DNA of 64,000 bases from a virus. The notes beneath the pieces were generated by a model, which was given only the letters and a program-made list of their open reading frames with translations, ran no database searches and was not told the origin of the DNA. Positions within the stretch are counted from its first letter, which is position 1. Every line of letters begins with the position of its first letter. This document shows, in pieces, positions 1 through 64,000 of the stretch. The DNA lies in IMG/VR virus record IMGVR_UViG_3300006903_000012. The stretch is one strand, 5' to 3'. Position numbers and translations under genes: made by a program.

Positions 1-377
1 CTTGTCACATCGGCATCAGATGCTTTATATGGATCAGGTCTCTTTTGTCTCATCTTCCCGGCATGTGTTCCTTGATCGTGCTTGCCGGGAAAGTGCTTTT
101 CCGATAACGATTTCTGATTCTGCTTAGCAACAAATGCTAACAATTCATCAGGATCAATTTCTATTTCTCCGCCACCGAAATTATGTGCGCCAAGATGCGC
201 TTCTGGAATCGATTTCTCGTGCTTGAAATACTCGACTTCAGCCAGACGCTTTGTGGCCCAGTCTTTACTAGGTCCGCAACCTAGATTTCTTTTTCCGTCT
301 TCACTAACCACACACCACTGATTGCCTTTTTTCTTAATCCGCTTTTCAACCAACTCGCTGATTACAAAGTCGGCCAT
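1..377 (-). CDS. virion-module protein; only the N-terminal ~125 codons are present because the gene runs off the left window edge
   Basis: Hand translation. The ATG at 375-377 overlaps the stop of the portal fusion by 16 nt and the frame stays open to coordinate 1 (MADFVISELVEKRIKKKGNQW...). It is missing from the ORF track because it has no stop in the window. It carries KHFPGKHDQGTHAG. Confidence 0.65.
   Translation of the reverse strand, partial: MADFVISELVEKRIKKKGNQWCVVSEDGKRNLGCGPSKDWATKRLAEVEYFKHEKSIPEAHLGAHNFGGGEIEIDPDELLAFVAKQNQKSLSEKHFPGKHDQGTHAGKMRQKRPDPYKASDADVT
57..98 (-). repeat. His-rich linker motif copy (KHFPGKHDQGTHAG)
   Basis: Direct translation of the minus strand. One of 8 copies of K-H-x-[PA]-G-x-H-[DN]-Q-x-x-H-[AG]-[GR]. 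Confidence 0.9.
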
Positions 378-3300
378 GTTTTGTCATCCTCAATTCGTCC
401 TAAAATTTCATAATGTTGCCGACCTACTGGCCGAGCTTGAATTTTTTGCAGCCAATTTTCTAAGGCTTGATTTGAATTGAACGCCATCACATCTGTTATT
501 TTTGTAACCGGATCGCCAGCGTTATCAACTTCTTCTTTGACACGCACCGTTCGTCCGTCTATTTGTAAATTCTTCAGTCGCTTTAATTTCTCAAAATTTC
601 CACGATTGAAGAAATTCAAATCCGGCGGGCGTCCATCATCTGGATCATGTACACCAGAATAACCAGTGCCAGTATAGAACGCTTTCTGCTCTAGCTCAGA
701 ATATTTAGAATCATATTCATCCATCCACATTCTCAAAGACAGATGATTAATACTATTAACATGAACACTTTGATCTGGTAAATCTACATCATCAAAATAA
801 AAATAACCTTTGCCTTTAACAAGTTCTGTTTTCGTCCTGCCCGTAACCTTCAGTGCTCGATTAACTTGAGCAACTGTTTTAGGAGTTTTACTGAAATCCA
901 TTCCTGATTCTTTTTCCAAATTTCCTGCATGAGTCTTCTGATCGTGTTTGCCAGCTTGGTGTTTAACTAAAATCTCATACCCATCTTTTTGTAACTGTCG
1001 CGCCGCTTGTTTCAACTCACCTTCAACAATAAGACTCTTAACAACTATTGGCAACTCATCATCGAAATCATATTTCCCATTATTACTCTTTACGACTGAT
1101 CGAACTAATGCCGGCATCTCAGGTTTGTAATATTCAAACCCATAATGCAGCACCATGTCTAAAAAGTCTTCATAGTAACGCTTCAAGTTCTCGTCATTGA
1201 CCGATTGTAGATCTTCTGTCTTAGCCCGGTCTTTGATAAACTGCTCAAATTCTTTTCGATATTGTCCGGGGATTTTTTCAGCATAGCTATCAAATCCCAA
1301 AAGTGATTTTTCAGTCTTGGAATTACCAAAAAGATAAAACTCTTTTTCATTTCCCAGATACAACCACACCCCAAACACATCCCATGTTACTGCTAATTCT
1401 TTCTCAGCCCCCATTGAAGTTAACTGGTTATCTGAAACTGTTACATGGGGTTTATATCCGCCCGCTTCCCACGTTCGATCTGGTGCCTGCCCATTCGACA
1501 ACAAACCCGCCACCAAATCATCATGTAGATGTTTTAGGGCGGGTGTGATTTTGACTTCTGCCACAGACACTTCTTGCAGGGTTATTATAGTGCCGGTCAG
1601 GTTGAGTGTCAAGGATTTTTGATCGTATTCAGAACACACTTTTTCGATAGTTTTTCTTATCGCCAGTGAGTCAAAATACCGATCCATTTTTCCTAAGTAA
1701 ACTAGTGTGATATGTGGCTCAGACTTTTTGAAATCTAACAGGTTAACTATCTCATTCGGGACCGATAGAGCAATCATACAGGTATCATCATGCTCAGCTT
1801 TTTCTTCAACTATCTTCGACCCTTTGATTCCCTTAGCTCCAAAAATCTTGGCTCGGCCCGCTCGGATATCATCTATCGGCAAATCACCTACATCCACCAA
1901 AGCCGCTTCAACATACTCATCGGCATCGGTGCCCCATACAATTCCTGCATAAGCATAATTGCCGCCGAGCACATCTATCTCACTGTCACTAATTACCGGC
2001 ACCAGACTATATTGTTGTAGATAATGCTGCGCATCGGCTACACTATCAAACCGAGACCGCTTACCAATTTGATCGGGCTGACCCCATGAATTCATGGGAA
2101 GAGATTTTTCTTTAATGGTTGTGCGATATGTTTTGTCGCCTTCTGGATCCTTCCAATCTGAAACAACCTTAACCTTTGTATTGCCTGGAACACCGAAATA
2201 CTCAAGTCCACTCAAAGCTGATTTTAGATTCTGATAGGCCCGATCTTCATTATTTCCAGCTCCCATCTGACCAAAGGCTGAACCGATCCACGGATCACCT
2301 CCCTCGGTATCTACTAGAACAAGCCGAACTGCTCGATTAAATGCCGCCTGTGATAACTCGGCACTATATGCAAGCTCATGGTGACTTGTATCATTCTCAA
2401 TCTGGCGACCCGCATACCACTTTCCATCTACTTTAATTAATAAAAGATTGAGATGTTTCTTAATTTCAGACTTTGTCGGGTGCCAGAACTTGTCTCGTTG
2501 ATAGCTCCCGGGACCAAGCTCTGAGTAATATGACACACTGGGTTTACTAAATTTGTGCTCAACCGCAGGTTTACCAATATCTTCTGGCACAGGAGTAGAA
2601 GAAAGAGCGCCGGCATGCTTTTTCTGATTATGCTTTCCCGGTTGGTGTTTCTCAACTGCTTTCTTATTTTCAGCAATAATTCGTTGCGTCTCTTGTTCCA
2701 GAATTTCTTTCAGCTTCGCATTCGACTCATCACCGTTCCAATAATGTCCGCCATCTTTCAAAAAGTCTTCGAATTCTTTTGGGTTCGACTGCAAGTTGCA
2801 ATGGCAAGTCATGGGATGCGCCGGTGGATGTTGTGTTGTCTCACCGTCGAACACCGTTTCATACTCAAAGTCTAAAGGCACAAATCCTTGCTCTTCATTT
2901 TGAGTACAAATATCACACACATCGTACCCACGCGTGATCCAACCTTTAGTCTTCAATCCCACTGCTGTCATTTGATCTAGAGTCGCCCGAGAATCAGCCC
3001 AATTCAATTCCGTATTTACAATTGAACGAATGCGCGACTCACTTAACTTACCAGCATCTTTCTTAAATTTCAAACCAAAAAGATTCGCCTGGATATAATC
3101 GACAATTTCTTCGCTGCTCAAACCATTATCATAACCAGTCAAAATATTTTGCCGAAGGAAATATTTTGTTCCACTATCGACATGCTGAACTAATGTGGCT
3201 GCTCGTGCATCTAACAGATCAATCACCGACGGATTAGTCAGAATGAACTGAAATTCTTTTGGTAACGTCAGTCGATCAGCCAAACCCGCTTCAAACATTT

Positions 3301-5438
3301 GCTGCTGAATATCTTGAACAGCCGTCAGAGAGCCTTCAGAATATGCTTGCCGCAAAATATCTAACAACTGATCTTGAATATCAGGCAGACAATACCAATC
3401 TTGCTCATTTAGAATATCGTCGAGTTTTTCAGATGCGGTAATTTCCGCTTTTTCTATTAAATCAATTTTAGATTTTTCTTCATGGTTAATATTCCATTCC
3501 CAGATCTTTCCAGTTTTTGTTTCAGATATGATCTTACCCCCAAGAGCTTCGTTCATTGAATTTGGCCGAATATTACCATGCTCAACATAAGCTCTAACAG
3601 AGTTAATACCCGACGATGCAAGTAACTTAAATATAGCATTTGCTGTTTCTTTTCCAAATCCAGAACCAGAACGTGACGAATCTATTCGATTGAAGTAGGC
3701 ATAATCACGATCATTATTGGGTAACTCTACTGTTGCAGTTACTACTATATCATCTTTAGGAAGTGCATTTTCTAACCAATTTTCTTTTCTTAACCTATCG
3801 TTTATTTTAGCATCAAAGAAGAGCCTGTCGCCGGATTGAGTAACAGTTATGTCTAACCTATCTGTGTGAATTTTACTGGGAATATTATCTTTTTTACCAT
3901 ACTCACCAGCATGTGATTCTTGATCGTGCTTGCCGGGGAGGTGTTTTTGTATTTCGTTATCTAACTCAACCAAACTTTTATACTCTTCAAGCGGCGCAAC
4001 TAATTCTTCCAAATGCTCAATAGTTAACTGATTACCGACTTGCTTAAAAGACTCTTGCAGTAATTTGCTAAACTTCTTAACTGTCTCACTTGAGTTTCTT
4101 AATTGCTTGCCGTCCGCTAACAAATCTTCCGCCAGCGATTTAGCATATTGTTGCATCTCGCTGTAAGCACTGTCTATTTGATCGAGAGCTTCAGGTTTGT
4201 TAGCATCTTCTTGCAGGCCACCGATCGCTTCAGTATCTTGATCGATAGAATCCAGACTATCACTAGGGAAACTATCCATACCTTCAAGCCCCGGAGCCGC
4301 TGGTAACCCGCTTGTTTTCACGTCAATAATTTTCCACGCCTCAGCTTGTTTCTGAGCATCAATCGGTTTCAAGATCGGTTGATTACCAGTCAAAGTCATT
4401 AGCATCGTTGCACGTTTACCAGCCAGATCTGCTTGCACACTCGTCTCGCCGGTCATATCAATTTTGAACTTGAACTTGAACCCAGATGCAGTCGACATCA
4501 GAATCTTTGTATTAATGAGATCCTCGACTAATTGAGCATAGAAACCAGTGCCCGCTCGCGACGATACTTTTGAAGACGCTTCCACACCCGCCAATGTACG
4601 ATCATGCTCAAAGATTCGCAAATCGCCAATTGACAATCCAAACGCAGCACACACCATTTCAGCAAAACGTTTGAAATTCTCAATCATATTCACATCAGCC
4701 GGCGAAAGAGTTAATGGAATAAATCTCGCCGGCTTTGTGTGATCGTACAACAGTGGCATTTTCATGGGATCAATGTCATTCCACATTTCGCGGAAACCTG
4801 TTGCCCATGCGATTGCTTCTGCTTCAGACATATCCATAACATCCAAAATCCCAGCCATCGGTGTGTTACCCAATTGCTTGAGATAATAAAGATAGATGCG
4901 CGAGAGAGCTTCAATCGATAAAAATGCACTTTCAACTGGCGCTTCTTGAAATACTTTGCGAGTCAAATCAGTTCGTGGTTGAGTAATCAAACGAATCACA
5001 TCGCCACGACCAAAATAAACTCGATCTAATCCATTATAGGGATTGATCTGTACAAACGGAATGTCGCGATCATAGGTGGGGTATAATGTTTCACCATCAA
5101 TATGATAGAGACCACCAATGATTCCGTCCATTTCAGGATTCGCCACAACTTCAGCATTTCCCGCAATGGGGAGAATTAGAGCATCTTGCAGCATGCGCGA
5201 CAACCATACGTCCCAACCATCACCATCATCTGCATCCGCCAGAACTTTCTCGAGATACATTTTCATCTCGCCTTGTTCTTCTGGCTTATCACTAACTATT
5301 TCCCATTCCAAAGATACAAGTTCGCGCAAGATATGCCGAATACAAAGCTTTGTAATCGGCTCCGTCGCAACTTGATACTTCCACTGAGCTACCGACAAGC
5401 GAGTTGGGTTAGCTAAATAAAGCGGTTGCAATTTGTTA
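362..5438 (-). CDS. portal protein fused to MuF-like, GNAT-like, repeated-module and 2H-phosphoesterase-like domains (exon 2 of a split gene)
   Basis: Continuous 1689-codon ORF. The N-terminal ~380 aa look portal-like. Downstream lies an SPP1 gp7/Mu F-like head-morphogenesis domain ending in HPMTCHCNL. There is no ATG or SD at the track start (TTG 5431); see the intron and exon 1 features. Confidence 0.8.
923..964 (-). repeat. His-rich linker motif copy (KHQAGKHDQKTHAG)
   Basis: Direct translation. Confidence 0.9.
1325..1785 (-). other. 2H phosphoesterase (LigT-like) domain inside the portal fusion
   Basis: Two H-x-T/S-x motifs at typical spacing: EPHITLVYLG and YKPHVTVSD. Confidence 0.55.
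2100..2540 (-). other. repeated ~130-aa module (copy in the portal fusion)
   Basis: ...KWYAGRQ...HHELAYSA...VRLVLV...AYQNLKSALSGLEYFGVP...TTIKEKSL aligns by eye with three segments of ORF 8085-10835. Confidence 0.5.
2609..2650 (-). repeat. His-rich linker motif copy (KHQPGKHNQKKHAG)
   Basis: Direct translation. Confidence 0.9.
2790..3260 (-). other. Mu F / SPP1 gp7-like minor head protein domain
   Basis: ...SRIRSIVNTELNWADSRA...GWITRGYDVCDICTQNE...HPPAHPMTCHCNL resembles the family, including the C-terminal HPxCxC-type motif. Confidence 0.65.
3490..3860 (-). other. possible GNAT-type acetyltransferase domain
   Basis: RSGSGFGKETANAIFKLL...VRAYVEHGNIRPNSMNEALGG resembles the GNAT motif A (R/Q-x-x-G-x-G/A) and the downstream N...S...G segment. 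Confidence 0.35.
3905..3946 (-). repeat. His-rich linker motif copy (KHLPGKHDQESHAG)
   Basis: Direct translation. Confidence 0.9.
4310..5438 (-). other. portal domain
   Basis: Size, position at the head-module start, and general portal-like pattern (...EPITKLCIRHILRELVSLEWEIV..., ...ILDVMDMSEAEAIAW...). The family was not verified. Confidence 0.55.
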
Positions 5439-5699
5439 CAAAGTCTTACAGACCTTTGAGTAAGTCATTTCTGCTCACTTCTTGCAATTCCTATTTCTTG
5501 CAAGTTCAGACTATATCATTATCTTTCTTCAAGATAGTTCCCACATAGTCGTTACACACTTCCGCAGATGCGGGTTGGCTCGGTATTTGGACTCTCACCA
5601 TTCACCGAATTCGAGAACTGTTACAACATCCATTACTGGATGAAGCCGCCAAGTTGACGGGTTAAGTAGGGGGGCGGTTGCTGTATACTCGTCGGCGCA
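5439..5699 (-). mobile_element. ORF-less group I intron (~261 nt) in the portal gene
   Basis: On the minus strand: R-like GUGUAACGACUAUGUGGG (5540-5557), and S-like GAUAUAGUC (5509-5517) pairing with it as P7. P3 is CCUAC (5666-5670) with GUGGG. A GNRA hairpin lies at 5627-5642, P8 at 5520-5536, P9 at 5481-5504. P1 is GUCGGU/GCCGAC (5691-5705) with U.G at the splice site. The terminal G is at 5439. Splicing restores the frame. Confidence 0.7.
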
Positions 5700-5731
5700 A
5701 CCGACTTCTGTACAATAAGTTCATCTGCCAT
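5700..5731 (-). CDS. portal gene exon 1 (MADELIVQKS + 2 nt)
   Basis: The ATG at 5729-5731 lies 8 nt after AGGAG (5740-5744). The 32 nt end in GU and join to U at 5438 to give V-NKLQPLYLANP in frame. Confidence 0.6.
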
Positions 5732-6593
5732 CAATATTTCTCCTGAGAAATAATTTCTCAACCCGAGCAACTTGCTCTTTTGTGTTCTTCAAAAGTTTTG
5801 TATCCCAAATCACAATAACCTTATACCCTGCATCTTTATATGCTTGAATTCTTTTCTTATCTCTTGGATTATCTTTCGCATGCCAGTAGACACCAAAAAG
5901 CTCAACAATTATTTTCTTATTGGTATTTACAAAATCTGGGTTAAACCTATTTACCCAAAATGCACCGTTACCCACATATCTAAAACCAAATCGCTTTAGA
6001 TATCTCATCAGAAGTTTTTCTGGTTTATTTGGACTTCTAGGTTCTAATCGTTTCTCAATAACTGCATCTTTCTCACTATCTGACAAACCATCCCAATATT
6101 TTCTGAGTGATTTAGAAAGTTTATCTGACCTGAGTTGCTTAGCTTTCCTTGGTGTACGCAACCAAGTTTCGGTAACAGATTGCGAAATCTTTTTAGCTAT
6201 TTCTTGTTCTTCCTCGGCAGTTCGTCTTTTGTGTACTCGCTTAATCGCTTTCGACAAACTTTTACGAAATTCAGCATCACGCTCAGGAGTAAAGTTTCTT
6301 CTGGCTTCCGCTGATTTCCTACCAATTCGTTGTCTTTCTTCTATCGGTACCTTAGCATGTCTTTTCTTTTGAATCCTTGAAATTCGAGCACAAACTTCGG
6401 CAGAGTATTTATTGCCCTTGTTGGGCGATGGTCGACCCAAATTCTGGACAGACAGCAGAAACTTAGTCTCATCACTCATCACTCGACCGTTGTGATGATT
6501 GATAAATCGTCTTCCAAAATTCGCTCGTTCACCACATCCACATAGACACAACGGTCCTTTTTTAGATTTAGACTTTTGTTTTCGGCCTGCCAT
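5721..6593 (-). CDS. free-standing homing endonuclease, Vsr-like PD-(D/E)xK nuclease C-terminal domain
   Basis: N-terminal CLCGCGERANF...HHNGR Zn-finger-like motif, then basic helical repeats. The C-terminus FNPDFVNTNKKIIVELFGVYWHAKDN...VIVIWD resembles the Vsr / EDxHD-type endonuclease core. The stop lies inside portal exon 1. Confidence 0.65.
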   Translation of the reverse strand: MAGRKQKSKSKKGPLCLCGCGERANFGRRFINHHNGRVMSDETKFLLSVQNLGRPSPNKGNKYSAEVCARISRIQKKRHAKVPIEERQRIGRKSAEARRNFTPERDAEFRKSLSKAIKRVHKRRTAEEEQEIAKKISQSVTETWLRTPRKAKQLRSDKLSKSLRKYWDGLSDSEKDAVIEKRLEPRSPNKPEKLLMRYLKRFGFRYVGNGAFWVNRFNPDFVNTNKKIIVELFGVYWHAKDNPRDKKRIQAYKDAGYKVIVIWDTKLLKNTKEQVARVEKLFLRRNIDGR

Positions 6594-6622
6594 AATAGAC
6601 TAATCTCTTTTCACCAATAAAT

Positions 6623-7075
6623 TTATACCGGCAGAATCGCCACAATTTTTACTCTAAATGTATCTTCACTAATTGTCTGAGTCACGGTAAATCTAGTCCG
6701 TCGACTAGCACCCCGAAGTGTCAAGGTCGCTGAAGAAGCAAACATCGCAACCCCAGCCACATCCCATCGCAATAAAAATTCATCATCAACCTGTGATCGG
6801 TGCACTAATTCTTTCGACCAATCTGTATAACTATATGTAATTTCTTCAGGTTCAGAGTCTTCGACAGAAACACTATGTGATCGAAATAATTTTGTAGTTG
6901 AATCGACTAACGCAGAATTTGCAGATCCAGATAAAGCTGCAAATAAGTTAGGATAATTCTTTCTAACCTGGGCCGCATGTTGACCTAAATCCATCAGCGC
7001 TTCATCATAAGCCACTTCACCCGAAAAGACTTTCTCTAAAGCTGCTAACACCGCATCTAATTCTTTATTTGCCAT
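6623..7075 (-). CDS. hypothetical protein (head module)
   Basis: 150-aa minus-strand ORF between polyvalent genes. No motif recognised. Confidence 0.6.
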   Translation of the reverse strand: MANKELDAVLAALEKVFSGEVAYDEALMDLGQHAAQVRKNYPNLFAALSGSANSALVDSTTKLFRSHSVSVEDSEPEEITYSYTDWSKELVHRSQVDDEFLLRWDVAGVAMFASSATLTLRGASRRTRFTVTQTISEDTFRVKIVAILPV

Positions 7076-7104
7076 ATAATATTTTCTCGATTCAATCTAT
7101 CGTC

Positions 7105-8088
7105 TTATAAATTAGATTTCTCTTTAATAAAAAATGCCGATGCAGGAGGTGTCGGTTCGTCCGAATATCCTTCCCAATCATCGGGAGTTTTATCACTTAA
7201 AAAATTAGTTAGGAATTCTGCACGTTTTGGATATCGTTCAGAAAAATAATCAGGAAGAGTGTAAAACAATTCAACTGACGTTGCAAAATCTTCTGACAAA
7301 TTAGTCTTACTTAGATGTGCAGAATGGATTTGTCTAGCGTTTTTCTTCTCACTATTGATTACATTTTTCCAAAGCTTAGATCTGCTAAAACTTAAAGAAC
7401 CCTTACTGGCACCCATTGCAGCGTCCAAATTATGTGCCAACTCGTGAATCGCTGACCGTTCATCGGTATAATTCAAAACTGGTGGATGAGAGTCTTGTTC
7501 TTCAAGTGGACGACTCACTACGGAAAATGTCCCAGCAATTCCAGTAACAAACCCTTTCTTTCTAGAAAAAACTCTCTTCCTATATTTAGAAATTTCATTC
7601 TTTGCCCAAGACGGAAATCTTCCTAAAGCCTGCTCATAAACCGCTGCATCGTTCTCGTAAGTCGCAAAATTTCTAACCATCGAACCAGCATGCGTTTTCT
7701 GGTCATGCTGGCCGGGCAAATGCTTTCCAATACTTCCACTTGTCTCTTTCCGGCCCACTAACATCTTCAATCGCCCCTTCGGCGTCAATAGCAACGTCCG
7801 AGTTGTACCACCTGCACTACCATTACTTGTTTCTAACTGCTCAACTAAACCTTGTCGCACTAATTCGTGAATCTCATTTTTGTGCTGCATCCAATAAACA
7901 TCTGAAAGTGCGTGACCTTCAGTTTCTATTTTGTAGAGAATTTCAGATTCGAAATTAGATTGGCCGAGTTGAGATTCGTCGATATTAGACTTTTCAACAG
8001 ATGCTCGTCTCTTCGGATCATGCAAAGAATGTATCTCAGTAACTAAATCAAGAACATAGTTCCCATCGCTATCAGTATAAATTTTCAT
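7105..8088 (-). CDS. zincin-like metallopeptidase with N-terminal domain and His-rich linker
   Basis: HExxH (IHELAHNLD) with a downstream EDFATSVELF as a possible third ligand region. KHLPGQHDQKTHAG lies between the two halves. There is a 4-nt overlap with the upstream gene. Confidence 0.6.
   Translation of the reverse strand: MKIYTDSDGNYVLDLVTEIHSLHDPKRRASVEKSNIDESQLGQSNFESEILYKIETEGHALSDVYWMQHKNEIHELVRQGLVEQLETSNGSAGGTTRTLLLTPKGRLKMLVGRKETSGSIGKHLPGQHDQKTHAGSMVRNFATYENDAAVYEQALGRFPSWAKNEISKYRKRVFSRKKGFVTGIAGTFSVVSRPLEEQDSHPPVLNYTDERSAIHELAHNLDAAMGASKGSLSFSRSKLWKNVINSEKKNARQIHSAHLSKTNLSEDFATSVELFYTLPDYFSERYPKRAEFLTNFLSDKTPDDWEGYSDEPTPPASAFFIKEKSNL
7684..7725 (-). repeat. His-rich linker motif copy (KHLPGQHDQKTHAG)
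   Basis: Direct translation. Confidence 0.9.
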
Positions 8089-10835
8089 TGATTAATAACC
8101 AAGTCAGCTACAAGTAACGGAGCCTTAAAACTATCTGTCCGAATAGTTGTACTTCTAACTTCTACTTTACCATTAATAATCGGTACAATCTCATGCTCAT
8201 CATTGTATCCAAAATTATTAATTTTATAAGAATATAAAATAGATTCTCTAGGGACATTAACTATAAACATTAACTTTCCTTCAGAAAAATCATGTGCTAC
8301 CTCATAAGTATCTGACCAATGACCGACAGTATCTACATCAGCTAATTTTATACTTCCATTAGCAATTCTTGTAATTAATTCATCAGGAACATCTAAACCT
8401 CTATGAAGCACAACAGAGTTCTCTGGTAATGTCAGTTGTGCTGCAGCCCACATCATATCGAGACCTGGATCATTTTTTCCGGCTGTCCAAGATTTTACTC
8501 TAGATGCTAGCTCGTCGGCACTCCCCTTTTTACCATCATAAAATCTTTCTATACTGACAAATGCAGATAGTACTGATCTATTATAGGGAGTGTTTAAAAT
8601 ACGATCTTTATCTGAAAAAGTAATTCCCAAATCCTCAAACCTTTTTCTGTCATCATATACATAGTTACCCACTTTATATCCCTGCCCCACAGTATTTCTT
8701 ACTGCTTTAACTCCGCCAGCCTTTTTCACAATACCAATCATTTTTCTGGCACGTTCCAACGATTTGTTTTTAGCAATTCCACTTGGTCGCCCATGTGTTA
8801 ACTGATTGTGTCTACCGGGTAAATGCTTCTTAATCTCTTCTCGCAACTTCTCTTTAGCAAGATAATGCTTAACGACTTCATCAAGTCTAGAATCTTGCTC
8901 CAATATCTGATCTGTAGTAAAAGATTCTAACTTGCCATATCCATCATCTAATAATAGCTTTCCCTTATAACCAGCAGACTGTAAACTGGTAGCTAAACTT
9001 AAGACATCGCCTTTAGGCGGCAAATCAGATCGAATATCAAAAAGAGACATTCCGGGCTTAAATTTCTCAGTTGAATAAATATAAATACCAGCAGATGATA
9101 ATGCTATCCGCATGGCTATCATTCGACTACTGTCAGTCTGCCGCAACAAGTTTTTAGCCAGAACAATATGCTCAACTGAAGACCTGCCGGACGGAGCAAA
9201 GACCAACCGATCTTCAGTTGGCAAGTATAAACCGACGACACTGGACGAGTCGTCTTCTTCAGAATTCTCAACCTCTGACAGAACTTTATATGCCTTTGCT
9301 AATTCGTTTTTATTGGACGCTACAATATCATCCCCAGCATGAGATTGTTGATCGTGTAACCCTGCTAAATGTTTTATTTCCTGCACTTCACGGTACACTC
9401 GATCACCCGCATCAATTTGATTACGCAGTTTCGCAATTGTGAAAGCATCACGCGATTGGAGAGCCATCTTTAGTTTATCTTCCAATGAGCGTCGGCGAGA
9501 TATCCAAGCCTTATGAGCACCAGAAGATGTGCCATATTTTTCAATTAGAGATTTTTCTCCAATTGTCGTAGAATAATCGTCTTCTTCATTATTAATATCT
9601 TGAATATATACCTTCATTGATTTTGGTAAACCAAAATACTCAAGACCAGATAAAGCCGATTTTAAATTACGATACGCATCATCACTTCTAGTACTACCTA
9701 AATGATCTGAGAGCGAACTGACTACCAACTTTTCATCTGAACCTTTTACAAGCCTAAGACGAACAGATTTATCGAACTCATCAGAAGAGAGACCAATATC
9801 TGCAGCAAGATCGGCATGCATTGAAATTTTATTTTTAGTTCCTTGTATTGCTGGTTTTGCATACCATTTCTTACCAACTTTCAGTAACAATAAGTTTGAT
9901 CTCCAGAAACTATCATTTTGATAACTATCTTTCAACAAATTAGAGTAATAAATTGTCCCATCTTTAGATTTATGTTTCTCAGCCAATGATGTAGCAATAC
10001 TACTACCATCATTACCACCATGAGTTTTCTGATTATGTTTCCCCGGTTGATGCTTCTCAAACACTATCGGATTCTCATTCTCATCAAATCCCAGCGCGAT
10101 TCTAATTTGCTCAGCTAATTCGGCGGCAGCATCTTTCTTTTTCTTATCTTGGTCGGCACTGATTATTTCGACAGGGCTAATAGGTTGGGGATATTCAGCA
10201 GCAAAATCGGGCAGATACTTGATACTCAATATCGCATCTTGTAATCTTTTGACTGCCAAAGATTTGACCGTCGTCGTAACGACTCGGCCTGAATGCAAAT
10301 CAATTTTAACAGGAGTCTCGGCAGGTATTCCAATTTGATAAAGTTTATCTAGCGCCCAATAAACTTTCTTAACTCTCGGCTCATCATCAGCTGGACCAAC
10401 TATTCCTGTGCCTGAGCGATCTATAGTTATTTGACCTTTCTGATATCTAAACCGAATGCTTGTATCAAACAAATGCCTAATATCCGCATTAGCAGTTATA
10501 TCAGCGTGAACAGCATCAGAATCCAGTGTTGCATAAACATTGCCGTTAGGAGTAACAATAGCTGTTACCTTTTCGTTGTCTATTTCATCATCTTGAAGAT
10601 CTTTTGTAAAATCTGACCAATCATCTACTCGATAGATATTAAATCGTTTAGATCTACCATATTTAGTTGCATCATAAATAAGTTCATTAGAACTCGAAAT
10701 AATATCTTTGCTACTTCCACCCACTTCACCCTTACGACCACTATGTCCAAAGTTTCCAGAACCGACGCCACCTTTAACAACAAGATGCCCAACATCTTGG
10801 ATAATCATTTGTAATCTTTGTCTAGTGTCAAGCAT
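8085..10835 (-). CDS. polyvalent virion protein: three repeated modules, three His-rich linkers, C-terminal ADP-ribosyltransferase-like domain
   Basis: Long ORF. I prefer the ATG at 10835 (MLDTRQ..., AGGAG upstream) to the track start at 10898, which would overlap the upstream gene. Confidence 0.75.
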   Translation of the reverse strand: MLDTRQRLQMIIQDVGHLVVKGGVGSGNFGHSGRKGEVGGSSKDIISSSNELIYDATKYGRSKRFNIYRVDDWSDFTKDLQDDEIDNEKVTAIVTPNGNVYATLDSDAVHADITANADIRHLFDTSIRFRYQKGQITIDRSGTGIVGPADDEPRVKKVYWALDKLYQIGIPAETPVKIDLHSGRVVTTTVKSLAVKRLQDAILSIKYLPDFAAEYPQPISPVEIISADQDKKKKDAAAELAEQIRIALGFDENENPIVFEKHQPGKHNQKTHGGNDGSSIATSLAEKHKSKDGTIYYSNLLKDSYQNDSFWRSNLLLLKVGKKWYAKPAIQGTKNKISMHADLAADIGLSSDEFDKSVRLRLVKGSDEKLVVSSLSDHLGSTRSDDAYRNLKSALSGLEYFGLPKSMKVYIQDINNEEDDYSTTIGEKSLIEKYGTSSGAHKAWISRRRSLEDKLKMALQSRDAFTIAKLRNQIDAGDRVYREVQEIKHLAGLHDQQSHAGDDIVASNKNELAKAYKVLSEVENSEEDDSSSVVGLYLPTEDRLVFAPSGRSSVEHIVLAKNLLRQTDSSRMIAMRIALSSAGIYIYSTEKFKPGMSLFDIRSDLPPKGDVLSLATSLQSAGYKGKLLLDDGYGKLESFTTDQILEQDSRLDEVVKHYLAKEKLREEIKKHLPGRHNQLTHGRPSGIAKNKSLERARKMIGIVKKAGGVKAVRNTVGQGYKVGNYVYDDRKRFEDLGITFSDKDRILNTPYNRSVLSAFVSIERFYDGKKGSADELASRVKSWTAGKNDPGLDMMWAAAQLTLPENSVVLHRGLDVPDELITRIANGSIKLADVDTVGHWSDTYEVAHDFSEGKLMFIVNVPRESILYSYKINNFGYNDEHEIVPIINGKVEVRSTTIRTDSFKAPLLVADLVINQ
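8088..8560 (-). other. ADP-ribosyltransferase (R-S-E type) domain
   Basis: VVLHRG (Arg), then GHWSDT (S-x-S/T) about 30 aa later, then NDEHEIVPI (E-x-E) about 37 aa after that. Order and spacing are typical of R-S-E ARTs. Confidence 0.55.
8787..8828 (-). repeat. His-rich linker motif copy (KHLPGRHNQLTHGR)
   Basis: Direct translation. Confidence 0.9.
9333..9374 (-). repeat. His-rich linker motif copy (KHLAGLHDQQSHAG)
   Basis: Direct translation. Confidence 0.9.
9548..9960 (-). other. repeated ~130-aa module (best-matching copy)
   Basis: ...KKWYAKPA...MHADLAADIG...VRLRLV...AYRNLKSALSGLEYFGLP...TTIGEKSL is the closest match to 2100-2540. Nucleotide similarity is visible at 9640-9680 versus 2200-2240. 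Confidence 0.6.
10014..10055 (-). repeat. His-rich linker motif copy (KHQPGKHNQKTHGG)
   Basis: Direct translation. Confidence 0.9.
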
Positions 10836-10845
10836 CTTGAAACTC

Positions 10846-11055
10846 CTAATCGTGCACTGCACTTTCCAAAAGAATATCCGAACCGGACTCAGTAACATTA
10901 AGTGACGAAAAAGACTTGACCGGATTAGTTAACCCATTACCATCACCAATCCACACTACAAATGGCTCGCCCGTTTCAGAATTAACTTCAGGCAGATCTT
11001 TTACTAACTCTTTCAGTCTTGCAACTGTTAATGGACTATCAAAATTTAAGATCAT
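10846..11055 (-). CDS. hypothetical protein
   Basis: 69-aa ORF with a 4-nt overlap with the upstream gene. Confidence 0.5.
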   Translation of the reverse strand: MILNFDSPLTVARLKELVKDLPEVNSETGEPFVVWIGDGNGLTNPVKSFSSLNVTESGSDILLESAVHD

Positions 11056-11513
11056 TCTGTATGTGCCCGCTTTCTAAAATAAAAGACTGTTCCAGTTGTA
11101 GTCTCTTCTTGTACCAACTCGCATTCATCCGGCTGCAAATCGGTTTTCTTCATAAATGCCGCTGCCATCATTTCAAGATGCGCATACTTTAAAAACATCA
11201 GACTATCCCAATGTTTTTGTAAGGGGCTGAGTCCCAAAGTTTGCCGATCAAGATTATCTATAAGTCCTTCACCAACTTCATCTAGTACGCTTGGAAGATT
11301 ATTTGACACAATATCAAATGGAATATCCAAAACTATTCTCTCAGGTATTTTAGCTGTTTGAATTAGCTCCGAAAGATCACCAGCTTTACCCGGGTCGGCC
11401 TTCAAACCAAAATAACAATTTATTAGATCTTCATTAAGCTTAGTTGTTCGCTCAATAAGATCATCTACAACTCTATTGGCTTCTAAACGAATATCATCAT
11501 TTGATTTCGACAC
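11052..11513 (-). CDS. hypothetical protein
   Basis: 153-aa ORF with operon-like packing. Confidence 0.6.
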   Translation of the reverse strand: MSKSNDDIRLEANRVVDDLIERTTKLNEDLINCYFGLKADPGKAGDLSELIQTAKIPERIVLDIPFDIVSNNLPSVLDEVGEGLIDNLDRQTLGLSPLQKHWDSLMFLKYAHLEMMAAAFMKKTDLQPDECELVQEETTTGTVFYFRKRAHTE

Positions 11514-11886
11514 TGTCTATCACTCCCAATAGCAAAAGAATATTACTAATGCTAGATCGAAGACGCGACGCTTGAGTCGCAAACGCTTGATATTCTAATT
11601 CCATTTGCTGATCCGAGACTTGCGGAACTTTCTCGGCCGCTACTTTCAAAATATAATTCAGCATCTTCAAAAGCATTACATCTTCACTGTTCGTTCGACC
11701 GTACAACAAATTGACTAATGTTTGTCGAATTCTAAAATCGAAATGTGGCGAAGCAAATGTTGCTACAAAAGTCTTCCAATTTTCTGTCTCAATTATATGC
11801 GATTGAAATGTAATTAAATCATCATTATTCCAACTAACAATAATATTTTCAGAGTCTTGAGCTTTAACGATTTGGAAGTCTTTCAT
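11497..11886 (-). CDS. hypothetical protein
   Basis: 129-aa ORF with overlapping junctions on both sides. Confidence 0.55.
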   Translation of the reverse strand: MKDFQIVKAQDSENIIVSWNNDDLITFQSHIIETENWKTFVATFASPHFDFRIRQTLVNLLYGRTNSEDVMLLKMLNYILKVAAEKVPQVSDQQMELEYQAFATQASRLRSSISNILLLLGVIDSVEIK

Positions 11887-12137
11887 TCACTACCACCTTC
11901 TTGCTCAATAACTGCATCGGCATTCCCATAAGAATTAAACCATACTTCACGACTATCAGAAAGTTGTGATTGATACCAGCCGTTCCATCCGGGCCATCTA
12001 ATTTTCTCATAATCTTTAATGATTGAAACCATAGTTTGCAACTGATAAGACTGTATCGTTTCCAACGGCGGATCAAGATCAATAATCTTCTCAACCAGAT
12101 CTAAAACCATCCCATAATCAGCATCAGTTTTAATCAT
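11883..12137 (-). CDS. hypothetical protein
   Basis: 84-aa ORF with an ATGA overlap with the next gene. Preferred over the nested 11864-12094 frame. Confidence 0.55.
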   Translation of the reverse strand: MIKTDADYGMVLDLVEKIIDLDPPLETIQSYQLQTMVSIIKDYEKIRWPGWNGWYQSQLSDSREVWFNSYGNADAVIEQEGGSE

Positions 12138-12138
12138 A

Positions 12139-12441
12139 TTATTTATTGTCTTTCTTTTCTTCTTCTACTTGTGCAGCATACAGCGTCGGATTCCATTCAT
12201 GATCGCTCATCTGGTGCATGAGCCGATCCTGGGCAGCCTCTGTTTCAACACGAGCAATAGCCAAGATCTCAGCACAGACAGCCACCATCAATTTACCATT
12301 CGGTGTGGACGGATCAAATGTTTTAGTTTCAGCACGAGTTTCGTAACCAAAAGATGGTGCGAGCCGTTCATAGGTTTCGTGAAAAAGAATAGCGAGTTTC
12401 AAAGCCGCATCATCTACCAACTCAGAGAATGGGTTAGTCAT
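12139..12441 (-). CDS. hypothetical protein (FHETYERLAPSFGYETR motif)
   Basis: Start trimmed to the ATG at 12439-12441 (MTNPFSEL...), which overlaps the upstream stop by 8 nt instead of 86 nt. Confidence 0.55.
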   Translation of the reverse strand: MTNPFSELVDDAALKLAILFHETYERLAPSFGYETRAETKTFDPSTPNGKLMVAVCAEILAIARVETEAAQDRLMHQMSDHEWNPTLYAAQVEEEKKDNK

Positions 12442-13045
12442 AAGTGTTATCTTTCTTCTTATTCGTCTCATCAAGTAATTCACTTGCGTCCGAAAGTTTT
12501 GCTTTAATAAAACTTTCATACCTAACTGCAGATTCTTTATCTAATCTAAGAAATTCTATATCCTTCTCACTTAACCTTAATGGCTCAAAAACCGTTTTAT
12601 CTTGACTCTTGTCTTCTTTAGCCCAATCCACACCAAAAACAAGTGGTGATGGATTACTCAAAGTTTTCTCGAAAGCAACTTTGCACATATCTTGAAAAGC
12701 AATGTCTAATACCTTTATACACTGAAACATCGTTTCTTCAAATGACCAATGCCCAGACAAAAATATTCTATAACAATTGCGAATAACTGAGTTACTCTGA
12801 GATAGAACTCTTAAATAAAGATGATACTGTTGATAATCTTTTCGAAGACCTTTGTAAAGATTTGTCTTTTCGAACTCTCTTCGCTGACGATCTAAGGTTC
12901 TCCATTCTTTAATCAGTTCTGCGATTCGATTATCGTCCGGCACGTTATCGTAAAAGAACAAAACTTGTCTGATCTTATCAATCCTATGCTCAATGGCAGT
13001 TAACTGATAAGCAATATCTAAAGTAGTTACAGGTTCATTATTCAT
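12434..13045 (-). CDS. hypothetical protein
   Basis: 203-aa ORF. Confidence 0.6.
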   Translation of the reverse strand: MNNEPVTTLDIAYQLTAIEHRIDKIRQVLFFYDNVPDDNRIAELIKEWRTLDRQRREFEKTNLYKGLRKDYQQYHLYLRVLSQSNSVIRNCYRIFLSGHWSFEETMFQCIKVLDIAFQDMCKVAFEKTLSNPSPLVFGVDWAKEDKSQDKTVFEPLRLSEKDIEFLRLDKESAVRYESFIKAKLSDASELLDETNKKKDNTYD

Positions 13046-13144
13046 TTCTTTTCCTCACAAACCACTCAACCATCAAGTCACTTATATATCTGATTGCAGC
13101 AGATACGATTCCAGACAACGTCACGAATTGAATAGTAATCAGAT

Positions 13145-13381
13145 TTACTCGCCATATTTCTCAAATAAACATTGTCGAATATAAACTACAGCATCTAGTA
13201 GTTCTTGGTAAAGATCAATTAGCGGATCGCGACCGTTATTTGCGTAATGCTCAGTCCCATACTTCTTTGCACCAAACTGCTTCCGCTTCGACATATCTTC
13301 TAAAACTAACGACCAAAGTTCAACTTTGTGCGCCTGTGATGGATCAACTGGATCTGGTTGTGGTAAAACAAATCTAGACAT
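13145..13381 (-). CDS. small protein, possibly nucleotide pyrophosphohydrolase-like
   Basis: GAKKYGTEHYANNGRDPLIDLYQELLDAVVYIRQ loosely resembles small phage MazG/dNTP-diphosphohydrolase N-domains. Confidence 0.4.
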   Translation of the reverse strand: MSRFVLPQPDPVDPSQAHKVELWSLVLEDMSKRKQFGAKKYGTEHYANNGRDPLIDLYQELLDAVVYIRQCLFEKYGE

Positions 13382-13383
13382 GA

Positions 13384-13971
13384 TTATTTTCTTTCATTAG
13401 ACTGACGCAATTTCTCAATTTCTTTTTCTAATTCAGAATTGCGACTAACCATCACCTTCAATTGCTGATCGGTCTGCGCATTCTTCTCAGTTAATTGCTG
13501 AATCAATCGTTCATTCTGATCGTTCTTTATACTCAAATCTGCGATCACTAACGCGTTGCGGTGATTACCATCTTCACGTGCCACTTGTTCTTGTTGCAAT
13601 TTGAGTTCTAGATTAGCGACTTTCTCTTCATACTCAGCTCGTAACCCTTCAATCTTCTTACTGTGATCCATTTTGATTGAAGTTACGTCTTTAGCATGTT
13701 GGGAAATTAGCATATCCATTTGAGCCATGCAACCAATTGTTTGCTCGCGATATCGACTCACTTCGATGCGAAGATTTGCTACTAACTCATTTGATGCCTC
13801 AACATTCTTATTCGCTGCGTCAACGTTCTTAGCAGCTGCAGTTAATTCAGCACTAACAGGAATTTGATCGATTTGTTTCTGTAGTTTTCGGGCTCGTAAA
13901 TAAGCTGCCCATAAACCAATAGTAACAGTTGCCAGTGTAATCACATCCCCTAAGCTAAAGCTAAGAGTCAT
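13384..13971 (-). CDS. membrane-anchored coiled-coil protein
   Basis: N-terminal hydrophobic helix followed by heptad-rich sequence. Start set to the ATG at 13971 (ATGA overlap). Confidence 0.55.
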   Translation of the reverse strand: MTLSFSLGDVITLATVTIGLWAAYLRARKLQKQIDQIPVSAELTAAAKNVDAANKNVEASNELVANLRIEVSRYREQTIGCMAQMDMLISQHAKDVTSIKMDHSKKIEGLRAEYEEKVANLELKLQQEQVAREDGNHRNALVIADLSIKNDQNERLIQQLTEKNAQTDQQLKVMVSRNSELEKEIEKLRQSNERK

Positions 13972-14240
13972 CTCGTTCGCCTCCGCCACCATAACTGAAA
14001 CAGAATTGAGATGACTTCGATCACTAGAATAGAGACAATCGCTGACCTGACTAAATCCGTTCGATCAATTAGTGGTGGATTGAAGAGAAAGATCCACGTA
14101 TATACAGCACATAAGAATAGACGCACGAGTGCCGATAAGACATCAAACAGATCACGCCCTAGATATTGGAACTTTAGAAACCACAACACGCAAGAAACTG
14201 CTGCTAAGACCATAGGAGTCCATGAAGGAATAACGCCCAT
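13968..14240 (-). CDS. small membrane protein
   Basis: 90 aa with about 3 hydrophobic helices. Confidence 0.5.
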   Translation of the reverse strand: MGVIPSWTPMVLAAVSCVLWFLKFQYLGRDLFDVLSALVRLFLCAVYTWIFLFNPPLIDRTDLVRSAIVSILVIEVISILFQLWWRRRTR

Positions 14241-14241
14241 C

Positions 14242-14811
14242 TTAATCGGGCATCAATTCTGAAAGTGGATAAGTTTGAATCTTGCCATCACTCATCTGCA
14301 CAAAAGCTAGCTCTTCATCACTTTGTAAAGTCGATTTAGCTACTATCGGATCAACATCACTAAGAAATACACATGACTTTTTCTCACCTGGAATTGAAAC
14401 TTTATCGCCGCCCTTTAGTTTCTTCTTAGGAATAGTCGGCTCTTCCTCACCTGTCTCAGCTTTGGGATCCGTCAGCTCATCAATACCTTCGCGCATCTCA
14501 GTATCATTGACTTCAGAAGCATCAGTTTCTTTAAGTTCATCGTGCGAATGACCGGTCAATAGCTCATGCTTCTCTTGAATAGCTTTTTGAATAGCTTCAG
14601 CTGTCGCCACCATTGTCTTTTGATCCATTTGCACAACTTGTCGAGCCATTCCAGATGTCTGAGTTTGGTTCTGCTTATCATCAGGCAGTTGAGATGCTTT
14701 TTCAGCTAGCGTTCGCTTATCACTCTTCACTTCAGTCTTTTCAATGGGATCCTGAATCGTCACCGTCCCCAACCCAGGCACAAAACTTGTTTTACTCATT
14801 ACCGTCTCCAA
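14242..14811 (-). CDS. acidic hypothetical protein
   Basis: 189-aa ORF rich in D/E. Confidence 0.55.
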   Translation of the reverse strand: METVMSKTSFVPGLGTVTIQDPIEKTEVKSDKRTLAEKASQLPDDKQNQTQTSGMARQVVQMDQKTMVATAEAIQKAIQEKHELLTGHSHDELKETDASEVNDTEMREGIDELTDPKAETGEEEPTIPKKKLKGGDKVSIPGEKKSCVFLSDVDPIVAKSTLQSDEELAFVQMSDGKIQTYPLSELMPD

Positions 14812-15082
14812 CTAAAATTTGTTCCTGCATTCCGCTCTGCAATTCAAATTTAGCTTTTTCTAAAGCATCAATTACAACCTGCACAGATTCTGGATTTGAA
14901 AATTCAAAACACACATTCGGCTCGATCTCATTCAAATCTTTACCGACTACACTCGAATCTTGCTCACCAACATCATGCGATTCCTTTACAATCTGAAAAG
15001 CTATTCCAGTTTTCTTACTCGAAGCACCAAACATTTTGTAGTTCATAACACCAATCTTACCATTACCAAATTCTAGAATCAT
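14792..15082 (-). CDS. hypothetical protein
   Basis: 96-aa ORF with AAGGAG 7 nt upstream of the ATG. Confidence 0.55.
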   Translation of the reverse strand: MILEFGNGKIGVMNYKMFGASSKKTGIAFQIVKESHDVGEQDSSVVGKDLNEIEPNVCFEFSNPESVQVVIDALEKAKFELQSGMQEQILVGDGNE

Positions 15083-15294
15083 TCTAAGTCTCCTTTTACC
15101 TGCTTACACGTACAGGTCGCCGCTTGCTCATTTGAAATAAAGGAGTTCCACCTCCGGCGATGCGACTAGTTAGTAATTTAAATATGCAGACAGGCCTTGA
15201 GTACCTGCTACGAACGCCAAGCGGCATCTGTTATTGCCGCAGTTAAATCCGCATTATCTGGGCTGCGTGTCCTTCCACGCCGCTGCATATCTAA
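15083..15294 (-). ncRNA. candidate structured RNA (unclassified)
   Basis: ORF-free and visibly more G+C-rich. An 8-bp closing helix AUAUGCAG/CUGCAUAU (15181-15188 with 15283-15290) encloses three hairpins (GCGUG/CACGC, GCGGCA/UGCCGC, CAGG/CCUG). Further helices follow at 15090-15170. Confidence 0.3.
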
Positions 15295-15371
15295 TTAGAT
15301 AATATTTACAATTTCCAGTAGACCAAAAATAATTACAACTCCAACAAGTGAAACAACTGCATAAGTTATAA

Positions 15372-15563
15372 TCATTTCAAAGCATCCAACATTTTCTGCT
15401 GAATCTCTGATTTAGCTTGCTCAAGAGCTGCATCATATTCTTTATCTTGCGGAATAGTAATGACTGAACTAACACCTTTGAGCATCGAGATAGCGTCATA
15501 AATTCTTTGTGTAGTTTCTGGATCGGCAATAGCCTCTTCAGATAAAGTTACAAGAATTTTCAT
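15372..15563 (-). CDS. hypothetical protein
   Basis: 63-aa ORF. Confidence 0.5.
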   Translation of the reverse strand: MKILVTLSEEAIADPETTQRIYDAISMLKGVSSVITIPQDKEYDAALEQAKSEIQQKMLDALK

Positions 15564-15757
15564 CTATTCTTTCTCCGATGTCGTTCTTCATAAACTGCAA
15601 CGCCAATAACAATTACACCAAATAGAATCACACCCAAGATACCAACAATCAAAGCAATTTGCACGATTTGTTCCATAGCTATTCTTTCGAATCTTCTGAT
15701 TTTCCAGAGTCAACTGCTGATTCTGTCTCTTGCACCTTTTGCAGCTCTTTAATGAGT

Positions 15758-15976
15758 TTACTTATTTCCATATTTATATTTCTCAAGTCCTAAACGTTCT
15801 ACAATATTATTTGCCCACTTTAATTGAGATGCAGTCGGCGGTGAATTATCCCAATGAATCAAATTATTAGCTAAAAGAATAAATGAAAAATCACTCATTT
15901 GTCCAGATTGGACTTTGTCTAATGCTGAGTCTAACATACTAATAATTTGACTATCACTGAACTTTCTTTTAGACAC
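15758..15976 (-). CDS. hypothetical protein
   Basis: 72-aa ORF. Confidence 0.5.
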   Translation of the reverse strand: MSKRKFSDSQIISMLDSALDKVQSGQMSDFSFILLANNLIHWDNSPPTASQLKWANNIVERLGLEKYKYGNK

Positions 15977-15979
15977 TCC

Positions 15980-16279
15980 TCAAGAGCGAACACCTTCAAT
16001 TGCCTTTTGAATCTCGCGGCTCATATCTGAGATACCCCAACCCGCAATATAGGCCATCGCCCATGACTCTGTACCAACTAAATTCTGAGCAACGAAAGGC
16101 ATAATAAATAGATTGATAATGACAGACGCTACAGGACCGACAATATAATACCAATTCCAAGACGGCACATAATTATGATCTCGCAATTGCTCAACCACTA
16201 ATTGCAAATACGGCAGCAGCGTTCGACACACAATCCCCAGTGCGCAAAATACATAAACCCACAGCAAAGTGTTACTCAT
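15980..16279 (-). CDS. membrane protein (holin-like candidate)
   Basis: 99 aa with about 3 predicted TM helices. Confidence 0.45.
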   Translation of the reverse strand: MSNTLLWVYVFCALGIVCRTLLPYLQLVVEQLRDHNYVPSWNWYYIVGPVASVIINLFIMPFVAQNLVGTESWAMAYIAGWGISDMSREIQKAIEGVRS

Positions 16280-16449
16280 TTCGTCTCCTTAGACTTTAGA
16301 ATTTCGCGAATGTCAATCAATAAATATGCAATCTCAACTAATAACTTAATAGCATGCCAATAAAAACCAGAGTAACTGCTACCGAGTACTACTGATTTGA
16401 TCTCTTGAATATAACTGTCTCTGCTTCTAACTTCTGCTAGAGTAGACAT

Positions 16450-16878
16450 TTATCTCCTTCTTTGCTTTTTAGTTGGTTGTTGATATAGTCGGACGCCTGT
16501 AATAACACATACACAACCAATAAACAACATGCCAAATGATTCCAAATATAAAATCGTCGGCACATAAAATTGCATCGTATGAGCCATCCAATAATTTAGA
16601 ATCAAAGTTAGCCCACAACCTAGAATTAAACTGCCACCAGTTGTTAACAACCAAGCCGCTTCACCTTTGGAGTGTACTGACAATCCTAAATAACCAAAGA
16701 CACCGCAGACGAATACAAGTCCTAAGATAATTAGCATCCATGATTGAATATTAGGAACCGATTTAGCAAATGCTGCTGATAGAATTAGATGATAATTTAG
16801 CAATCCCATCGCTGACCAAAATAAAACAACTTGAATGGCTGTTAATCCAGCACCAAAAATTAGTCTGATTAATTTCAC
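16450..16878 (-). CDS. polytopic membrane protein
   Basis: 142 aa with about 4 hydrophobic helices and a basic C-terminus. Confidence 0.55.
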   Translation of the reverse strand: MKLIRLIFGAGLTAIQVVLFWSAMGLLNYHLILSAAFAKSVPNIQSWMLIILGLVFVCGVFGYLGLSVHSKGEAAWLLTTGGSLILGCGLTLILNYWMAHTMQFYVPTILYLESFGMLFIGCVCVITGVRLYQQPTKKQRRR

Positions 16879-16973
16879 TTCTTCTGCTCTCGTACCCCAA
16901 CTAAAAAGTTATCTATGTTTAGATTTATGCTATCCCTATAGATTTATCTGATCTGACCAATTAAGATAACCAG

Positions 16974-17390
16974 TTAACTATCAGTCTCCAATGTACAGTT
17001 TATTGAAAATCCACCATAACATCCATTGTGCTCATTATGGTTTGCCATTGTAAATTCGCCCTTGCTAGTTTTAATAACTAAAAATTGAACTTCATGCTCG
17101 CCATCTTCATCTTGTATATTAGGTGCATCTTTAACTTCTCCGTCCATCAATTCGGCACCAACAAAATAACTTAACTCATCGTCCGTTCGCATGTAGCGAT
17201 ATTCACAGCAAGATTGTCCATCATCATAGATCTTAAGTCTAGTCCCATCAACGAACTTGAAATGAAGAGCATCATCTTCTCCCAAAGAAAGCTCACTCAA
17301 CACTTTCCCGATACAAGATTTAAAAACCTCGACACTTTCTGAATTATCAGAAAGACGATTCAAAATAACTCCTATTCCTAATGATGACAT
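16974..17390 (-). CDS. hypothetical protein
   Basis: 138-aa ORF (GQSCCEYRYM...NHNEHNGCYGGF). Confidence 0.6.
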   Translation of the reverse strand: MSSLGIGVILNRLSDNSESVEVFKSCIGKVLSELSLGEDDALHFKFVDGTRLKIYDDGQSCCEYRYMRTDDELSYFVGAELMDGEVKDAPNIQDEDGEHEVQFLVIKTSKGEFTMANHNEHNGCYGGFSINCTLETDS

Positions 17391-17402
17391 TTTAGATTCT
17401 CC

Positions 17403-18140
17403 TTAGTTATATATTCTAATATCATCCTTTATTTTCTCTTCCATTCTGGCCCATTCAGCAATAGCTTGTGATACTTGAGCCACAGCATAAACTGTCTCTT
17501 CGCGACTCACTTCAATTGGCGAGTCTCCAAAGACTTTCGTTAAATGAACAACCAAATACCAGTGATAACCGTCCCCATCCACATCATCTAGGACCTTTGA
17601 GAATTGAACAAAGAATCTCTCAAAAAGTTCTTTCGTTTGGAGCATTACGAATCGGGCCATATTTTCGATTCGCTCATCATCACTATGCTCGAACCAGACA
17701 CTCGGCCAACTACTACTGTGGTGACCGACACCAGAGCAAGATGCGATTGTCGCAAACCCAACTGTATTCAACGCATCACACAAAGGAATAATCTCGGGAT
17801 CTAACTTCTCAGAATAATCTGGATTATCTCGAACTTTGTAATAGCTTGTTAATGCCTTCAAGTTCTCTCCTTGTATATTCTTAGTATCACTTTCTTGCCA
17901 TACTAACGCAGGTGGTATATTGTCTTCAATGCACTTTGCAATGGCCACTGAAAGTCCACGAATAATTCCGATAGCATCTTGTTGATTCATCAACCAACCA
18001 CGAGGTTCACCATTAGATTGAGTAATAATTAAATGAATACGATCACTTAGATCTTCATTCACAATAGGATTGACATGATACAGAACTTCAATCGTAGCAC
18101 CATTTCCCCATGTCTCAATATAGAGTTGCTTAAATTCCAT
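17403..18140 (-). CDS. hypothetical protein
   Basis: 245-aa ORF. Confidence 0.6.
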   Translation of the reverse strand: MEFKQLYIETWGNGATIEVLYHVNPIVNEDLSDRIHLIITQSNGEPRGWLMNQQDAIGIIRGLSVAIAKCIEDNIPPALVWQESDTKNIQGENLKALTSYYKVRDNPDYSEKLDPEIIPLCDALNTVGFATIASCSGVGHHSSSWPSVWFEHSDDERIENMARFVMLQTKELFERFFVQFSKVLDDVDGDGYHWYLVVHLTKVFGDSPIEVSREETVYAVAQVSQAIAEWARMEEKIKDDIRIYN

Positions 18141-18245
18141 GTTTTCCTTAGTTAAATTCTCTCATCATATATTTTCAATGTCTCTTTCCCAGCCAATTCA
18201 ACTACTCTTTGTTTCTCCTTTATCTATCAAAAGTTTTTCTATTTC

Positions 18246-18537
18246 TTATGGGAAAGTTGTATCTAAAATTACATGCCCGTAGTCTTCATCTCGATATAGA
18301 TAATGACCATCTGTAATATAGTCAGCGCCGTAAGACATTTTTAATGAATCTGCCTTTCTTATCTCGGCGTCCTTTTGATCTAACTTGTCCGCCCAGAGAC
18401 TGAAGATGTATACCTTGTTCTTGTAATCCTATATAAGAAAATACTTTTCGATTTTCTGCATCGATTGAACATATCCAATCCTTACCTCATAGTTCGACAC
18501 CTAAAGATTTAAATAAATGCGGATACTTTGTAGTCAT
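18246..18537 (-). pseudogene. disrupted small gene (in-frame TGA plus one frameshift)
   Basis: Hand translation. MTTKYPHLFKSLGVEL-TGA-GKDWICSIDAENRKVFSYI continues after a frame change as YKNKVYIFSLWADKLDQKDAEIRKADSLKMSYGADYITDGHYLYRDEDYGHVILDTTFP. Confidence 0.4.
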
Positions 18538-18561
18538 TTTTCAATCCACAACACAATATTA

Positions 18562-18921
18562 TCATTTGTTAATCTTCGTCTGTCTAAGCTCTTCGAATAT
18601 TTGTTCAGGTGTCATCTGTAATCCGCGCTGCACTTCTTTGTCGAAGCCAGCCATAATACTTGAAATATCATCTTCCGGTAACTGATCCTTGATACCACCT
18701 AATAATTGCTGAACCAAATCCCGTTGATGATGTAATTCCCACTGAGTCAGTGCCCAGACTTTTGGATCAGTGTCGAATCCCTTTAGCAGTAAAACTAGAT
18801 CATGTTCCAAATGGCCTAGAAAGCCGACATTCTTATATTTTTGTTCAAGCCATGGTTCAATAACTTTACAGCACCAACTGGCTATTCGTGCTTCATTGCT
18901 TTTCATTTTGAATTTTCTCAA
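18562..18921 (-). CDS. hypothetical protein
   Basis: 119-aa ORF. The start may be the internal ATG at 18906. Confidence 0.55.
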   Translation of the reverse strand: MRKFKMKSNEARIASWCCKVIEPWLEQKYKNVGFLGHLEHDLVLLLKGFDTDPKVWALTQWELHHQRDLVQQLLGGIKDQLPEDDISSIMAGFDKEVQRGLQMTPEQIFEELRQTKINK

Positions 18922-19348
18922 TCACTCGCAACCCTCTCGAAACTTTAGGATCCCGAATTAGATAACCATACTCGACTAATTTATTTAGATTGTAATTAAC
19001 GACTGATGTTGATGAGATACCCGCCTTCTTTCCAATCTCACGGATGGTCGGCGGATACCCAACTGCTTGAACTTGATCTGTAATGAAAGACAGAATAGTT
19101 TGCTGCCGCTGAGACAACTTAATATAAACTGGCAACTTATCTACAACTTCAAAGACTCTAACTTGACATTGAAAGTATAATTTGCGGCCGCAGCGGCATG
19201 TAGTCGGATCATTTCTATCAGAATGTAAAACAAAAACCCAACCCATATACTCTTGGCCGCAAACGCACTTTGTAAGTGGCAATGAATCACCATCATTTAG
19301 ATCACAACGAATAGATTTTGTTACATCTTTATCCACTATTACTTCCAT
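18893..19348 (-). CDS. Zn-finger plus LexA-type winged-helix DNA-binding domain protein (no S24 peptidase domain)
   Basis: The C-terminus LSQRQQTILSFITDQVQAVGYPPTIREIGKKAGISSTSVVNYNLNKLVEYGYLIRDPKVSRGLRVI matches the LexA N-terminal DNA-binding domain pattern. The N-terminus has CxC...CxC cysteines. Confidence 0.6.
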   Translation of the reverse strand: MEVIVDKDVTKSIRCDLNDGDSLPLTKCVCGQEYMGWVFVLHSDRNDPTTCRCGRKLYFQCQVRVFEVVDKLPVYIKLSQRQQTILSFITDQVQAVGYPPTIREIGKKAGISSTSVVNYNLNKLVEYGYLIRDPKVSRGLRVIEKIQNEKQ

Positions 19349-19542
19349 GGATTTGTCCTTTGAATAACTGCTACTCGGATTCCAAAAACATAGACAAATG
19401 TATAACCAATCGCATGACTTTCGATACCTAAAATAGGATTAGCTGACCTAACATTTATTGCTGCTAACGGCGTCAGAATAAATCTAAAGTCAATATGCGT
19501 CTTGAGCCAATTCGTAAGCATACTTTTACTCCTAGGACTCAT
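19339..19542 (-). CDS. hypothetical protein
   Basis: 67-aa ORF overlapping both neighbours by about 10 nt. Confidence 0.4.
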   Translation of the reverse strand: MSPRSKSMLTNWLKTHIDFRFILTPLAAINVRSANPILGIESHAIGYTFVYVFGIRVAVIQRTNPWK

Positions 19543-19732
19543 CTATATTAGTTGGGCGATATTCAATTTTAGGTCCCGGCGTATAATCCTCAACTTCTGC
19601 GCCACACCAAGGACATTTAGAATCATCCAGCCAATTTTCTGGACCCGACCAATCACATGAACTACAGATTTTCAACTCATCTTTCACTTTGCTGCTCCTT
19701 GTTGAATAATCTTCCAACCACATCGAGTACAA
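19532..19732 (-). CDS. small Zn-ribbon protein
   Basis: CSSCDW...CPWCG. The track start is a TTG; the ATG at 19723 is an alternative. Confidence 0.5.
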   Translation of the reverse strand: MYSMWLEDYSTRSSKVKDELKICSSCDWSGPENWLDDSKCPWCGAEVEDYTPGPKIEYRPTNIDES

Positions 19733-19813
19733 ATTATTTTCAAGTTCGGATTAATTTTGAAGACATAAGCTAAAGATTCTGCTGACCAGTCCCACACAAA
19801 ATAAAAGACTCGA

Positions 19814-20227
19814 TTACAGTCCGGACATTGACGGTACATACGGATTATACTTCTCTGAGTTTTTGAAAATATTTGAGATTACCAATTGATCTAATCCAGT
19901 TTCTTTACAAAGTTTATCCAGCATAAATTTCTCCGGATCAGTTGTCATTCTCAACTCATATTCACAAATGAAAACTTTTCTAGCTGTTCTGTCTTTGAAG
20001 TAAAATGACCACTCATAAGTTCGGGATACATGATTATAAGAATTTATTACATAATCGTAACTATTCAGTGTAGATTCAGGTTGATTTTCTGTAACTACTT
20101 TATTAGAACCTAGTTTATTTAGTGGTCCGCCACAGTAAATACACGGACCTACATACGCATAAGGTAGTCGCTGACCACAAAAACTACAAACCTCAAAATA
20201 AGTGTAATCATCCTTTAGTAAATACAT
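19814..20227 (-). CDS. hypothetical Zn-ribbon protein
   Basis: CSFCGQ...CIYCG near the N-terminus. Confidence 0.55.
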   Translation of the reverse strand: MYLLKDDYTYFEVCSFCGQRLPYAYVGPCIYCGGPLNKLGSNKVVTENQPESTLNSYDYVINSYNHVSRTYEWSFYFKDRTARKVFICEYELRMTTDPEKFMLDKLCKETGLDQLVISNIFKNSEKYNPYVPSMSGL

Positions 20228-20612
20228 ATCTCAATTGTTCTGATAGATATTTGCTCATCCACTTTTCACCATTCTCCTGTTCTAACCATCGCACTTTTCT
20301 TTTATATCTTGTCGCATGCTCAATCTCACTTCTAGTACTCGAGCCAATATAACCGTCAACATTTAGAACTAAAATTTCATCAGCCAATTCAATTTTCTTT
20401 TTGTGTAACTCATCTAATTTAGATTTAATACCATCGAGTTCAGACTCTGAAAGATGATTAAATAATTCAACATCAGATTTTAGATCACAACCAATTGACA
20501 AAACTATTCTGCCCGCTAAAGTCTCATCAAAGTTTGCCTTGCGAAAGGCATCGAAAAATCTTGTCGATCCACAAAGACACACAATTATCGGTCTATCACT
20601 CATTCCGGCCAC
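20208..20612 (-). CDS. Rossmann-like protein (nucleoside 2-deoxyribosyltransferase-like fold candidate)
   Basis: IIVCLCGSTRF...LVLNVDGYIGSSTRSEIEHA pattern. Confidence 0.4.
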   Translation of the reverse strand: MAGMSDRPIIVCLCGSTRFFDAFRKANFDETLAGRIVLSIGCDLKSDVELFNHLSESELDGIKSKLDELHKKKIELADEILVLNVDGYIGSSTRSEIEHATRYKRKVRWLEQENGEKWMSKYLSEQLRYVFTKG

Positions 20613-20902
20613 CCTCCTCCTGCATGTGTAATTTTTCTATCTGTCTTAATCTTTGTCCAATATCGAAGCCCGATCTGACCAATCTTACCAACCGGCCAGC
20701 AAATTAAAACAAGTCCAACAAATACGGGCCACATTGTACTAACAATCAGACTAAATAAACCTGATGAGATGATACTTATAAAATTAGATGAACCGAATTG
20801 TCGAGTAAACCAAACTGAAAAGAAAATAACTGAGACAATATAACCGCCTAGATAAAAGAAACTCCAACTAATCATTTCTTCTCCTTCTTTATTCTCACAC
20901 AC
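20600..20902 (-). CDS. small membrane protein
   Basis: 100 aa with 3 hydrophobic helices. Confidence 0.5.
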   Translation of the reverse strand: MCENKEGEEMISWSFFYLGGYIVSVIFFSVWFTRQFGSSNFISIISSGLFSLIVSTMWPVFVGLVLICWPVGKIGQIGLRYWTKIKTDRKITHAGGGWPE

Positions 20903-21255
20903 TTAACTGGCACATTTTGCTTCTTAGCTCGTCGACACATATCTGCTGTTCCCTTCCCACCAGGAAACGCAATAACAAAATCTGGTTGGCCTTCATCTAA
21001 CATTCGCTGATTACGAATTGCTCCGGCAGCTAATTTATATTTATTCCAATCGGCCGGATACAGTTGTCGATCAATCCCCAATCTTTTAGCTTCTTGATCG
21101 TACAAAGTATCAGCCCCGCGAGCGGCCCCGTGAATGATTAATAAATTTGAATATCGTTTCTTCAGAACTAGCATTACTCGCCGAACTAATTTCGTATCAT
21201 CAAAATCACGACCGCCACAACAAAGAACAATTACTTGTTTAGTCTGTTTTCCCAT
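20872..21255 (-). CDS. SLOG-superfamily protein (DUF2493-like)
   Basis: VIVLCCGGRDFDD...LIIHGAARGADTL...AFPGGKGTADM matches the DUF2493/YpsA-like Rossmann pattern. Confidence 0.6.
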   Translation of the reverse strand: MGKQTKQVIVLCCGGRDFDDTKLVRRVMLVLKKRYSNLLIIHGAARGADTLYDQEAKRLGIDRQLYPADWNKYKLAAGAIRNQRMLDEGQPDFVIAFPGGKGTADMCRRAKKQNVPVKCVRIKKEKK

Positions 21256-21260
21256 AAAGA

Positions 21261-21488
21261 CTACTTGCTGTTCTTTTTAATAAAAGTTTCTAGCTTCCTC
21301 TGCATTAACTTCGAACACTTAAGAAGTTTCTTAGCAATTCTCAAAAGCTCCTTCTTATCATCACCGAAACCACCAAAACTTTTAATTCTGTCTTTTGGTG
21401 TACCTTTACCTAAAGCATCAGCTGGACTTTTTGGTCCGTAGGCAATCTCCCACAACTCTTCTCCTGGAGTCTGCTTTATTGTTGCCAT
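21261..21488 (-). CDS. hypothetical protein
   Basis: 75-aa ORF. Confidence 0.5.
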   Translation of the reverse strand: MATIKQTPGEELWEIAYGPKSPADALGKGTPKDRIKSFGGFGDDKKELLRIAKKLLKCSKLMQRKLETFIKKNSK

Positions 21489-21489
21489 T

Positions 21490-21690
21490 TTATTTAGTCT
21501 CCTTCATATAATTATTAGGGTCGATACGCCTTTCTATCTCGGACACCAAATCCAAGTATTGTTTTCTATAATACTGCGACATATTTAAAACTCCAAAAGA
21601 TTCAACAATAATAAGTACAGTCAACATAAGAACTTTCCACATGCGAAATTGTAATTGAAACTTAAAATCGAATCTTGGATCCCATAGCAT
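21490..21690 (-). CDS. hypothetical small membrane protein
   Basis: 66-aa ORF with one hydrophobic helix. Confidence 0.45.
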   Translation of the reverse strand: MLWDPRFDFKFQLQFRMWKVLMLTVLIIVESFGVLNMSQYYRKQYLDLVSEIERRIDPNNYMKETK

Positions 21691-21923
21691 TAAAATAACT
21701 CCAAATCTTCAGCCGAACGCTGACACATGGCTGCCACATCGACTAACTCTGCCAACAATTTCTTTAGATTCCGCTTCTTAGTTTTCTTCCACACTTCTAA
21801 TTTAACTTCGTCTAGCTCTTCAAGAATATTTGCATAGGCATCATGTGGTGAACTAATTTGTCGGGCATGTTTCTTTCTGGCTGATTTCAGTTTCTTTGAA
21901 ACGAGTTCTTGAAAATTAGACAT
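21690..21923 (-). CDS. small helical protein, possibly MazG-like
   Basis: SPHDAYANILEELDEVKLEVWKK...ELVDVAAMC resembles the MazG-type helix pair. Confidence 0.4.
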   Translation of the reverse strand: MSNFQELVSKKLKSARKKHARQISSPHDAYANILEELDEVKLEVWKKTKKRNLKKLLAELVDVAAMCQRSAEDLELF

Positions 21924-22067
21924 AGTTGATTCTCCTATTTTCTAATAAATAAAATCGAATCTCTTCTACTGATTAACAATTCCCGCGAGTTGTTTACACA
22001 TTTCCCTTATGCCAAGATGTTGATATTCAGTTGTAGCAGTAGCCGTTAATGTTCGAAGAGATTCGAA

Positions 22068-22141
22068 AGCACCAAGCGGGACTCGAACCCACAATCTACA
22101 AATTAGAAGTTTGTCGATCTATCCAGTTGATCTATTGGTGC
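22068..22141 (-). tRNA. tRNA-Arg (anticodon UCU)
   Basis: Hand-folded cloverleaf: acceptor GCACCAA/UUGGUGC, D arm GAUC-AACUGGAUA-GAUC, anticodon arm ACAAA-CUUCUAA-UUUGU, T arm GUGGG-UUCGAGU-CCCGC. 74 nt. Confidence 0.85.
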
Positions 22142-22147
22142 GACAAA

Positions 22148-22223
22148 TAGGCTCGGTGAGATTCGAACTCACATGTAACCATTACCATTTCTGCACGTTA
22201 TAAGCATGAGTGGATACGAGCCT
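22148..22223 (-). tRNA. non-canonical tRNA-like gene (possible anticodon UAU)
   Basis: Perfect 7-bp acceptor AGGCUCG/CGAGCCU and canonical T arm GUGAG-UUCGAAU-CUCAC, 76 nt, lying 6 nt from tRNA-Arg. The only CU-NNN-AA loop (CUUAUAA, 4-bp stem) sits where the D arm should be, and I could not fold a D arm. Confidence 0.35.
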
Positions 22224-22232
22224 ATGACTAAT

Positions 22233-22469
22233 TTACGGATTCTTCACTTCACCACTAATAAATTTCTTGTAAGTTTCACGGAAATGCTCAACTTGTCCTT
22301 TTAATGATGAGTTGTAAAACATTCCTGAACCATGCCAATAATGAGACACCCACCAATCGTTTTCTTTCTCAATAAATCCAATACAGACATTATCTACATA
22401 AACAAGATAGAAATCGTTCTTAATTTTACGCTTCCAAAGTCCTTTTCTGCGTTTCATTTTTTTCTCCAA
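22233..22469 (-). CDS. hypothetical protein
   Basis: 78-aa ORF between tRNA-like elements. Confidence 0.5.
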   Translation of the reverse strand: MEKKMKRRKGLWKRKIKNDFYLVYVDNVCIGFIEKENDWWVSHYWHGSGMFYNSSLKGQVEHFRETYKKFISGEVKNP

Positions 22470-22525
22470 AACTTTACAATTAATTCTATTATGCCAGTTA
22501 CACTGTCCGGCTCGGCTTCCCTTTT

Positions 22526-22785
22526 TACAGATCGTGAGGGTTGAACTCGCAAGTTAGTAAACAAATCAAACTAACAAGGACACCAATTGACACTGTCTGA
22601 TCTGCCCAATGACACGTATCTCAGCCTATCTCCTACAGTCGCAGAGTAGACAATTGATACTCTTCAAAGATGTGTCACTTGTTGACTGGCTGACAGGTCA
22701 TAAACTGACTCGAACAGTTCTGCTCTCCGCATGAGGACGGCGCATTCTACCCGATATGCTATCTACCTGTGCCAATTTCTCAGCC
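22526..22785 (-). ncRNA. three tandem tRNA-sized modules with partial tRNA features
   Basis: 22526-22605: 7-bp acceptor GCAGAUC/GAUCUGU, D arm, T-like arm GCGAG-UUCAACC-CUCAC, but an 11-nt anticodon loop. 22609-22678: 7-bp acceptor GUGACAC/GUGUCAU and no T loop. 22688-22785: D arm GCAU-AUCGGGUAGA-AUGC and T arm AACUG-UUCGAGU-CAGUU at canonical spacing, with a CAU-containing loop but poor anticodon and acceptor stems. Confidence 0.3.
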
Positions 22786-22798
22786 GATGCTTTCTTAC

Positions 22799-23062
22799 TT
22801 AATTCTCAAACTTGAATGGCTCCCGATAATATCGCCATTCAATAAACCCTTCCGAACGGCAATGAGCTGCAAAACTAGAAGAGTAGAGTTTCTGTTGAAT
22901 CTCTACAAATGTCTCACCAGCCCACAAAACAATCGGTGCTGGTCTGTTTGGCCGATAACCTAGAATTTGATGCCTAGTTTTTGAACAAGGATAAACAGGC
23001 TTTTCAGACATTCGGGCACCAGGCCGATCACGTCCTTCAACAATAATATCTGTTGTCTTCAT
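22799..23062 (-). CDS. hypothetical protein
   Basis: ORF trimmed to the ATG at 23062 (MKTTDIIVEG...). Confidence 0.45.
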   Translation of the reverse strand: MKTTDIIVEGRDRPGARMSEKPVYPCSKTRHQILGYRPNRPAPIVLWAGETFVEIQQKLYSSSFAAHCRSEGFIEWRYYREPFKFEN

Positions 23063-23183
23063 TCTAATCACCGACAACAATGACACTGACCACAATGGCT
23101 CGAATTCTTAATATGCAGTTGAGCTAACCAGCAGGGATTACACATCTTACTAAATAATAGTCTGAGATATTTCATTGTCTCTC

Positions 23184-24302
23184 CTAGAGTTGCCGCAAAT
23201 ATTTTTGACTAACCCACTCATTGCCGTCGGGACTGATACATGCCCAACCATTACAAGTACAAGTTACAAAAACTTTAGCACCTAAAACCAATTGCCGGAC
23301 TTTTGGTGGCTCAACTTTACCTGACCAAGGATGTGCTCGAACATTTAGAATTCCTGCATTAGTAACTTGTGCGTTATAAAATAACGCCGGGGCAGGTGTT
23401 GGGGAAACAACTTGTAACTGTTTATCATACTCAATAATCAAATCCGTTAAACCTGTTCCTTCGACATTATGTTCAAACCATCCATTTCCAAAAGTGAAGA
23501 TAGCCGCCCCTAACACATAAGAATCTTGCCGAAGTCCAGCATCATAATGCTTCAACATCTCATCTAAATAACGTCTGGGATTACCACCAAATTGAGTGCG
23601 CCAGGGTCGACCGTTAACAATCGAATCTGCCCCACATTCAGTTACTGCAAATTTAAGTTCTTGCAGTCCAGCCGAAATACAATATTCTCGCGCCCAACGA
23701 TATCTAAAAAATAACCACGAGTCCCATTTAGAAAAATCAAGATTACTGTACTCATGTAATCCTAAACAACCACCAGTAATTTTTGCTTCAAACAATGCTG
23801 GCCCAAATGCTCGCCAATATGCCAACCGATCTTCAGTCGGCAGATCAGGCGCTCCTGCTGAAAAATTACCGACAACTGATTTTCGATTATAAGTTGTCGA
23901 AAGAATCCTGATTCGCTCAGCTTCAAATCGAGCGTACCACCGCATCGCTTCTAAATTTTCAGGATGCGGTTCGTTGGGACCTTCCCATGCATCAATATCT
24001 GGATTATTTCGGACCTGATTAGCAAGATACCTATCAAAATAAATCCGAGCATATTCTATTGGATCTGTATTTCGATATAATGGATTTGGATCAAAGTCAG
24101 ATTCAAACGCGCGGCCGATTCGAAATGGTCGCCTGGGCATAGAATCAAACTCTGAGGCTAATTGAAAATCATCAAGAAACTTAACGATTGGTGAATTAGT
24201 AATAGTCACCAGTTTTTTAGCATCATTACTACTTCTAATCACATGCGCACATAATTTAGTCGTCAAATTCTGCTGCCTCCTCACACTCGGTACATACTTC
24301 AT
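23184..24302 (-). CDS. glycoside hydrolase (TIM-barrel, NEP/TE-G catalytic pattern) with C-terminal SH3b domain; putative endolysin
   Basis: WEGPNEPH and VTECGAD resemble clan GH-A acid/base and nucleophile motifs. The C-terminal ILNVRAHPWSGK...GAKVFV...NGWACISPDGNEWVSQKYL resembles a bacterial SH3 domain. Confidence 0.55.
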   Translation of the reverse strand: MKYVPSVRRQQNLTTKLCAHVIRSSNDAKKLVTITNSPIVKFLDDFQLASEFDSMPRRPFRIGRAFESDFDPNPLYRNTDPIEYARIYFDRYLANQVRNNPDIDAWEGPNEPHPENLEAMRWYARFEAERIRILSTTYNRKSVVGNFSAGAPDLPTEDRLAYWRAFGPALFEAKITGGCLGLHEYSNLDFSKWDSWLFFRYRWAREYCISAGLQELKFAVTECGADSIVNGRPWRTQFGGNPRRYLDEMLKHYDAGLRQDSYVLGAAIFTFGNGWFEHNVEGTGLTDLIIEYDKQLQVVSPTPAPALFYNAQVTNAGILNVRAHPWSGKVEPPKVRQLVLGAKVFVTCTCNGWACISPDGNEWVSQKYLRQL

Positions 24303-24500
24303 CTAAACTAACTATATGAATACAATAGCCATCGTCTTTAGCCACAACTCGTGGACGATCAGAATCGTCCAATATCCATTTCTTTTTAGTTGCTTGCTTC
24401 TTCTGTGACAATCCCAACTACTTCTCCTTCAGAAAGTATATAAGTCGTGCCATCGATAGCAACTGAATCTGTTTCGTCTCCAAAAACTTCTTCACTTATC

Positions 24501-24914
24501 TCATCTGGACCTAGCATGTTTCTTTGGGCCTCTCGCAAAGTTTAGAATTTTTACTTTCCGACCAAATTCTTTAGCATGTCCGCAAGTAATCAGTGCCATT
24601 GTCGACTCAGTGTCAATAATTGCAATACACAGATCACAATTTCTAGCCATAATCATATCTCGCATCGGTGGGGCCGCACCAGTTAACTTGTTAATTCCAC
24701 AATAGGTCCCATAAGCCAATCGCCCATTGGCACCCCAGACTGTAATCTTTTCATACTCTCTCAGATTTGCATATCTAACAACCTCTTGCTCAATCCCGAC
24801 TAAATCTCCACAAAGAATTTCGTGATTTCGCTTCAGGCACATCAAAACAATTTCACGAGTTTTCTTTATCATAGGTTCAGTCGGGCTTTCTGAACCGGTA
24901 ATTAGAACTACCAT
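24501..24914 (-). CDS. Rossmann-like protein, possibly SLOG/DUF2493-related
   Basis: VVLITGSES...HEILCGDLVGIEQEVVRYA... pattern similar to 20872-21255. Confidence 0.4.
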   Translation of the reverse strand: MVVLITGSESPTEPMIKKTREIVLMCLKRNHEILCGDLVGIEQEVVRYANLREYEKITVWGANGRLAYGTYCGINKLTGAAPPMRDMIMARNCDLCIAIIDTESTMALITCGHAKEFGRKVKILNFARGPKKHARSR

Positions 24915-25363
24915 AGACGTCGAGACTTAGCTAAACCAAAATCTTCAGCCATTCCCGGTGGACCATCAAACGTTATTTTCTCAGGTGGCACCATACGTTC
25001 AAGATGCCGAATATAATCAAGCATCTCACTAACACTCTTGAAATGAACATCAATGATTCTAACTGTTCCACCATTACTTCGACCAAGTCGTGAAATAAAA
25101 ATAATTTGTGTCTGAGCATGCCGATTTTCTAATGCATTAGAAAACGGTTGAGAGTCAATTCCCACCATCGATATTTGGTCGTTAAAGTCTTTACGAAGCT
25201 GAATTAAGTTCTGAGAAAGAATATGATGTTGTTTTTCAACATCCTGAATTTGATTATTTAAACTACATAATTCAATATCTAATTTTAATAGCTTCAAAAT
25301 AAATTGCCGAATATCAGACAGCAAGAAATTGATCCAAGTACGAAACCAGAATTTCATATGCAT
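24908..25363 (-). CDS. hypothetical protein
   Basis: 151-aa ORF. Confidence 0.55.
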   Translation of the reverse strand: MHMKFWFRTWINFLLSDIRQFILKLLKLDIELCSLNNQIQDVEKQHHILSQNLIQLRKDFNDQISMVGIDSQPFSNALENRHAQTQIIFISRLGRSNGGTVRIIDVHFKSVSEMLDYIRHLERMVPPEKITFDGPPGMAEDFGLAKSRRLW

Positions 25364-25371
25364 CTCCTTCT

Positions 25372-25842
25372 CTAACTATTACCGCCAAAAGTCTCATAGA
25401 AGTCTGGAGCGATTTGCTTGACCTGCTCTAGATATGAGTCCCAAGTCTCAACTAATGGTTCGTCTTTGTCATAAGTACTTGGAATATTGGGATCAAATGA
25501 TTTTCGCATTTGTTTACTGTAAAAGATAAGCCAACTCAAAGCTGACGATAAATTTCGTCCCATTGATCTTGATTCCGCACACGGCAAAATCCATTTAACT
25601 TCATTAGGAGACATTCTCAACATTTCGATATCGCTCAATAATTTCCACGGTGTAGTTGAATCATCATATTGAAGAATATGATACCATCGTTCGCAACCCT
25701 CGATATTCGAGCATGGAGCGATATTGGGTCCTTGTCCATATGGAATTCTAGAAATTTTTATAAGTTCTTCAAGAGCCCGATCAAACGTTTCGTATTTCTC
25801 AGGTAAAGATTCTGCATGAAAATTATCTTCAATAATAAACAT
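25372..25842 (-). CDS. hypothetical protein
   Basis: 156-aa ORF. Confidence 0.6.
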   Translation of the reverse strand: MFIIEDNFHAESLPEKYETFDRALEELIKISRIPYGQGPNIAPCSNIEGCERWYHILQYDDSTTPWKLLSDIEMLRMSPNEVKWILPCAESRSMGRNLSSALSWLIFYSKQMRKSFDPNIPSTYDKDEPLVETWDSYLEQVKQIAPDFYETFGGNS

Positions 25843-25865
25843 TCCAAAACTCCTTCTCTAGACTT

Positions 25866-26072
25866 TCACAAATTTCCGAGTGGCCAACAAAACTCAACTC
25901 GCTTACAGTCATTTGGTTGACGTTCGTTCTCTCTAGGAGCATGCTTAATACAAAAATCCGCAGCTTGCATATTGTTGTCAATGTTATCAATAAGAACTCT
26001 ACCAGTCATTCCGGAAACTGTTACCGTAGCTGGTTCTCCACACTCATCACACAATCTACTAAAAACATACAT
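25866..26072 (-). CDS. hypothetical small Cys-containing protein
   Basis: 68-aa ORF. Confidence 0.5.
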   Translation of the reverse strand: MYVFSRLCDECGEPATVTVSGMTGRVLIDNIDNNMQAADFCIKHAPRENERQPNDCKRVEFCWPLGNL

Positions 26073-26074
26073 AT

Positions 26075-27637
26075 CTACACCCTCACAAATTTACGTGCAG
26101 CTCGTGGACGAATACTGGCTCCATAGCAAGACATTGAACTAGCTACTGCCAAGTCAATTTTAGCTTTTGTTTTTTCTTTATCTAATCGAAAGCCGCGTTC
26201 AGATTCTTCAGCCACTGCGTTCAAAACATGCGTTCGAAGTGCTGGACTTAAAATTCGATGCAACTTCTTCGTAACTATCCATTGATAAAGTGCATTATCC
26301 GATTCGATGCGTCCAGAGTTCTGTGGAAAATCCACAAAGAGTTTCTTAGAATTATGTGGATCATATTTCTTCCGCAAGTTAGTCATAATGGTATGCAATT
26401 GATAATTATCATAATAGACTGCTTCGACTTTGAAAGTATCTAACAGCCAAATCAGTTTAGCACCGAGAGTTTGCTCCAAATCAATTTCTTTGACATCTGA
26501 CCCTTCGACAACTTGTGGCTTCCATTCCCAGGCCGCAATAATATCTGGTCCTTGTCGATCTAAATCCCAATGTGAGATAACTAATGCCGCACTGTCATTA
26601 TGAACACCAGCATCAGCACCCACAAATAGAAAACGTAGATCACCTTCTTCATTGAGTGATTCGCATTCTTCTAAAACATCCCATTGAGCGGGTTCGATAA
26701 AGACTGATGTACTACTAACCCATTCGTTTTGATGAAGACGTTTATAAGCATTAGGTCGAAGATCGGCACGCTGTTGAATATAATATTCCTCAGTCTGCCA
26801 CGGCATCCGATGTTCATGGCTCCAATAGACTAACATCTTTGACTGTGGAACATAATAAACTGGTAAATCATCAAGTTCAGGAATTTTTTGACCAAGTAAT
26901 TGATTTTCATTGCCGTCTTTAAAAACTTGACAGTATAGATTCCACAAAATATCTGATTCGTTCAAAAATCCGGCGTATGTCTCAACCCAACGAACCGAAA
27001 ATCGCCGAGTCGGGACGGGGGTCATCTCCTCCCACAGTCTCTTTCTGCGCTCTGATGTGTACGCCCACAACTCACTCCACAGTGTTAGTCCAGGATTTCC
27101 TCCGGCTTCGCCTTCATAAGCTGTACCGATAGCTTTGACCTTGGTACCTGTATGCTCATTTGACATTGATGGTTTCTGGTCGGGCACATTCCAACCCAAT
27201 CGCTTGAGAGTCGGGACCATAGCCGCATAGATGCGGCCTTGCGCTTGTTCCTTGTCATTAGCAATTGAAATTATTTCATTGGGTGCTTCAACATAATTTC
27301 CCCAATAAGACCCAGCTAAACCAGCAGATGCTGTCTTACCACTTTTCTTCGGTTCAGACCAAAGAACTGTAGTAATTAATTTTGCCCAGATGCCTTTAAA
27401 AATATATCTAAAAATTCTTTGCTGATGGTCTTCTAGTCTAACAAGTTTTTCAGTTGTTGGGTCAATAAAATTACCGTGCGCCCAGTCAACTATATCTGGT
27501 GGCTCAACCCAAACAGATTCAACAATTGCATTCGATGCTGACTCAGGTGGATCCAATCGATCCGCCAAATCTAAAATTAACTGAGTTGCGAACGGGGCCC
27601 CGTTCGCAACTTGTTTAGGTTTGCTTTTTCGGGGCAT
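26075..27637 (-). CDS. terL: terminase large subunit
   Basis: Walker A-like SEPKKSGKTASAG near the N-terminus and a C-terminal RNase H-like nuclease segment (FLFVGADAGVHNDSAALVISHW). Size is 520 aa. Confidence 0.85.
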   Translation of the reverse strand: MPRKSKPKQVANGAPFATQLILDLADRLDPPESASNAIVESVWVEPPDIVDWAHGNFIDPTTEKLVRLEDHQQRIFRYIFKGIWAKLITTVLWSEPKKSGKTASAGLAGSYWGNYVEAPNEIISIANDKEQAQGRIYAAMVPTLKRLGWNVPDQKPSMSNEHTGTKVKAIGTAYEGEAGGNPGLTLWSELWAYTSERRKRLWEEMTPVPTRRFSVRWVETYAGFLNESDILWNLYCQVFKDGNENQLLGQKIPELDDLPVYYVPQSKMLVYWSHEHRMPWQTEEYYIQQRADLRPNAYKRLHQNEWVSSTSVFIEPAQWDVLEECESLNEEGDLRFLFVGADAGVHNDSAALVISHWDLDRQGPDIIAAWEWKPQVVEGSDVKEIDLEQTLGAKLIWLLDTFKVEAVYYDNYQLHTIMTNLRKKYDPHNSKKLFVDFPQNSGRIESDNALYQWIVTKKLHRILSPALRTHVLNAVAEESERGFRLDKEKTKAKIDLAVASSMSCYGASIRPRAARKFVRV

Positions 27638-27670
27638 CGTCTACACTTAAATACCTTCTCAAAGAATTTT

Positions 27671-28285
27671 TTATTGACCATCACTAACAGTAGTTATATT
27701 TCCAGCTGGTAATCCAATCAACCCCGCGCCAATTACTTTCCGAAGATCAGCGCCAATGTCACGGCGCACCAACGGGTCTGGTATTCGTTTCTGAATCACA
27801 TCATAGATATAACCAATGATCTGCATTACTTGCTGAACATCAAGCATCGAACCCATCGCGATTCGGCGTTCGGTCTCTTGTGCAACTAACTTACGATGCT
27901 GACCAATTAAGATTATTAGTTTTTTCATTTGAATTGGATCAAAGCTATCTTGCTCTTGTGCTTCTTCGCCAATTTCCCAGATTTGAGAATCAAGCAATGC
28001 AATCTTTTTAGTTAAGTTTAGAATTTCAGGATCAACAACGGCGGCTTCAAATCTAGCACGCAAGTTTTTCGGAAGTGGTGTGTACTTAGAATGCTCCCCG
28101 GTTGTTGGAGGACGACCAGCTTTTCCACCATGATACTTACACCTCCAACAACCGGGCCGAGTTTTTTCTTCTCGGTTAATACATTGCTCGCCAATGGCTT
28201 TGACAAACTGGCAACGATGTGTCTTATCATCCTTCATGTACTTAATAAGTTTTAAACCCGGTTTCAGTATGCCCTTTTTAGCCAT
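27671..28285 (-). CDS. putative terminase small subunit / DNA-binding protein
   Basis: Lies immediately upstream of terL. The N-terminus has a Cys cluster and CKYHGGKAGRPPTTGEHSKY, a motif I associate with some small terminases. Confidence 0.4.
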   Translation of the reverse strand: MAKKGILKPGLKLIKYMKDDKTHRCQFVKAIGEQCINREEKTRPGCWRCKYHGGKAGRPPTTGEHSKYTPLPKNLRARFEAAVVDPEILNLTKKIALLDSQIWEIGEEAQEQDSFDPIQMKKLIILIGQHRKLVAQETERRIAMGSMLDVQQVMQIIGYIYDVIQKRIPDPLVRRDIGADLRKVIGAGLIGLPAGNITTVSDGQ

Positions 28286-28303
28286 TTAGCGTTTCCTTAG
28301 AAA

Positions 28304-28843
28304 TTATTCAAGTTTCTTTTCAAGTTTAGCAATCTCAGTTACGGCCTTGGCACGTTTCTCTTCGGCTGTCAAAAGAGTTTCGTATTTCTCTTTAGCTTCC
28401 TTGAGCTTCTTCTCAAGATCCTGACGAACCAAATTCTTTGTATGCTCAGTCAGAACCTTAAGTTTTTCATCAATCCAAGCGGGAACATCAGTATCGAGTT
28501 CTTGCAACTCTTCTTTTAGATCACGCAAGAAAATCTTTACAGCCAGCGCATGTTCCAACCCACATGCCTTAACATCGAGTTGTTTGATTTGTTCGATATT
28601 CATAATGACTTGCCCTCCTGTAGGCATTGAAGAAAATAATTGCTTATAAATTTTATCTTCGACTTCTTTAACTAGCACATTTTCTAATTGTTTTCGTTTG
28701 TCAAAAATACTTTTGATGTATTCCTCACTGAACTCATCATGAACTATTGGTCTATATTCATAACGAAGTTTGTTATCCCAACTCTCATACCTCCCATACC
28801 TATTATCCGAATTATACGAATATCTATTACTATCTTCACTCAT
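28304..28843 (-). CDS. coiled-coil hypothetical protein
   Basis: 179-aa ORF with a K/E-rich C-terminal half. Confidence 0.6.
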   Translation of the reverse strand: MSEDSNRYSYNSDNRYGRYESWDNKLRYEYRPIVHDEFSEEYIKSIFDKRKQLENVLVKEVEDKIYKQLFSSMPTGGQVIMNIEQIKQLDVKACGLEHALAVKIFLRDLKEELQELDTDVPAWIDEKLKVLTEHTKNLVRQDLEKKLKEAKEKYETLLTAEEKRAKAVTEIAKLEKKLE

Positions 28844-29078
28844 TCACACTTTCCTCCCAATCTACTTCTTTATACACTCGTCTTTCGCCGCTCTTTGATG
28901 AAAACTTCTTCTCGACTAGCTTGTTTGCTTCGACTATAAACCGTTTCTTGTCTCGTTTGAAAACAATGCCTTGTGGGATATCCTTTCGTTTAGCTGCTGA
29001 GATTATTTGAGATTTAGTAAGTCTCGCACCTTCAATACCAAGTGATCTTGGATCATGTGTGCAGATATATTCTTCCAT
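28836..29078 (-). CDS. hypothetical protein
   Basis: 80-aa ORF. Confidence 0.5.
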   Translation of the reverse strand: MEEYICTHDPRSLGIEGARLTKSQIISAAKRKDIPQGIVFKRDKKRFIVEANKLVEKKFSSKSGERRVYKEVDWEESVNE

Positions 29079-29223
29079 AAATAAGTTAACCAGTTATCTT
29101 TCTTTCCAAAACATCAGGATGGAAAAAGACTTTGTCTCGAATTCCGGAGACAAAATCTGCAGCGATATTATAGGTGTGCTCCTTGTCAGTGTCAAGGATT
29201 TTGATGGCTTTCAAAATGTATTT

Positions 29224-30255
29224 TTATCCTAATAAATCAACCAACAAAACAGCCGTTTCCATAAACTTTTCCAGGTCAGCATCGCTCCCAACAGTAATCC
29301 GTATCAGATCACTTAAAGGTAATCCGTGACTGCCCAATGTCCGAATTAGAATTCCTTTCGATTCCAAAAACCTAGCGATGGAGAGCGCAGATCGGGGTTT
29401 GGTATCATACACCATAAAATTTCCAGCATGTGAAACGAATCTCAAGAAGGGCAGCTTTTCTTCAATCTGCGCTTCCCATTTGTCCCGCATCTCTAATGTT
29501 TCGGAAACAACAACTCTAGAGTGATTCTCCTTGACCGCTTCCTCAGCAAGCAATAGACTCGGCTCTGAAATCCCCCATGGCAGCCGGAGCTTCTTAAAGA
29601 TTATAGCTAAAGCCGGATGGCTGATTGTGTAGCCCACACGAATACCCGGAAGCCCATAGGCTTTAGAAAAAGAATAAATGTAAACCAAGTTTGGATACTT
29701 CATCGGATCCAAAAGCGGCCCCGGATTATCTGAAAATTCATAGTAAGCCCGATCTACTGCTATCACCCGATCACCATCTAAAAGTTTTTCCAGATCATAG
29801 GTATAAGGTAAGGGGTTATTAGGATCACAAAGAAATAACAGTTGATCACCAGCATAGATCTCATAGGGTAAATCAGATGATTGGTATTCATTTACGGTAT
29901 AACCATTAAGATCCGCTCGCAGCTTATACATCGAAAACGTAGGAACTACCACGCCCACACTATGATATTCTTGAACACAGATCGAGCGAATCAGGACATC
30001 TATACATTCGGTCGCGCCCACCATCGCTGTACACATCTCAGGAGCCGATGGGTAAAGTAAAGACTCCAGATGCTTTGGCGAGCGAGGGTACTCATTATAA
30101 GACTGATATAGAACGTCGGCCAGAGAATTATTTTCAACAAATGACTCATTCGCCATCAGACGAAGTCCATCAACCTGCTGATGAGATGTATCATAGCTGG
30201 TACCTGACACTACCCACTCAGGTAACTCCGATATAATGTCATCAATTCCAGGCAT
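29224..30255 (-). CDS. class I/II PLP-dependent aminotransferase (HisC-like)
   Basis: YSFSKAYGLPGIRVGY is the PLP-lysine motif of histidinol-phosphate-type aminotransferases. Size is 343 aa. The start overlaps the queC stop by 14 nt. Confidence 0.75.
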   Translation of the reverse strand: MPGIDDIISELPEWVVSGTSYDTSHQQVDGLRLMANESFVENNSLADVLYQSYNEYPRSPKHLESLLYPSAPEMCTAMVGATECIDVLIRSICVQEYHSVGVVVPTFSMYKLRADLNGYTVNEYQSSDLPYEIYAGDQLLFLCDPNNPLPYTYDLEKLLDGDRVIAVDRAYYEFSDNPGPLLDPMKYPNLVYIYSFSKAYGLPGIRVGYTISHPALAIIFKKLRLPWGISEPSLLLAEEAVKENHSRVVVSETLEMRDKWEAQIEEKLPFLRFVSHAGNFMVYDTKPRSALSIARFLESKGILIRTLGSHGLPLSDLIRITVGSDADLEKFMETAVLLVDLLG

Positions 30256-30919
30256 CGATGATTACTCCTCGCTGAATTAGCTGTTGCTTCCATTCTTGCC
30301 GCTTAACACAATGAACACAATGTCCGCATGGTTTATCAGTCAAACTTTCATAGCAGTCATGCGCATTCCAAATTTCAGGATCCTCAACTAAGCTCCTAGA
30401 AAGAATATCGATTCTGTCCCATTCCCACTCCTGAAATGGCGCACTAAATGTAATATCCTCACGGGTGGCTTCTTTAGCGGCCAGCATAAATCGTTCATAA
30501 AAAGATTCAGTTGCATCAGGAAAGGGGGCATCATCTGGTTCCTTGTGAAACCCGGTCATAATCTTAGCGTATCCCAAAGCTAAACCAAAAACCACCGCAT
30601 GACTCAGTAGAAGTAAATTTCTGGCTTCTAATCTGTTACCTTCTAGAAAAGGCTTCCAACTTTCACCACTCACTTGGTTTGGATAACTACCCTTTAAAAT
30701 GGGACTTGTAAGTCGCTTAGATAAATCTGTAATTGGAACGGCATGAAAAGGAATATTATACTTTTGGCAAAAATACTTGTTTGATTCGAACTCACCTACA
30801 GCTGCCTTCTGTCCATAATCAAACCAGATCACACCGTCTGGTTTCGGGCAGAGAACTAATAAAGAAATACTATCCATGCCACCGCCGCTCATCAATAAGC
30901 TTCTAGTATTCATAGGCAT
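30242..30919 (-). CDS. queC: 7-cyano-7-deazaguanine synthase
   Basis: PP-loop LMSGGGMDSISL and C-terminal Zn cluster CGHCVHCVKR. Confidence 0.85.
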   Translation of the reverse strand: MPMNTRSLLMSGGGMDSISLLVLCPKPDGVIWFDYGQKAAVGEFESNKYFCQKYNIPFHAVPITDLSKRLTSPILKGSYPNQVSGESWKPFLEGNRLEARNLLLLSHAVVFGLALGYAKIMTGFHKEPDDAPFPDATESFYERFMLAAKEATREDITFSAPFQEWEWDRIDILSRSLVEDPEIWNAHDCYESLTDKPCGHCVHCVKRQEWKQQLIQRGVIIDAWN

Positions 30920-31193
30920 ACCTTTCCTTTAAAATCTTCAGTAACAAATCGTTGATTTGCTTCTTCTTGCTTCGATGATGAATATCAAAATGACAATCTC
31001 GACAAACACAGGCCATATATTTAGGATCAAAAATTTTTTCAGATCGGACGCGGCCACCACTCTTTTGTAAAATCTCATGCACCTCCGCACCTGCTGTTCC
31101 ATGAATCAAGCAGCGTCCATGATCCCGATACCGGACCATTTTGATAATTGTCAGTTTCTCGGCTTTTGTCAGCTTCTTAACTCGTCTGTCCAT
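30903..31193 (-). CDS. HNH endonuclease
   Basis: RCLIHGTAGAEVHEIL...CVCRDCHFDIHH. It overlaps both neighbours by 17 nt. Confidence 0.6.
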   Translation of the reverse strand: MDRRVKKLTKAEKLTIIKMVRYRDHGRCLIHGTAGAEVHEILQKSGGRVRSEKIFDPKYMACVCRDCHFDIHHRSKKKQINDLLLKILKERYAYEY

Positions 31194-31800
31194 TTTGATA
31201 ATAGGCTAAGAACTCTTTCCGAATATCTGAATGCTCAAGAAACAATCCGCTGAGCTTGGCAGTAACAACCTTACTGTGCCGCATCTTCACACCACGGCAG
31301 TTCATACATCCATGCTGACCGACAATAATTACTCCGGCACCGTTAGGCTTCAAATGTTCATTAATTGCCTTTGAAATATCCACTGCTAACTGCTCTTGCA
31401 AAACTGGTCGTGCCGATAATAACTCAGCCAAACGCGGGATCTTTGATAGCCCAATCACATAACCGTCCTTAGATGGGAGATAACCAATTACCATTTGGTA
31501 AGTGATAGGCAATAGGTGATGGGGACACAGGCTGGTCGTCTCAATATTCTTGAAGACAACCATTTCATCGTAATCACTAGGGAACTTTTTCGACATTAGT
31601 TTCTTTATTTGCTTCTCAGTACCCCACATGCCCGAGCACATTTCTATAAGGGACTTAATGACTCGCTCCGGTGTCTCTTCAAAGTTAGGATCAGCGTCAA
31701 CTGTAATTCCCATATCCTGAAGAATTGTCTTCAGATGCAAAGCCATAGCTCCTTGAACTTGCTTGCTCGGTGGATTGTCAGGAATTGAATCTAATAACAT
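31177..31800 (-). CDS. folE: GTP cyclohydrolase I
   Basis: SLCPHHLLP, GLSKIPR...RPVLQEQL and HGCMNCRGV motifs. Confidence 0.9.
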   Translation of the reverse strand: MLLDSIPDNPPSKQVQGAMALHLKTILQDMGITVDADPNFEETPERVIKSLIEMCSGMWGTEKQIKKLMSKKFPSDYDEMVVFKNIETTSLCPHHLLPITYQMVIGYLPSKDGYVIGLSKIPRLAELLSARPVLQEQLAVDISKAINEHLKPNGAGVIIVGQHGCMNCRGVKMRHSKVVTAKLSGLFLEHSDIRKEFLAYYQNGQTS

Positions 31801-32579
31801 CAGCCTAAACCTAACCTTTCTTTTTCCTTAAATAAGAGTTTATCAAGATGTACATTAGAATGCTTTCTCAATAATTCAGGAGTAGTCAGAATCTCGAGGA
31901 GCAGTGCCATTGCATAAGAATCATATTTGTTATGATCCTTGCCTAGATCTGGCACACCGAACTCAGATGTCAAACAATTCCTAACCTGTGTTTTGCTATC
32001 TAATCCATCTTTCTTTCTTGTTGATCCTGGACAGATACAAGACTTCCAAGTTGGAATCGGAATAACAAGTGTTTGATTAAACTTTGTGTGGTTGTAAATA
32101 ACATCAAGTACCGCTTGCTTGATTTCCGCCATAGTCTGAACTGCGGAACCATGAGATGCGTGAGAATAATCCTCGACACAGACAAATAATTGTTTACCAA
32201 TAATATCTAACGGCAGCTCATCAATTATAAGCCGAAGATGAAGTAACAGGAAATTCAAGTTTACTGATAACCACTTAACTCGCTCGAATCTGGGTCTCCA
32301 TCCTTTCTTGCTCTTATCTGGTTTTGATCCAAAGGAAAACCAAGAAACTTTTCGTTCACTGCCCTTCTTCGAGATTAGGCAGACCGTCAATGGGTTGATC
32401 CCCGGATCGATCCCGATGAACACTGTAGAGTTTTTGCCAACCAGGGCTTCGGTAACACATTTCTCGAAAGTCGCAGTAGTTACAGTGGTCCCCCTCAACC
32501 CGGATGAAGAGACCTGCGCGAATACTGTCCGAAACTTTTCGGATTTGATTGATTTGCGTTTTGATTTCTTGGCGGTCAT
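31800..32579 (-). CDS. RuvC-like Holliday junction resolvase
   Basis: VFIGIDPG..., CVEDYSH and DSYAMALL carboxylate motifs. The true start is probably internal (for example the GTG at 32421-32423 giving MFIGIDPG), because the track start overlaps the upstream gene by 224 nt. Confidence 0.6.
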   Translation of the reverse strand: MTAKKSKRKSIKSEKFRTVFAQVSSSGLRGTTVTTATFEKCVTEALVGKNSTVFIGIDPGINPLTVCLISKKGSERKVSWFSFGSKPDKSKKGWRPRFERVKWLSVNLNFLLLHLRLIIDELPLDIIGKQLFVCVEDYSHASHGSAVQTMAEIKQAVLDVIYNHTKFNQTLVIPIPTWKSCICPGSTRKKDGLDSKTQVRNCLTSEFGVPDLGKDHNKYDSYAMALLLEILTTPELLRKHSNVHLDKLLFKEKERLGLG

Positions 32580-33261
32580 ATTTTCTTCCTAGAATCTGCA
32601 CAGTCGGTTCTTTAGTTTTAGTCACCACTACATAAGCTGACAGATCAGCAGCGGTTTTCTTACCAATTGATAAAATATCATAAATCTTCAACTGTAAGGC
32701 TTTGCTCGGAGTATCCTCAGCATATTTACCTGATGATGTTTTCAGATCAATTCGCAGCAGCCCACTAAACTGATCTACTTTCTCTCCGATCAGAATCGGT
32801 AGTTTCTTAACATCTAAAACCGCATCAATCCGACCCCGAAGTGTAACAAATCCTAAGTCAACTTTTTCCTGAATCTCCACTAAACTTTTAGGGAAGTTTA
32901 TTTTCGACTCAAAAGCCTTGACCAGATTTGCAGACATCTTGCCGCCTTTTTGATACAAAGATAACCAGCTATCTCGCTTACCATATTCAATATTTTGGCT
33001 ATCTTTATATGGTGTCCAAAATTTCTTGAAATTTGGAATAGCCCCAGTCTTCCACAAGTCTTCCGCAGAGCGATGGATGACCGTCCCAAAAATAAGCGCC
33101 GAAGATGTTTTCTTTCTACGAACACCATCAATATGTGATAACCGCCACTGTAACCCACAGGTCATCCAAGACTTCATTCCACTGGCGGAGATATGCTCTA
33201 ACTTATAAGTTCCTTTATATTCTCTCTCACTCGGATTTGTCTTGAGTTGTGTCATCATCAC
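32356..33261 (-). CDS. PD-(D/E)xK exonuclease, Cas4/RecB-like
   Basis: GRIDAVLD...IDLKTS nuclease core plus the C-terminal cysteines CNYCDFREMC. Confidence 0.65.
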   Translation of the reverse strand: MMMTQLKTNPSEREYKGTYKLEHISASGMKSWMTCGLQWRLSHIDGVRRKKTSSALIFGTVIHRSAEDLWKTGAIPNFKKFWTPYKDSQNIEYGKRDSWLSLYQKGGKMSANLVKAFESKINFPKSLVEIQEKVDLGFVTLRGRIDAVLDVKKLPILIGEKVDQFSGLLRIDLKTSSGKYAEDTPSKALQLKIYDILSIGKKTAADLSAYVVVTKTKEPTVQILGRKYDRQEIKTQINQIRKVSDSIRAGLFIRVEGDHCNYCDFREMCYRSPGWQKLYSVHRDRSGDQPIDGLPNLEEGQ

Positions 33262-34291
33262 TTCCTAAGTCTGATTTTTTGTCTAACATCTCTTGAATTC
33301 TGCTCAAGACTAAATCATATACTTTTTTCTTTTTAGTAATAGTTTTATGCGCCTCGCGCCAGCCATTTCCCAGAGCTGAGTTCTTAATATAAAAAATTGA
33401 AGCTCGCTTCTTAATGATTTTTGCTTCAAGAGCTAGGTTGATCAGATCAAGCCGACTGTCTAAACCGAAACTATATAAGATGGGCACAAATACCTCTCTA
33501 AAGGGTGGCCCCACTTTGTTCTTGATTACTTTGATCTTTGATAAGAACCCAACTTGCTTTGAGCCACCTTTCAAAGTCTGCGCTCGTTTCAGTTCAATCC
33601 TGACTGACGCTGTATGCCGCAACATGCGGCCGCCCGGAGTACTGATCTGTGGACCCCAACCAAAACCACCAATTTTATCTCGAACTTGATTGATAACCAG
33701 AACAGCAGTCTTTGTACCTTTTAGATCGGTGTTCAACATTTTACAAAACTTTGTAACGATTCTGGCTTGCAGCCCAATCTGCATATCAGAAACATCAGCT
33801 TCCAACTCTGCCTTAGGAATTAGTGCTGCAATACTATCTAGAACAATCAAATCAACTTTCTCGCTCAGGATCAATTCTCGAACAATCTCTAATGCCTGCT
33901 CAGCCCAGTCAGGTTGTGCAAAAATAAAGCCGGGTTGCTTTTCGTCAATACCACACTGATGTAAATAATCAGTGTCGAATGAGTTCTCCACATCAACTAA
34001 AGCAACGGTTCCACCCGCTCGTTGAACCTCTCGAATAAAATCATAGCTTAGAGTTGTCTTACCAGATGATTCAGGACCGAATACTTCTGTTAGACGTCCG
34101 CGAGGCAAGCCTCCACGACCCAACGCCCAATTAATAGAAACAGACGAAGATGGGATCACCTGAATCTCAGGATACGATGATTTATTATTCTCAAATGACC
34201 AAACCTGATCGCCAAACTTCTTAATAAGGTCGTTTAGTAAATTCTTGCCTTTAGGCTTCTTTTCTGCTTTGTTCTTTTTGGACTTCTTCAC
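33227..34291 (-). CDS. recA: RecA-family recombinase
   Basis: GLPRGRLTEVFGPESSGKTTL (Walker A), LIVLDSIAAL (Walker B) and the loop region QVRDKIGG. Confidence 0.85.
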   Translation of the reverse strand: MKKSKKNKAEKKPKGKNLLNDLIKKFGDQVWSFENNKSSYPEIQVIPSSSVSINWALGRGGLPRGRLTEVFGPESSGKTTLSYDFIREVQRAGGTVALVDVENSFDTDYLHQCGIDEKQPGFIFAQPDWAEQALEIVRELILSEKVDLIVLDSIAALIPKAELEADVSDMQIGLQARIVTKFCKMLNTDLKGTKTAVLVINQVRDKIGGFGWGPQISTPGGRMLRHTASVRIELKRAQTLKGGSKQVGFLSKIKVIKNKVGPPFREVFVPILYSFGLDSRLDLINLALEAKIIKKRASIFYIKNSALGNGWREAHKTITKKKKVYDLVLSRIQEMLDKKSDLGSDDDTTQDKSE

Positions 34292-35028
34292 TATTTAACC
34301 GTCCTTATCTTGGCGGCTGCCAAAATCTCACTGATAGATGCCAAAACTTCAGGATTGGCAGAATTGATATTCAAAAAGCCAACTTGCTCACGAGTACCAT
34401 TTACAGTTTGAAATAGATCACCAGTCTCCTGCATAAAAAATACACCACTATTCTTCTGTGCCTTCGTTGGTGTCATTTTAGAACTTATCTTTTTATCCTT
34501 CAATCCTTGCCGTAGTTCAGCAGCAGATAAATTGGTATTGGCTAATATCTTCCACCGGTCTTTAGTCATCTCCCCTCGCCGGATGTAGCGAGCGGCGGTA
34601 GCTAACTTAGGAACTGATGTCTTAAAAATATCTACATCCTTAGGAATATCCTTGACATCTAGATACTTGCCCGACAAAAAGACTTCCCAATCTAACATAT
34701 ACATATCGGCCATCTGACTGCCCAGATTATAAATTTCTCGAGCATAATCGTAAAATCCAGCTGAATAGGCTTGAGTAAAAGACTTAGGCAATCCATCCCA
34801 GTTTTCTTTGAAATATAAAAGAATCTGACCTAAAGCAAATTTACTAATCTCTTTATTCTTTGCCCAAGTTGTTCCGATTTTCTGTAGATTCTGCAAACCA
34901 GCTAATGATGGTTTCGATCCTAGGTCTTTGATAAGGCTCTGCTGATCAGATGCTAACTTCTTTATTTCCTGAAGAAAATTCTGTGCAGACACTGGCTTAG
35001 TAACTACCTGTTTTGTTGACATGCGCAC
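34291..35028 (-). CDS. hypothetical protein (recombination/replication module)
   Basis: 245-aa ORF with a 1-nt overlap with recA. Confidence 0.6.
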   Translation of the reverse strand: MRMSTKQVVTKPVSAQNFLQEIKKLASDQQSLIKDLGSKPSLAGLQNLQKIGTTWAKNKEISKFALGQILLYFKENWDGLPKSFTQAYSAGFYDYAREIYNLGSQMADMYMLDWEVFLSGKYLDVKDIPKDVDIFKTSVPKLATAARYIRRGEMTKDRWKILANTNLSAAELRQGLKDKKISSKMTPTKAQKNSGVFFMQETGDLFQTVNGTREQVGFLNINSANPEVLASISEILAAAKIRTVK

Positions 35029-35030
35029 CT

Positions 35031-35654
35031 TTACTCAATAATTCTAGGACCGACAACCGCATCCCTAAAATCTAAATCGATTGTCAGAAGATTTTTCAAG
35101 TCTTTCAGAATAATTGGCTTCCAATCCGGATTTCTAAATATAGCTGCCGGATGAATGATCGGATATATCTTCAAACCAAATCTACCCATAAGAACTTTTC
35201 CCCGAACGGCAGAAATCTTTTTCTCGGATGGACAAAAGTAAGCCAGTGAAGTGGCTCCGACGACAACGACTATTTTGGGTCGTAATGTTTTTAACTGTAA
35301 CTGTAGGTGGGCACTGCATTGTGCAACCTCACGACCAGTCGGTGGTCGGTTGGCCGGCGGGCGACACTTAACAATATTAGTAATATAAGTTATATCTTCT
35401 GGAAACTTAACCTTCTCTAACAACTCCTGTAGCACTTCACCAGCCCGACCAACAAAGGGTAGCCCTTGCTCATCTTCATTCTCTCCGGGTGCCTCGCCCA
35501 CAAACATATAGGTAACATGCGATGTAACTCCCCGACCGACCACCACATTCTGTCGTGTTTTGTGTAAAGAACATTTCTCGCAAAGCTGCATATACTTAAA
35601 TGATTTAGGAATAGTACCAATTATCACAATACCCTGGCTCCGTCCTTTGACCAA
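35031..35654 (-). CDS. uracil-DNA glycosylase family 4-like protein
   Basis: CEKCSLHKTR, GEAPGENEDEQGLPFVGRAG and HPAAIFRNP motifs. Confidence 0.8.
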   Translation of the reverse strand: MVKGRSQGIVIIGTIPKSFKYMQLCEKCSLHKTRQNVVVGRGVTSHVTYMFVGEAPGENEDEQGLPFVGRAGEVLQELLEKVKFPEDITYITNIVKCRPPANRPPTGREVAQCSAHLQLQLKTLRPKIVVVVGATSLAYFCPSEKKISAVRGKVLMGRFGLKIYPIIHPAAIFRNPDWKPIILKDLKNLLTIDLDFRDAVVGPRIIE

Positions 35655-37399
35655 TATCTGGATGTGTATCCATCAGTTGCAAATGGAACTTTCTTAACTA
35701 ACATTTGCGCGCTATCCAGCATAGCTTTTTCTAACATAGCATTACAAGCATCCACTCTGTCTCTTGTCGTCTGCATAATAATCTCATCATGCACAATATT
35801 AACTATCTGCCCCAAGTCCGGATGTTTATTGATTCGAATCGTGGCAATTTTAGTCATTTCAGCCGCACTCCCTTGGATCGGAGTATTACCCGCTTGCCGA
35901 CTAGATTCTTCTAGCTGCATATCTAAATAGCGGCGACGGCCGATAAGTGTTTCGACATAACCATGTTGGGTTGCAAACTCAGCAATGTCATTCATATACT
36001 CAGTAACGCGCGGAAAGGTTCTAGCATGTTCAGTCGACAACTCTTTAGCTTCTCTCACTGATATTTTCAAACTCTTAGCTAACTTTTTGACACCCATTCG
36101 GTAGATCAATCCGAAATTGATATTCTTGGCTGGTTTTCTTCGCGGATCGTCTTTATCAATTGTATCGTCTTTATATAACTTTCTGGCGACGTGGACATGA
36201 ATATCTATACCTCTTTCAAAGGCTTCGATCATACCTGGATCACCACTTAATTCCGCTAAAATCCGTAATTCTTGCTGCGAATAGTCACGGGCTAATAAAA
36301 CCAAATCATCATCGGCGCCTGACCAGAAGCAGGCTCGATATTCCTGATACTCTTTAGACTTGTTTGGAATATTCATCAAGTTTGGTTTATCACCAGCAAA
36401 GCGACCCGTACGTGTTTCCACTTGTCGAATCCGCTGATGAACCCTACCTGTAATTGGATTCACATGTTCCTTTAGAAAAGCGCGACCATAGGTAGTTGTT
36501 AATTTTTGCAGCACCTTATATCTAGCAAACCTTCTCAATAGTGGGTGATCATACTTTTCTAATGAGTCGGCCACTGTTTCCTGCTTCAGATCAGGAAGGT
36601 CAATACCTAATTTATGCAGCCCATCCAAAATAATGGTTTGGCTGTTCGGATTCTCATCCGACAGGCTATCACCGAAAATAGTAATTCTTTTAGTCGTCGT
36701 CGGCAGGTCTCGCAATATTTCTTTTCGGACCTGAGCTAATTCCTCTTCTTTTTTCTCAGCTAAGGCCAACCATCTCTCTGTGTTCAGACTAAATCCGAGA
36801 GATTCAATATTAGCTAAGGCCGGAACTAACCGGTGCTCCAAATCTAAAACTCGCGGGAAGTTTTGGTAACCATTATCTGGTAACTCCTGCATCTTTTGAT
36901 AAATCTTAGGCAGCACCCAAGCATCCAATGCACCATAACGAACCATTTCATCCGTAACAGCATCTCCATTGATAAATCTATCTCGTACATCTTTTTTTAG
37001 TTTCAGATTAAGATGCTTTTGTGTCAAACCATCTAATGATAAATCTGGCCGATGGCCACTGTCATAAACTCCCTCGAATAGAAGTGTGTCAAAAATATTC
37101 TTTATTCTAACATCAAATGAGACTAAAAAATGCTTATACTCAAATGATGAATTATGAATAACTTTTATAACTCGATCATTTTCTAAAAGTTTGGCTAGCG
37201 ACCGAAAGTTGTCACGAAGTACAAAAACATCATCATCCACACACACTTGAGCCAAAACTACTCGATGAAGTCGGGGATCTGGTGGTACATTTTTGCGACC
37301 ATCCTTTAGAAATCTCCTTTTGGGGCTAGTCTCAATGTCTAAACCGATCAAACCCGATTTTGGTATTTTGGCAGCATCATCTATTAAATGAATTTGCAT
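35624..37399 (-). CDS. polA: family A DNA polymerase with 3'-5' exonuclease domain
   Basis: Exonuclease motifs GLDIETS, NSSFEYKH and YGALDA. Polymerase motifs A (DYSQQELRILA), B (RRKPAKNINFGLIY) and C (VHDEII). Confidence 0.9.
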   Translation of the reverse strand: MQIHLIDDAAKIPKSGLIGLDIETSPKRRFLKDGRKNVPPDPRLHRVVLAQVCVDDDVFVLRDNFRSLAKLLENDRVIKVIHNSSFEYKHFLVSFDVRIKNIFDTLLFEGVYDSGHRPDLSLDGLTQKHLNLKLKKDVRDRFINGDAVTDEMVRYGALDAWVLPKIYQKMQELPDNGYQNFPRVLDLEHRLVPALANIESLGFSLNTERWLALAEKKEEELAQVRKEILRDLPTTTKRITIFGDSLSDENPNSQTIILDGLHKLGIDLPDLKQETVADSLEKYDHPLLRRFARYKVLQKLTTTYGRAFLKEHVNPITGRVHQRIRQVETRTGRFAGDKPNLMNIPNKSKEYQEYRACFWSGADDDLVLLARDYSQQELRILAELSGDPGMIEAFERGIDIHVHVARKLYKDDTIDKDDPRRKPAKNINFGLIYRMGVKKLAKSLKISVREAKELSTEHARTFPRVTEYMNDIAEFATQHGYVETLIGRRRYLDMQLEESSRQAGNTPIQGSAAEMTKIATIRINKHPDLGQIVNIVHDEIIMQTTRDRVDACNAMLEKAMLDSAQMLVKKVPFATDGYTSRYWSKDGARVL

Positions 37400-37402
37400 C
37401 TT

Positions 37403-38380
37403 TTATCCATCCAGAAATGAACGATGCCGAATAGCATTTGATTCTCTATCAACCGGCTCATATCCCATATTATGCAGGTAGCGAACCGACACTCTATTTC
37501 TAGCCTGCCAATCCTTTTTCAGGGTATCGGTATTCGGCAGTTTCTGTTCTTTTAGCCATTTCGCTAGGTTTTCTTGAATAGTTGGATTCTGCTTTTCCCA
37601 ATGGTTGCCAGCCATACCCGTCCCAAAATCTATCTGCCCGAAAGGTGTATCACAATAACCGAAACGGCCACCCGAAACCCATGTAGTCGCATCTGCGGAA
37701 TCGCAGTCAACATGTTTTAGAAACTCAGGACTGGTTGTTGCCAGAACGTGCACCTTGATATTTCTTTGGTGGGCATAATCTATAAACCGCCGATAAAAAC
37801 TAATGTTGTGCTTGTGGGACTTTGGATTCTCTAAGGCTAAATATTTATATAACCCAGAATCGCACCATTCCTTCCACTCATCAAAACTACGAGTCCAATG
37901 CCAAATCCGAATGATCTTCTTGGGCGATTTCAGATTCTCTAGCATATACTGACACAACTTATCGGCTGCCTTCCGACTGGAAAAGATGTCAATGTCCATA
38001 TCGAATGCCCAATCGACCCAATCATCATAGTAGTTCAAAAACTTTACATATTTTCTAGTGTATTCCAGCATTTCCGGAAACCGCTTCAGAACAGAGATAC
38101 GTGTCTGTTTCATTTCCGGACTGTTACTACTCAAGCCTTTGCCAGGAACTTTGAAGATTCGATAAAAGGAAAAGACGCCGCTATCAATAAATAGCTGTTG
38201 GGTCGTTTTCTTTAAACTAGCAAACTGCAACTTCAATTTCTCTTTGGGGTTGTCTTTCAAATACCAATAGCTGATCAGAATATTCTCGACTCGCTCAGGC
38301 AAAAGTATGTCATCTACAAATTTCTTTGTCAGCGATGTCGAAAACACCATTCGATTTTTACGTCTCACCTTTTTCGGCAT
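37403..38380 (-). CDS. dpdA: DpdA-like (tRNA-guanine transglycosylase family) DNA 7-deazaguanine transglycosylase
   Basis: FIDSGVFSF (compare TGT DSGGFQ), VHVLATTSP (compare LHLLGVGxP) and VDCDSADATTW. Genomic context includes folE, queD, queE and queC. Confidence 0.6.
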   Translation of the reverse strand: MPKKVRRKNRMVFSTSLTKKFVDDILLPERVENILISYWYLKDNPKEKLKLQFASLKKTTQQLFIDSGVFSFYRIFKVPGKGLSSNSPEMKQTRISVLKRFPEMLEYTRKYVKFLNYYDDWVDWAFDMDIDIFSSRKAADKLCQYMLENLKSPKKIIRIWHWTRSFDEWKEWCDSGLYKYLALENPKSHKHNISFYRRFIDYAHQRNIKVHVLATTSPEFLKHVDCDSADATTWVSGGRFGYCDTPFGQIDFGTGMAGNHWEKQNPTIQENLAKWLKEQKLPNTDTLKKDWQARNRVSVRYLHNMGYEPVDRESNAIRHRSFLDG

Positions 38381-39479
38381 CTTCCACTCCCGGACCGCTC
38401 ACCAATGGAAAGGTCACATAAGTAATATCTTTTCTCTTATTGCTTTTAAGTACAGTAGGACCCTGCGAGTCGGTAAAATGAATAAGCGGATTGTCATCTA
38501 TCAGATTCACAAAATCTAGAATGTGATTGGCATCCAACATAATTGCTAATTCTTTTCCTTTACCACTAGTCACTGAAATCTTTCCAGCATATTTGCCCCG
38601 ATCATCACTTTCAGCCGTAACAGCAATACTCTTACTATCACAAACTAACGATGTCTTCCGATACTTAACATCAGAAAAACCGACTGCTCTAGAAAAGACT
38701 GTTAGAAGTTTCTCTCGCTCAACTTCTAAAACCAAAGAAAACTTTTGGGGCACTTGTGATTCTAACGTCGGATAATTGCCAGAATTTAGATTGAAGTAAA
38801 AGGTTCCGGCATCGGATTTAATTCCAAACATTGAGTCCTTAATACCCAACTTTTTGATTCCGCTAATTCCTTCACATTTCGATGCGGCATTATATGGAAT
38901 CAAGAAATTCAAATCCTGCTCGCTGTTCACCTTACCGATGTCTAACAAAATATAGCGATAACCGTCGGCTGCCTTCACAACCAATCTGCCTTTTTTGGAA
39001 CTAACTGACACATTATAAAGAACAGGAGAAACTAAAGCAGTTGATACAAATTTATTAGCTCGACTGATAGCAGCTATCAGCGCATCACCGTCACACTCAA
39101 ACTCGCTCAATGAATCCCAGCGGGGCCAGTCCATAAAGTCTTGAGCTGAACGTAACTTCGGTGAGGCACTGTCTGTCTTTGATTTTATTCGAACATCTGA
39201 CTTATTAAAATCAAGCGATAACCTGCCTTGACTTTCTTGAGCATAATGGAAGAGACTTTCAAAGACGATTAGATAGCTTCCATTATCTCCTTTATCGTTT
39301 TCTATCTCTAACTGCCGTTCCACAAAGACAGTAATATCGGTCCCCCGAAGCAGCATCCTACCATCTTTCACCTTAATCAGAACGCATTTATAAATCGGAG
39401 AATTAGATGTAACAGTTACCACTTTATTCAAAGAGTAAAGCGCATCGGATAAACTGCCGGCATCAACTCGAACAGTCAT
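38358..39479 (-). CDS. DNA polymerase sliding clamp (beta-like)
   Basis: 373 aa. The N-terminus ...LNKVVTVTSNSPIYKCVLIKVKDGRMLLRGTDITVFVE fits the beta-clamp pattern, and it is adjacent to the clamp loader. Confidence 0.6.
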   Translation of the reverse strand: MTVRVDAGSLSDALYSLNKVVTVTSNSPIYKCVLIKVKDGRMLLRGTDITVFVERQLEIENDKGDNGSYLIVFESLFHYAQESQGRLSLDFNKSDVRIKSKTDSASPKLRSAQDFMDWPRWDSLSEFECDGDALIAAISRANKFVSTALVSPVLYNVSVSSKKGRLVVKAADGYRYILLDIGKVNSEQDLNFLIPYNAASKCEGISGIKKLGIKDSMFGIKSDAGTFYFNLNSGNYPTLESQVPQKFSLVLEVEREKLLTVFSRAVGFSDVKYRKTSLVCDSKSIAVTAESDDRGKYAGKISVTSGKGKELAIMLDANHILDFVNLIDDNPLIHFTDSQGPTVLKSNKRKDITYVTFPLVSGPGVEDAEKGET

Positions 39480-40705
39480 ACGACCCCCGAAACAATTCTG
39501 AGTGTGACCGAGATTCCCAGATAATGTTTAATTATCTTTTGTAGCTTATCTTCGTCTATCTCAGTATTTTTTATTTTCTTCAAAACCACTGTATCACTTC
39601 CTTTCACTCTCACAAATCGTAAACTTTTGACCTGCAAAAGATATTTAGAATGATTAGTTCTAACAAAATAAAGAAAAGCATCCCAATCATTCAGCATGAT
39701 AGCTGGCGGCGGAACTAAATTTAACCGATAAAAGCCATCGACTAAAGCCAACTCCAAACTTATAGCAGGCTGATACATACCCCTGACTATTTCTTCTTTG
39801 GCCTTTTTAAAAACGTCTAACCATTGAAGATAGGTATTAACTGGAAGTTTGCTGTCAACAGCCGTAACAACTGATTTTGCTAATCCCGCTAAAATTGATT
39901 CGCAAACCATTCTTGGTTCATGATAAACACATAAGGACATTAGAGAATCTAATGATTCTTTGATCCTTCCCGAAAGAAAAAGCCGAACTAACTCATCGGT
40001 ATCAACTCGATGTCCGACAACCGACTCAACCACAGCACTATTAATTTTCTCATAGGGAGCCACCACTTCCAACAAGGAAAGAGCATCACGAGCACTTCCA
40101 TTGGCATATTCAGATATTTTGAATAAGGCTTCGCGACTAATTTCTAATCCTTGTGACTGGGTCACTCGAAGAATGACCTTAGCTGTTTCCATCCGGGTCA
40201 AATTCTTCAACTGTAACCACATGCACCGCGATCGAAGCGCCCGATCTAACTTCTCAGGCTCGGTTGTTAAAAGCATAATAAGTGTATTTGGTGGTGGCTC
40301 TTCAATCACTTTCAAAAGAATTGCCATCCCTTTTTGGGTAATTGTGTGTGCCTCATCCAGAATAAAGACTTTGTAATTATATTCGGGCAGCAGATACATT
40401 CGCTGCTGTAACTGTTGAATAGCCCCCGGATTACCATGAACTGTAGAATCAATTTCATAAATGTCCGGATGATTATTCTGCCGACACGACTCACATTTAT
40501 AGCAGGGTCGTTTCTTTTGTGATTTGCAATTTACAGCTCTAGCCAAAATTCTAGCCATTGACGTTTTACCAACACCACGAGTTCCGGACATCAAAATACT
40601 TCTTGTAGTAATTTCGTCTTGCCACGATAAGTTTTCTAAAACCATAGCGGCAGGTTGACCGATTACATCTGAAAAAGATTTAGGACGAAATTCGTTATAT
40701 AGCAT
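39476..40705 (-). CDS. clamp loader ATPase (DnaX gamma/tau-like)
   Basis: FRPKSFSDVIGQ, GTRGVGKTS, Zn module CYKCESC, and KVFILDEAH. Confidence 0.8.
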   Translation of the reverse strand: MLYNEFRPKSFSDVIGQPAAMVLENLSWQDEITTRSILMSGTRGVGKTSMARILARAVNCKSQKKRPCYKCESCRQNNHPDIYEIDSTVHGNPGAIQQLQQRMYLLPEYNYKVFILDEAHTITQKGMAILLKVIEEPPPNTLIMLLTTEPEKLDRALRSRCMWLQLKNLTRMETAKVILRVTQSQGLEISREALFKISEYANGSARDALSLLEVVAPYEKINSAVVESVVGHRVDTDELVRLFLSGRIKESLDSLMSLCVYHEPRMVCESILAGLAKSVVTAVDSKLPVNTYLQWLDVFKKAKEEIVRGMYQPAISLELALVDGFYRLNLVPPPAIMLNDWDAFLYFVRTNHSKYLLQVKSLRFVRVKGSDTVVLKKIKNTEIDEDKLQKIIKHYLGISVTLRIVSGVV

Positions 40706-40724
40706 AACATCCTTTCAAAAGAAC

Positions 40725-41579
40725 TTACCAGCCGACACAAGCTGGTCGCACACTTCGACAATTCAGGTTTTGTTTGGCTGAGAAAACAACTGCATTCCAG
40801 CGTGAATTAACAGCCGTAAAAGCTGGTTGGCATTCCATCCATTCGGCACAACCTCCTTGAGAGATTAAAACACCCATAGCTGAGTCAGGAGTGTAATTAC
40901 CAAACGTGACCGAATCAGCTACCACATGTACATAACCGTCTAAAGCCATCTGTGCTGCCGGATGAGCAGACGACAAATCTTTTAGAGCGGCATTAATTAG
41001 AGTTTGGGAATCCATCTGCCGAAACGACTGCATATCAATTAGCAAGGTTATCTGATCTTTAATTGTTTGACAGTTACCCTGGCAAGAACGAATATATCGA
41101 TCACTGCGATACTCAAATGAAACAGCTTCTAATGCTTCTAGATAAAATAGATCATCTCGATTAATAACTGTTCCAAATTCTCCTTGGACAATAAGAGCTA
41201 GCAAAAATAGATCAGAAATTTTTGAACCTTCTAGGTATAAATCGCCTTCTGGCATTCTAGATAATTGACAGCGAATGTCTGAATATTTTTTGGCTGTATC
41301 TTGAACAAGAGTCGTATTAGAATAATCAGGTAAGTCAGATGATTGAAGAGAATAGCAAATATCAACTGGCCTGACAACGGCTAACTCTGCTCTAACATCA
41401 GTACTCGGATTCTTCTCACTAACAGTATACTTTATCTTATTTAAATCTTTATTACGCCCAACCACAATGGTGTTGGGAGTTTCTGAAGAAACTAAATTAG
41501 TCACAATTGGTATCGGTCTAAAACTTGTTGAAAAGATTGCTGATACCAAAAGAAAACTTTGCAAAAGTCTCATTAGCAA
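40725..41579 (-). CDS. secreted hypothetical protein
   Basis: N-terminal hydrophobic signal-like segment MLMRLLQSFLLVSAIFS and several Cys residues. Confidence 0.55.
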   Translation of the reverse strand: MLMRLLQSFLLVSAIFSTSFRPIPIVTNLVSSETPNTIVVGRNKDLNKIKYTVSEKNPSTDVRAELAVVRPVDICYSLQSSDLPDYSNTTLVQDTAKKYSDIRCQLSRMPEGDLYLEGSKISDLFLLALIVQGEFGTVINRDDLFYLEALEAVSFEYRSDRYIRSCQGNCQTIKDQITLLIDMQSFRQMDSQTLINAALKDLSSAHPAAQMALDGYVHVVADSVTFGNYTPDSAMGVLISQGGCAEWMECQPAFTAVNSRWNAVVFSAKQNLNCRSVRPACVGW

Positions 41580-41637
41580 CTCCTTAACGATGTTGGGCGT
41601 AACAACTCCGCCTCAACTAAAACTTTATTTGCCACCA

Positions 41638-41856
41638 TCAAGCGTCTAAATTAATTAATGCGCTTTTAGCCTCGTTTCGTAAATGTTTAGGAATTTGTTT
41701 TCTCCATTTTGACCACCATTGTCGCATCGATAGTTCATCAAGGTCATCTGATGCTTCTAACCGCAATTTAGATCCTTCACCTAAATTACCCAACCCAATA
41801 TATTGGATCCATTTATTTGTAAACATCTCTCTATCGTCTGAATCTAAATCAGTCAT
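41638..41856 (-). CDS. hypothetical protein
   Basis: 72-aa ORF. Confidence 0.5.
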   Translation of the reverse strand: MTDLDSDDREMFTNKWIQYIGLGNLGEGSKLRLEASDDLDELSMRQWWSKWRKQIPKHLRNEAKSALINLDA

Positions 41857-41865
41857 AGTTTCTCC

Positions 41866-43233
41866 TCATCCCCATTTGGCATAAGCTGATTGCCATGGTA
41901 ACGCAAAAAAGCCAGTTGGTCCATTTCGATGCTTACCTAGAATGTGATACCCAATTCCTTCTTTGGGTGGCATGTTTGGATGTGGTGTGATCTTGATTCC
42001 ATTATTCACATACTCCATCGGCAGATATAACAGGTCAATCAAATCCGCAATTTGCTCGGCCATGCCAGAATACCTGATCTGCCGCACACTGGGCACTCGT
42101 GTGCCAGATAATTCAACCTGCCGACCGATATGTGCAATTCCAATTACAGCACAGCTCAATCGTTTTGATAACGCTTTATGAGTAATCATAGCTTTGGCTA
42201 CCTGACGTTCGGGATTTTCATCATCACCCCCACCACTCGAAACTAGTTCAAGAAAGTCTGTCACCAACAGAACAACTGAACCATACTGAGCTTTGAGTCC
42301 TGAAGCACGACTGGAAATAGTACTCGCAACTAACAGATCTGAATCATCAATAAAAATCGGCAAATTCCGATGCTCTCGTAACGCCTTAACTACTCGCCTG
42401 ATTGATGTCTTATCATTTTTATAACCACCGGTACGCAATAAGACCGAGTTTATTTCGGCCTCAGCCAAAATAGCTCGCGAGACTAAATCAACACCCAACA
42501 TCTCACCACTATTGATAGCCACAACACCGGGCAAATGATTATCTCGCAATCGCATAGCAACTCGAACAGCAACTTGTAGCGCGAATTGCGTTTTTCCAGC
42601 AGCGGGCGGGGCTGCTAAGATAGTAAATCCGGGGTATGGTAACCCACCGCCCGTTGCTCGATCAAACTGATCGAAACCTGTCATCAACCGATCTTCAGGT
42701 GGACCACCTTTTAGAATTCGCTGTAATCGTTGAGTGTACTCATCTAAAAAAGTGTTGTAATGCTTGAAGCCCCGACTCGATTTTCGATTGTACTGGTGGT
42801 CGACTACATCGCGGATAACACTTGCCATGAACTGTTCATCATTTAGTTTCAACAGTGCATTCTTAGCTTCTTTATCTTCTAGAGTCTGATACGCTGCCCT
42901 AAATAATGTTTTTAACTGATGCAGACGGCCCAACTTCTCCACGGCTTTAGCATACCGCAGAGTTTCTTTGAAAGAGAACTCTTTTGAAACACCATAACGG
43001 ACATGGCAGTTCCGAATGTCACGCAATAATGCTAAGCCACCATAACCCTGCACTTTCTCGGCCAACTCCGGAACGGTAAACTGTTCGCCTAGTTCTAACA
43101 TATTGGCATAGACAGCTTGCAGATCATTTTCGGTAATGACATCCTGATTTAGTTCCGGAGCCAATCGCACAAAGTTTTCACGATTCCTGATAAAGCCACA
43201 CAACACCAGCATCTGAAAGTCTCTTGACTTCAT
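41866..43233 (-). CDS. DnaB-like replicative helicase
   Basis: GFDQFDRATGGGLPYPGFTILAAPPAAGKTQFALQVA (Walker A) and a RecA-like C-terminal domain. Size is 455 aa. Confidence 0.8.
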   Translation of the reverse strand: MKSRDFQMLVLCGFIRNRENFVRLAPELNQDVITENDLQAVYANMLELGEQFTVPELAEKVQGYGGLALLRDIRNCHVRYGVSKEFSFKETLRYAKAVEKLGRLHQLKTLFRAAYQTLEDKEAKNALLKLNDEQFMASVIRDVVDHQYNRKSSRGFKHYNTFLDEYTQRLQRILKGGPPEDRLMTGFDQFDRATGGGLPYPGFTILAAPPAAGKTQFALQVAVRVAMRLRDNHLPGVVAINSGEMLGVDLVSRAILAEAEINSVLLRTGGYKNDKTSIRRVVKALREHRNLPIFIDDSDLLVASTISSRASGLKAQYGSVVLLVTDFLELVSSGGGDDENPERQVAKAMITHKALSKRLSCAVIGIAHIGRQVELSGTRVPSVRQIRYSGMAEQIADLIDLLYLPMEYVNNGIKITPHPNMPPKEGIGYHILGKHRNGPTGFFALPWQSAYAKWG

Positions 43234-43243
43234 ATCTCACTTT

Positions 43244-43975
43244 CTAATGCGAACGAATAAACTCTGATGGTGACAACCAGCCTTCAGTCACTGGTAAATC
43301 TTGATACTTATCTAATTGACACACCGGCCAATAACCGGGGCCAGGTGGGAAGTTTTTATGTCGGCGCCCACAAGCCGCTTGCTCACCATTGATATAATCC
43401 TTTAGATAAAAAGACCGGATCTCAAAATGCAAATGCGAATTATACATATCACCCGGCCACATACAAACTTGACCCAATGGTTGTCCTAACTCAACTATCT
43501 GACCAGCTGCAACAACTAGTCGATCCAAATGACTATACACTGAAAAGACATTCTTGTGGCCGACAATAAGCACACCGCAGGGATAATTGACCATTTCAGC
43601 ATACATCACTTGCCCATCAGCCACTGATAGAATTAACTGGTTAACTGTAACCAACCAATAACCGAAATCCGCATCCCATGTGTTTGGCTTAATCATCCAA
43701 TCTTCACCGGCATGAAACCCGCCATCCGATCGACTATAGATTTGAAAGTTTTGATATATAAACCACTGCCCAGGATGCTTGAATGGATAAGAAAAATGTT
43801 CTTCTATTGGCGATAAGACAAACTCTTTAGGAGTCACAACAGTCGATATGATTTCTTCCGATTTGCCAAATCCTAACCCTTTTTCACTGACACTGTTATC
43901 CATTGTATGATGAGTTACTGGTGAGCCAAAAAGAAGACCATAACAAAAGAGACAAAATAAATGTCTGAGTTTCAT
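43244..43975 (-). CDS. secreted M23 family metallopeptidase
   Basis: Signal-like N-terminus, HAGEDW (HxxxD) and NSHLHFEI (HxH). Confidence 0.8.
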   Translation of the reverse strand: MKLRHLFCLFCYGLLFGSPVTHHTMDNSVSEKGLGFGKSEEIISTVVTPKEFVLSPIEEHFSYPFKHPGQWFIYQNFQIYSRSDGGFHAGEDWMIKPNTWDADFGYWLVTVNQLILSVADGQVMYAEMVNYPCGVLIVGHKNVFSVYSHLDRLVVAAGQIVELGQPLGQVCMWPGDMYNSHLHFEIRSFYLKDYINGEQAACGRRHKNFPPGPGYWPVCQLDKYQDLPVTEGWLSPSEFIRSH

Positions 43976-44238
43976 TTGAAACTAATCTCATCACTATAAC
44001 CGCTGTCAAGAATGCTTGGAATTTGATTCAAGGGAATTTGATTTGTTTCGGCTAGATAATTGATTAACCGACTAAGTGCTCGTTCAACATTTAATTGTCG
44101 TTGCTGTAAATCTTCTATTTGTGTTCCTTCGTAATTATCGGCTAACGATGCAGCAATATAATCATCTAAATCGACCAACTCATCAAGATTATTCCCAACT
44201 AGACTGTGCCAGCTACGCATTACTTGGATTTTTGTCAT
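43972..44238 (-). CDS. hypothetical protein
   Basis: 88-aa ORF with an ATGA-type overlap. Confidence 0.5.
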   Translation of the reverse strand: MTKIQVMRSWHSLVGNNLDELVDLDDYIAASLADNYEGTQIEDLQQRQLNVERALSRLINYLAETNQIPLNQIPSILDSGYSDEISFK

Positions 44239-44244
44239 GTTAGC

Positions 44245-44679
44245 TCACTTGGAATAATAACCATATAACAAACCGATTGATTTTTTTGTCAGACGGTATT
44301 GCTTCTCACCGATTTCTTCCAAAAGATCATCAGCTACCATTGTTGAATGATTGTACTTCGAATTATAAATCGCTGAAAGATCACCGGTCTCAATACAATT
44401 TTTTAGCATCAATGCTAATAGCTGCTCTTTCTGACTTAGATCGTATTGAATTCCTTCAAGCATACCGAACGGATGAAAGTGTGGTATCAGAAAATCTGTC
44501 GCGCTCAGTCCTGAAGTCAAGGTTGTTTGAATCAGCAACCAAATAAGAAACCCGCCCAGAATAGTTAACAGCAAGGAACTAGAAAAACTTAACCCACTGG
44601 CACCCATCGCAATCCCAATACCTAAAACTGAGCTAATAATCAGAGATGGCAATTTATTTTTCATTTTTATCCTTAGCAT
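44245..44679 (-). CDS. membrane protein
   Basis: 144 aa with two N-terminal TM helices. Confidence 0.55.
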   Translation of the reverse strand: MLRIKMKNKLPSLIISSVLGIGIAMGASGLSFSSSLLLTILGGFLIWLLIQTTLTSGLSATDFLIPHFHPFGMLEGIQYDLSQKEQLLALMLKNCIETGDLSAIYNSKYNHSTMVADDLLEEIGEKQYRLTKKSIGLLYGYYSK

Positions 44680-44863
44680 ATGAGATCCCGACTAGATACC
44701 CAAGGCCAGATAGAACAATGGAAGAAATCAATCTAGCGTAGGCATCCCAGTCTGTAAATGGTGTACAGTCGGGCAGTTGACCTTGCTTTCCTACAAGAAT
44801 ACCAAAGGGAACTAAGATCATAACCAAAAGAAGGCAGATACGAAGAACTGTTGTTTTTGACAT
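44654..44863 (-). CDS. small membrane protein
   Basis: 69 aa with two hydrophobic helices. Confidence 0.5.
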   Translation of the reverse strand: MSKTTVLRICLLLVMILVPFGILVGKQGQLPDCTPFTDWDAYARLISSIVLSGLGYLVGISYAKDKNEK

Positions 44864-45140
44864 TTTTTTATTTTCCTACTTTTTGATTTGCGGCTCTTTG
44901 ATATTCTGCATCCGAGACATAAGATAAATAAATCACTAAAGCCGCCAAGTGAATATCCAATCAATTGTGCCAGCTGTACTCGATCAGCATTGGCGAATGG
45001 CAAAGTTGCAAGTTTATTTAAATCGATGCTGCCATTGTCTATAAGATATCTAATTATTTCATTTTGCTTGAATCGAATTACACCGTGAGAGTCTCTAATA
45101 AGCGGCTGACATGGGTGCTCTTGTTTCTTCTGGTGGCCCA
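44818..45140 (-). CDS. hypothetical protein
   Basis: Trimmed to the ATG at 45140 (MGHQKKQEHP...), which has a GAAAGGA SD. The track TTG start at 45177 lies in the terminator tail. Confidence 0.5.
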
Positions 45141-45177
45141 TAAAGTCTATCCTTTCTTCTAAACTAAGAGAAAACAA

Positions 45178-45206
45178 AAACAGTTATAAGATAAATATAA
45201 CTGTTT
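45178..45206 (-). terminator. candidate intrinsic terminator
   Basis: An 11-bp inverted repeat AAACAGUUAUA/UAUAACUGUUU with a 7-nt loop, followed on the minus strand by UUGUUUUCUCUU. The stem is A/U-rich and therefore weak. Confidence 0.4.
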
Positions 45207-45306
45207 ATAAGAATATAATATTTAATTAATGTAATACATCTTCATCCTGCCGGCCTTCTGTGATTTTAATTAGTTTTTAGAATCTGACTAGGGCAGTTTG
45301 AAAATT

Positions 45307-46329
45307 TTAAGGTTGATACCGCTTTTTGATTTTCATTGAGTTTAGTGATAGTTTTCTTAACCTTTTTGAACTAAGTGAGTTTATCAAATCCTCCGCTGTA
45401 TGACCTAACTGGTTATATTCAGTAAAGTCTTTGAAGTTTCCCGGTGGCAAGTGTTCTACCCACGCTCGGGGCCCAATCAACCCCGCATCGGATATCGCTG
45501 CCTTTTCTTCACCCTTATCTGGAATTAGAATGATTTCATTATTACATTTTGAGAACCAGGTCGGATCAACCGCTAAAGCTCCATTCGTGGGTGAGACTGA
45601 AAACAAACCATTTTGATCGGCCAGTTTAGCATCTAGCTCACCATAGAACATAAAGAGTACCGGTGAACCTAACGCACAAGCTGCAAACATCGATTCGCGG
45701 TTATACAACACCTTATGATTATAACCAGTGACACCACTGTATCGCCGCTTAGCCGACTTCGCTGCCGCCCGAAACCGTAGACACAGTAATTCGCTCTCTT
45801 GCGGTTTATTTTCCCAAACAGTAATTACATAATTCTGACCATCCCAACCCCATAGCTCTCGATTAATTGTCTTATAGGTAAACCCGCGAGATAAGAAATA
45901 GGCAATCCGGTTCGGATAAGTCTTTAGAATCTTATGGTATGAGTTGGCTAATTGCAATAAGTCAACTGGCTCTGGTTCCGGCTCTGGTTTTCGTTCGACC
46001 GGCTTGGGTAATGGTGTTCCTAAAATGGTTTCGACCAACTGTAAAAATTGTCGACCTTTTGGGACGTCTTGTGCACCCAAAGTCTTATAGGCAAACCAGT
46101 TGAAGATATTGCCATGTGACTCACATACGGTTGCCAAGCAATAGTAATGATCGGCATAGACCAAAAGCGACGGGGAATCATCTGCATGAATACCAAAAGG
46201 ACACCGACCACTTTTATAGCTTCCATACGTCCGCTCCTCCTCCAGTTGGATGACTCCCCGTAGATCAATCGATTTTGCTTGCTCAATCATTCTAGAAACA
46301 CTATCATTCCTCGTCTTCATCCTCATCAC
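45307..46329 (-). CDS. DNA primase (CHC2 zinc finger plus TOPRIM)
   Basis: CPFGIHADDSPSLLVYADHYYCLATVCESHGNIFNW and the TOPRIM-like EIILIPDKGEEKAA. Confidence 0.7.
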   Translation of the reverse strand: MMRMKTRNDSVSRMIEQAKSIDLRGVIQLEEERTYGSYKSGRCPFGIHADDSPSLLVYADHYYCLATVCESHGNIFNWFAYKTLGAQDVPKGRQFLQLVETILGTPLPKPVERKPEPEPEPVDLLQLANSYHKILKTYPNRIAYFLSRGFTYKTINRELWGWDGQNYVITVWENKPQESELLCLRFRAAAKSAKRRYSGVTGYNHKVLYNRESMFAACALGSPVLFMFYGELDAKLADQNGLFSVSPTNGALAVDPTWFSKCNNEIILIPDKGEEKAAISDAGLIGPRAWVEHLPPGNFKDFTEYNQLGHTAEDLINSLSSKRLRKLSLNSMKIKKRYQP

Positions 46330-47383
46330 CGAGTTTCTTCAACAAAAAGGCCACTTGCTTGTCATTTAGTTGCTTGAAACTCTTAGGCATGTCTTTCTTC
46401 TTCATCAGTGGCAGCAAATTGTCTTTGGCCCACATCTTGCCATTTTCTGACAATTTGCCAGTGCTGTCCCAAGCTGATTTCTTGGTTGCATCTCGACACA
46501 GTTCATCAATTCGAGCAAAAAGTTTAGCAATGTTCTGTGCAGCATATTCTTCGCCTTCATCAACCTTGCCAGTCACCGGAACACCGGATGACTTTTCCAA
46601 CTTCATAATGCGACCATCACTAACAGTAACCCGCATTACAATCAGACTCTTAGCATTCCGTTTTTGCAGCATCTGCTCAATTTCTGGCAATCCATTTTCT
46701 GGATCTTCAAAATCGGAATCTGGCTCCATCTTCTCGGTCGAGATTGAATGCAAATCAAGCAATGTTTTGAAGCCGGCCCCTTGTCCAGCTCCATCAAACA
46801 TCCACTCATCCTCCTCGTCTTTGACAATGCAGTAATGCTCGGTTCTAGTAAAGGTAGCATTTTCATTGTCGCCGCCAACTACACGATATTCGATTTTGAA
46901 TTCATTCTTGTCGTACTCGTAATCCTTACCTTCGCGACCTTTTCGTGTCTCGTGCTTGTTTTCCCAAACGGGCTTGCCAGTATTCTTGTCTCGATTCACA
47001 AAACGAGAAAAGACAACATCAAATTCACCTTCCCATGGTCGCATGCCGGAACCGAAATCATTGAACATATATACGGCTGTTTTGCATTGCTTGGCTTTAG
47101 CAATCTTTTCAAACTTTTCTAGAGCCACCTCGATTCCACTCTCATCATAGACACGCTTGATCTTCTCAATCGGCACACCCAAAGCGCCACACACCGCCTT
47201 AAACTTTACATCTTTAAACTTCCAGACAACTGAATATGGAATCTCTTGCTCAACTCCTTCGCCAGTCATCCGAAACATCAAGCGGTCGCCGTCTTTGCCA
47301 ATCAAGCCCAGCTTATTGCCCTTCCGAACCAGCTCCTTGAAAGTTGCTTCGATTGCCCCGAAATGTTTCTCTTTCGTTTTCAT
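46304..47383 (-). CDS. hypothetical protein with acidic C-terminal tail (possible ssDNA-binding protein)
   Basis: 359 aa ending in KKLGDEDEDEE, located in the replication module. Function is inferred from the tail and position only. Confidence 0.3.
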   Translation of the reverse strand: MKTKEKHFGAIEATFKELVRKGNKLGLIGKDGDRLMFRMTGEGVEQEIPYSVVWKFKDVKFKAVCGALGVPIEKIKRVYDESGIEVALEKFEKIAKAKQCKTAVYMFNDFGSGMRPWEGEFDVVFSRFVNRDKNTGKPVWENKHETRKGREGKDYEYDKNEFKIEYRVVGGDNENATFTRTEHYCIVKDEEDEWMFDGAGQGAGFKTLLDLHSISTEKMEPDSDFEDPENGLPEIEQMLQKRNAKSLIVMRVTVSDGRIMKLEKSSGVPVTGKVDEGEEYAAQNIAKLFARIDELCRDATKKSAWDSTGKLSENGKMWAKDNLLPLMKKKDMPKSFKQLNDKQVAFLLKKLGDEDEDEE

Positions 47384-47845
47384 TTATTTCCTTTCCTTAG
47401 ACAAGTCTTTCAAATTTAGCGGACCTAGAAATCCGGTATAGACACGTTGTTCACCGGATTGCATTTCTTCCAATGCCTTTTCAATAATAGTTGACTTCAA
47501 TGTACATGGAAACTGATAAAACTTACTACGCGGCGATGATACCCACGCAATGACTCGCATCACGTCTAGAAACTCAAACTTGGCTAGAATCAAAGGTATC
47601 TGCTGTTTGACATACCAGCGAGTAAGTACTGGATGCTGTCGCCCAATCATTTCAACCCAATAAGAAAAAACTGATTGCTCAGTCGGTTCTTTGAATCGGA
47701 CGGGCGGTTGCCACTCACTGTCTAATATGTCAATTGCTTGTCCGGCCTGGTTTGGGGGCTGCCAATCTACTAATTCCTCGATATTTACAGGGGCGGGCTT
47801 GGATGTTAGATACATGAGTGTCTGAACCCCCAAAACTGGTTCCAA
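47384..47845 (-). CDS. hypothetical protein
   Basis: 153-aa ORF with a TTG track start. The first ATG is 10 codons in. Confidence 0.5.
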   Translation of the reverse strand: MEPVLGVQTLMYLTSKPAPVNIEELVDWQPPNQAGQAIDILDSEWQPPVRFKEPTEQSVFSYWVEMIGRQHPVLTRWYVKQQIPLILAKFEFLDVMRVIAWVSSPRSKFYQFPCTLKSTIIEKALEEMQSGEQRVYTGFLGPLNLKDLSKERK

Positions 47846-48342
47846 AACAGCTCATTTTCCACCCCAAAATCGAGAAATTTGACACCTTTTACGGTGATCA
47901 TACCGAAACTAAGGAATATGTACATAAGGGCACCAAAACTCTTCAAAATCGGTGATTTTAGGTTGTTTGATTATTAGGATTAGTCTAAGTCCTTTTTATA
48001 CTGCTGGGAGCCTCTTTAGGTCTGCTCACACAAAACTTCACAGGCAGGGCGGCGCGCGATGTTGTGTGATTCGGGTCTTGTACCTAACCAGCAATATTTA
48101 ACTAGATTTTTTCAATAACCGGATAACCTTTAGTATCAATTTTCAGACCTAAATCGCTAGAGACTTGTTCTAGTTGAATTTTGCCTTTGCCGTCAGTATC
48201 GACGACTAATCGTAGAACCCTTTCACCATTAATCTCTAAATAAACATCTCCATCATCATCGCTCAAAGAAACCGCTCTTTGATCTTGATCGTGTGATTCA
48301 ACATAAAATTTCGTTTTTATTTATCCTTTCAGAGATAATAAA

Positions 48343-48951
48343 TTATTCGTCCTCGTCTTCATCCAGCAAATCTTCTAGGTCAAAATCTTCGTCACTATCT
48401 TTCTTCTTTGATTTTTTCTTAGCATCTTTTTTACCTTTTTTGGGTGTTTCTTCTTCATCCTCGTCTTCCTCATCATCACTTTCGTCTTCTTCGTCTTCAT
48501 CCTCGTCTTCTTCGACGACTTTAGATTTCTTGCCTGGTTTCTTACTATTAGTTTTCTTTACTGGCTTCTCATCCTCTTCATCGTCTTCGTCGGAATCATC
48601 TTCCAGATCCAATTCTTCCTCATCTTCGTCTTCATCTGAAGCAGGCTTACCAGCAAAACTAGAACCATTTTTGAAGTTTTTCAAGATGCCATCGATTCCA
48701 TCAAGTCCCAGGATAGCAACTTTACCCTTGCCATCGGTCACCTTGGTCGGAACTTGCACAACAACCTTGCCCACCGGCTCCAAACGAGCAGTCACATTTC
48801 CGGTGCCAGGGCTTACCAAAACTTCTTTCAACTCCAGTGGCACCAGCGCTTCACCGCCCTTTTTGGATTTCTTAGTTTCCACTGCATCTTCATCTTTACC
48901 AACTTTGGTGGCGCGCTTCTTACCACGAACGACCTTGTTTCTTTTAACCAT
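48343..48951 (-). CDS. poly-acidic / lysine-block protein
   Basis: 202 aa. Basic N-terminus, a short folded-looking core, then long D/E runs alternating with K-rich blocks, ending in DLLDEDEDE. Confidence 0.65.
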   Translation of the reverse strand: MVKRNKVVRGKKRATKVGKDEDAVETKKSKKGGEALVPLELKEVLVSPGTGNVTARLEPVGKVVVQVPTKVTDGKGKVAILGLDGIDGILKNFKNGSSFAGKPASDEDEDEEELDLEDDSDEDDEEDEKPVKKTNSKKPGKKSKVVEEDEDEDEEDESDDEEDEDEEETPKKGKKDAKKKSKKKDSDEDFDLEDLLDEDEDE

Positions 48952-48995
48952 GTGAATTTATTCTCCTAGAATAAGATGATAAGTTAACTGACTGA

Positions 48996-49376
48996 TTAGA
49001 TATTTTGCGCTTCTGCTTCTAAATCTAAACTATTGTCATCGGCCTCCTGATTAAGTTCTGCTAATGCCATTGTCAACGCCACACCTAGACGAAGCGTTCC
49101 TAAAACAACTATTTGAACGCTGTCATCAACTATCACATCTTTAGTATTTGGCAAAATCCGTCGACACTCCTCTAAAACTTTATCCAAAAATATAGTTTGC
49201 CAAAACAAAACATCAACTACATTAGTTTTGCTGTCAACATAATTTTCCAGCAAAGCCAATACTTCAAAAATCTTATTATCTAGTTTAGGAATTGTCCCGA
49301 TCCCCGGAATAGCAAACTTCGGTTCCAATTCATCGTAAGCTAGCTTCCATTGCTCATCAGTTAAAATAACTGCCAT
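48996..49376 (-). CDS. hypothetical protein
   Basis: 126-aa ORF. Confidence 0.55.
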   Translation of the reverse strand: MAVILTDEQWKLAYDELEPKFAIPGIGTIPKLDNKIFEVLALLENYVDSKTNVVDVLFWQTIFLDKVLEECRRILPNTKDVIVDDSVQIVVLGTLRLGVALTMALAELNQEADDNSLDLEAEAQNI

Positions 49377-49387
49377 CTATTTCCTTT

Positions 49388-49588
49388 CTACTCATCTCGA
49401 TTATTCCACGTTACCGGAGTATCAGATTCTTTCCCTTTACGGGCTTCAGCGCGTGTCCGATAACCATATCGGATATGATTGTCCGCACCTGTTGGACCAA
49501 ATTCAATCATTACAGTTGCATACCACAAACCATCACGACCTTTCCTCACATGCTTAGCAAACTTTCGACTCTTCTCAATATCGTCCAT
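49388..49588 (-). CDS. hypothetical protein
   Basis: 66-aa ORF. Confidence 0.5.
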   Translation of the reverse strand: MDDIEKSRKFAKHVRKGRDGLWYATVMIEFGPTGADNHIRYGYRTRAEARKGKESDTPVTWNNRDE

Positions 49589-49606
49589 TTTCTTTTATCC
49601 TCTCTA

Positions 49607-49888
49607 CTAAATAGACTCAGAAATTCTAGCAATATCAAAAGCAAATAAAGGTTGCACAATATTGTCAGGTGTTTGTAAAGCAACTTTCATAGCATACTGA
49701 CTAACACGTTTCATAACCGGCAGAGGTCTGGCTGCTAATGTTTCTGAAATCTCCCGACAATATCGCAAATAATCACCTAATCGCATGCCCAAAGCAGTTG
49801 CTTCTTCATTCACGTGCGCCACGGCCAAGATTTCAGTCGGCCGATTTTCTTGTCTTTTGTGTTTGTCGTCTCTCTTTAATCTGGGCAT
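49607..49888 (-). CDS. hypothetical protein
   Basis: 93-aa ORF. Confidence 0.5.
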   Translation of the reverse strand: MPRLKRDDKHKRQENRPTEILAVAHVNEEATALGMRLGDYLRYCREISETLAARPLPVMKRVSQYAMKVALQTPDNIVQPLFAFDIARISESI

Positions 49889-50114
49889 GGAACAACCCCT
49901 CTAATGATTCCGCATAGAATGCAAATTCTCTAGTCTCCTTTACTGTTTTTGGAAGATAAATCACATTTGGCAATTGGTTGAATTTTTCTTTGAAGCGAGC
50001 CAGAGCAGTTTTCAACTCTTGTTTTAGTTTACCATCAGCCCGCCACCACCACCAGTATGATTTAGCTAACTTATCAGGCATTCTGCTAACGATTTTTACG
50101 TTTCCTTTTTTCAC
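49833..50114 (-). CDS. hypothetical protein, paralog of 50406-50618
   Basis: VKIVSRMPDKL...W...ALARFKEKFNQLPNVIYL aligns with IKVVRTLPKKI...W...ALRWFHKEFHYWPKVIEV. Confidence 0.5.
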   Translation of the reverse strand: MKKGNVKIVSRMPDKLAKSYWWWWRADGKLKQELKTALARFKEKFNQLPNVIYLPKTVKETREFAFYAESLEGLFHAQIKERRQTQKTRKSAD

Positions 50115-50436
50115 GTAATGCTCTCCTTCTGTTCAACTCTTGTTTATATAATTTAGCTAAATGTCTCAGCAGCACCTTCCTTTCTTTATACTGAATGTCC
50201 ATTAGCTCAGCTCGAATAGTGGCCCCCAATAAGTTGGCCGAAAAATAAGGAATTTTATGCTGGCAAACTAAAATAGCTAGCCCTAGCTGCTCGAACATCT
50301 CATCATAGTCAGTTCGAAATCCATAAGACTCCAACTGATATTTTAGTTTGCTAATGTAGATATATAACTCTCTCGGCCACTTTTCAGGTTGTGCCATACA
50401 GCACCTCACATTACCGATTTTACTTTCGGATGCCAC
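50086..50436 (-). CDS. hypothetical protein
   Basis: 116-aa ORF with a basic C-terminus. Confidence 0.5.
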   Translation of the reverse strand: MASESKIGNVRCCMAQPEKWPRELYIYISKLKYQLESYGFRTDYDEMFEQLGLAILVCQHKIPYFSANLLGATIRAELMDIQYKERKVLLRHLAKLYKQELNRRRALREKRKRKNR

Positions 50437-50618
50437 ATTCGAACATGGTAAAGGTCAGCAAATTCTGTATCTTCAACTTCAATTACTTTAGGCCAGTAAT
50501 GAAATTCTTTATGAAACCATCGTAGCGCTTTGTGAATGGTTGTATGATACCGCCCAGGCCAGAAATCGTTTCTGATCTTCTTTGGCAGCGTCCTAACAAC
50601 TTTTATTTTAGTTTTCAC
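50406..50618 (-). CDS. hypothetical protein, paralog of 49833-50114
   Basis: 70-aa ORF with a GTG start. Confidence 0.5.
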   Translation of the reverse strand: MKTKIKVVRTLPKKIRNDFWPGRYHTTIHKALRWFHKEFHYWPKVIEVEDTEFADLYHVRMWHPKVKSVM

Positions 50619-50752
50619 ATCTTCTTATCACGACTAGCTTCAACTGCTCGACCCATTTCGACCACACTGTCGAATCCCCAACGGACAGCAATCTGTGCAA
50701 CCGTCAATCCTTTATTTCTAAGAAATACCCAAGCCTTCCAAAGAAGTTGCAT
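50615..50752 (-). CDS. 45-aa helix-turn-helix-like micro-protein
   Basis: Hand translation: MQLLWKAWVFLRNKGLTVAQIAVRWGFDSVVEMGRAVEASRDKKM. The ATG overlaps the queE stop (TAATG) and the stop overlaps the next start. Confidence 0.4.
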   Translation of the reverse strand: MQLLWKAWVFLRNKGLTVAQIAVRWGFDSVVEMGRAVEASRDKKM

Positions 50753-51645
50753 TAGACACCTGCCTTTTGTCCCCAGGCTAAAGCATGCAATTGGGGAAAG
50801 ACAATAAAATTCTTGAATCTAACATCCTTAGCGGTGATTTCAAAGAAATATTGAAGGTTATCACAAATCGCTTGCCGAACTGAAAACACGTTTTCGTCAT
50901 CAGGATATTGTAGATTCGGATCAAGATAAAAATGTTGAGGAGCTAGTGGTGTTCCCACACTTAGATACCGGGGCACTTGGAACTCTCCGATTTCTTGGCT
51001 CGCCCAATGAATCCATTCCAAATCTGTACCATCAAATGCCACAAATTTCAAAGCAGTTATATATTCTCGCGGTTGCGTCTGCAGCAAACTCCAAACTATA
51101 TCTTTCTCAAATCGATTGCTCATCCCGCTCGATGGCGGTTTAGGTGAAACCACTAAACAATTCATAGCTAGATGTACATCTAACGAGAGTCGACGGCTGC
51201 CTTGGGTCTCCATTGCCAATTTATAGGTTCCGCCAAATCGAGCTACAAATTCAGCATCTACAAACAAAGCTGGATTGCCGCCTGACAAGGTAATCCAATC
51301 ATCAGACTGCAAACCCAAAGACTGTAGCCGACTGTGAATCTCATCAACAGTTAGCATTTCCTTTTTCCAACCAGGATACTTAGGCAAGACAGCATATTTT
51401 GTGTCGCACCAACTACAATCCCAGTCGCAACCAGCAAAACGGACAAAGAATGTTCGACGACCGGCTAAAGGACCCTCTCCCTGCGTTGTTGGGCCGAATA
51501 CCTCTGAAATGGGATACTTATATGTTGAGACTTTTTGAAGAAATGTATTATTCAACTTCTGCGGTTCGACCATAGGATGATTTTGCATAAACTCTCGATA
51601 AAAATCTTCACGAGCTTCAATATCTTCTTCTGTTAGTAATCGCAT
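50752..51645 (-). CDS. queE: 7-carboxy-7-deazaguanine synthase (radical SAM)
   Basis: TTQGEGPLAGRRTFFVRFAGCDWDCSWCDTKY. Confidence 0.85.
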   Translation of the reverse strand: MRLLTEEDIEAREDFYREFMQNHPMVEPQKLNNTFLQKVSTYKYPISEVFGPTTQGEGPLAGRRTFFVRFAGCDWDCSWCDTKYAVLPKYPGWKKEMLTVDEIHSRLQSLGLQSDDWITLSGGNPALFVDAEFVARFGGTYKLAMETQGSRRLSLDVHLAMNCLVVSPKPPSSGMSNRFEKDIVWSLLQTQPREYITALKFVAFDGTDLEWIHWASQEIGEFQVPRYLSVGTPLAPQHFYLDPNLQYPDDENVFSVRQAICDNLQYFFEITAKDVRFKNFIVFPQLHALAWGQKAGV

Positions 51646-51649
51646 TGGT

Positions 51650-52159
51650 TTATTCCTCCTCGATATCTAATTCACGAAACCCATCAGCAGTCCAATCATC
51701 ATTTGTGTATTCGGCCCAACTGGTTGGTGTTTCAAAAAACCGGACACAATTAAGAACAAGACCACGACCATAATTAGTCTCAATACCTTCGACAATCAAT
51801 TTATATGCTGCCTTAGCTAAATTCTCAGCAGTCGTTCGGCAACCGACATTAACTAACTGATCCTGAAGTCCGATTCGCTCTTTCACATTCTCATATAAAA
51901 CAAAAGCCTCAACAATCGGCTCATCTCCAGCGACTAGCATCTTATGATCCCAAACGTCAACTACGCTCCAATTGACTAATCGTTTTAGCTCACTAAAATC
52001 AATTAGCATCCCTTCACTACTAGTACCTGGTAATGGATGAATATCACCTGAAACTGTCACCTCCAGGACAGCATTATGCCCATGTAGATTTCTGCACTTG
52101 CCGGAATGGTTCGGCAAACAGTGCCCATAACTGAATTCGAACCGCTTTGTAACTTGCAT
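51650..52159 (-). CDS. queD: 6-carboxytetrahydropterin synthase
   Basis: FEFSYGHCLPNHSGKCRNLHGHN (PTPS/QueD Zn and catalytic motif). Confidence 0.9.
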   Translation of the reverse strand: MQVTKRFEFSYGHCLPNHSGKCRNLHGHNAVLEVTVSGDIHPLPGTSSEGMLIDFSELKRLVNWSVVDVWDHKMLVAGDEPIVEAFVLYENVKERIGLQDQLVNVGCRTTAENLAKAAYKLIVEGIETNYGRGLVLNCVRFFETPTSWAEYTNDDWTADGFRELDIEEE

Positions 52160-52180
52160 TTAGAATCTCCTTTTCGATAA

Positions 52181-52687
52181 CTAGTTATATTCATGCACGA
52201 TAACAGTATCTGGTAATTCTTTTATGATCGGCAACACATCTTGTCGTCGCAATTTTCCATAACCAATACCTGGAAACGGCATCGCAATTGAAATATTCTT
52301 TCTGACACGTAAATAACAATTTAATAATGTTGTACTAAACCCAATTACTGACAAGAGAGACTGCTTTGAGTACAAAAGTTTAGTTTGGAACAACCCTAAT
52401 CTAGAGATGCTTTGACCAAATGGATTACCGGGATTTTCAATGAACTCGACAGTAATAAACCCATACAGAAAAACGTCATACGTGCCAGCAGATCCGACAC
52501 GCAAACTCGATCCAGAATCGATGATTGCATTTCCTGCGATTTTGGCTAACTGTGCACTCCTTTTCTGTGCTTCGCCTGCCGAACCTTTTCCCATAACTAG
52601 CTGATTTGCAGTTCCAATACATCCATTCGTCGTAACACAAATTAAGTCTGACTCTGAATCCCACAGATTAGTCTTTGAGAGTTTCAC
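52181..52687 (-). CDS. possible macro-domain (ADP-ribose binding/processing) protein
   Basis: DLICVTTNGCIGTANQLVMGKGSAGEA...FQTK...IAMPFPGIGYGKL resembles the phage Macro_2-type pattern from memory. Confidence 0.4.
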   Translation of the reverse strand: MKLSKTNLWDSESDLICVTTNGCIGTANQLVMGKGSAGEAQKRSAQLAKIAGNAIIDSGSSLRVGSAGTYDVFLYGFITVEFIENPGNPFGQSISRLGLFQTKLLYSKQSLLSVIGFSTTLLNCYLRVRKNISIAMPFPGIGYGKLRRQDVLPIIKELPDTVIVHEYN

Positions 52688-52892
52688 TCTTGACTCCCGG
52701 AACGACCTTTTCTAATGTGTTTAATAATCTGATTAACTCGGCGGGTCTGATCTTCTGTTTCCAAGCACCTGTTTTCGTATCTTTATAAATACCATTCTTT
52801 TCTAATACTGCAGTTATGCCCCACATACAATAAAGATAACCAAAAACAGAGCCAACAAGCCCAGAAATAATAGAACCTAATAAAAGTGTCAT
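52668..52892 (-). CDS. small membrane protein
   Basis: 74 aa with an N-terminal TM helix. Confidence 0.5.
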   Translation of the reverse strand: MTLLLGSIISGLVGSVFGYLYCMWGITAVLEKNGIYKDTKTGAWKQKIRPAELIRLLNTLEKVVPGVKSETLKD

Positions 52893-53146
52893 TTCTTTTC
52901 GTCCTTGACCAACATACCAGCCACAACAAACGCAAGATCCTTAATCGTAACTTTTAAAACTGCGCATTGATGAGAATGCCAACCCTTCTTTATTAGAAAT
53001 TTTCTTTTACTCATTCTAATGCCTATCCTAATAGCATCTTCCTCAGATGTTGCCCGAGTTGTATATGCAGCAAAACAAGCTGTTATTGTTCCACCATCTG
53101 AGTAGTATCGCGAAGCTGATGGGGCCATTACATATAGGTATCTCAT
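52889..53146 (-). CDS. hypothetical protein
   Basis: Trimmed to the ATG at 53146 (MRYLYV...), which forms an ATGA overlap with the helicase stop. Confidence 0.45.
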   Translation of the reverse strand: MRYLYVMAPSASRYYSDGGTITACFAAYTTRATSEEDAIRIGIRMSKRKFLIKKGWHSHQCAVLKVTIKDLAFVVAGMLVKDEKK

Positions 53147-55122
53147 CGCAACTCCTTCAAAAATCGTGACGGCTGCAATTCTTGTCCATTCCATTGCTGA
53201 ATGCTGCTCAGATATAACTGATCTTGGGCACGAGTCATACATACATACGCTGCGCATCGTTCATCTTGAATCGAAGAAAAATTAGGAATTGCCAACGCCT
53301 CAGGCTCTTCCTCAACGCTCAAAGCTCGACGATGTGGCAATAATCCTTCTGACCAGCCAATTCCAAACACAATTGGCCGTTCACGACCCTTGAGCTTGTG
53401 GATCGTCGCCAGAACGACCGAAGAATAAATCTGTGTATACCGACCCCGCTGTGGCTTAGCTAGCTTCTGCATATTAGCTACCATCTCCAAAAACGAATCT
53501 AGTTCGGGATATTGCTCAGCTAAAGCTAGCAGTGATTTTAGGTCTTCTAAAACGTTATCATCATCGCCCGGATCTGCCACTGCTGAGCCTGATGAGATTT
53601 GATAATGTTTCAGATAACAGTTTTCTAAGATATATTCTACTAGTTCTGTCGTGGTTGTTTTTTGATTTAGTTGCTCGAGAAAATTCAGCAAATCTTTCAG
53701 ACCAACTCGATAAGGTGAATCAGACAGTTGATAAATCTTCTTGGCTCCGGCTAGCAATGTCTTACCTCTAGAATTACACTCACTCAAGAATCGACGCCCT
53801 AAGTATCGATGAGGAATATAATCTCCGTTCATGTCAATCATGCTAGTACTGGCAATATTATAAACTTTCTCAAAGGCGCGATCGTCAGATGGATCATAAG
53901 TCAATTTCAAATAGGAAACAATATCAACAATATGATGCCGGTCAAAAAATCCATTAGCCCCAGGCACTGCATATTTTATTCCCCGAACTGCTAATTCTCG
54001 TTCACAAAAAGCTAATTGGGCATTGGTCCGGGCGGCAACATAAAAATCTTGTTCTTTATAACCATCAAGCATCAACAACTGAATTTTATCAACAACTGCA
54101 CCAGCCTCTTCCTCAGCATCAAGATAACTGGTTATCGCTACTTGACTCTTAAACTTTCTGGCTGAGACCAATGATTTTTGATACTTAGCAATGTCTAGCC
54201 CATAGTTACAAGAAATTAACTTATTCGCTCGCTTCACAATTTCAGGGCCAGATCGATAGTTATTATTAAGCTTAATAACTTCCGCTCCAGCGTCTGCTAA
54301 TCGATATAAGTTATCTTCCGGCGATGAGCCAGCAAATCTAAATAACGTCTGATCAGAATCACCGACAATAAATAACTTGGGACAGATTAGTCGAAGAATT
54401 CGCATCGATAATTCTGACGTGTCTTGTCCTTCATCAATCAAGATATATGGATATTGTTTTTGAACCTTCGACAAAGATTCTTTGTCGGTCGATAATTCCT
54501 GCCAAACTAAATTAAGCATATCAGGAAAAGTAACTGTAAAGACTTCATTAGCGAAATCTTCTTGCTCAAACAAATCCATAACAGCAAAAAAGCATTCGAT
54601 TAGTTTCTCAGCATCGTTTAGGCTAATATTAGGAATCTCACCAAGATAAAAATTTAATAGATCGGGTTTAGTATATGAAATACCACAATTCTTCGCTCGC
54701 TCAATCCACCACTTAATCTTTCTCCATCCAATATTCCAGCTAAGTTTTTTGCAGGTATCTTTTATCTCCTTAGCAACTTTCCAGTCTTCAACCTTTTCGA
54801 CATTACCATTCCACGTTTCCAGCAGACGTCGACAAAAAGCATGAATAGTACAAATCTCAACTTTTTCGATTTGTTCAGCGGTTGAATATAATACTGCTCG
54901 ACTTAAAATCTCAGCCGCAGCCGATGTTGAGAATGTAACTGCAAGAATATTTTGGGGATCAATATTGTTCTCAATCATCCAAGCAATTCGATGTGCTAAC
55001 ACTCGCGTCTTTCCGGAACCGGGACCAGCTAAAACAACAACTGGACGATCAATCGGAGCTGTGACTGCTTGAATTTGATGCTCATCTAAATTCTTATAAA
55101 TGTCCTTTTTTCCTGTTTTCAT
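53143..55122 (-). CDS. UvrD/Rep/PcrA-like SF1 helicase
   Basis: AGPGSGKTRVLAHR (motif I), ILIDEGQDTS (II), VGDSDQTLFRFAG (III), TIHKLKGRE (V) and YVCMTRAQDQLYL (VI). Confidence 0.85.
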   Translation of the reverse strand: MKTGKKDIYKNLDEHQIQAVTAPIDRPVVVLAGPGSGKTRVLAHRIAWMIENNIDPQNILAVTFSTSAAAEILSRAVLYSTAEQIEKVEICTIHAFCRRLLETWNGNVEKVEDWKVAKEIKDTCKKLSWNIGWRKIKWWIERAKNCGISYTKPDLLNFYLGEIPNISLNDAEKLIECFFAVMDLFEQEDFANEVFTVTFPDMLNLVWQELSTDKESLSKVQKQYPYILIDEGQDTSELSMRILRLICPKLFIVGDSDQTLFRFAGSSPEDNLYRLADAGAEVIKLNNNYRSGPEIVKRANKLISCNYGLDIAKYQKSLVSARKFKSQVAITSYLDAEEEAGAVVDKIQLLMLDGYKEQDFYVAARTNAQLAFCERELAVRGIKYAVPGANGFFDRHHIVDIVSYLKLTYDPSDDRAFEKVYNIASTSMIDMNGDYIPHRYLGRRFLSECNSRGKTLLAGAKKIYQLSDSPYRVGLKDLLNFLEQLNQKTTTTELVEYILENCYLKHYQISSGSAVADPGDDDNVLEDLKSLLALAEQYPELDSFLEMVANMQKLAKPQRGRYTQIYSSVVLATIHKLKGRERPIVFGIGWSEGLLPHRRALSVEEEPEALAIPNFSSIQDERCAAYVCMTRAQDQLYLSSIQQWNGQELQPSRFLKELR

Positions 55123-55143
55123 TATTATCCTTATCTTCTTATT

Positions 55144-55191
55144 GATCCTGCTTAGGAAATCTAGATTAGAATTAATTTCCTAAGCAGGATC
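55144..55191. repeat. perfect 17-bp inverted repeat with a 14-nt spacer
   Basis: GATCCTGCTTAGGAAAT (55144-55160) and ATTTCCTAAGCAGGATC (55175-55191), lying between the TadG-like gene and the helicase. No U-tract on either strand. Confidence 0.9.
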
Positions 55192-55212
55192 AAAACTAAT
55201 CAATAAATACTT

Positions 55213-56511
55213 TTATTGTTGCAAAGAAACTGACGGGGGTGGCATATAAATTACATTTGGATCAAATACCACACCAATAACACCATTCCCGCTGGCAACT
55301 ACGTTCTTGGAAAGAACTTGTCCAGTTAAACTCCAATCACCATTGCCGATCAATTCTAATGTAGAATTCGGGTTATAAATAGTTCCTTCAACAACCCAAC
55401 TCGCATTTCCAGACAATGAGATACCTTGAGTATTGGTCATTCCTAGATAAAAAGCCACACCCAAGTAATGACACGGTGAAGCTGTATCTTCAGAGATGCC
55501 AGTACAAGAATTTCTAGTAGCGGACGGAGCCTTAATTGTAACCTGGCCACCCTGTAAATCGACCTTACCATAAGGCACGTACAAAGTCACACCTACACCA
55601 GAAATAGAACTGCTATTTCCAACGAGATTAATAACATTATTGCCAGTATCCATGATGCAATACAATCCTGGCAACAAAGTTAAATTACCGTGAGCGCTCA
55701 GACTCCCGTAAGTTCCAGGAATAATCGTTCCGCTTTGGGGCGATGTTCCCGGTCCCGCAGCACAATCCGGTAGAGCTAAATCGGCCAATGGGTCAATTTG
55801 AATTTGTTGTGCACCAGTTGTTGGAACTGGATCAACATTACTGCCGTAAGCATGCGAGGTCGCAACAACACTGATCCCATAAGCAGGGTCTGCATGAATC
55901 GTAGCATTGTTACCGTTTGTGTCTAGAACATCATTGCCGCCAGTACACTGAGAGCCGTTTGAATTAGCAAAAATACCTCCACCAGTTGTTGCAATTCCTG
56001 AAGTTTGGGGATTACCGCCACCGTTCGACTGCACAATTCCGCAACCTGTCTTGTCCAATGCCACAATCGCATTTCCACTAACCGGTGAGCCACCTGGTCG
56101 TGCAAACGAAACTGCTGTTACAGTCACCTGCACTGGACCCTTATAAACCAAATGAATTAGTACAGTTTTGAGTGTCTCTGTGATTGTAACTTGAAAATAA
56201 TTAGGATTGCCAATATAAGCACCACTAATCGGTGGATGACTATAGGTGACAACATTATTTGTACCGTTGTTATCAAAATCATTTTGAGCTGCGTTTGTCA
56301 AAGCCGCTGACTGCAAAGTCGCATCTGCTGCAACACCAGTCATATACTGATAGGCCGCCGCCAAAGCTGCATTATCGGCCGCTGATTGTGCGCGGCGTTG
56401 TTCTGTGTAAAGATTTCCACCATCGAATGCTAATCCGGCGAACCCCAATAATGCGATCAACGCAACGGCCATAATGATGATCGCTTGCCCCCGTTGGTTG
56501 TTCTTAGTCAT
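55213..56511 (-). CDS. TadG/TadE-like (Flp pilus assembly) N-terminal domain protein with G/T/N-rich beta-rich body
   Basis: The N-terminus QRGQAIIIMAVALIALLGFAGLAFDGGNLYTEQRRAQSAADNAALAAA matches the Tad (TadE/G-like) membrane-anchor domain pattern. Confidence 0.6.
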   Translation of the reverse strand: MTKNNQRGQAIIIMAVALIALLGFAGLAFDGGNLYTEQRRAQSAADNAALAAAYQYMTGVAADATLQSAALTNAAQNDFDNNGTNNVVTYSHPPISGAYIGNPNYFQVTITETLKTVLIHLVYKGPVQVTVTAVSFARPGGSPVSGNAIVALDKTGCGIVQSNGGGNPQTSGIATTGGGIFANSNGSQCTGGNDVLDTNGNNATIHADPAYGISVVATSHAYGSNVDPVPTTGAQQIQIDPLADLALPDCAAGPGTSPQSGTIIPGTYGSLSAHGNLTLLPGLYCIMDTGNNVINLVGNSSSISGVGVTLYVPYGKVDLQGGQVTIKAPSATRNSCTGISEDTASPCHYLGVAFYLGMTNTQGISLSGNASWVVEGTIYNPNSTLELIGNGDWSLTGQVLSKNVVASGNGVIGVVFDPNVIYMPPPSVSLQQ

Positions 56512-56564
56512 ATTAGTCTCCTTGAGATATAGAAATTTGTATAGTTATGTGTATAAGACAATTT

Positions 56565-56960
56565 TTAAGTCATAGATAGCTCCCTCCCATCCATCAATCC
56601 CAAAAGATTTCCAACGTTCTGACTCTCAAAGTACTCAGGAAATTTACTGGAAAACGCTGACAGCTGACCACTGACAAGAAACGGGTTGAGATAAACCAGT
56701 CGAAAAATCTCTTCAAGTAATTTCTCTGATTGACCCTTACTAAGAAAGCCATCAATCAAATCAGACAAAAATGGTGCTGAAATTTTTGGATGCTCTTCAC
56801 CGACGATAAACTCCGCTGCTAAAATTTTATCGTCTTTGTCCAGCAGACGAAACTCGACCAACTCACCTCGAAATGGAATTCGTTGTGGAATAGCAACCAC
56901 ATAACATTTGCTTACACTTTCAGGACGAAACACATATTGAGCTGGTTGTCGAGTAAACAT
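56565..56960 (-). CDS. hypothetical protein
   Basis: 131-aa ORF. Confidence 0.55.
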   Translation of the reverse strand: MFTRQPAQYVFRPESVSKCYVVAIPQRIPFRGELVEFRLLDKDDKILAAEFIVGEEHPKISAPFLSDLIDGFLSKGQSEKLLEEIFRLVYLNPFLVSGQLSAFSSKFPEYFESQNVGNLLGLMDGRELSMT

Positions 56961-56973
56961 TGTTTTTCTCCTT

Positions 56974-57624
56974 TTATGAATTCTGAAATTGCCGGATACG
57001 CTGATCGCTCTTAGCCATATTAGATTCTTTCATCCCAAAATAAACTGCAAATGTTTCTGGCATCAAAAGTCTATGTAACGCTAGGGCTTTATCAAATTGT
57101 GGACGTGTTTCGTCAGGCTGCCCGACTGCTAAATCCCAGAAAATATTATCGAACTTTTCTTTTTTAGCTAAATAACTGTAATAGTCAATATTGGCTATTC
57201 CGATTCGACTATCAGTGGGTAGCAGCGGTAGCATCAACTGAATTACATCATTTTCTTGCTCAATAATATGAATCTCAGTAATATCTTGCCGCTGTAACAG
57301 CCGAAACACCATCAATCCCAGGCCTAACCCGGCACACAGAACTGAGCCAGATTTTAATTGGTCAGTATACTGCTTCATCGCCAACCAATGCAGCGGATCG
57401 TCCATCATCCAAGTCTGCCAATGCCCACCCCCATCTAATATTTGTAATCGGGTCACTTGAATGGAATCTTCTAACTTGTAGTAATCATACCCTTGGACAC
57501 CTTCTAATGGATAAACACCTTTACGATACTTTGTTTTTCTTAGCCGAGCCTTTCCGACTTGTTGATCTTCGACGTCGATGAGCGGGGTTACCCAATGCTT
57601 TGCGTCGATGTTTAGGATTTTCAT
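56974..57624 (-). CDS. class I SAM-dependent methyltransferase / spermidine-synthase-like protein
   Basis: SVLCAGLGLGLMV...ITEIHIIEQENDVI (motif I plus an acidic loop), with AAGGAGAAG SD. Confidence 0.45.
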   Translation of the reverse strand: MKILNIDAKHWVTPLIDVEDQQVGKARLRKTKYRKGVYPLEGVQGYDYYKLEDSIQVTRLQILDGGGHWQTWMMDDPLHWLAMKQYTDQLKSGSVLCAGLGLGLMVFRLLQRQDITEIHIIEQENDVIQLMLPLLPTDSRIGIANIDYYSYLAKKEKFDNIFWDLAVGQPDETRPQFDKALALHRLLMPETFAVYFGMKESNMAKSDQRIRQFQNS

Positions 57625-57916
57625 TTTTTAACTTCTCCTTTTCCTTTTTAGAGAATTGCTTCTTATCGGCTTCTGAGTATCTCGACTCATAAGCCTTCAT
57701 TCGCTCACCTGCTTTAGCTCGCTTCTCGTCTTTCGGGCAAAGCAACAACTCAGAATAGGTATCATCCTTTTGATAGATTCGACCTTGAAACTCTGGAAAT
57801 CGACGACCACACTCATCACAGAAGAATGATGGGTTGAGTAATGCCTCTAAAGTCGTCCGAGGGCGATCAATAATCAGAGTCATCGTCTTCCTCATCACCT
57901 GCAAGATCTCGCTCAA
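57521..57916 (-). CDS. hypothetical basic protein with Zn-ribbon-like CDECG
   Basis: 131-aa ORF. It overlaps the downstream gene by 104 nt, so its extent is uncertain. The ATG at 57883 is an alternative start. Confidence 0.45.
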   Translation of the reverse strand: MSEILQVMRKTMTLIIDRPRTTLEALLNPSFFCDECGRRFPEFQGRIYQKDDTYSELLLCPKDEKRAKAGERMKAYESRYSEADKKQFSKKEKEKLKNENPKHRRKALGNPAHRRRRSTSRKGSAKKNKVS

Positions 57917-58571
57917 GGTCTATCTCATCTGAATCATCATTTCCATCATCTTTACCATCTAAATCTTCGATCTCATCTTCTTCATATTCAGTCCCTAAAA
58001 GCCCCGATGGATCATATAGGTCTTCTTGCTCATACTCTTGATCTGGCAATTCATCACTAAATAGTTCATCAATTACCCCGACTGCTCCAGAAGTTTCTTG
58101 CAGGCGAGTTTTGGCAGCTTCTAAATCTTCAGATAATTTATTCGTCAGCTGCACAATTTGAACCTGGGTATTTCGCTTCAACTCTGCGACTTTCTGATTC
58201 CAAGCTTCGACCAATGCCCCAGGAAGCTCGTAATCGCCCCGCTTTGATTCTACAAGACTATCACCCACAAAAATATATTTGTTGATGCGCTCTTCAGAAA
58301 TATCGGCAGCCATGTTAGTCTCCTTTGGACTCTCAGTTTTTTGGTCATAATGTCGACTAGCTAATCCTTTATCATTATTTCCACTAGATGATCCTAAAGT
58401 AACTGTCCTTTTATTTGATTGGAATTCCGGGCATGTCTCTAATTCTTCATCGTCTTCGTAGCCATCAATTTCTAACTCACAGGCTATGTCTAATTCACCA
58501 TCCTCTTCTTTACTGGACAACATATGATCACAAACAAGACAATCCTCAGACTTACAGATTTTCTTTGACAT
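57867..58571 (-). CDS. acidic protein with N-terminal Cys cluster
   Basis: Trimmed to the ATG at 58571 (MSKKICKSEDCLVCDH...) with AAGGAGAA SD. The C-terminal third is D/E-rich. Confidence 0.55.
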   Translation of the reverse strand: MSKKICKSEDCLVCDHMLSSKEEDGELDIACELEIDGYEDDEELETCPEFQSNKRTVTLGSSSGNNDKGLASRHYDQKTESPKETNMAADISEERINKYIFVGDSLVESKRGDYELPGALVEAWNQKVAELKRNTQVQIVQLTNKLSEDLEAAKTRLQETSGAVGVIDELFSDELPDQEYEQEDLYDPSGLLGTEYEEDEIEDLDGKDDGNDDSDEIDLERDLAGDEEDDDSDY

Positions 58572-58923
58572 TCTGATTCTCCTTTTGTTTTGAGATAACT
58601 TTTCGATACTCATCCCAAATCAATTTCCGATGTTTGCGATCTGGAAAAATTCGACCAAGAGCTTGGTTCAAAGCAATCATTCTGCCTTTACTTTTATCGA
58701 AACTACCAAAGTCGTTTGGATGTAACTTAGAAACGCCGACAGATAAAACAACAAAGTCTGAGTCAGGATCAGAAATTTCACAAATTGTTCCATATCTAAA
58801 TTTTTCCTCAGCCAAACGAAAACTTGTCAAATCTTTAAATGAGTAATCTTCTAAATATTTCCCAGGTGTGATATGTTGAAATGAAATGCGATATTTATGC
58901 CGCCGAAGTTCGATTGTAAACAT
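58552..58923 (-). CDS. hypothetical protein
   Basis: 123-aa ORF. Confidence 0.55.
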   Translation of the reverse strand: MFTIELRRHKYRISFQHITPGKYLEDYSFKDLTSFRLAEEKFRYGTICEISDPDSDFVVLSVGVSKLHPNDFGSFDKSKGRMIALNQALGRIFPDRKHRKLIWDEYRKVISKQKENQNVKENL

Positions 58924-58933
58924 TTTCTTCTCC

Positions 58934-59875
58934 TTATGCTAGTCGCTGAACAAAATCCAATAAGAATTCACGAATATATGCTTCTAGATTGAAGATGTTG
59001 ACTGCGTAACCAGTAAAGCTGTCCGGCACGCGACCAATGTCCATATTGCTAATGTTCAAGAGCAAGTTCTCGCAACGACCCGAGCGTAACGAAACTAACT
59101 TTGAACACTCAGCATAGTCACCAATTCGTCCATCGGTGACTGCAATAAATAACCGATGCGCTGAAGGATTGCTATTTTCTTGCTCCCACCGAATAGCTTC
59201 TGACAAAAAAGAACTAAGAGATGTGCCACTACCACACCAATGAGCAGTTGTATGTCGATTTGACAATATCTTCAAAATATCATTTACATCAGTTGTGCCA
59301 AAAGTATTAGTACAAGAGTCGGTAAATCGTTTAGATTTTGAGATTTGACTTGACCGTTTGTAATCATAATAATCAGGACTGTACCAATAATCGAACGCAT
59401 CACCATAATCCATATTAGTCAGACAATGACTGTGTGATGCCCACAACCAGGTATGATGTGTAAAAACACCTGATGGCAAATCTCTCTCGACTGTTTTGAA
59501 AGCCAAGTTAAACAATCGTAAAACTGCTGTGGCTGGGACAATCAATGGTTTACGTGAGCCTCCGAATGCTGCTCGATCATACATACTACCTGAAACATCT
59601 AGCCCAATATGGATTTCTATTTTAGTATTAGACAGCCGCATGAGATTCTCACTCATACCATGCCCATCTAAATATTGGTCAACCACACTAAACATTTCAT
59701 CGCCCGAATCAAGATGGGTAACATCTCTATTTCCGATGCTGGAGTAAATGGCCGAAACAAAATCTTGACCTAATTGTTCGCCCACCTGCTCAAGAGTAAC
59801 AGAACGTTTCTTGATCTTAACCCGTCCGCGAACTCTTTTTGTTTTTTCTGTAGTTTCTTCTTGTTCAGCGAACAT
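58934..59875 (-). CDS. vWA-domain protein (CobT-like partner of the AAA+ ATPase)
   Basis: MIDAS-like HIGLDVSGSM. Start trimmed to the ATG at 59875 with GGAGG SD. Confidence 0.5.
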   Translation of the reverse strand: MFAEQEETTEKTKRVRGRVKIKKRSVTLEQVGEQLGQDFVSAIYSSIGNRDVTHLDSGDEMFSVVDQYLDGHGMSENLMRLSNTKIEIHIGLDVSGSMYDRAAFGGSRKPLIVPATAVLRLFNLAFKTVERDLPSGVFTHHTWLWASHSHCLTNMDYGDAFDYWYSPDYYDYKRSSQISKSKRFTDSCTNTFGTTDVNDILKILSNRHTTAHWCGSGTSLSSFLSEAIRWEQENSNPSAHRLFIAVTDGRIGDYAECSKLVSLRSGRCENLLLNISNMDIGRVPDSFTGYAVNIFNLEAYIREFLLDFVQRLA

Positions 59876-60392
59876 ATTTACCTCCCATGCCATTACGTAC
59901 AGCATCTGCAATCAACCCTAATGGAGCTTGAACAATTTCGTCTCTATACTCATCAACCGCTTCCCATATCAGTTTTTCTAATTGATTCCAACAAGCCGAC
60001 CAATTCCTTTCCGCTTCCTGCACAGCATTATTGTGTCTAATTTTTAGCTTTTCAATACGACGATTCTCGTTTATTTCTAACCATCTGTCAATTTCAACTA
60101 AATCAAAATCTAATTTTGTACCACACTTCTGACAATCAACCGTTTCGAGATTAGTAAATCGGCGATGATCCCAATCTGGGTTCTTTAAAGCGATTCCACA
60201 TCTAGTAATTGCTGCAAAATAGTAGCCATTTTTCTTTGCTGCTTTTTCATAGATATGGACAATAGATGGTTTACCTTTTGTACTTAAATATTGAGAATGA
60301 CAAATCCCAATGCGTGCTTCGATATCGGTAATCCGAGATAAATCTATTTGTGTCAACCCTCGAGTGCCCTTTAATTCATCTTTGATACTCAT
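59865..60392 (-). CDS. hypothetical protein
   Basis: 175-aa ORF containing CQKCG. Confidence 0.55.
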   Translation of the reverse strand: MSIKDELKGTRGLTQIDLSRITDIEARIGICHSQYLSTKGKPSIVHIYEKAAKKNGYYFAAITRCGIALKNPDWDHRRFTNLETVDCQKCGTKLDFDLVEIDRWLEINENRRIEKLKIRHNNAVQEAERNWSACWNQLEKLIWEAVDEYRDEIVQAPLGLIADAVRNGMGGKYVR

Positions 60393-60434
60393 TCATGCCT
60401 CCTTTTGATAGGCAAAAGTTAATCAGTTATCTTT

Positions 60435-60764
60435 TCAAGTATTCTCACTTAGTAGTTCTCCAACACGAGAGCAAGTTACAGCATAAACTCTCGCTGGACC
60501 ATCGTAAGAATTTGATTCTGTCGGCCCATCGTCCCCAACTGTCATTTTATAATAACGTTCCATTTCTTCCTCTGAATCAAACACCAAAATACCTTGCCCA
60601 TCTGATAGAAGTTGCATATCACGCTCAAGGTCTAGATAAGGAGCGGCATATATAACATCAGTTAAATCCCCATCATACCATTCCCAACTGCCAATAAACA
60701 TACAAGGTTTATTGGTTGATTTTGCTAATTCTTGCATAGCATCAATTATAGTAAATGCTTTCAT
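60435..60764 (-). CDS. hypothetical protein
   Basis: 109-aa ORF. Confidence 0.55.
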   Translation of the reverse strand: MKAFTIIDAMQELAKSTNKPCMFIGSWEWYDGDLTDVIYAAPYLDLERDMQLLSDGQGILVFDSEEEMERYYKMTVGDDGPTESNSYDGPARVYAVTCSRVGELLSENT

Positions 60765-60777
60765 AGATGACTCCTTT

Positions 60778-61923
60778 TTATTTAGCGGGCAGCAAAGCCT
60801 CTACAGCCAAAGCATCGACTGAATTGTCGATACCATCCACACAGGCATTGTAAAGAGAATCATGCACGCTAAATCCGTCCTGCATATCACTATAGGCATC
60901 TAACAAACGCCGCATAGTAATATCAAAACGAAATTTATTAGCGGCGCGCTCTTTTGCAACAGCCATCGCAAAATCAATCATTTTTTGAACTGGTTCTTTA
61001 TCGACATCTACTTCATTCGATTTTAACATCCGGGTCAATTGACCTTTATCTGGAAATCGAACATTGAATGGATATAATCGGTCTTTCAAACTATCCGGTA
61101 AGGGTTTGGTGCCAACCAATCCGGGATTGTAAGTCACCACCAATCGAAAATCTCGATGAACCGGATAAGTTCGGCCATTGATAGTAATTGTAAACGGTGG
61201 CGCTGTGATTGAGTTCAAGAACATGATGGCATCCGGATCAGCACCATTTACTTCGTCAATCTTCGCCCACCAACCCTTGACAACAGCGGTGGCGAACTCA
61301 GCTACTTCAAATCGATGAAGATCAGACATGGCCCCAATTAATTGTCGACCACGTAAGCCCGATTCCGCTCCAATATTCACTAACGGAATCACTTCTTTGG
61401 CAGCTAAGTATTCAACTGCAGATGATTTGCCAATCCCCGGCGGGCCCTTTATCCGAATGCTTTTTCCGTGTGCCATCATTTTAGATCGCAGCCGATCATA
61501 ATAAGATGGCTTGATGAAGAAACTATATTTCTCATTCACATCTGGAATCGGTGGACTTGGTGCCCAAATAATATCTGTCTGACCAGTTGAATTCGGGGTT
61601 GCTATCACATTTGTCGGCACTGATTTTGTTTGTGCTGTTCCAGTTGCAGGTGATGTACCATTTCCTGGCTGAGCAACTGTCACAACAATATTTGGATCAG
61701 TCGGGCGATAATTTAACTTGATAAACTCGCCACGCCGCTTGCCAGTCACATTTGTAAACCAAGCATTCAAAGTGCGGCAGTAATGACGGATCTGATTGTC
61801 ACTCAACCCCGTCCCTTTAGAAATCTCAGTAATCAAAGCTCCCTTCGGCCGATCTTGCATAAATACAACTAACTTATGAACTTCGCTGCTGGTTGAGAGA
61901 TCTAAAAGGATGGGTTGTGGCAT
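60778..61923 (-). CDS. AAA+ ATPase (MoxR/CobS-like)
   Basis: IRIKGPPGIGKSSAVEYLA (Walker A), WAKIDEVNGADPD (Walker B) and RLVVTYNPG. Confidence 0.65.
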   Translation of the reverse strand: MPQPILLDLSTSSEVHKLVVFMQDRPKGALITEISKGTGLSDNQIRHYCRTLNAWFTNVTGKRRGEFIKLNYRPTDPNIVVTVAQPGNGTSPATGTAQTKSVPTNVIATPNSTGQTDIIWAPSPPIPDVNEKYSFFIKPSYYDRLRSKMMAHGKSIRIKGPPGIGKSSAVEYLAAKEVIPLVNIGAESGLRGRQLIGAMSDLHRFEVAEFATAVVKGWWAKIDEVNGADPDAIMFLNSITAPPFTITINGRTYPVHRDFRLVVTYNPGLVGTKPLPDSLKDRLYPFNVRFPDKGQLTRMLKSNEVDVDKEPVQKMIDFAMAVAKERAANKFRFDITMRRLLDAYSDMQDGFSVHDSLYNACVDGIDNSVDALAVEALLPAK

Positions 61924-62608
61924 TTTGTCCGCCTTTCTTTTTCCGACTGGTCTTTTTCTTTGATTTCTTTAACTCTTGCAGATATTTTTTATATTGTTTC
62001 CCATCCAAAATATCTGCATTCTGAAATAGTATCTTTGAAATCGAAAATCGGCTGCTGCGCGAGATGTCTCGAATATCATCAACCCATCCAGCGATACCTC
62101 GACAAATCACTCTAACACTATTTCCTGATGGCTCGGCAATTAATATCAAACACCGGCGATGTACATCTCCCTTAGGTCTAACCGGCATCATCAATAACTC
62201 AGTTCGACGAGTTATCATAATTGAAACTTCACCATTCGGCATATTTTTAAAATTACCAATTTGCTTATAACCAGTTAACTTTCTCAACAATCGTCTCAAA
62301 ACTGTTTTGGGTTTATAAATTTTTACTAGCTTTTTCGGTAGCTCAATCACTTCACCGGTCTCAGGATCAACTGGCTGAACTTGTTTATCCGTTCGCCGTC
62401 TTCGAAATTCCTCAATTTGATTCTTGCCAGTAATTTTAAATGCTCTAATGCTCATCCGGCCTTTACAAATCTTACAAGGACGATAAGCCGTGCCCGCTTG
62501 CTCAACTTCACCACGCCACGGTTCTAAATGCTGACTATCGCGACTGCACACCCATAACCGAACTGAACGAGTTCCGGCATTGACTAAAAGATCCGGTGAG
62601 ATGTTCAT
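61874..62608 (-). CDS. hypothetical basic protein
   Basis: 244-aa ORF with CxxC (CKICKG). Confidence 0.55.
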   Translation of the reverse strand: MNISPDLLVNAGTRSVRLWVCSRDSQHLEPWRGEVEQAGTAYRPCKICKGRMSIRAFKITGKNQIEEFRRRRTDKQVQPVDPETGEVIELPKKLVKIYKPKTVLRRLLRKLTGYKQIGNFKNMPNGEVSIMITRRTELLMMPVRPKGDVHRRCLILIAEPSGNSVRVICRGIAGWVDDIRDISRSSRFSISKILFQNADILDGKQYKKYLQELKKSKKKTSRKKKGGQNATTHPFRSLNQQRSS

Positions 62609-62611
62609 CGT

Positions 62612-63208
62612 CTATCTCCTTTTTGTGATAGATGCAAATCTATTAGTAATGTCTTGTCGAATCTGATCAAAATAAATCGTAATCGAAAGGTAAGGACCCC
62701 CAAATTTAAAATTGATAATAACCTCTTTATTATCAACTCTTGGATAGACTGTTGGCGTAAATTCAACATAGCCAGATGAATGAGCAATAGTAATATGTAT
62801 AGGTATTGATCGGCCACTATATTTCACAGTCATATGACTAACAAGCACCCGAGTTGGTTGATTTAATTTAGGCCATGATTTTTTTGTTAGCAGCCAAATC
62901 AGCAAAATCAATACCCACGGAATCCACATCAAAATTGCAGTTGCCCAGATCAAAACTTTTTGCCAAAACTTATACCGTCGAAGATTCGTTGATGGAACGT
63001 CAACGGTATAGATCATATTACCACGATTTTCAACTACTGCCACAAACCATAATCCACACACCAACCCAATAACATCAACCACAAAGAACGATAAAGAGTA
63101 ACGCTCATTAGTGGCAATTAGTAATTGCCAAAACAATCTAATAAGCGGCCACCAGATAAGGAACTGTAGATACCCGTTCGATCGCACAGAATTGATTAAG
63201 TTTTTCAT
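62612..63208 (-). CDS. membrane protein
   Basis: 198 aa with about 4 TM helices in the N-terminal two thirds. Confidence 0.55.
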   Translation of the reverse strand: MKNLINSVRSNGYLQFLIWWPLIRLFWQLLIATNERYSLSFFVVDVIGLVCGLWFVAVVENRGNMIYTVDVPSTNLRRYKFWQKVLIWATAILMWIPWVLILLIWLLTKKSWPKLNQPTRVLVSHMTVKYSGRSIPIHITIAHSSGYVEFTPTVYPRVDNKEVIINFKFGGPYLSITIYFDQIRQDITNRFASITKRR

Positions 63209-63248
63209 TTTACTTCTCCTTTTATTTAATAGTCGGATAGATAACTAG

Positions 63249-63617
63249 TTATTTCTTCCGCTTGACCAATTTCTTCTTCCCGGCTTTCTTGCCTTCAACT
63301 TTTACAACTCCCTTTTGCGATTGCAATTGTGTTCTAATCTTTGCAAATTCAGGCTTAGCCGCTTTTAGGAAATTACGGCGCTGCGTGTTTAGATCACGCA
63401 GCGAATGCCCCATCGCCCCAATAAACTTTCGAACTGATAGAAGAGCCAATTTATCACCCGCTTCTTCGCGCAACTGTGAAAATAGATGTTTCAGTTCGGT
63501 ATCTTGTACTCGCTTAGAGCCTTTATCGTTTGTCACTGTCGCTAGATACATATTGTCTGCAGGATCAAACCACACATGAATTGAACCATTCTTACCAGAA
63601 AAAGTTGTGTCAAACAT
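63249..63617 (-). CDS. hypothetical basic protein
   Basis: 122-aa ORF with a K-rich tail. Confidence 0.55.
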   Translation of the reverse strand: MFDTTFSGKNGSIHVWFDPADNMYLATVTNDKGSKRVQDTELKHLFSQLREEAGDKLALLSVRKFIGAMGHSLRDLNTQRRNFLKAAKPEFAKIRTQLQSQKGVVKVEGKKAGKKKLVKRKK

Positions 63618-63659
63618 TTTGTTTTATCCTTTCGAGAGAAATAAAGTTGATAAATGAAA

Positions 63660-64000
63660 CTAAAGACTCAGCAATACCTTTTCAGCTTCGATACGAAGTT
63701 CTTTCCAAACAATTAGTCGAGCGGCATCAGCAGCAGCATCAGCAGCAGCATAAGCAGCATAAGCAGCAGCATCAGCAGCATCAGCAGCAGCATAAGCAGC
63801 ATAAGCAGCATAAGCAGCATAAGCAGCAGCATCAGCAGCATCAGCAGCAGCATAAGCAGCATAAGCAGCAGCATCAGCAGCATCAGCAGCAGCATAAGCA
63901 GCATAAGCAGCAGCATCAGCAGCATAAGCAGCAGCATCAGCAGCAGCATAAGCAGCATAAGCAGCAGCATCAGCAGCATCAGCAGCAGCATAAGCAGCAT
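63660..64000 (-). CDS. C-terminal part of an Ala-rich repeat protein (A2-3[D/Y] repeats); the frame assignment is tentative
   Basis: Hand translation of the minus frame that reads GCU GCU GAU/UAU through the repeat and continues as ...AADAARLIVWKELRIEAEKVLLSL-stop (TAG 63660-63662). It is open to the window edge, so it is absent from the track. Confidence 0.4.
   Translation of the reverse strand, partial: AAYAAADAADAAAYAAYAAADAAAYAADAAAYAAYAAADAADAAAYAAYAAADAADAAAYAAYAAYAAYAAADAADAAAYAAYAAADAAADAARLIVWKELRIEAEKVLLSL
63726..64000. repeat. imperfect tandem repeat built from 9- and 12-nt units, with a 42-nt higher-order period
   Basis: Units are atcagcagc, atcagcagcagc, ataagcagc and ataagcagcagc. 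The block ataagcagc-ataagcagcagc-atcagcagc-atcagcagcagc recurs at 63750, 63852 and 63948. The repeat runs off the window. Confidence 0.9.

What the first reader, a model, noticed from the sequence alone, without database searches (positions are those of the whole stretch)
57..10763. A 14-residue His-rich motif (KHxPGKHDQxxHAG) recurs 8 times at domain boundaries across four consecutive head-module genes
Seen in the sequence, eight copies:
- KHFPGKHDQGTHAG (57-98)
- KHQAGKHDQKTHAG (923-964)
- KHQPGKHNQKKHAG (2609-2650)
- KHLPGKHDQESHAG (3905-3946)
- KHLPGQHDQKTHAG (7684-7725)
- KHLPGRHNQLTHGR (8787-8828)
- KHLAGLHDQQSHAG (9333-9374)
- KHQPGKHNQKTHGG (10014-10055)

A related Gly/His stretch GSGNFGHSGRKGEVGGS lies at 10713-10763. 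Synonymous codons differ between copies, so selection acts on the peptide rather than on a DNA repeat.

Each copy sits between segments that look like separate globular units. These are the portal plus linker next to the GNAT-like unit, the MuF unit next to the repeated module, the 2H unit next to the C-terminal domain, and an N-domain next to the zincin peptidase. A copy also precedes each repeated module.

Established knowledge: phage polyvalent proteins concatenate MuF, peptidase, ART and similar domains, and are packaged and ejected into the host.

Inference: the motif is a reusable linker. Candidates are a proteolytic maturation site, a metal-binding hinge (3 His plus Asp per copy), or a head-targeting signal. 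I cannot tell from memory whether this motif already has a family name.
Basis: partly seen in the sequence, partly recalled or inferred. Interest (0 to 1): 0.85.

Follow-up and report, generated by a model that had tools for sequence, protein, structure and literature searches.

The report
Conserved tag prefixing phage cargo modules
A 16-residue histidine-rich peptide (…V-x-KHLPGQHDQxxHG…) sits in front of each roughly 200-residue enzyme module in the head-gene polyproteins of this phage and of hundreds of other uncultured phages; no database or paper searched describes it, and it most likely marks modules for loading into the capsid and/or cutting apart, although that function has not been tested.

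Summary
**Observation.** All eight copies are at the stated coordinates, on the minus strand. The parent contig shows four more copies in the gene that runs off the window edge, giving 12 copies in 4 genes. A degenerate DNA pattern finds 8 sites in the window versus 0 in shuffles. It finds at least 118 IMG/VR stretches, versus 0 for a reversed-order control pattern.

**Distribution.**
- An exhaustive profile search found 466 representative proteins (E≤1e-3), with up to 10 copies each.
- All ten looked up came from metagenome assemblies and carry no name.
- The motif is absent from 50,697 deposited phage genomes and from PLSDB plasmids. It is near chance level in 596 Gb of prokaryote genomes.
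- No Pfam or NCBIfam model and no paper covers it.

**What it is.** It is a prefix, not a symmetric linker. It lies 10-60 residues from N-termini or between modules, and never within 100 residues of a C-terminus in the IMG/VR set. [Motif+module] cassettes are duplicated, inserted, fused and split exactly at the motif. Carriers are Alt-like ADP-ribosyltransferases, zincins, GNATs, ParB-like nucleases and portal or MuF fusions. Genome-specific "dialects" imply a reader acting in trans.

A second motif, GGPGSGNFGHxGRPGxVGGS (window 10713-10763), follows the same positional rule.

**Best reading (about 0.45).** It is a capsid-targeting and/or processing signal like the T4 CTS. The function was not tested.

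The parts
10014..10055 (-). Motif copy KHQPGKHNQKTHGG (gpA aa 282-295); prefix of the duplicated module
9333..9374 (-). Motif copy KHLAGLHDQQSHAG (gpA aa 509-522)
8787..8828 (-). Motif copy KHLPGRHNQLTHGR (gpA aa 691-704); precedes the C-terminal ~230-aa module
7684..7725 (-). Motif copy KHLPGQHDQKTHAG (gpB aa 122-135); precedes the zincin-like domain
3905..3946 (-). Motif copy KHLPGKHDQESHAG (gpC aa 496-509); directly after the portal domain
2609..2650 (-). Motif copy KHQPGKHNQKKHAG (gpC aa 928-941); after the MuF-like domain, prefix of the duplicated module
923..964 (-). Motif copy KHQAGKHDQKTHAG (gpC aa 1490-1503); after the 2H domain, before the phrog_9154 domain
57..98 (-). Motif copy KHFPGKHDQGTHAG (gpD aa 95-108); first of five copies in gpD, the other four lie beyond the window edge
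10713..10763 (-). Second-class prefix motif GSGNFGHSGRKGEVGGS (gpA aa ~46-62); a variant of GGPGSGN[FW]GHxGRPGx[VR]GGS, which is widespread in other phages
8085..10898 (-). gpA, 937-aa polyprotein (public gene aa): leader, class-2 motif, module, then three [class-1 motif + module] units. No Pfam or PHROG hit.
7105..8088 (-). gpB, 327 aa: N-domain, motif, zincin-like metallopeptidase (HELAH; Pfam Peptidase_M90 aa 213-296, 29.9 bits against a cut-off of 26.2)
362..5431 (-). gpC, 1689-aa portal polyprotein: portal (aa 15-335), motif, unassigned unit plus MuF-like (668-883), motif, duplicated module plus 2H phosphoesterase (1234-1335), motif, phrog_9154 domain (1519-1579)
1..377 (-). N-terminal 125 aa of gpD (1106 aa in the parent contig, five motif copies). 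A small phrog_3684/2859-like domain at aa 9-56 precedes the first motif.
9546..10076 (-). Duplicated [motif+module] cassette, copy in gpA (aa 275-451)
   Evidence: 43% identity, E 2e-31 to gpC 921-1111
2099..2671 (-). Duplicated [motif+module] cassette, copy in gpC (aa 921-1111)

Best explanation
**What it is.** The motif is a portable N-terminal address and processing tag for proteins carried inside the phage head. Its logo is [VLI]-x-K-H-[L]-[PA]-G-[QK]-H-[DN]-Q-x-[ST]-H-[GA]-x-[WG], usually followed by a Gly-rich stretch.

**How it is arranged.** Each roughly 200-residue effector or accessory module carries its own copy in front of it. These modules include ADP-ribosyltransferases, zincins, GNATs, ParB-like nucleases and 2H enzymes. 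A module may be a free-standing gene with a 10-60 residue leader. It may also be strung into polyproteins behind the portal, MuF or other head proteins.

**Proposed mechanism (inferred, not shown).**
- A phage-encoded reader recognises the exposed tag during prohead assembly.
- The tag directs or retains the module in the capsid interior.
- The tag serves as the site at which a phage protease separates modules, or removes leaders, so that they can be ejected with the DNA. The protease would be a zincin of the kind encoded in gpB, or the prohead protease.

This works like the T4 capsid-targeting sequence, but the sequence is unrelated, much longer and conserved across many phages.

**Shown:** the motif, its directionality, its cassette behaviour, its carriers and its distribution.
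For: **1. Non-random and widespread.**
- 8 hits in the window versus 0 in shuffles.
- At least 118 IMG/VR stretches, versus 0 for a reversed-order control pattern of the same degeneracy.
- 466 representative proteins at E≤1e-3, with up to 10 copies each.

**2. Sharply bounded.** Positions not fixed by the search pattern are still conserved: L at +1 in 67%, S/T at +9 in 84%, hydrophobic at -3, W at +13 in 45%. Flanks carry about 0.1-0.2 bits.

**3. Directional.**
- The first copy is within 100 residues of the start in 171 of 249 ORFs.
- None of 229 last copies lies within 100 residues of a C-terminus.
- Spacing has a median of 216 residues.

**4. Cassette behaviour.**
- The window duplication starts at the motif.
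- In related phages an internal [motif+module] equals a free-standing gene: L113 residues 282-512 match L019 and L021 proteins from residue 25; L106 residues 300-543 match L021 residues 20-280.
- One extra cassette is inserted in L113 relative to L021.
- Leaders are swapped at the motif.

**5. Head location.**
- Carriers are fused behind portal and MuF-like domains.
- They lie between the terminase and the major capsid gene.
- They include Alt-like ADP-ribosyltransferases. T4 Alt is a packaged, ejected, CTS-bearing protein (PMC9026906, PMC7411985).
- Separate portal, MuF, protease, scaffold and major capsid genes in these loci lack the motif.

**6. Genome-specific dialects.** Identity at variable motif positions is 0.61 within loci and 0.41 between loci, counting only pairs whose modules are unrelated. 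Flank controls give 0.064 versus 0.068. Codons are not homogenised: 0.52 versus 0.46. This points to a co-evolving reader acting in trans.

**7. A second motif with the same positional rule.** It is unrelated in sequence and co-occurs with the first in gpA and in L071. This argues for a signal role rather than particular chemistry.

**8. Candidate proteases.** Zincins are frequent among carriers: 19 of 35 copy-rich loci, plus gpB. Processing of polyvalent proteins by such peptidases was predicted, without any site being defined, in PMC5512222.
Against: - No experiment or structure bears on it. Both AlphaFold runs without alignments were unusable (pLDDT 34 and 41).
- No solved structure contains the motif.
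- No universal partner was identified. Zincins were seen in only about half of the copy-rich loci.
- Major capsid, scaffold and protease genes lack the motif.
- I could not confirm that the gpD C-terminus is a protease.
- A 16-residue motif with three near-invariant His plus Asp/Asn and Gln is much more constrained than known prohead-protease sites or the T4 CTS. This hints at specific chemistry, such as metal binding or self-cleavage.
- Internal copies are not needed for targeting, and N-terminal copies with 10-residue leaders are not obviously needed for cleavage. The dual role is therefore a compromise and not a demonstration.
- MuF domains sometimes lie downstream of a motif (L005, L012, gpC). 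'Structural proteins lack it' is therefore not an absolute rule.
Confidence: 0.45

Rival explanations
1. The motif is only a protease site. It is the specific recognition and cleavage sequence of the polyvalent-protein zincin (gpB type) or of the prohead protease, and has no targeting role. Short N-terminal leaders would be propeptides that keep toxic enzymes inactive until they are processed in the head or in the newly infected cell, as MARTX toxins are processed by their internal protease.
For: - The motif lies exactly where portal, MuF and effector fusions must be separated.
- A Gly-rich, presumably flexible segment follows it.
- Zincins are among the most frequent carrier modules.
- Dialects fit an enzyme co-evolving with its substrate.
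- PMC5512222 predicts such processing.
Against: - The motif is longer and more invariant than typical sites.
- Zincin was not detected in 16 of 35 copy-rich loci, although those loci are partial.
- It does not explain how free-standing cargo reaches the head.
- No cleavage data exist.
Confidence: 0.2
2. The motif is a metal-binding element. Three His plus Asp bind Zn2+ or Ni2+, forming a hinge or cross-linking motif-bearing proteins into a condensed internal body that dissolves on ejection. This would be a stickers-and-spacers arrangement with up to 10 stickers per chain.
For: - H0, H5 and H10 are invariant, with D/N at position 6, even in copies found by a relaxed profile.
- The carriers are multivalent, with a regular spacing of about 216 residues.
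Against: - The H0-H5 spacing varies: the short form KHGEHDQ lacks two residues.
- D is replaced by N in 13% of copies.
- The second motif, with the same positional rule, has a single His.
- Dialects at non-liganding positions suggest a protein reader.
- Metal binding and recognition are not mutually exclusive.
Confidence: 0.15
3. The motif is a self-cleaving linker. His-assisted cyclisation of the conserved Asp/Asn (H-[DN]-Q) breaks the chain without a protease, as in intein C-terminal cleavage, FlhB/YscU NPTH or autotransporter Asn-Asn cleavage.
For: - An invariant His precedes a D/N-only position.
- The second motif also has an invariant Asn and His.
- It would explain the lack of a universal partner.
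Against: - The idea rests purely on a sequence analogy recalled from knowledge of those systems.
- Rare E or S at the D/N position exist.
- Genome dialects are not expected for self-chemistry.
- It has no structural context.
Confidence: 0.08
4. The motif is a passive recombination joint. It persists mainly as a shared micro-homology or neutral linker that lets modules be shuffled, with no biochemical function of its own.
For: Breakpoints of fusion, fission, insertion and leader swapping coincide with the motif.
Against: - Codons are scrambled between copies, so there is little DNA homology to recombine on.
- Amino-acid invariance across hundreds of divergent phages demands selection on the peptide.
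- The strict N-terminal polarity would be unexplained.
Confidence: 0.05

Closest known systems
T4 capsid targeting sequence (CTS) of IPI-III and Alt, cleaved by the gp21 prohead protease
   Same: It is a short N-terminal peptide shared by otherwise unrelated, non-essential, ejected head proteins, including an ADP-ribosyltransferase. It is portable to other proteins and combines targeting with a processing site (PMC9026906, PMC7411985).
   Different: - There is no sequence similarity. The T4 CTS is about 10 residues ending in L/I-x-E.
- This motif is about 16-20 residues, His-rich and conserved across many divergent phages.
- It also occurs internally, up to 10 times per chain.
- The T4 cleavage motif also occurs in capsid and scaffold proteins, whereas here those genes lack the motif.
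- The function here is untested.
Phage-type polyvalent proteins (Iyer, Burroughs, Anand, de Souza & Aravind 2017, PMC5512222) and MuF polymorphic toxins (Jamet et al. 2017, PMC5576092)
   Same: The domain repertoire and architecture are the same: portal or MuF plus ART, zincin MPTase, GNAT, InPase, ParB, LPD1. Packaging, injection and processing by MPTases are predicted for them too.
   Different: Term searches of both papers found no inter-module motif or cleavage site. The motif is an additional layer of organisation. The motif-bearing subset is absent from cultured phages, plasmids and nearly all prokaryote genomes.
Prohead-protease processing of ejection or inner-body proteins in phiKZ-like giant phages (SPN3US gp245, motif A-X-E)
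   Same: Many head-internal proteins, some with long propeptides, are cut at a shared consensus during maturation (PMC7411985).
   Different: That consensus has three residues and is shared with the major capsid protein. No 16-residue His-rich motif is involved.
Encapsulin cargo-loading peptides
   Same: A short conserved peptide joined by a flexible Gly-rich linker to diverse cargo enzymes directs them into an HK97-fold shell (from general knowledge of encapsulins; not tested here).
   Different: Encapsulin peptides are mostly C-terminal, differ in sequence and bind the shell protein. Here the tag is N-terminal or internal, and the motif phages use different portal families (phrog_113 in many loci versus phrog_2662 here). 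The major capsid gene of this phage was not found, so shell families could not be compared, and no receptor is known.
MARTX and other multi-effector toxins processed by an internal protease
   Same: Several effector domains are delivered as one chain, with an embedded protease predicted to cut between them after delivery.
   Different: MARTX cleavage sites are simple (after Leu in loops). This comparison rests on general knowledge only.

Membership tests
Phage-type polyvalent proteins (Iyer et al. 2017) | Two or more unrelated effector or enzymatic domains in one polypeptide encoded by a phage | tested here: met
   gpC has portal, MuF-like, 2H and phrog_9154 domains. gpB has an N-domain plus a zincin. 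Multi-copy relatives carry ART, InPase, GNAT, TopoIB, NUDIX and ParB domains.
Phage-type polyvalent proteins (Iyer et al. 2017) | Association with virion head proteins (MuF or portal) and a zincin-like MPTase | tested here: met
   Portal hits: Pfam 3.2e-7, below the gathering cut-off, and phrog_2662 at 4e-23. MuF-like hit: phrog_2468 at 1.8e-12. gpB hit: Peptidase_M90, 29.9 bits against 26.2, with an HELAH motif.
Phage-type polyvalent proteins (Iyer et al. 2017) | Packaged in the virion and delivered to the host | not testable with these tools
   Only inferred, from fusion to the portal and MuF and from position in the head module.
T4-type capsid targeting sequence | Located at the extreme N-terminus of otherwise unrelated head-internal proteins | tested here: inconclusive
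   The first copy is within 100 residues of the start in 69% of ORFs, often at residues 10-40. Many copies are internal, however.
T4-type capsid targeting sequence | Sequence resembles the T4 CTS and ends in the gp21 site L/I-x-E | tested here: not met
   The logo is [VLI]-x-KH[L][PA]G[QK]H[DN]Qx[ST]HG, with no L/I-x-E. It is not a member by sequence. The resemblance is functional only.
T4-type capsid targeting sequence | Necessary and sufficient for encapsidation, and removed by the prohead protease | not testable with these tools
   Needs virion proteomics and reporter fusions.
MuF polymorphic toxins (Jamet et al. 2017) | N-terminal MuF domain followed by a variable C-terminal toxin domain | tested here: inconclusive
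   By eye, not by profile, L034-type proteins read as MuF-like, HNH-like, motif, ART-like. In window gpC the MuF-like domain (phrog_2468) is internal, behind a portal.
Zincin or other known His-based metal sites | HExxH (zincin) or another catalogued metal-binding signature overlapping the motif | tested here: not met
   The motif contains no HExxH. No Pfam or NCBIfam model matches motif peptides even at E≤10 (Pfam) or E≤0.1 (NCBIfam). No PDB sequence contains the motif.
Any curated protein family or domain covering the motif | One model that matches all motif-bearing proteins | tested here: not met
   Of 58 multi-copy proteins, the commonest Pfam family (ADPrib_exo_Tox) hits only 7. The only profile that overlaps the motif is the unannotated phrog_2859, at positions ~265-296.

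The most novel reading that the evidence does not exclude
Tailed phages use a small set of portable 'zip-code' peptides to mark any protein for loading into the capsid and for release as a separate injected effector. There are at least two sequence classes: KHLPGQHDQxxHG and GGPGSGNFGHxGRPGxVGGS. Each phage has its own dialect, read by a dedicated phage enzyme or receptor, most attractively the polyvalent-protein zincin. The motif would then be the long-predicted cleavage site of those peptidases. If so, the motif alone would identify the injected effectors of uncultured phages and give an engineering handle for protein delivery by phage capsids.
Probability: 0.35. Interest if true: 0.85.

Novelty: new variant of a known kind. 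Interest (0 to 1): 0.68.

Why it matters
- **Testing a prediction.** Polyvalent proteins and packaged effectors are thought to be a phage's first strike against host defences. How diverse enzymes get into the head, and how polyproteins are taken apart, is known only for T4 and a few giant phages. A conserved, directional tag that delimits every module would make the predicted processing of polyvalent proteins (PMC5512222) directly testable with a peptide, a protease and a mass spectrometer.
- **Annotation.** It would give a sequence rule to split giant unannotated ORFs into modules and to list candidate injected effectors in uncultured phages. Many of those here appear to infect freshwater Actinobacteria.
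- **Engineering.** It suggests a compact tag for loading foreign proteins into capsids.
- **Limits of culture collections.** The motif is absent from all 50,697 deposited phage genomes searched, so this biology is currently invisible in culture.

Tried and rejected
- **Structure prediction.** gpB (327 aa) and gpD aa 776-1106 were run without alignments. Mean pLDDT was 33.9 and 41.0, which is unusable, so no fold search was run. Alignments could not be supplied because gpB has no homologue other than itself in the 5.8-billion-protein index.
- **Word-indexed search with a motif alignment.** Only 16 candidates were found and none was significant. This is a limit of the tool. An earlier attempt failed because the query was too short.
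- **gpD C-terminus as an HK97-type prohead protease.** I proposed this from by-eye motifs (FDRD..GDKV, SVAHY, IRISMGF). It was not supported by Pfam or PHROGs, BLASTP or hhalign against the phrog_3017-type proteases of other motif phages, or PDB sequence searches. The domain is conserved in only two other proteins.
- **Looking for cultured relatives.**
  - Megablast of window 1-11000 and tblastn of gpA gave nothing.
  - tblastn with carriers from other loci hit only their ParB-like domain or a small N-terminal domain, never the motif.
  - The portal C-terminus of a class-2 carrier gave nothing.
- **Zincin as a universal partner.** It was found in 19 of 35 copy-rich loci only, which is inconclusive because the loci are partial.
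- **Ni-assisted (S/T)-x-H hydrolysis.** Rejected because S/T is conserved at the position next to His and not two residues before it.
- **Lys-Asn/Asp isopeptide or transglutaminase-type cross-link to the shell.** I considered this but gave it low weight, because covalent anchoring conflicts with ejection.
- **Single-linkage clustering of inter-motif segments.** It lumped unrelated modules: a 111-member cluster had only 15 segments with HExxH. It was not used for conclusions.

Full report
**1. Checking the observation**

Translation of the reverse strand at the eight coordinate pairs gives exactly the peptides listed. The plus strand gives nonsense.

A degenerate back-translation of H-x-[PA]-G-x-H-[DN]-Q-x-x-H-[GA] matches eight times in the 64-kb window. 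All hits lie between 57 and 10055 on the minus strand. None occurs in 100 dinucleotide-preserving shuffles.

The genes are:
- gpA: 8085-10898, 937 aa, copies at aa 282, 509 and 691.
- gpB: 7105-8088, 327 aa, copy at aa 122.
- gpC: 362-5431, 1689 aa, copies at aa 496, 928 and 1490.
- gpD: starts near 377 and leaves the window.

An exact-protein look-up recovered the parent contig, a 111.5-kb Logan assembly of SRR5585387 (locus L119). There gpD is 1106 aa with five copies, so the phage has at least 12 copies in four genes.

The four genes are not strictly consecutive. A 150-aa ORF and a homing-endonuclease-like ORF, both without the motif, separate gpB from gpC.

Codons at invariant residues are mixed, and flanking DNA is about 31% identical. 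The repeat is therefore in the peptide and not in the DNA.

Profile hits place the copies between recognisable units:
- gpC: portal 15-335, motif 496, MuF-like 668-883, motif 928, 2H 1234-1335, motif 1490, phrog_9154 1519-1579.
- gpB: motif 122, then an M90-like zincin at 213-296.

The 'repeated module' is real and starts at the motif: gpA 275-451 matches gpC 921-1111 at 43% identity, E 2e-31.

The rest of the window holds a replication module and the large terminase at 26075-27637, with no further copies.

**2. How widespread is it, and is it chance?**

Single loci hold up to 10 copies. A control pattern with the same codons in reversed order hit nothing.

In 596 Gb of prokaryote genomes the pattern hit only 7 stretches, all in MAGs. 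My calculation for uniform base composition gives about 2 expected by chance. One Nanopelagicales-binned contig has three copies.

A profile of the eight window copies was run exhaustively against 1.84 billion representative proteins. It gave 466 proteins at E≤1e-3 and 119 at E≤1e-10, mostly with 2-10 copies. Single copies fall below significance, so this is a lower bound. Ten of these were looked up; all come from metagenome assemblies and carry no name.

A 22-residue consensus found nothing by tblastn in 50,697 deposited phage genomes or in 72,556 plasmids at E≤10. Two controls show this negative is meaningful:
- The same query at the same database size recovers 322 HSPs from the fetched loci.
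- A 22-residue lambda cI peptide is found by the tool.

No family or paper describes the motif:
- No Pfam or NCBIfam model matches motif peptides.
- No family is shared by 58 multi-copy proteins.
- No PDB chain contains it.
- Full-text searches for motif strings returned no paper.
- Term searches of the two most relevant papers, on polyvalent proteins and MuF toxins, found no mention of such a motif.
- Only the unannotated profile phrog_2859 overlaps it.

**3. Anatomy of the motif**

The logo comes from 218 unique instances: [VLI]-x-K-H-[L]-[PA]-G-[QK]-H-[D 86% / N 13%]-Q-x-[ST]-H-[GA]-x-[W/G]-[A/G]-G-G. Information falls to background beyond -4 and +17. Several conserved positions were not imposed by the search pattern.

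A relaxed profile finds about 200 further copies in the same loci. In these, position 2 can be S, Q, E, T or L. A short form, K-H-G-x-H-D-Q-K-T-H-G-N-W, lacks two residues. E or S at the D/N position is rare.

**4. It is a prefix, not a symmetric linker**

In 273 carrier ORFs with 375 copies:
- The first copy is within 100 residues of the start in 171 of 249 non-truncated ORFs. The mode is 20-40, and some proteins begin MKSVFVFPPLRKHLAGQHDQ….
- Spacing between copies has a median of 216 residues and is never under 50.
- No last copy is closer than 100 residues to a C-terminus (0 of 229; median 260).

The 150 best database proteins show the same trend, with a single exception at 30 residues from a C-terminus.

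Comparison of related phages shows [short leader + motif + module] behaving as a cassette:
- L113 residues 282-512, the second module of a two-module protein, equal free-standing 244- and 254-aa proteins of L019 and L021 from their residue 25. The motif in those proteins is at residue 36.
- L106 residues 300-543 equal L021 residues 20-280.
- A 955-aa L113 protein differs from its 716-aa L021 homologue by one inserted cassette between two motifs.
- Leaders and modules are recombined at the motif.

**5. What carries it**

In L021, eight consecutive genes carry the motif. They include two Alt-like ADP-ribosyltransferases, ParB-like proteins, a protein whose C-terminal segment carries a zincin-type HEIAH motif, and a 'minor head protein'. 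Immediately after them come a head maturation protease and the major capsid protein, both without the motif.

Across loci, the commonest neighbours without the motif are the portal (35 loci), MuF (24), protease (19), major capsid protein (17) and scaffold. WhiB genes occur in 17 loci, pointing to actinobacterial hosts.

Multi-copy proteins carry ADPrib_exo_Tox, ART-PolyVal, PARP, DRAT, InPase, GNAT, TopoIB, LPD1, NUDIX and ParB_N. This is the polyvalent-protein repertoire of PMC5512222.

Where structural domains are fused (the portal in gpC, and by eye MuF in L034), the motif follows them.

**6. Evidence for a trans-acting reader**

Copies within one genome share the 'variable' motif positions far more than copies from different genomes: 0.61 versus 0.41. 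Only pairs with unrelated downstream modules were counted. Flanking residues show no such effect: 0.064 versus 0.068.

Codon identity is barely raised, at 0.52 versus 0.46. This is homogenisation at the peptide level, as expected if a genome-encoded protein reads the tag. It is harder to explain by metal binding or self-chemistry alone.

**7. A second motif class**

Some of the contigs carry IMG identifiers that suggest isolate-genome and human-microbiome origin; that is my reading of the identifier prefixes.
- Positions not fixed by the pattern are 98-100% invariant.
- It obeys the same positional rule: the median position of the first copy is 54, and no copy is under 84 residues from a C-terminus.
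- It precedes the same kinds of modules, and by eye it follows portal-like proteins.
- It co-occurs with class 1 in gpA and in L071.

Two unrelated sequences with one positional rule argue for a signal role rather than for the chemistry of three histidines.

**8. Mechanism**

Shown: the motif, its polarity, its cassette behaviour, its cargo-type carriers in the head module, its dialects and its distribution.

Inferred: each module is tagged for incorporation into the prohead and/or for proteolytic release.

The closest precedent is the T4 capsid targeting sequence. This is an N-terminal propeptide of about 10-20 residues on the internal proteins and on the ADP-ribosyltransferase Alt. It binds the prohead core and is removed by gp21 (PMC9026906, PMC7411985).

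Cleavage is mechanistically attractive here. A portal subunit with about 1,200 extra residues, and effectors strung behind it, would otherwise have to remain tethered. The zincin in gpB and zincins in about half of the copy-rich loci are candidate enzymes. PMC5512222 predicted such processing without defining a site.

I put this CTS-like reading at about 0.45. The rivals are:
- Cleavage site only: 0.2.
- Metal-dependent hinge or cross-linker: 0.15.
- His-assisted Asp/Asn self-cleavage: 0.08.
- Passive recombination joint: 0.05.

**9. Limits**

- There are no experimental data.
- The AlphaFold models were unusable.
- The reader protein is not identified.
- The protease assignment for the gpD C-terminus failed every test.
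- Loci are partial, so absence of a partner gene is weak evidence.

**10. Verdict**

The kind of thing, a targeting and processing propeptide for head-internal proteins, is known from T4 and the giant phages. This motif is undescribed in every source I searched and has a distinctive directional cassette logic. Its sister class follows the same rule. It is also apparently confined to uncultured phages.

Noticed in passing
window 10713-10763 (-); L071, L127-L245: A second, unrelated prefix motif, GGPGSGN[FW]GHxGRPGx[VR]GGS, is extremely conserved. It is at least as widespread in IMG/VR as the first motif (at least 119 stretches, up to 9 copies per locus). It follows the same N-terminal-prefix rule in front of ART, GNAT, zincin and TopoIB modules and behind portals. 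No Pfam or NCBIfam model covers it.
   Followed up: partly
window 5721-6593 (-); L119:22325-23032 and L119:23968-24822 (DUF559), L119:21151-21981: A NUMOD3/Vsr/DUF559 homing-endonuclease-like ORF lies between gpB and the portal polyprotein. Two more DUF559 ORFs and a resolvase-like ORF (weak phrog_9019 hit, 1.4e-4) interrupt the region downstream of the scaffold-like gene. The head module seems heavily colonised by selfish nucleases.
   Followed up: no
L119:17800-18372 (gpD C-terminal ~190 aa, beyond the window's left edge): This highly conserved C-terminal domain has an inserted CxC…CxxC zinc ribbon. It is shared only with two metagenomic proteins (P0032, P0115). By eye it resembles an HK97-type prohead protease, but no profile, hhalign or PDB search supports that.
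   Followed up: yes
window ~210-352 (-) (gpD aa 9-56); L057, L021 and other loci: A small N-terminal domain (…G-K-W-x-V-x-x-x-x-G-K-x-L-G…E-A-x-x-R-L; phrog_3684/2859) recurs just upstream of the motif in 'minor head protein' genes that precede the protease, scaffold and capsid genes. A neighbouring segment of the same L057 N-terminal region hits ORFs annotated as capsid or protease in Roseobacter CRP and Synechococcus S-CBS phages.
   Followed up: partly
window 1427-1732 (-) (gpC aa 1234-1335): A 2H / 2',5'-RNA-ligase-like phosphoesterase domain (Pfam 4e-10) is embedded in a portal-MuF polyprotein. It is a plausible injected enzyme acting on cyclic-nucleotide or RNA ends.
   Followed up: no
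L112:635-958 and 16 other motif loci; L120/L123 (Nanopelagicales MAG contig): WhiB-like regulators occur in 17 motif loci, and a three-copy contig was binned with Candidatus Nanopelagicales. Many motif-bearing phages therefore probably infect uncultured freshwater Actinobacteria, which may explain their absence from culture collections.
   Followed up: no
L119:18383-19954 (gene after gpD): This 523-aa protein has an N-terminal zinc ribbon and a long acidic low-complexity centre. It looks like a scaffold and carries no motif. The major capsid gene was not found within 10 kb downstream.
   Followed up: no
window 60778-61923 (-): A 381-aa ORF has a PHROG 'porphyrin biosynthesis' hit (3.4e-19). 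It is a possible auxiliary metabolic gene in a phage of about 111 kb.
   Followed up: no

Follow-up and report, generated by a model that had tools for sequence, protein, structure and literature searches.

What kind of protein is encoded by a phage gene that begins like a portal and continues without an obvious break into a string of enzyme-like domains, and how could such a chain work in a virion? The question is raised by a 64,000-nt stretch of viral DNA, called the window below. In it, a first-pass annotation made from the sequence letters had noticed a frame of ~1700 codons that appeared to join a portal to MuF, a possible GNAT, a module repeated in the next gene, a 2H phosphoesterase-like unit and a ~185-aa C-terminal domain. 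In fact, the most unusual feature of the locus is one that the annotation had mentioned only as a side remark: a His-rich motif with 12 copies over four neighbouring head-module genes, which also turns up in hundreds of other phage proteins. The features are collected in Table 1.

Table 1. Features of the portal-polyprotein locus, in window coordinates; aa positions are those of the 1689-aa ORF (362..5431).
Feature	Position	Strand	Basis or remark
Whole portal-polyprotein gene (exon 1 + group I intron + exon 2)	362..5731	-	spliced product 1713 aa
Exon 1, 25 codons (MADELIVQKSVAPTSIQQPPPYLTR)	5657..5731	-	ATG 5731; aligns with P0003-P0010 N-termini
Group I intron, 228 nt, six in-frame stops	5429..5656	-	Rfam RF00028
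Exon 2, begins CAA CCG (QPLY...), stop codon 362-364	362..5428	-	ORF list and junction alignment
Free-standing homing-endonuclease-like gene (NUMOD3 + Vsr/DUF559)	5721..6593	-	stop 11 nt inside exon 1
Portal domain and linker	3998..5389	-	aa 15-335 match profiles; homology to relatives until ~aa 478
His-rich motif copy 1 (KHLPGKHDQESH)	3911..3946	-	N-terminal edge of GNAT-like insertion
GNAT-like unit, aa 512-655	3467..3898	-	RSGSGFGKE fits R/Q-x-x-G-x-G; this lineage only
MuF / SPP1 gp7-like head morphogenesis domain, aa 659-931, end CDIC...HPMTCHC	2639..3457	-	phrog_2468
His-rich motif copy 2 (KHQPGKHNQKKH)	2615..2650	-	motif match
Module common to 937-aa neighbour, aa 944-1108	2108..2602	-	inserted relative to P0003
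Backbone module 'WG', aa 1109-1214 (SLP..WG.PD...RSRF...ISDS)	1790..2107	-	common to P0002-P0006, P0086, P0013
2H phosphoesterase domain, aa 1215-1370, PHITLVY + PHVTVS	1322..1789	-	PF13563
Backbone module 'SYAEK', aa 1375-1487 (SYAEKIPGQYRKEF...)	971..1309	-	common to P0002-P0006
His-rich motif copy 3 (KHQAGKHDQKTH)	929..964	-	N-terminal edge of phrog_9154 insertion
Small phrog_9154-matching domain, aa 1519-1579	695..877	-	E 8e-14; insertion relative to P0003
C-terminal backbone module, aa 1583-1689 (KAFYTGTGYSGVHDPD...)	365..685	-	P0003 C-terminus 63% identical; also P0002, P0005
Start of downstream 1106-aa gene, runs off window	1..377	-	motif 63..98
327-aa protein: N-terminal domain, motif (7690..7725), then M90-like HExxH zincin	7105..8088	-	PF06167
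937-aa ORF (916 aa as called in L001)	8085..10898	-	three motifs: 8793..8828, 9339..9374, 10020..10055

A portal gene split by a group I intron

The frame proposed for 362-5731 stood as a fusion, and so did its ATG, but it is not one uninterrupted frame, because the annotation had missed a group I intron. On the minus strand, the ORF at 362..5431 encodes 1689 aa with no internal stop, and its earliest start codon is a TTG. The true ATG, at 5731, has AGGAG 8 nt upstream, and six in-frame stops interrupt the frame between 5731 and 5431. By covariance search, these stops are part of a group I intron: the full RF00028 model (positions 1-253) matches 5487..5666 at 54.7 bits, above the gathering score of 50 (E 3e-13), and the RNA fold has a z of -2.5. 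Splicing from 5657 to 5428 would yield the 1713-aa product, with a junction peptide, YLTR/QPLY, that is kept in eight relatives. We infer that the 5' splice site follows CGU, the U of which pairs in P1, and that the intron ends in a G. The intron is predicted to be self-splicing.

RF00028 introns that interrupt structural and replication genes of phages, close to homing-endonuclease genes, are similarly arranged: a small intron, here of ~230 nt, sits in a gene that is conserved and essential, and a free-standing endonuclease adjoins it. The present locus differs from these systems in that the endonuclease ORF lies outside the intron, directly upstream of exon 1. Two further introns are found in downstream head genes.

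A multi-domain backbone with inserted cassettes

The portal-like identity of the N-terminal unit was borne out by phrog_2662, which matches aa 15-325 with an E of 4e-23. PF04860 also matches over profile positions 6-300 of 321 (E 3e-7), with 30.3 bits under the cut-off of 39.1; relatives have precomputed PF04860 matches, and the region is 53-60% identical to P0002-P0010. A PDB sequence search with the portal family profile gave no portal match. All nine relative clusters, on separate contigs and at 43-60% identity, carry the portal N-terminus followed by 500-1200 further residues, which include MuF in six of them. Because nine independent clusters also fuse the portal to a long extension, an assembly artefact is excluded, and on this comparison the portal-cargo fusion is real. 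Among GenBank phages there was no match, and no cultured relative was found.

The MuF unit ends in HPMTCHCNL, as had been noted, and its aa 668-883 match phrog_2468 ('head morphogenesis') with an E of 2e-12. The region is 48-54% identical to P0002-P0006. A Pfam search of the polyprotein gave no PF04233 match at E<=0.1, and the relative P0005 (48% identical) matches PF04233 at E 1.4e-3, under the cut-off. A C-terminal CxxC...HPxCxC signature is typical of the MuF family; here it is present as CDIC...HPMTCHC and is kept in P0002-P0007.

For the 2H segment, PF13563 matches aa 1234-1335 with 40.4 bits over a cut-off of 27, and both HxT/S motifs (PHITL and PHVTV) are invariant in four homologues, among them P0002, P0005 and P0006. 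TIGR02258 matches at E 2e-4, under its own cut-off. The module reported as common to the neighbouring gene is indeed shared: aa 921-1111 have a counterpart in residues 275-451 of the 937-aa protein (43% identity, E 2e-31). The ~185-aa C-terminal domain resolves into the phrog_9154-matching domain and a module common to P0002, P0003 and P0005.

The possible GNAT kept its motif and failed the profile cut-off. RSGSGFG fits the acetyl-CoA pyrophosphate-binding motif R/Q-x-x-G-x-G/A, and the top profile match, FR47 of the GNAT family, spans the same region at E 0.039 (14.4 bits against a cut-off of 22.1). With a single-sequence model of pLDDT 47.5 as the query, the top 50 Foldseek matches in the PDB were all GNATs, the best being RimI (2cnm_A, E 6.7e-4, TM ~0.4). 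A PDB sequence search with this unit returned no GNAT, and no homologue was found in the relatives. Together, motif and model weakly suggest that the inserted unit may be a GNAT.

When aligned with the relatives, the chain is built on a backbone that they share in part or whole: portal, MuF, 'WG', 2H, 'SYAEK' and the C-terminal module. By the same alignments, three lineage-specific cassettes sit in the backbone linkers, namely the GNAT-like unit, the neighbour-shared module and the phrog_9154 domain.

A His-rich motif at module boundaries

The motif has 13 residues, K-H-[LQ]-[PA]-G-x-H-[DN]-Q-x-x-H-[AG], and cassette copies continue with -G. A wider consensus reads [VI]-x-K-H-L-[PA]-G-[QK]-H-D-Q-x-[ST]-H-G, and a short form K-H-x-x-H-D-Q-x-x-H-G-[SN]-W-A. 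K, Q and the three His are invariant or nearly so, one position alternates between D and N, and the region has no confident predicted structure. The degenerate DNA pattern has 8 matches in the window against 0.00 expected (100 shuffles). Selection acts on the peptide, because synonymous codons vary freely between copies, whose mean nucleotide identity is 68%. Each of the three copies in the polyprotein, when set against P0003, lies at the N-terminal edge of an insertion.

From 1.84 billion representative proteins, a profile built from the 8 window copies retrieved at least 463 clusters of uncultured-phage proteins with E<=1e-3, of which 120 reach E<=1e-10. A single protein may carry up to 10 copies, spaced by a median of 239 aa; the median distance from the N-terminus to the first copy is 27 aa, and the motif is never C-terminal. 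Homology blocks among these proteins begin at the motif in 41% of cases (14% in controls) and finish there in 33% (11% in controls). Judged by these alignments, hundreds of further polyproteins of phages also have their module boundaries marked by it. Their predicted domains (ART, MuF, zeta toxin, Topo IB, GNAT, InPase, PARP, ParB, NUDIX, LPD1 and portal) are those of the polyvalent, or ejected-effector, repertoire. The motif appears to be new and previously undescribed, and its distribution suggests that it is probably a maturation/processing or packaging signal for packaged cargo.

Neighbouring genes and candidate proteases

In the 327-aa neighbour, PF06167 (Peptidase_M90) matches with 29.9 bits over a cut-off of 26.2 and HELAH is present, which makes this M90-like zincin a candidate processing peptidase. 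By eye, HExxH modules also follow a motif in P0007 and P0002. No homologues of the zincin were detectable near other motif loci. The 937-aa ORF is, from its sequence, a modular cargo polyprotein.

The full 1106-aa protein (L001 15055..18375) has five motifs, one of them ~140 aa upstream of its C-terminal domain (L001 17836-18372). Its counterparts in relatives are joined to a scaffold-like region and lie immediately upstream of the major capsid gene. With an invariant His and Ser, and a gene position that is right for a prohead protease, it is a candidate for that role. Pfam, PHROG, PDB and hhalign searches gave no link to a known protease, and the AlphaFold model (pLDDT 45.6) was unusable. 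Of ~118 IMG/VR motif loci, 37 include an XkdF-type prohead protease domain, and 7 of these have it within the same ORF as the motifs; from 89 kb of the present genome, an XkdF-like domain is absent.

Comparison with known systems

The fusion had been read as an unusual way to dose ejected effectors, and this did not hold up. Fusions of 2H and PBECR with MuF or portal domains had already been reported among polyvalent proteins (Iyer, Burroughs, Anand, de Souza, Aravind 2017, J Bacteriol; PMC5512222), and the protein therefore belongs to a known class. Their repertoire lists GNAT, ART, Topo IB, InPase and zincin peptidases, and their processing by zincin metallopeptidases was predicted (PMC5512222). 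2H units were proposed to degrade defence nucleotides, a proposal with which the 2H unit's earlier nomination as a counter-defence candidate agrees (PMC5512222). As in polyvalent proteins, several effector-type domains share one polypeptide anchored by virion domains: portal and MuF anchors are combined with 2H, the GNAT-like unit and four uncharacterised modules, and a zincin-like metallopeptidase is associated, in the 327-aa neighbour. What sets this locus apart is that a motif marks the module boundaries, over four adjacent genes, and that the portal gene has a group I intron. We found no mention of a conserved His-rich delimiter motif in PMC5512222. Moreover, polyvalent proteins are often found in prophages and conjugative elements (PMC5512222), whereas the motif proteins are nearly missing from cellular genomes and prophages.

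In MuF-toxin fusions (SPP1 gp7 / Mu F; PMC5512222), MuF is likewise a head-internal, portal-associated anchor with variable C-terminal effectors; here, in contrast, it is covalently joined to the portal and sits in mid-chain, flanked by cassettes. Another giant multi-domain protein is gp47 of phi24B, a large polyvalent protein of 2811 aa found in virions by mass spectrometry (bioRxiv 10.64898/2026.04.10.717836); it has LPD domains and a metallopeptidase, is packaged in the capsid and is proposed to be ejected. Unlike the protein described here, gp47 is a separate, portal-free gene product for which no His-rich delimiter motif is reported.

Internal proteins of T4 carry a capsid-targeting sequence that is cut by gp21. 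In phiKZ and SPN3US, head proteins are cut at a short consensus (PMC5694885, PMC10052503). With this type of maturation the locus shares a short signal, near the N-terminus or between domains, common to many proteins that are, or here would be, packaged in the head and ejected; here, the copies in the four adjacent genes precede modules. A protease gene in the head module would be alike too, with a candidate domain in our case, as would a protease that is itself processed. The known sites differ in being 3-residue consensuses that end in Glu, whereas the putative site here is far longer, His-rich and far more conserved. We know of no such cargo on the portals of T4 and phiKZ.

How the cargo may be processed and released

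To explain these results we favour, with moderate confidence, a portal-anchored polyvalent protein, encoded by an intron-split gene, whose motifs direct the processing of the cargo and its release into the host. The cleavage, the protease, the ejection and the enzyme substrates in this model are what we infer. The portal part would assemble into the dodecameric vertex with the C-terminal extension inside the procapsid and, because the extension would be tethered there, ~12 copies of each module would be loaded and need no targeting step of their own. As the head matures, the motifs would act as processing signals, and a head-associated protease would cut at or near them. Pieces such as GNAT-MuF, shared module-WG-2H-SYAEK and the C-terminal piece would then be freed from the portal ring, exit together with the DNA and act at an early stage in the host. 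There, the 2H unit may target cyclic or 2'-5' nucleotides, or RNA ends, and the GNAT unit may modify a small molecule or a protein of the host. Cargo modules in the three genes alongside, and in hundreds of further phage polyproteins, would be tagged by this motif as well.

Of the fates that the annotation had considered for the chain, processing at the His-rich motifs is the one that the comparative data favour, although P0003 and P0006 lack the motif altogether. It follows from these two relatives that portal, MuF and cargo can coexist without the putative processing site, and that release at the motif would not be essential for this protein family. A motif of 13 residues, this conserved across very divergent phages, also exceeds the typical length of a protease site.

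More tentatively, we envision that the motif is a universal cargo tag of many uncultured, apparently virulent phages. It would sit on the N-terminal edge of every capsid-bound module, direct maturation (by cleavage, metal-dependent self-processing or covalent tethering) and serve as a junction for module shuffling between genes and phages. If so, the portal polyprotein would be an extreme case, with a string of cargo grafted onto the portal itself.

Alternative explanations

It is possible, if rather unlikely, that the chain is never processed. The motif would then be a flexible linker that binds metal (e.g. Zn/Ni) or docks to a conserved capsid or scaffold surface, and the full 1713 aa would stay on the portal ring. 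There, 12 copies of each module would work in the capsid or exit channel, where they could organise DNA, prime ejection or act on the leaving nucleic acid, and would not be injected free. Three spaced His with D/N-Q are a typical set of ligands for a metal, polyvalent proteins of the N4 vRNAP type enter the virion unprocessed (PMC5512222), and in P0003 and P0006 the portal, MuF and cargo stay joined with no motif at all. The length of the motif, beyond that of a normal protease site, points the same way, and its lack of a confident structure is expected of a short linear binding motif. In single-module proteins, however, the motif follows a leader of ~27 aa (median) and is never C-terminal, which fits a propeptide or cleavage signal better. 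Enzymes tethered to the portal could not reach host targets, and the motif also lies upstream of protease and peptidase modules, as in self-releasing viral polyproteins. Processing at the motif remains the reading that we prefer.

We find it improbable that the motif is itself chemically active, either by cleaving itself at the [DN]-Q bond with the help of metal or His, or as an isopeptide/transglutaminase-type crosslinking tag that ties cargo to cargo or shell via K, Q and D/N. The near-invariance of K, Q and the three His, together with the D/N alternation, would suit such chemistry, but the argument is one of chemical analogy, and this sequence has no precedent. In addition, the short variant KHxxHDQxxH shifts the spacing of the first His and, because the flanks are not conserved, the motif lacks a fold to position catalytic residues. 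In favour of such activity, nearby protease families are unrelated between phages (XkdF-type in some, an unclassified domain here) and the motif is conserved all the same, so its partner may not be the protease.

Finally, portal and MuF are mostly separate genes and the contig comes from metagenome assemblies, but the idea that assembly or annotation produced the long frame artificially (through a chimeric contig, or a missed frameshift, joining portal, MuF and cargo genes) is effectively refuted: the identical protein lies on three ~111 kb contigs from different sources, the portal-MuF fusion is continuous in six relatives at 43-60% identity, and nothing interrupts the frame except a genuine group I intron, without which a conserved peptide is regained.

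A portal gene interrupted by a group I intron

The first-pass annotation had placed a fusion of portal protein, MuF and effector-like units in a single frame of ~1700 codons starting at 5731. Start and length hold for the gene; its frame, though, becomes uninterrupted only once the transcript is spliced. The ORF listing gives a minus-strand ORF at 362..5431 (1689 codons, no internal stop); the ATG at 5731, with an AGGAG 8 nt upstream, lies 300 nt above its upper end. The first 25 codons after this ATG (MADELIVQKSVAPTSIQQPPPYLTR) agree with the N-terminus of every relative, and six stops then interrupt the frame because a group I intron splits the portal gene. The full-length model of Rfam RF00028 matches 5487..5666 (54.7 bits, gathering score 50, E 3e-13), and shuffled versions of the intron RNA fold less well than the RNA itself (z -2.5). 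We put the 5' splice site directly behind CGU, whose U pairs in P1 (CCGU/GCGG), and took the intron to end with the G of 'TTG' (5429). The predicted spliced product is 1713 aa long, and its junction, YLTR/QPLY, is conserved in eight relatives. A homing-endonuclease-like gene adjoins the intron and sits outside it.

Features of the phage genome and of an IMG/VR motif locus (L001, sequence of the same phage that extends beyond the window; L125, IMG/VR motif locus; P0159, protein cluster)
Feature	Coordinates	Strand	Remarks
Portal polyprotein gene	5731..362	minus
Group I intron	5656..5429 (228 nt)	minus	RF00028; after codon 25; ends placed by us
Homing-endonuclease-like gene, free-standing (NUMOD3 + Vsr/DUF559)	5721-6593	minus	stop 11 nt inside exon 1
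Large terminase	26075..27637	minus
tRNA-Arg(TCT)	22068-22141	minus	between terminase region and small-gene block
1106-aa protein	L001 15055-18375 (window 377 to 1 and beyond)		five motif copies
523-aa acidic protein	L001 18383-19954		N-terminal zinc ribbon; C-terminal end resembles P0159
Two further group I introns	L001 20240-20421, 20775-20966		above Rfam threshold; downstream of scaffold-like gene
ChaB + protease-candidate domain + scaffold-like acidic tail	L125 2460-4076		ChaB: PDB 1sg7 E 2e-9; head protein is phrog_212

Domains and conservation of the fusion

Residues are numbered from the TTG of the ORF (add 24 for the spliced protein). The portal domain proposed on first reading is borne out by phrog_2662 (E 4e-23, aa 15-325); PF04860 reaches E 3e-7, below cut-off, and a profile built from the 10-member family alignment matched no solved portal in the PDB. 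MuF is also supported, by phrog_2468 ('head morphogenesis', E 2e-12, aa 668-883) and by the CDIC...HPMTCHC ending, and the relative P0005 (48% identical) matches PF04233 weakly. The segment read as a 2H phosphoesterase matches PF13563 above cut-off, with both HxT/S motifs invariant in four homologues, and the module said to be common to the neighbouring gene does recur there: aa 921-1111 are 43% identical to aa 275-451 of the 937-aa ORF (E 2e-31). The unit bearing the RSGSGFG motif is likely a GNAT; its best family match is FR47 at E 0.039, and the best 50 Foldseek matches in PDB, obtained with a poor single-sequence AlphaFold model (pLDDT 47.5), are all GNAT acetyltransferases. The C-terminus consists of a phrog_9154 domain (E 8e-14) and a 107-aa module that is 63% identical to the C-terminus of the relative P0003. 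The overall first-pass description of the fusion was largely correct, and the finding is real.

An assembly artefact is ruled out, since an identical protein is found on three contigs of ~111 kb and relatives carry the same fusion. Nine further clusters (43-60% identity) all join a portal N-terminus to 500-1200 more residues, and six of the nine continue into MuF, repeating the fusion in one frame. Among GenBank phages, megablast and tblastn with the region, the protein or a 26-aa motif peptide gave no match. The relatives P0008-P0010 are without MuF and join the portal straight to ~1000 residues; portal-cargo fusion is therefore possible without MuF. The post-portal part of P0009 has a HipA-like kinase match (E 5e-4).

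Mapping against the relatives defines a backbone of portal, MuF, a module that we call WG, 2H in some, a second module called SYAEK and the C-terminal module. Compared with P0003, three insertions are present here (aa ~496-640, 932-1108 and 1488-1582), and each starts with the same His-rich motif, K-H-[LQ]-[PA]-G-x-H-[DN]-Q-x-x-H-[AG]. In P0003 and P0006, this motif is absent altogether.

A His-rich motif that delimits modules

The window holds eight copies matching a degenerate DNA pattern of the motif, against 0.00 expected. With L001 included, this phage has 12 copies in four adjacent genes: three in the 937-aa ORF (916 aa as called in L001), one in a 327-aa zincin protein, three in the portal polyprotein and five in the 1106-aa protein. 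Synonymous codons vary between copies (mean nucleotide identity 68%), so the motif is conserved as a peptide, and this free variation rules out a DNA- or RNA-level element or a recombination site. The DNA pattern occurs in more than 118 IMG/VR stretches, with up to 10 copies per 14 kb in those listed. It occurs in only five stretches of 185,579 species genomes, all of them MAG contigs and near the roughly one match that we estimate for chance, which rules out a generic prophage or cellular feature.

Searched against 1.84 billion representative proteins, a profile of the eight window copies recovered 463 clusters (E<=1e-3), a lower bound because single copies rarely reach significance; the profile search found at most 10 copies in one protein, of 3023 aa. 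Among the 147 proteins listed (clusters P0001-P0011 left out), the median spacing between copies is 239 aa, the median distance of the first copy from the N-terminus is 27 aa and none is C-terminal. The K, L, P/A and G show 84-93% conservation, although the search expression left these positions free. Starts and ends of homology blocks between motif-bearing proteins fall at the motif at three times the control rate. These proteins have no Pfam family in common, and Pfam therefore has no model of the motif. The proteins carry the domains of the polyvalent-protein repertoire: ARTs, MuF, zeta toxin, Topo IB, GNAT, InPase, PARP, ParB, NUDIX, LPD1 and portal. The motif did not turn up in Iyer et al. 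2017, and searching a paper library with literal motif strings gave chance matches only. The motif is apparently an undescribed delimiter that is widespread in uncultured phages.

A short form, KHxxH[DN]QxxHG[SN]WA, occurs beside the long one, in up to 13 copies per locus (IMG/VR loci L002, L015, L020, L022, L060, L084, L111 and others). In P0009 (aa 496) and P0010 (aa 509), 'GHPFRGNQY' follows the portal domain at the place that the His-rich motif takes here; judging from the P-x-[KR]-x-[DN]-Q core that the two have in common, it may be a related signal.

What the motif may do

The layout most simply fits a maturation signal that would free modules from the parts upstream, portal ring included, because the motif always precedes a module, follows a short leader in single-module proteins and sits upstream of peptidase or protease modules. 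We put cleavage at the motif at even chances. The main alternative is that it forms an uncleaved linker for metal binding or docking; self-cleavage or crosslinking chemistry may also be considered.

If the motif is a maturation signal, two neighbouring genes are candidates for reading it. The 327-aa protein carries the motif immediately before an HExxH zincin domain, which scores above cut-off for Peptidase_M90; a search for homologues returned only the protein itself. The 1106-aa protein has a small N-terminal domain common to many motif-bearing proteins (phrog_3684, E 4e-5), a zinc ribbon and a motif ~140 aa upstream of its C-terminal domain. This last domain is conserved, in the same architecture, in the clusters P0042 and P0128, with an invariant His and Ser, and by eye it follows an HK97-type pattern (D..D.GD..., H, ISMGF, E..PV). 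In P0159 and L125, a ChaB domain and a scaffold-like tail are joined to it, and the fusion stands directly upstream of a major head protein, the usual place of a prohead protease. No protease family was matched by Pfam, PHROG, NCBIfam or PDB phmmer/hmmsearch, hhalign against 37 XkdF-like domains gave nothing, and an AlphaFold model from a 4-sequence alignment (pLDDT 45.6) returned Foldseek noise. Since all these family and structure links failed, we keep the domain as a candidate prohead protease by position only. Of the ~118 IMG/VR motif loci listed, 37 have an XkdF-type (Peptidase_S78_2) protease domain in the stretch retrieved, seven of them in the same ORF as the motifs; the short form of the motif also occurs at these loci. 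In the 89 kb of this phage examined, there is no XkdF-like domain.

A polyvalent protein with delimited cassettes

The portal polyprotein belongs to the polyvalent proteins, a published class in which 2H is fused to MuF or portal domains and its units are proposed to degrade defence nucleotides (PMC5512222); we hold the gene model and this assignment, taken together, with high confidence. The 2H unit here is a candidate enzyme for breaking down nucleotides used in defence signalling. In phi24B, a giant polyvalent protein is packaged in virions (bioRxiv 10.64898/2026.04.10.717836). Unlike in the published cases, the full portal-MuF-cargo string lies here in one gene, and its cassettes are motif-delimited and common to four head genes. 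Given that the portal-MuF-2H architecture is already published, the protein alone would hold only moderate interest; with the conserved, apparently undescribed and widespread motif, the whole is worth experimental follow-up. Should the motif be a processing or packaging signal, it would be a sequence handle for the injected effectors of many uncultured phages (ARTs, kinases, Topo IB, 2H, GNAT and many unknown modules) and could be turned into a portable tag by which foreign proteins are loaded into capsids. Cargo set at 12 per virion by portal fusion is a testable model of early-effector dosing.

The surrounding genome

The window is a fragment of a phage genome with all genes on the minus strand, and it also encodes PolA, a clamp, a clamp loader, helicases and one tRNA. 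The 523-aa acidic protein is probably the scaffold. Several exons probably make up the major capsid gene of this phage; this would account for the lack of a recognised capsid gene. Around the further introns of L001 are 90-aa ORFs and three endonuclease genes of DUF559 type.

What the first reader, a model, noticed from the sequence alone, without database searches (positions are those of the whole stretch)
5439..6593. Compact ORF-less group I intron splits the portal gene, with a free-standing Vsr-fold homing endonuclease butted against exon 1
Seen in the sequence:
1. The ORF track starts the 1689-codon portal fusion at a TTG (5429-5431). There is no Shine-Dalgarno in front of it and no ATG for 55 codons.
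2. About 290 nt upstream carry no ORF and are visibly more G+C-rich and hairpin-rich than the surroundings.
3. On the minus strand this stretch contains GUGUAACGACUAUGUGGG (5540-5557) and GAUAUAGUC (5509-5517). These resemble the conserved R and S core elements of group I introns, and GACUAU/AUAGUC pair as P7.
4. Other helices fall in canonical order. CCUAC (5666-5670) pairs with GUGGG as P3. CAUCCA-GUAA-UGGAUG (5627-5642, GNRA loop) lies in the P4-P6 region. UAUCUU-GAAGA-AAGAUA (5520-5536) is P8. CUUGCAA...UUGCAAG (5481-5504) is P9. Two more 3' hairpins follow, and the element ends in G at 5439.
5. An ATG (5729-5731) lies 8 nt after a strong AGGAG (5740-5744). The 32 nt from this ATG end in GUCGGU (5700-5705). 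That hexamer pairs with GCCGAC (5691-5696) as a P1 helix with a U.G pair exactly at the proposed 5' splice site.
6. Ligating 5700 to 5438 restores the frame: MADELIVQKS-V-NKLQPLYLANPTRL...

Established knowledge: the R/S/P7 core, and the U.G plus terminal-G rules for group I introns.

Inference: a ~261-nt ORF-less group I intron interrupts the portal gene. The 290-aa ORF 5721-6593 has a Zn-finger-like N-terminus, basic repeats and a C-terminal NPDF...IVELFGVYWH Vsr/PD-(D/E)xK core, as in EDxHD-type homing endonucleases. It stops inside exon 1, so it is outside the intron but touching it. This resembles the collaborative-homing layouts described for cyanophage psbA and T7-like polymerase introns. 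Splicing would gate expression of the portal and of a 1.7-kaa effector fusion.
Basis: partly seen in the sequence, partly recalled or inferred. Interest (0 to 1): 0.8.

Follow-up and report, generated by a model that had tools for sequence, protein, structure and literature searches.

The report
Portal-gene group I intron with neighbouring nuclease

Summary
The intron is real. Rfam's group I model scores 54.7 bits (cut-off 50) at 5666-5487 on the minus strand. My secondary structure is supported by covariation across 60 distinct related introns.

Intron-less portal homologs read ...PPYITR|QPLYI.NPT..., which fixes exon 1 at 5731-5657 (25 codons). The intron is 5656-5429 (228 nt, not 261). Its last base, G5429, is the G of the false 'TTG start'.

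The 290-aa ORF (6593-5721) is a Vsr-like/EDxHD nuclease:
- Its closest solved structure is I-Bth0305I.
- The E, D, H and D catalytic residues are present.
- It sits between two genes that are adjacent or nearly so in relatives.

The nuclease gene and the intron occur together in two diverged lineages (the window and contig L003). Both are absent from six related lineages, and no lineage has only one of them. This layout matches 'collaborative homing' as described for cyanophage S-PM2 psbA/F-CphI. Cleavage specificity and splicing are untested.

Verdict: a new member of a known kind, of moderate interest.

The parts
5740..5744 (-). Shine-Dalgarno AGGAG, 8 nt upstream of the true portal start codon. 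It lies inside the 3' end of the endonuclease ORF.
   Evidence: Read directly from the sequence.
5657..5731 (-). Portal exon 1: ATG plus 24 codons, MADELIVQKSVAPTSIQQPPPYLTR. It ends in ...ACCCGU.
   Evidence: The first 25 aa of intron-less homologs P0015, P0016 and P0018 are MAENTIIEKAARPTSIQHAPAYITR, MAEEQIVEKSAQPVSIQHAPAYLTR and MATVDIVEKAATPVSIQQPPPYITR. The best-scoring splice models all use 5657. Rfam aligns U5657 to its conserved P1 U.G pair.
5429..5656 (-). ORF-less group I intron, 228 nt. Helices, given as 5' strand/3' strand:
- P1: 5660-5656/5650-5646, with the U5657.G5649 wobble
- P2: 5642-5637/5632-5627 (GUAA loop)
- P3: 5619-5612/5543-5536
- P4: 5608-5603/5585-5580
- P5: 5600-5598/5590-5588
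- P6: 5579-5578/5557-5556
- P6a: 5573-5570/5565-5562
- P7: 5550-5546/5513-5509
- P8: 5535-5531/5525-5521
- P9: 5504-5498/5487-5481
- P9.1: 5479-5474/5464-5459 (loop CAGAAAUGA)
- P9.2: 5457-5450/5446-5440
- tail GUAACAAAUUG: 5439-5429
- terminal (omega) G: 5429
   Evidence: Rfam RF00028 scores 54.7 bits. My model R1 finds 85 related introns. In them 92.2% of cells are paired and 55 of 59 pairs show compensatory changes. The covariation score is 0.536, against at most 0.071 when partners are slid. P7 is about 100% paired. Across the distinct sequences, U(-1) is present in 44/52, its G partner in 45/52, the terminal G in 44/58 and the UAACA tail in 52-54/60. The homologous intron in L003 is at the same site.
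362..5428 (-). Portal exon 2 (1,688 codons plus stop), starting CAA CCG = QPLYLANPT. The mature protein is 1,713 aa. It has an N-terminal portal domain and a long C-terminal extension carrying a 2'-5' RNA ligase-superfamily domain.
   Evidence: Pfam Phage_portal and 2_5_RNA_ligase2. An exhaustive search found 249 homologs, and the close ones align query residue 1 to their residue 26.
5721..6593 (-). Free-standing homing-endonuclease gene (290 aa). It has an N-terminal CxCxC cluster, a helical NUMOD-like middle region and a C-terminal Vsr-like/EDxHD nuclease domain (E192, D220, H238, D245). Its stop codon overlaps the portal ATG by 11 nt.
   Evidence: Pfam DUF559 at 4e-8, Vsr at 3e-5 and NUMOD3 at 1e-3. 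The best PDB sequence hit is 3R3P, I-Bth0305I. The predicted fold best matches 3R3P with TM 0.73, then 1VSR. E192 and P219-D220-F221 are invariant in 11 homologs. The gene is absent from the same position in six related lineages.
6623..7075 (-). Conserved 150-aa gene flanking the endonuclease gene. In L011, L012/13 and L014 its ortholog ends about 10 nt before the portal ATG. In L199 two small genes lie between it and the portal.
   Evidence: blastp 2e-23 to 3e-18 against the genes directly upstream of the portal in L014, L011 and L012. tblastn against L199 and L202.

Best explanation
The portal gene of this roughly 112-kb uncultivated phage is split after codon 25 by a 228-nt ORF-less group I intron (5656-5429, minus strand).

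How it would work:
1. Transcription from the late operon gives a pre-mRNA in which exon 1 carries the ribosome-binding site and the ATG.
2. The intron folds into the P1-P9.2 architecture.
3. An external guanosine attacks after U5657, which is held in the P1 U.G wobble by the guide sequence GGCGG.
4. The terminal G5429 then docks, and exon 2 (CAA...) replaces the intron's own CAA on the guide (P10).
5. The exons are ligated to ...ACCCGU|CAACCG..., giving the full-length portal.
6. Without splicing, translation stops 7 codons into the intron, at the UAA in the P2 loop. Virion assembly therefore depends on splicing.

Immediately upstream is a free-standing EDxHD (Vsr-like) homing-endonuclease gene. 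It is inserted between the portal and the 150-aa gene that directly precedes the portal in several relatives.

The most likely mobility mechanism is collaborative (trans) homing:
- The enzyme cuts intron-less, endonuclease-less portal alleles at or near the intron insertion site during co-infection.
- Repair from the donor copies the endonuclease gene, the 75-bp exon 1 and the intron as one unit.
- The intron (or flanking sequence changes) protects the donor from self-cleavage.

Shown here: the intron, its boundaries and structure, the nuclease family, the presence/absence polymorphism and the co-occurrence.
Inferred: splicing activity, endonuclease activity, its target, and the intron's protective role.
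For: Intron:
- Rfam scores above the gathering cut-off in both the window and L003.
- Strong covariation across 60 distinct class members.
- Conserved U.G pair, terminal G and UAACA tail.

Boundaries:
- An exon-2-only search returned homologs whose residue 26 aligns to exon-2 residue 1. Their first 25 residues match exon 1.
- The best splice model is 5657/5429.
- P10 (CAA/UUG) mimics the P1 extension (read from the sequence).

Endonuclease:
- 3R3P (I-Bth0305I) is the best match by both sequence and predicted fold.
- The E-D-x-H-D residues defined in PMC3239194 are present.

Insertion polymorphism and linkage:
- Six related lineages (L001, L011, L012/13, L014, L199-201, L202) have neither the endonuclease gene nor the intron.
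- The window and L003 have both, although they are diverged. Endonuclease identity is about 50% at the protein level. Intron identity is about 75% over the BLAST-alignable core. The first 50 nt of exon 1 are 52% identical.
- The two share identical sequence for 12 nt on each side of the insertion site.

Precedent: the collaborative-homing mechanism is described in PMC3984707 and PMC6083498.
Against: - There is no RNA evidence of splicing and no biochemical evidence of cleavage.
- The co-occurrence rests on only two positive lineages. L003 is a 1.1-kb contig, so nothing is known beyond its first 6 exon-2 codons.
- The identical exon flanks could reflect the pairing needs of P1 and P10 rather than co-conversion.
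- Free-standing phage endonucleases often cut hundreds of bp from their own gene, in either neighbouring gene. The target therefore need not be the intron insertion site.
- The NUMOD3 match is just below Pfam's cut-off (19.5 against 20.4 bits), and the N-terminal 60 residues of the model have low confidence.
Confidence: 0.6

Rival explanations
1. Independent neighbours, with hitch-hiking. The endonuclease is an ordinary free-standing ('intron-less homing') element whose target lies elsewhere. That target could be in the upstream 150-aa gene, at the old junction between the upstream gene and the portal, or further into the portal gene. The intron is carried along only because it lies within the co-conversion tract, as T4 MobE mobilises the defunct I-TevIII intron. 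The intron plays no protective role.
For: Distant homologs of this endonuclease are free-standing with no intron nearby. The T4 mobE trans-homing precedent is in PMC2790892. The gene's own insertion already disrupts the junction between the upstream gene and the portal.
Against: Perfect co-occurrence in two diverged lineages, with no endonuclease-only or intron-only allele among eight lineages. The distance from the gene to the insertion site is only 64-75 bp. This rival still predicts co-mobility, so it differs only in target position and in whether the intron protects.
Confidence: 0.28
2. Relics. The intron still splices and is inherited vertically, but the endonuclease is inactive or has been recruited for another job (for example a repair nuclease or excluding competing phages). 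In that case the pair is no longer mobile.
For: No activity data exist. The 'x' position of the motif is Phe rather than Asn or His. Two family members (P0009, P0011) have lost the WH motif, which shows that decay does occur in this family.
Against: The ORF is intact at 290 aa, with E192, D220, H238 and D245 all present, and the L003 copy is equally intact at 50% identity. The patchy distribution among close relatives is what an active selfish element would show. In exon 1 the host portals of the window and L003 are no closer to each other than to intron-less alleles.
Confidence: 0.09
3. The intron is 5699-5439 (261 nt), P1 is GUCGGU/GCCGAC, and the product is MADELIVQKSV|NKLQPLY...
For: The hairpin exists with a U.G pair at its end, and the joint keeps the reading frame.
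Against: - This model would delete 14 residues (APTSIQQPPPYLTR) that are conserved in every close homolog, and it would add NKL, which none of them has.
- It ranks 27th of 55 models.
- The hairpin is absent from L003 exon 1.
- Rfam and the family alignment place P1 and the U.G pair at 5657 and the terminal G at 5429.
Confidence: 0.01
4. No splicing. The portal is translated from the TTG at 5431, and the upstream stretch is a dead intron remnant or a leader.
For: Gene callers chose this start (P0014).
Against: There is no ribosome-binding site before the TTG. Exon 1 is an intact 25-codon ORF with its own AGGAG, it matches homolog N-termini, and it is conserved in L003. All core helices are intact and the Rfam score is above the cut-off.
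Confidence: 0.02

Closest known systems
Cyanophage S-PM2 psbA group I intron with the adjacent free-standing endonuclease F-CphI (collaborative homing; Zeng, Bonocora and Shub 2009, as described in PMC6083498 and PMC3984707)
   Same: [quoted passage not shown] A free-standing homing-endonuclease gene lies directly next to the interrupted gene. The two are optional relative to related phages.
   Different: F-CphI uses an Endo VII-type catalytic motif, whereas this enzyme is Vsr-like/EDxHD. The host gene there is psbA and here it is the portal. For F-CphI, cleavage of the intron-less allele and protection by the intron were demonstrated. Here neither has been tested.
I-Bth0305I, the intron-encoded EDxHD endonuclease of Bacillus phage 0305phi8-36 recA (PDB 3R3P; PMC3239194)
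   Same: It is the closest solved structure by sequence (E 3e-4) and by predicted fold (TM 0.73). It shares the E/D/H/D catalytic residues. It has the same architecture: an N-terminal NUMOD-like helical DNA-binding region and a C-terminal Vsr-like nuclease domain. It is associated with a phage group I intron.
   Different: I-Bth0305I is encoded inside its intron (in P5), whereas this gene lies outside, 64-75 bp upstream of the insertion site. Identity is only about 25% over about 100 residues. The 'x' position is Phe here and Asn there. An N-terminal Cys cluster is present here.
Phage T4 MobE / I-TevIII trans homing, and Hef-type free-standing Vsr-like endonucleases of T4-related phages (PMC2790892; Hef is cited in PMC3239194)
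   Same: A free-standing endonuclease gene between conserved genes mobilises a neighbouring intron that has no working endonuclease of its own. Hef shows that free-standing members of the Vsr-like family exist.
   Different: MobE is an HNH enzyme, and the nrdB intron carries a decayed endonuclease ORF, whereas this intron is ORF-less. Homology to Hef was not tested here.
Compact (about 206 nt) group I introns with stand-alone endonucleases in Jug jumbo gut phages (PMC12880540)
   Same: Small ORF-less group I introns interrupt essential late genes (terL, nrdD; the portal is reported as fragmented), with many stand-alone endonuclease genes nearby. Splicing was confirmed by metatranscriptomes for about half of the predicted introns in three genomes.
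   Different: Those are 360-402 kb Bacteroides-type phages with about 18 introns per genome. This window has a single intron in 64 kb. Sequence relatedness between the introns was not tested.

Membership tests
Group I intron (Rfam RF00028) | Covariance-model score at or above the curated gathering threshold | tested here: met
   54.7 bits against 50, covering model positions 1-253 in full. The L003 homolog scores 51.9 bits.
Group I intron (Rfam RF00028) | Conserved core helices P3-P9, including the P3/P7 pseudoknot, supported by covariation | tested here: met
   Eleven helices, 92.2% of cells paired, and 55 of 59 pairs with compensatory changes. The covariation score is 0.536, against at most 0.071 for slid controls and 0/500 shuffles. 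P7 is about 100% paired. Caveat: the alignment was fitted to my model.
Group I intron (Rfam RF00028) | U.G wobble at the 5' splice site in P1, and a terminal G at the 3' end | tested here: met
   U5657.G5649 and G5429. In the family alignment, U is present in 44/52, its partner G in 45/52 and the terminal G in 44/58. Rfam aligns U5657 to its conserved U.
Group I intron (Rfam RF00028) | Removal restores a reading frame colinear with intron-less homologs | tested here: met
   YLTR|QPLYLANPT compared with YLTRQPLYITNPT (P0016) and YITRQPLYIANPT (P0018).
Group I intron (Rfam RF00028) | Guanosine-dependent self-splicing | not testable with these tools
   Needs in vitro transcription and splicing, or RNA-seq.
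EDxHD (Vsr-like) homing endonucleases | Composite catalytic motif equivalent to I-Bth0305I E170, D196, x208, H213 and D222 | tested here: met
   E192 (KPE), D220 (NPDF), F233 (the x position), H238 (YWH) and D245 (PRD). E192 and D220 are invariant in 11 homologs. H238 is present in 9 of 11.
EDxHD (Vsr-like) homing endonucleases | Vsr-like nuclease fold | tested here: met
   The AlphaFold model has pLDDT of mostly 80-96 over the C-terminal domain (residues ~190-280; one 10-residue block at 78). Foldseek top hits are 3R3P (TM 0.73-0.74, probability 1.0), then 1VSR and 3HRL. This is a predicted structure, not a solved one.
EDxHD (Vsr-like) homing endonucleases | N-terminal NUMOD-type DNA-binding modules | tested here: inconclusive
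   Pfam NUMOD3 scores 19.5 bits, just under its 20.4 cut-off. The model shows a long helical repeat region at 65-183 of moderate confidence.
EDxHD (Vsr-like) homing endonucleases | Site-specific cleavage of alleles that lack the element | not testable with these tools
   Needs a cleavage assay.
Collaborative (trans) homing pair | The intron lacks an endonuclease ORF | tested here: met
   The intron is 228 nt. The exon-1 frame stops after 7 codons, and only short mechanical antisense ORFs overlap it.
Collaborative (trans) homing pair | A free-standing endonuclease gene adjacent to the intron-containing gene, optional relative to related genomes, and co-occurring with the intron | tested here: met
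   The gene ends 64 nt upstream of the insertion site. Both elements are present in the window and L003. Both are absent in L001, L011, L012/13, L014, L199-201 and L202.
Collaborative (trans) homing pair | The endonuclease cuts the intron-less allele at or near the intron insertion site | not testable with these tools
   No I-Bth0305I-like TTxG-N6-CxAA site was found near the junction, but specificity in this family is set by the variable N-terminal domain.
Collaborative (trans) homing pair | The intron protects the donor genome from cleavage | not testable with these tools
   Needs a cleavage assay on intron-plus and intron-minus substrates.

The most novel reading that the evidence does not exclude
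The endonuclease gene and the intron form one co-mobile 'split' homing cassette. An EDxHD enzyme would cut the intron-less portal allele at the insertion site, and the intron would shield the donor. This would be a further natural case of collaborative homing, using a third endonuclease family in a virion structural gene. The same intron class also has a member (L067) that carries a Vsr-like endonuclease ORF inside the intron. Together these would be 'before' and 'after' stages of the proposed pathway by which free-standing endonucleases invade ORF-less introns to create mobile introns.
Probability: 0.4. Interest if true: 0.55.

Novelty: new member of a known kind. Interest (0 to 1): 0.4.

Why it matters
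Annotation: gene callers start this portal at a false TTG and lose its first 25 residues. The same error probably affects many phage structural genes in metagenomes. The related intron class turned up in 64 IMG/VR contigs, next to genes for capsid, terminase, protease, scaffold and tail proteins.

Biology: expression of the portal, and therefore virion assembly, would depend on RNA self-splicing.

Evolution: if the endonuclease targets the insertion site, this adds an independent case of collaborative homing with a different nuclease family, conserved in two diverged phages. Only a few such cases have been characterised. That would strengthen the proposed route by which mobile group I introns arise.

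It does not reveal a new kind of system.

Tried and rejected
1. GenBank phages. A blastn of 5000-7100 and tblastn of the portal N-terminus and of the endonuclease found no match. There is no annotated relative.
2. IMG/VR scan with portal peptides: nothing found.
It was too loose for that collection. None of the 80 loci returned contains the intron by model R1, so no further intron-plus alleles were obtained.
4. The word-indexed protein search found only one portal homolog. The exhaustive search was needed.
5. Both lie in exon 1 according to the homolog alignment. The CCUAC/GUGGG pairing is also possible in L003, but the family alignment supports the internal P3.
6. A 3' splice site at G5453 (a 204-nt intron). 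It is in frame and gives 'TR|SV', like the distant homolog P0001. It was rejected for three reasons: G5453 lies inside the covarying P9.2 stem, the conserved GUAACA tail would fall in the exon, and all close homologs read TR|QP with no insertion.
7. A search for the I-Bth0305I-type target consensus near the junction found none.
8. Literature searches for a previously described portal-gene group I intron found no explicit case apart from the fragmented portal genes of Jug phages.
9. The intron subgroup (IA, IC and so on) could not be assigned. The core sequence resembles T4 td-type R/S elements (from memory), but there is no P7.1/P7.2 between P7 and P3'.
Full report
**1. What is in the sequence**

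All genes in this part of the window are on the minus strand. The mechanical ORF list starts the 1,689-codon portal ORF at the TTG at 5431-5429. No ribosome-binding site precedes that TTG. Upstream lie about 290 nt with no sizeable sense-strand ORF. Further upstream is an ATG at 5731, 8 nt after AGGAG (5744-5740). A 290-aa ORF (6593-5721) has a TGA stop that overlaps this ATG by 11 nt.

Other ORFs in the window encode a large terminase, a family-A DNA polymerase, a DnaB-type helicase, a clamp loader and a UvrD helicase. There is one tRNA-Arg gene. An identical copy of the endonuclease protein is on record from contigs of about 112 kb in public assemblies. This is therefore an uncultivated tailed phage. 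It has no relative in GenBank phage records at the DNA or protein level.

**2. The intron is real**

Rfam's group I intron model (RF00028) matches 5666-5487 on the minus strand. The score is 54.7 bits against a gathering score of 50, E = 4e-11 for the whole window, and the full model is covered. The predicted fold of 5670-5429 is more stable than shuffled sequence (z = -2.8).

I wrote a full secondary structure (P1, P2, P3-P9, P9.1, P9.2) and built covariance model R1 from it. R1 found 85 matches, 60 of them distinct. On that alignment:
- 92.2% of cells form standard pairs.
- 55 of 59 pairs show changes on both sides.
- The covariation score is 0.536, against at most 0.071 when the 3' partners are slid by 1-3 columns. 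No shuffle out of 500 reached it.
- P7, which a covariance model cannot hold alongside P3, is about 100% paired.

The alignment was fitted to my structure, which inflates the percentage paired. The number and variety of compensatory pairs is still far beyond the controls.

**3.

The only close homolog from the word-indexed search was P0001, from a colinear gene on contig L001. It begins MAETALVEKAAPKPRAIQTPAVYITRSV..., which matches the window's unspliced reading MADELIVQKSVAPTSIQQPPPYLTR well beyond position 5700.

I enumerated all 55 in-frame models with a U before the 5' site and a G before the 3' site, and scored each against P0001. The best model was 5657/5429.

For an unbiased test I searched the exhaustive library with exon 2 only (from 5428). 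It returned 249 homologs. The closest (55-62% identity) align query residue 1 to their own residue 23-28, most of them to residue 26. Their preceding residues match exon 1:
- P0015: MAENTIIEKAARPTSIQHAPAYITR|QPLFITNPT
- P0016: MAEEQIVEKSAQPVSIQHAPAYLTR|QPLYITNPT
- P0018: MATVDIVEKAATPVSIQQPPPYITR|QPLYIANPT
- window: MADELIVQKSVAPTSIQQPPPYLTR|QPLYLANPT

Given the U and G rules, only one junction gives this product. Exon 1 is 5731-5657, the intron is 5656-5429 (228 nt), and exon 2 starts at 5428. The G of the supposed TTG start is the intron's terminal G.

The RNA evidence agrees:
- Rfam aligns U5657 to the conserved U of its P1 U.G pair.
- In the family alignment that column is U in 44/52 sequences and its partner is G in 45/52.
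- The column of G5429 is G in 44/58.
- The preceding UAACA is present in 52-54 of 60, and conservation collapses immediately afterwards.
- Exon 2 begins CAA, as does the intron. It can therefore replace the intron's CAA on the guide sequence UUG, giving P10 (read from the sequence).

P7, P8 and P9 were assigned correctly.

**4. A second, diverged copy of the whole arrangement**

The closest homolog of the 290-aa protein (P0003, about 50% identity) lies on a 1.1-kb metagenome contig, L003. Directly after it come:
- a portal exon 1 (MAEEIIIEKAAHPVSIQRAPPYITR);
- a 216-nt group I intron at the same codon boundary (Rfam 51.9 bits, R1 160 bits);
- exon 2, starting CAACCGCTTTATATTACG.

The two introns are about 75% identical over the BLAST-alignable core. 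They differ by compensatory changes in P2, P3, P5, P8, P9, P9.1 and P9.2. The first 50 nt of exon 1 are only 52% identical. In contrast, the 12 nt on each side of the insertion site are identical, including the synonymous codon choices ACC-CGT|CAA. Intron-less alleles have ACA-AGA-CAG, ACG-AGG-CAG or ACT-CGT-CAG there. This fits either a co-conversion tract or selection for P1/P10 pairing.

**5. The 290-aa ORF is a free-standing EDxHD/Vsr-like homing endonuclease**

- Pfam gives DUF559 (4e-8, above its cut-off), Vsr (3e-5) and NUMOD3 (1e-3, just below its cut-off).
- PHROGs gives 'endonuclease' and 'homing endonuclease' families.
- The best solved-structure match by sequence is 3R3P, the catalytic domain of I-Bth0305I (E 3e-4).
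- An AlphaFold model (pLDDT mostly 80-96 over the C-terminal domain, one block at 78) matches 3R3P best by fold (TM 0.73-0.74), followed by E. coli Vsr.
- The family-defining residues given in PMC3239194 (E170, D196, x208, H213 and D222 of I-Bth0305I) correspond to E192, D220, F233, H238 and D245 here.
- E192 and the PDF motif are invariant in 11 homologs.

The gene is an insertion. The 150-aa gene upstream of it (7075-6623) is the ortholog of the gene that ends about 10 nt before the portal ATG in L011, L012/13 and L014 (blastp 2e-23 to 3e-18). In L199 that ortholog lies further upstream, with two small genes between it and the portal.

**6. Linkage of the endonuclease gene and the intron**

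Eight lineages of this portal clade were inspected at the DNA level. Two carry both elements (the window and L003). Six carry neither (L001, L011, L012/13, L014, L199-201, L202). None carries only one. R1 and tblastn confirm the absences.

In exon 1, the window and L003 are no more alike in protein sequence than each is to intron-less alleles. A patchy distribution on diverged backbones is what lateral spread of a cassette would produce, although repeated loss is not excluded.

More distant homologs of the endonuclease are free-standing with no intron nearby.

**7. Mechanism**

The best-supported reading is a self-splicing intron on which portal expression depends. Unspliced RNA would give a 32-aa peptide that ends at the UAA in the P2 loop. 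The intron would be partnered with a neighbouring endonuclease in collaborative or trans homing, as defined for S-PM2 psbA/F-CphI and reviewed in PMC3984707.

The endonuclease gene ends only 64 nt from the insertion site. Any double-strand break in or near the portal 5' region of a naive genome, repaired from this donor, would therefore copy both elements.

What remains inferred:
- that the intron splices;
- that the enzyme is active;
- that it cuts at the insertion site rather than elsewhere (the hitch-hiking rival, as with T4 MobE; PMC2790892);
- that the intron protects the donor.

**8. Comparison with what is known, and novelty**

- ORF-less phage group I introns next to free-standing endonucleases are established (PMC3984707, PMC6083498).
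- EDxHD enzymes are known, both intron-encoded and free-standing (PMC3239194).
- Compact introns of about 206 nt with stand-alone endonucleases interrupting late genes are reported at scale in Jug phages, where the portal gene is among those fragmented (PMC12880540).
- The intron class is itself widespread. One core pattern recovered 64 IMG/VR contigs. The flanking ORFs there encode capsid, terminase, prohead protease, scaffold and tail proteins, along with DUF559/Vsr, LAGLIDADG, GIY-YIG and HNH nucleases.

What is new here is the specific combination of a portal host gene, an EDxHD free-standing partner, and conservation of the pair in two diverged phages. I found no explicit earlier description of this combination. 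I class it as a new member of a known kind, with interest 0.4.

Noticed in passing
window 5465-5473 (minus strand), and the same position in L003 and L015-L078: The 9-nt terminal loop of P9.1, CAGAAAUGA, is identical in the window, L003 and 45 of 68 pattern matches of the same intron class. The stem beneath it covaries freely (6 of 6 pairs compensatory). An invariant loop of this size suggests a tertiary contact or a protein-binding site. No partner was identified.
   Followed up: partly
L067:37-981 (IMGVR_UViG_3300035698_010038): An intron of the same class carries a Vsr-like endonuclease ORF (ATG 342 to TGA 979-981, motif FVDGEHWH) inside the intron, after P9.1. Its stop overlaps the conserved GUAACAAACUG 3' tail. 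This is the intron-encoded counterpart of the free-standing arrangement in the window.
   Followed up: partly
L029:1116-5116 (IMGVR_UViG_3300037067_001909); also L025/L039, L047, L055: Some viral contigs carry many copies of this intron class close together. R1 gives 8 hits within 4 kb in L029, 5 in L025/L039, 5 in L047 and 4 in L055. In L029 a DUF559/Vsr-like ORF (1766-2341, minus strand) lies between two of them. The interrupted genes were not identified.
   Followed up: no
window 362-4000 (minus strand): The portal protein has a C-terminal extension of about 1,200 aa beyond the portal domain. The only recognisable domain there is 2'-5' RNA ligase superfamily (residues 1234-1335 of the annotated ORF). 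Homolog lengths range from 505 to 1,689 aa, so the extension is variable. Upstream genes in relatives encode toxin-like domains (ART-PolyVal, ADPrib_exo_Tox, InPase).
   Followed up: partly
window 5691-5705 (minus strand): A perfect 6-bp hairpin, GUCGGU-UGC-GCCGAC, lies inside portal exon 1. It is not conserved in L003 exon 1, and its function, if any, is unknown.
   Followed up: yes
window 22068-22141 (minus strand): A single tRNA-Arg (anticodon TCT) gene (Rfam 65.2 bits; ARAGORN).
   Followed up: no
window 55213-56511 and 29224-30255 (minus strand): Unusual phage cargo: an ORF with a TadE/G-like Flp pilus-assembly N-terminal domain (E 2.5e-11) and a class I/II aminotransferase (E 4e-22).
   Followed up: no
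window 6530-6548 (minus strand), endonuclease residues 16-21: The N-terminal Cys cluster CLCGCG, followed by HH at 33-34, recurs in distant homologs P0007 and P0013 (consensus CxCxCG). It may be a small zinc-binding module, which the I-Bth0305I paper does not describe. The model has low confidence in this region.
   Followed up: no
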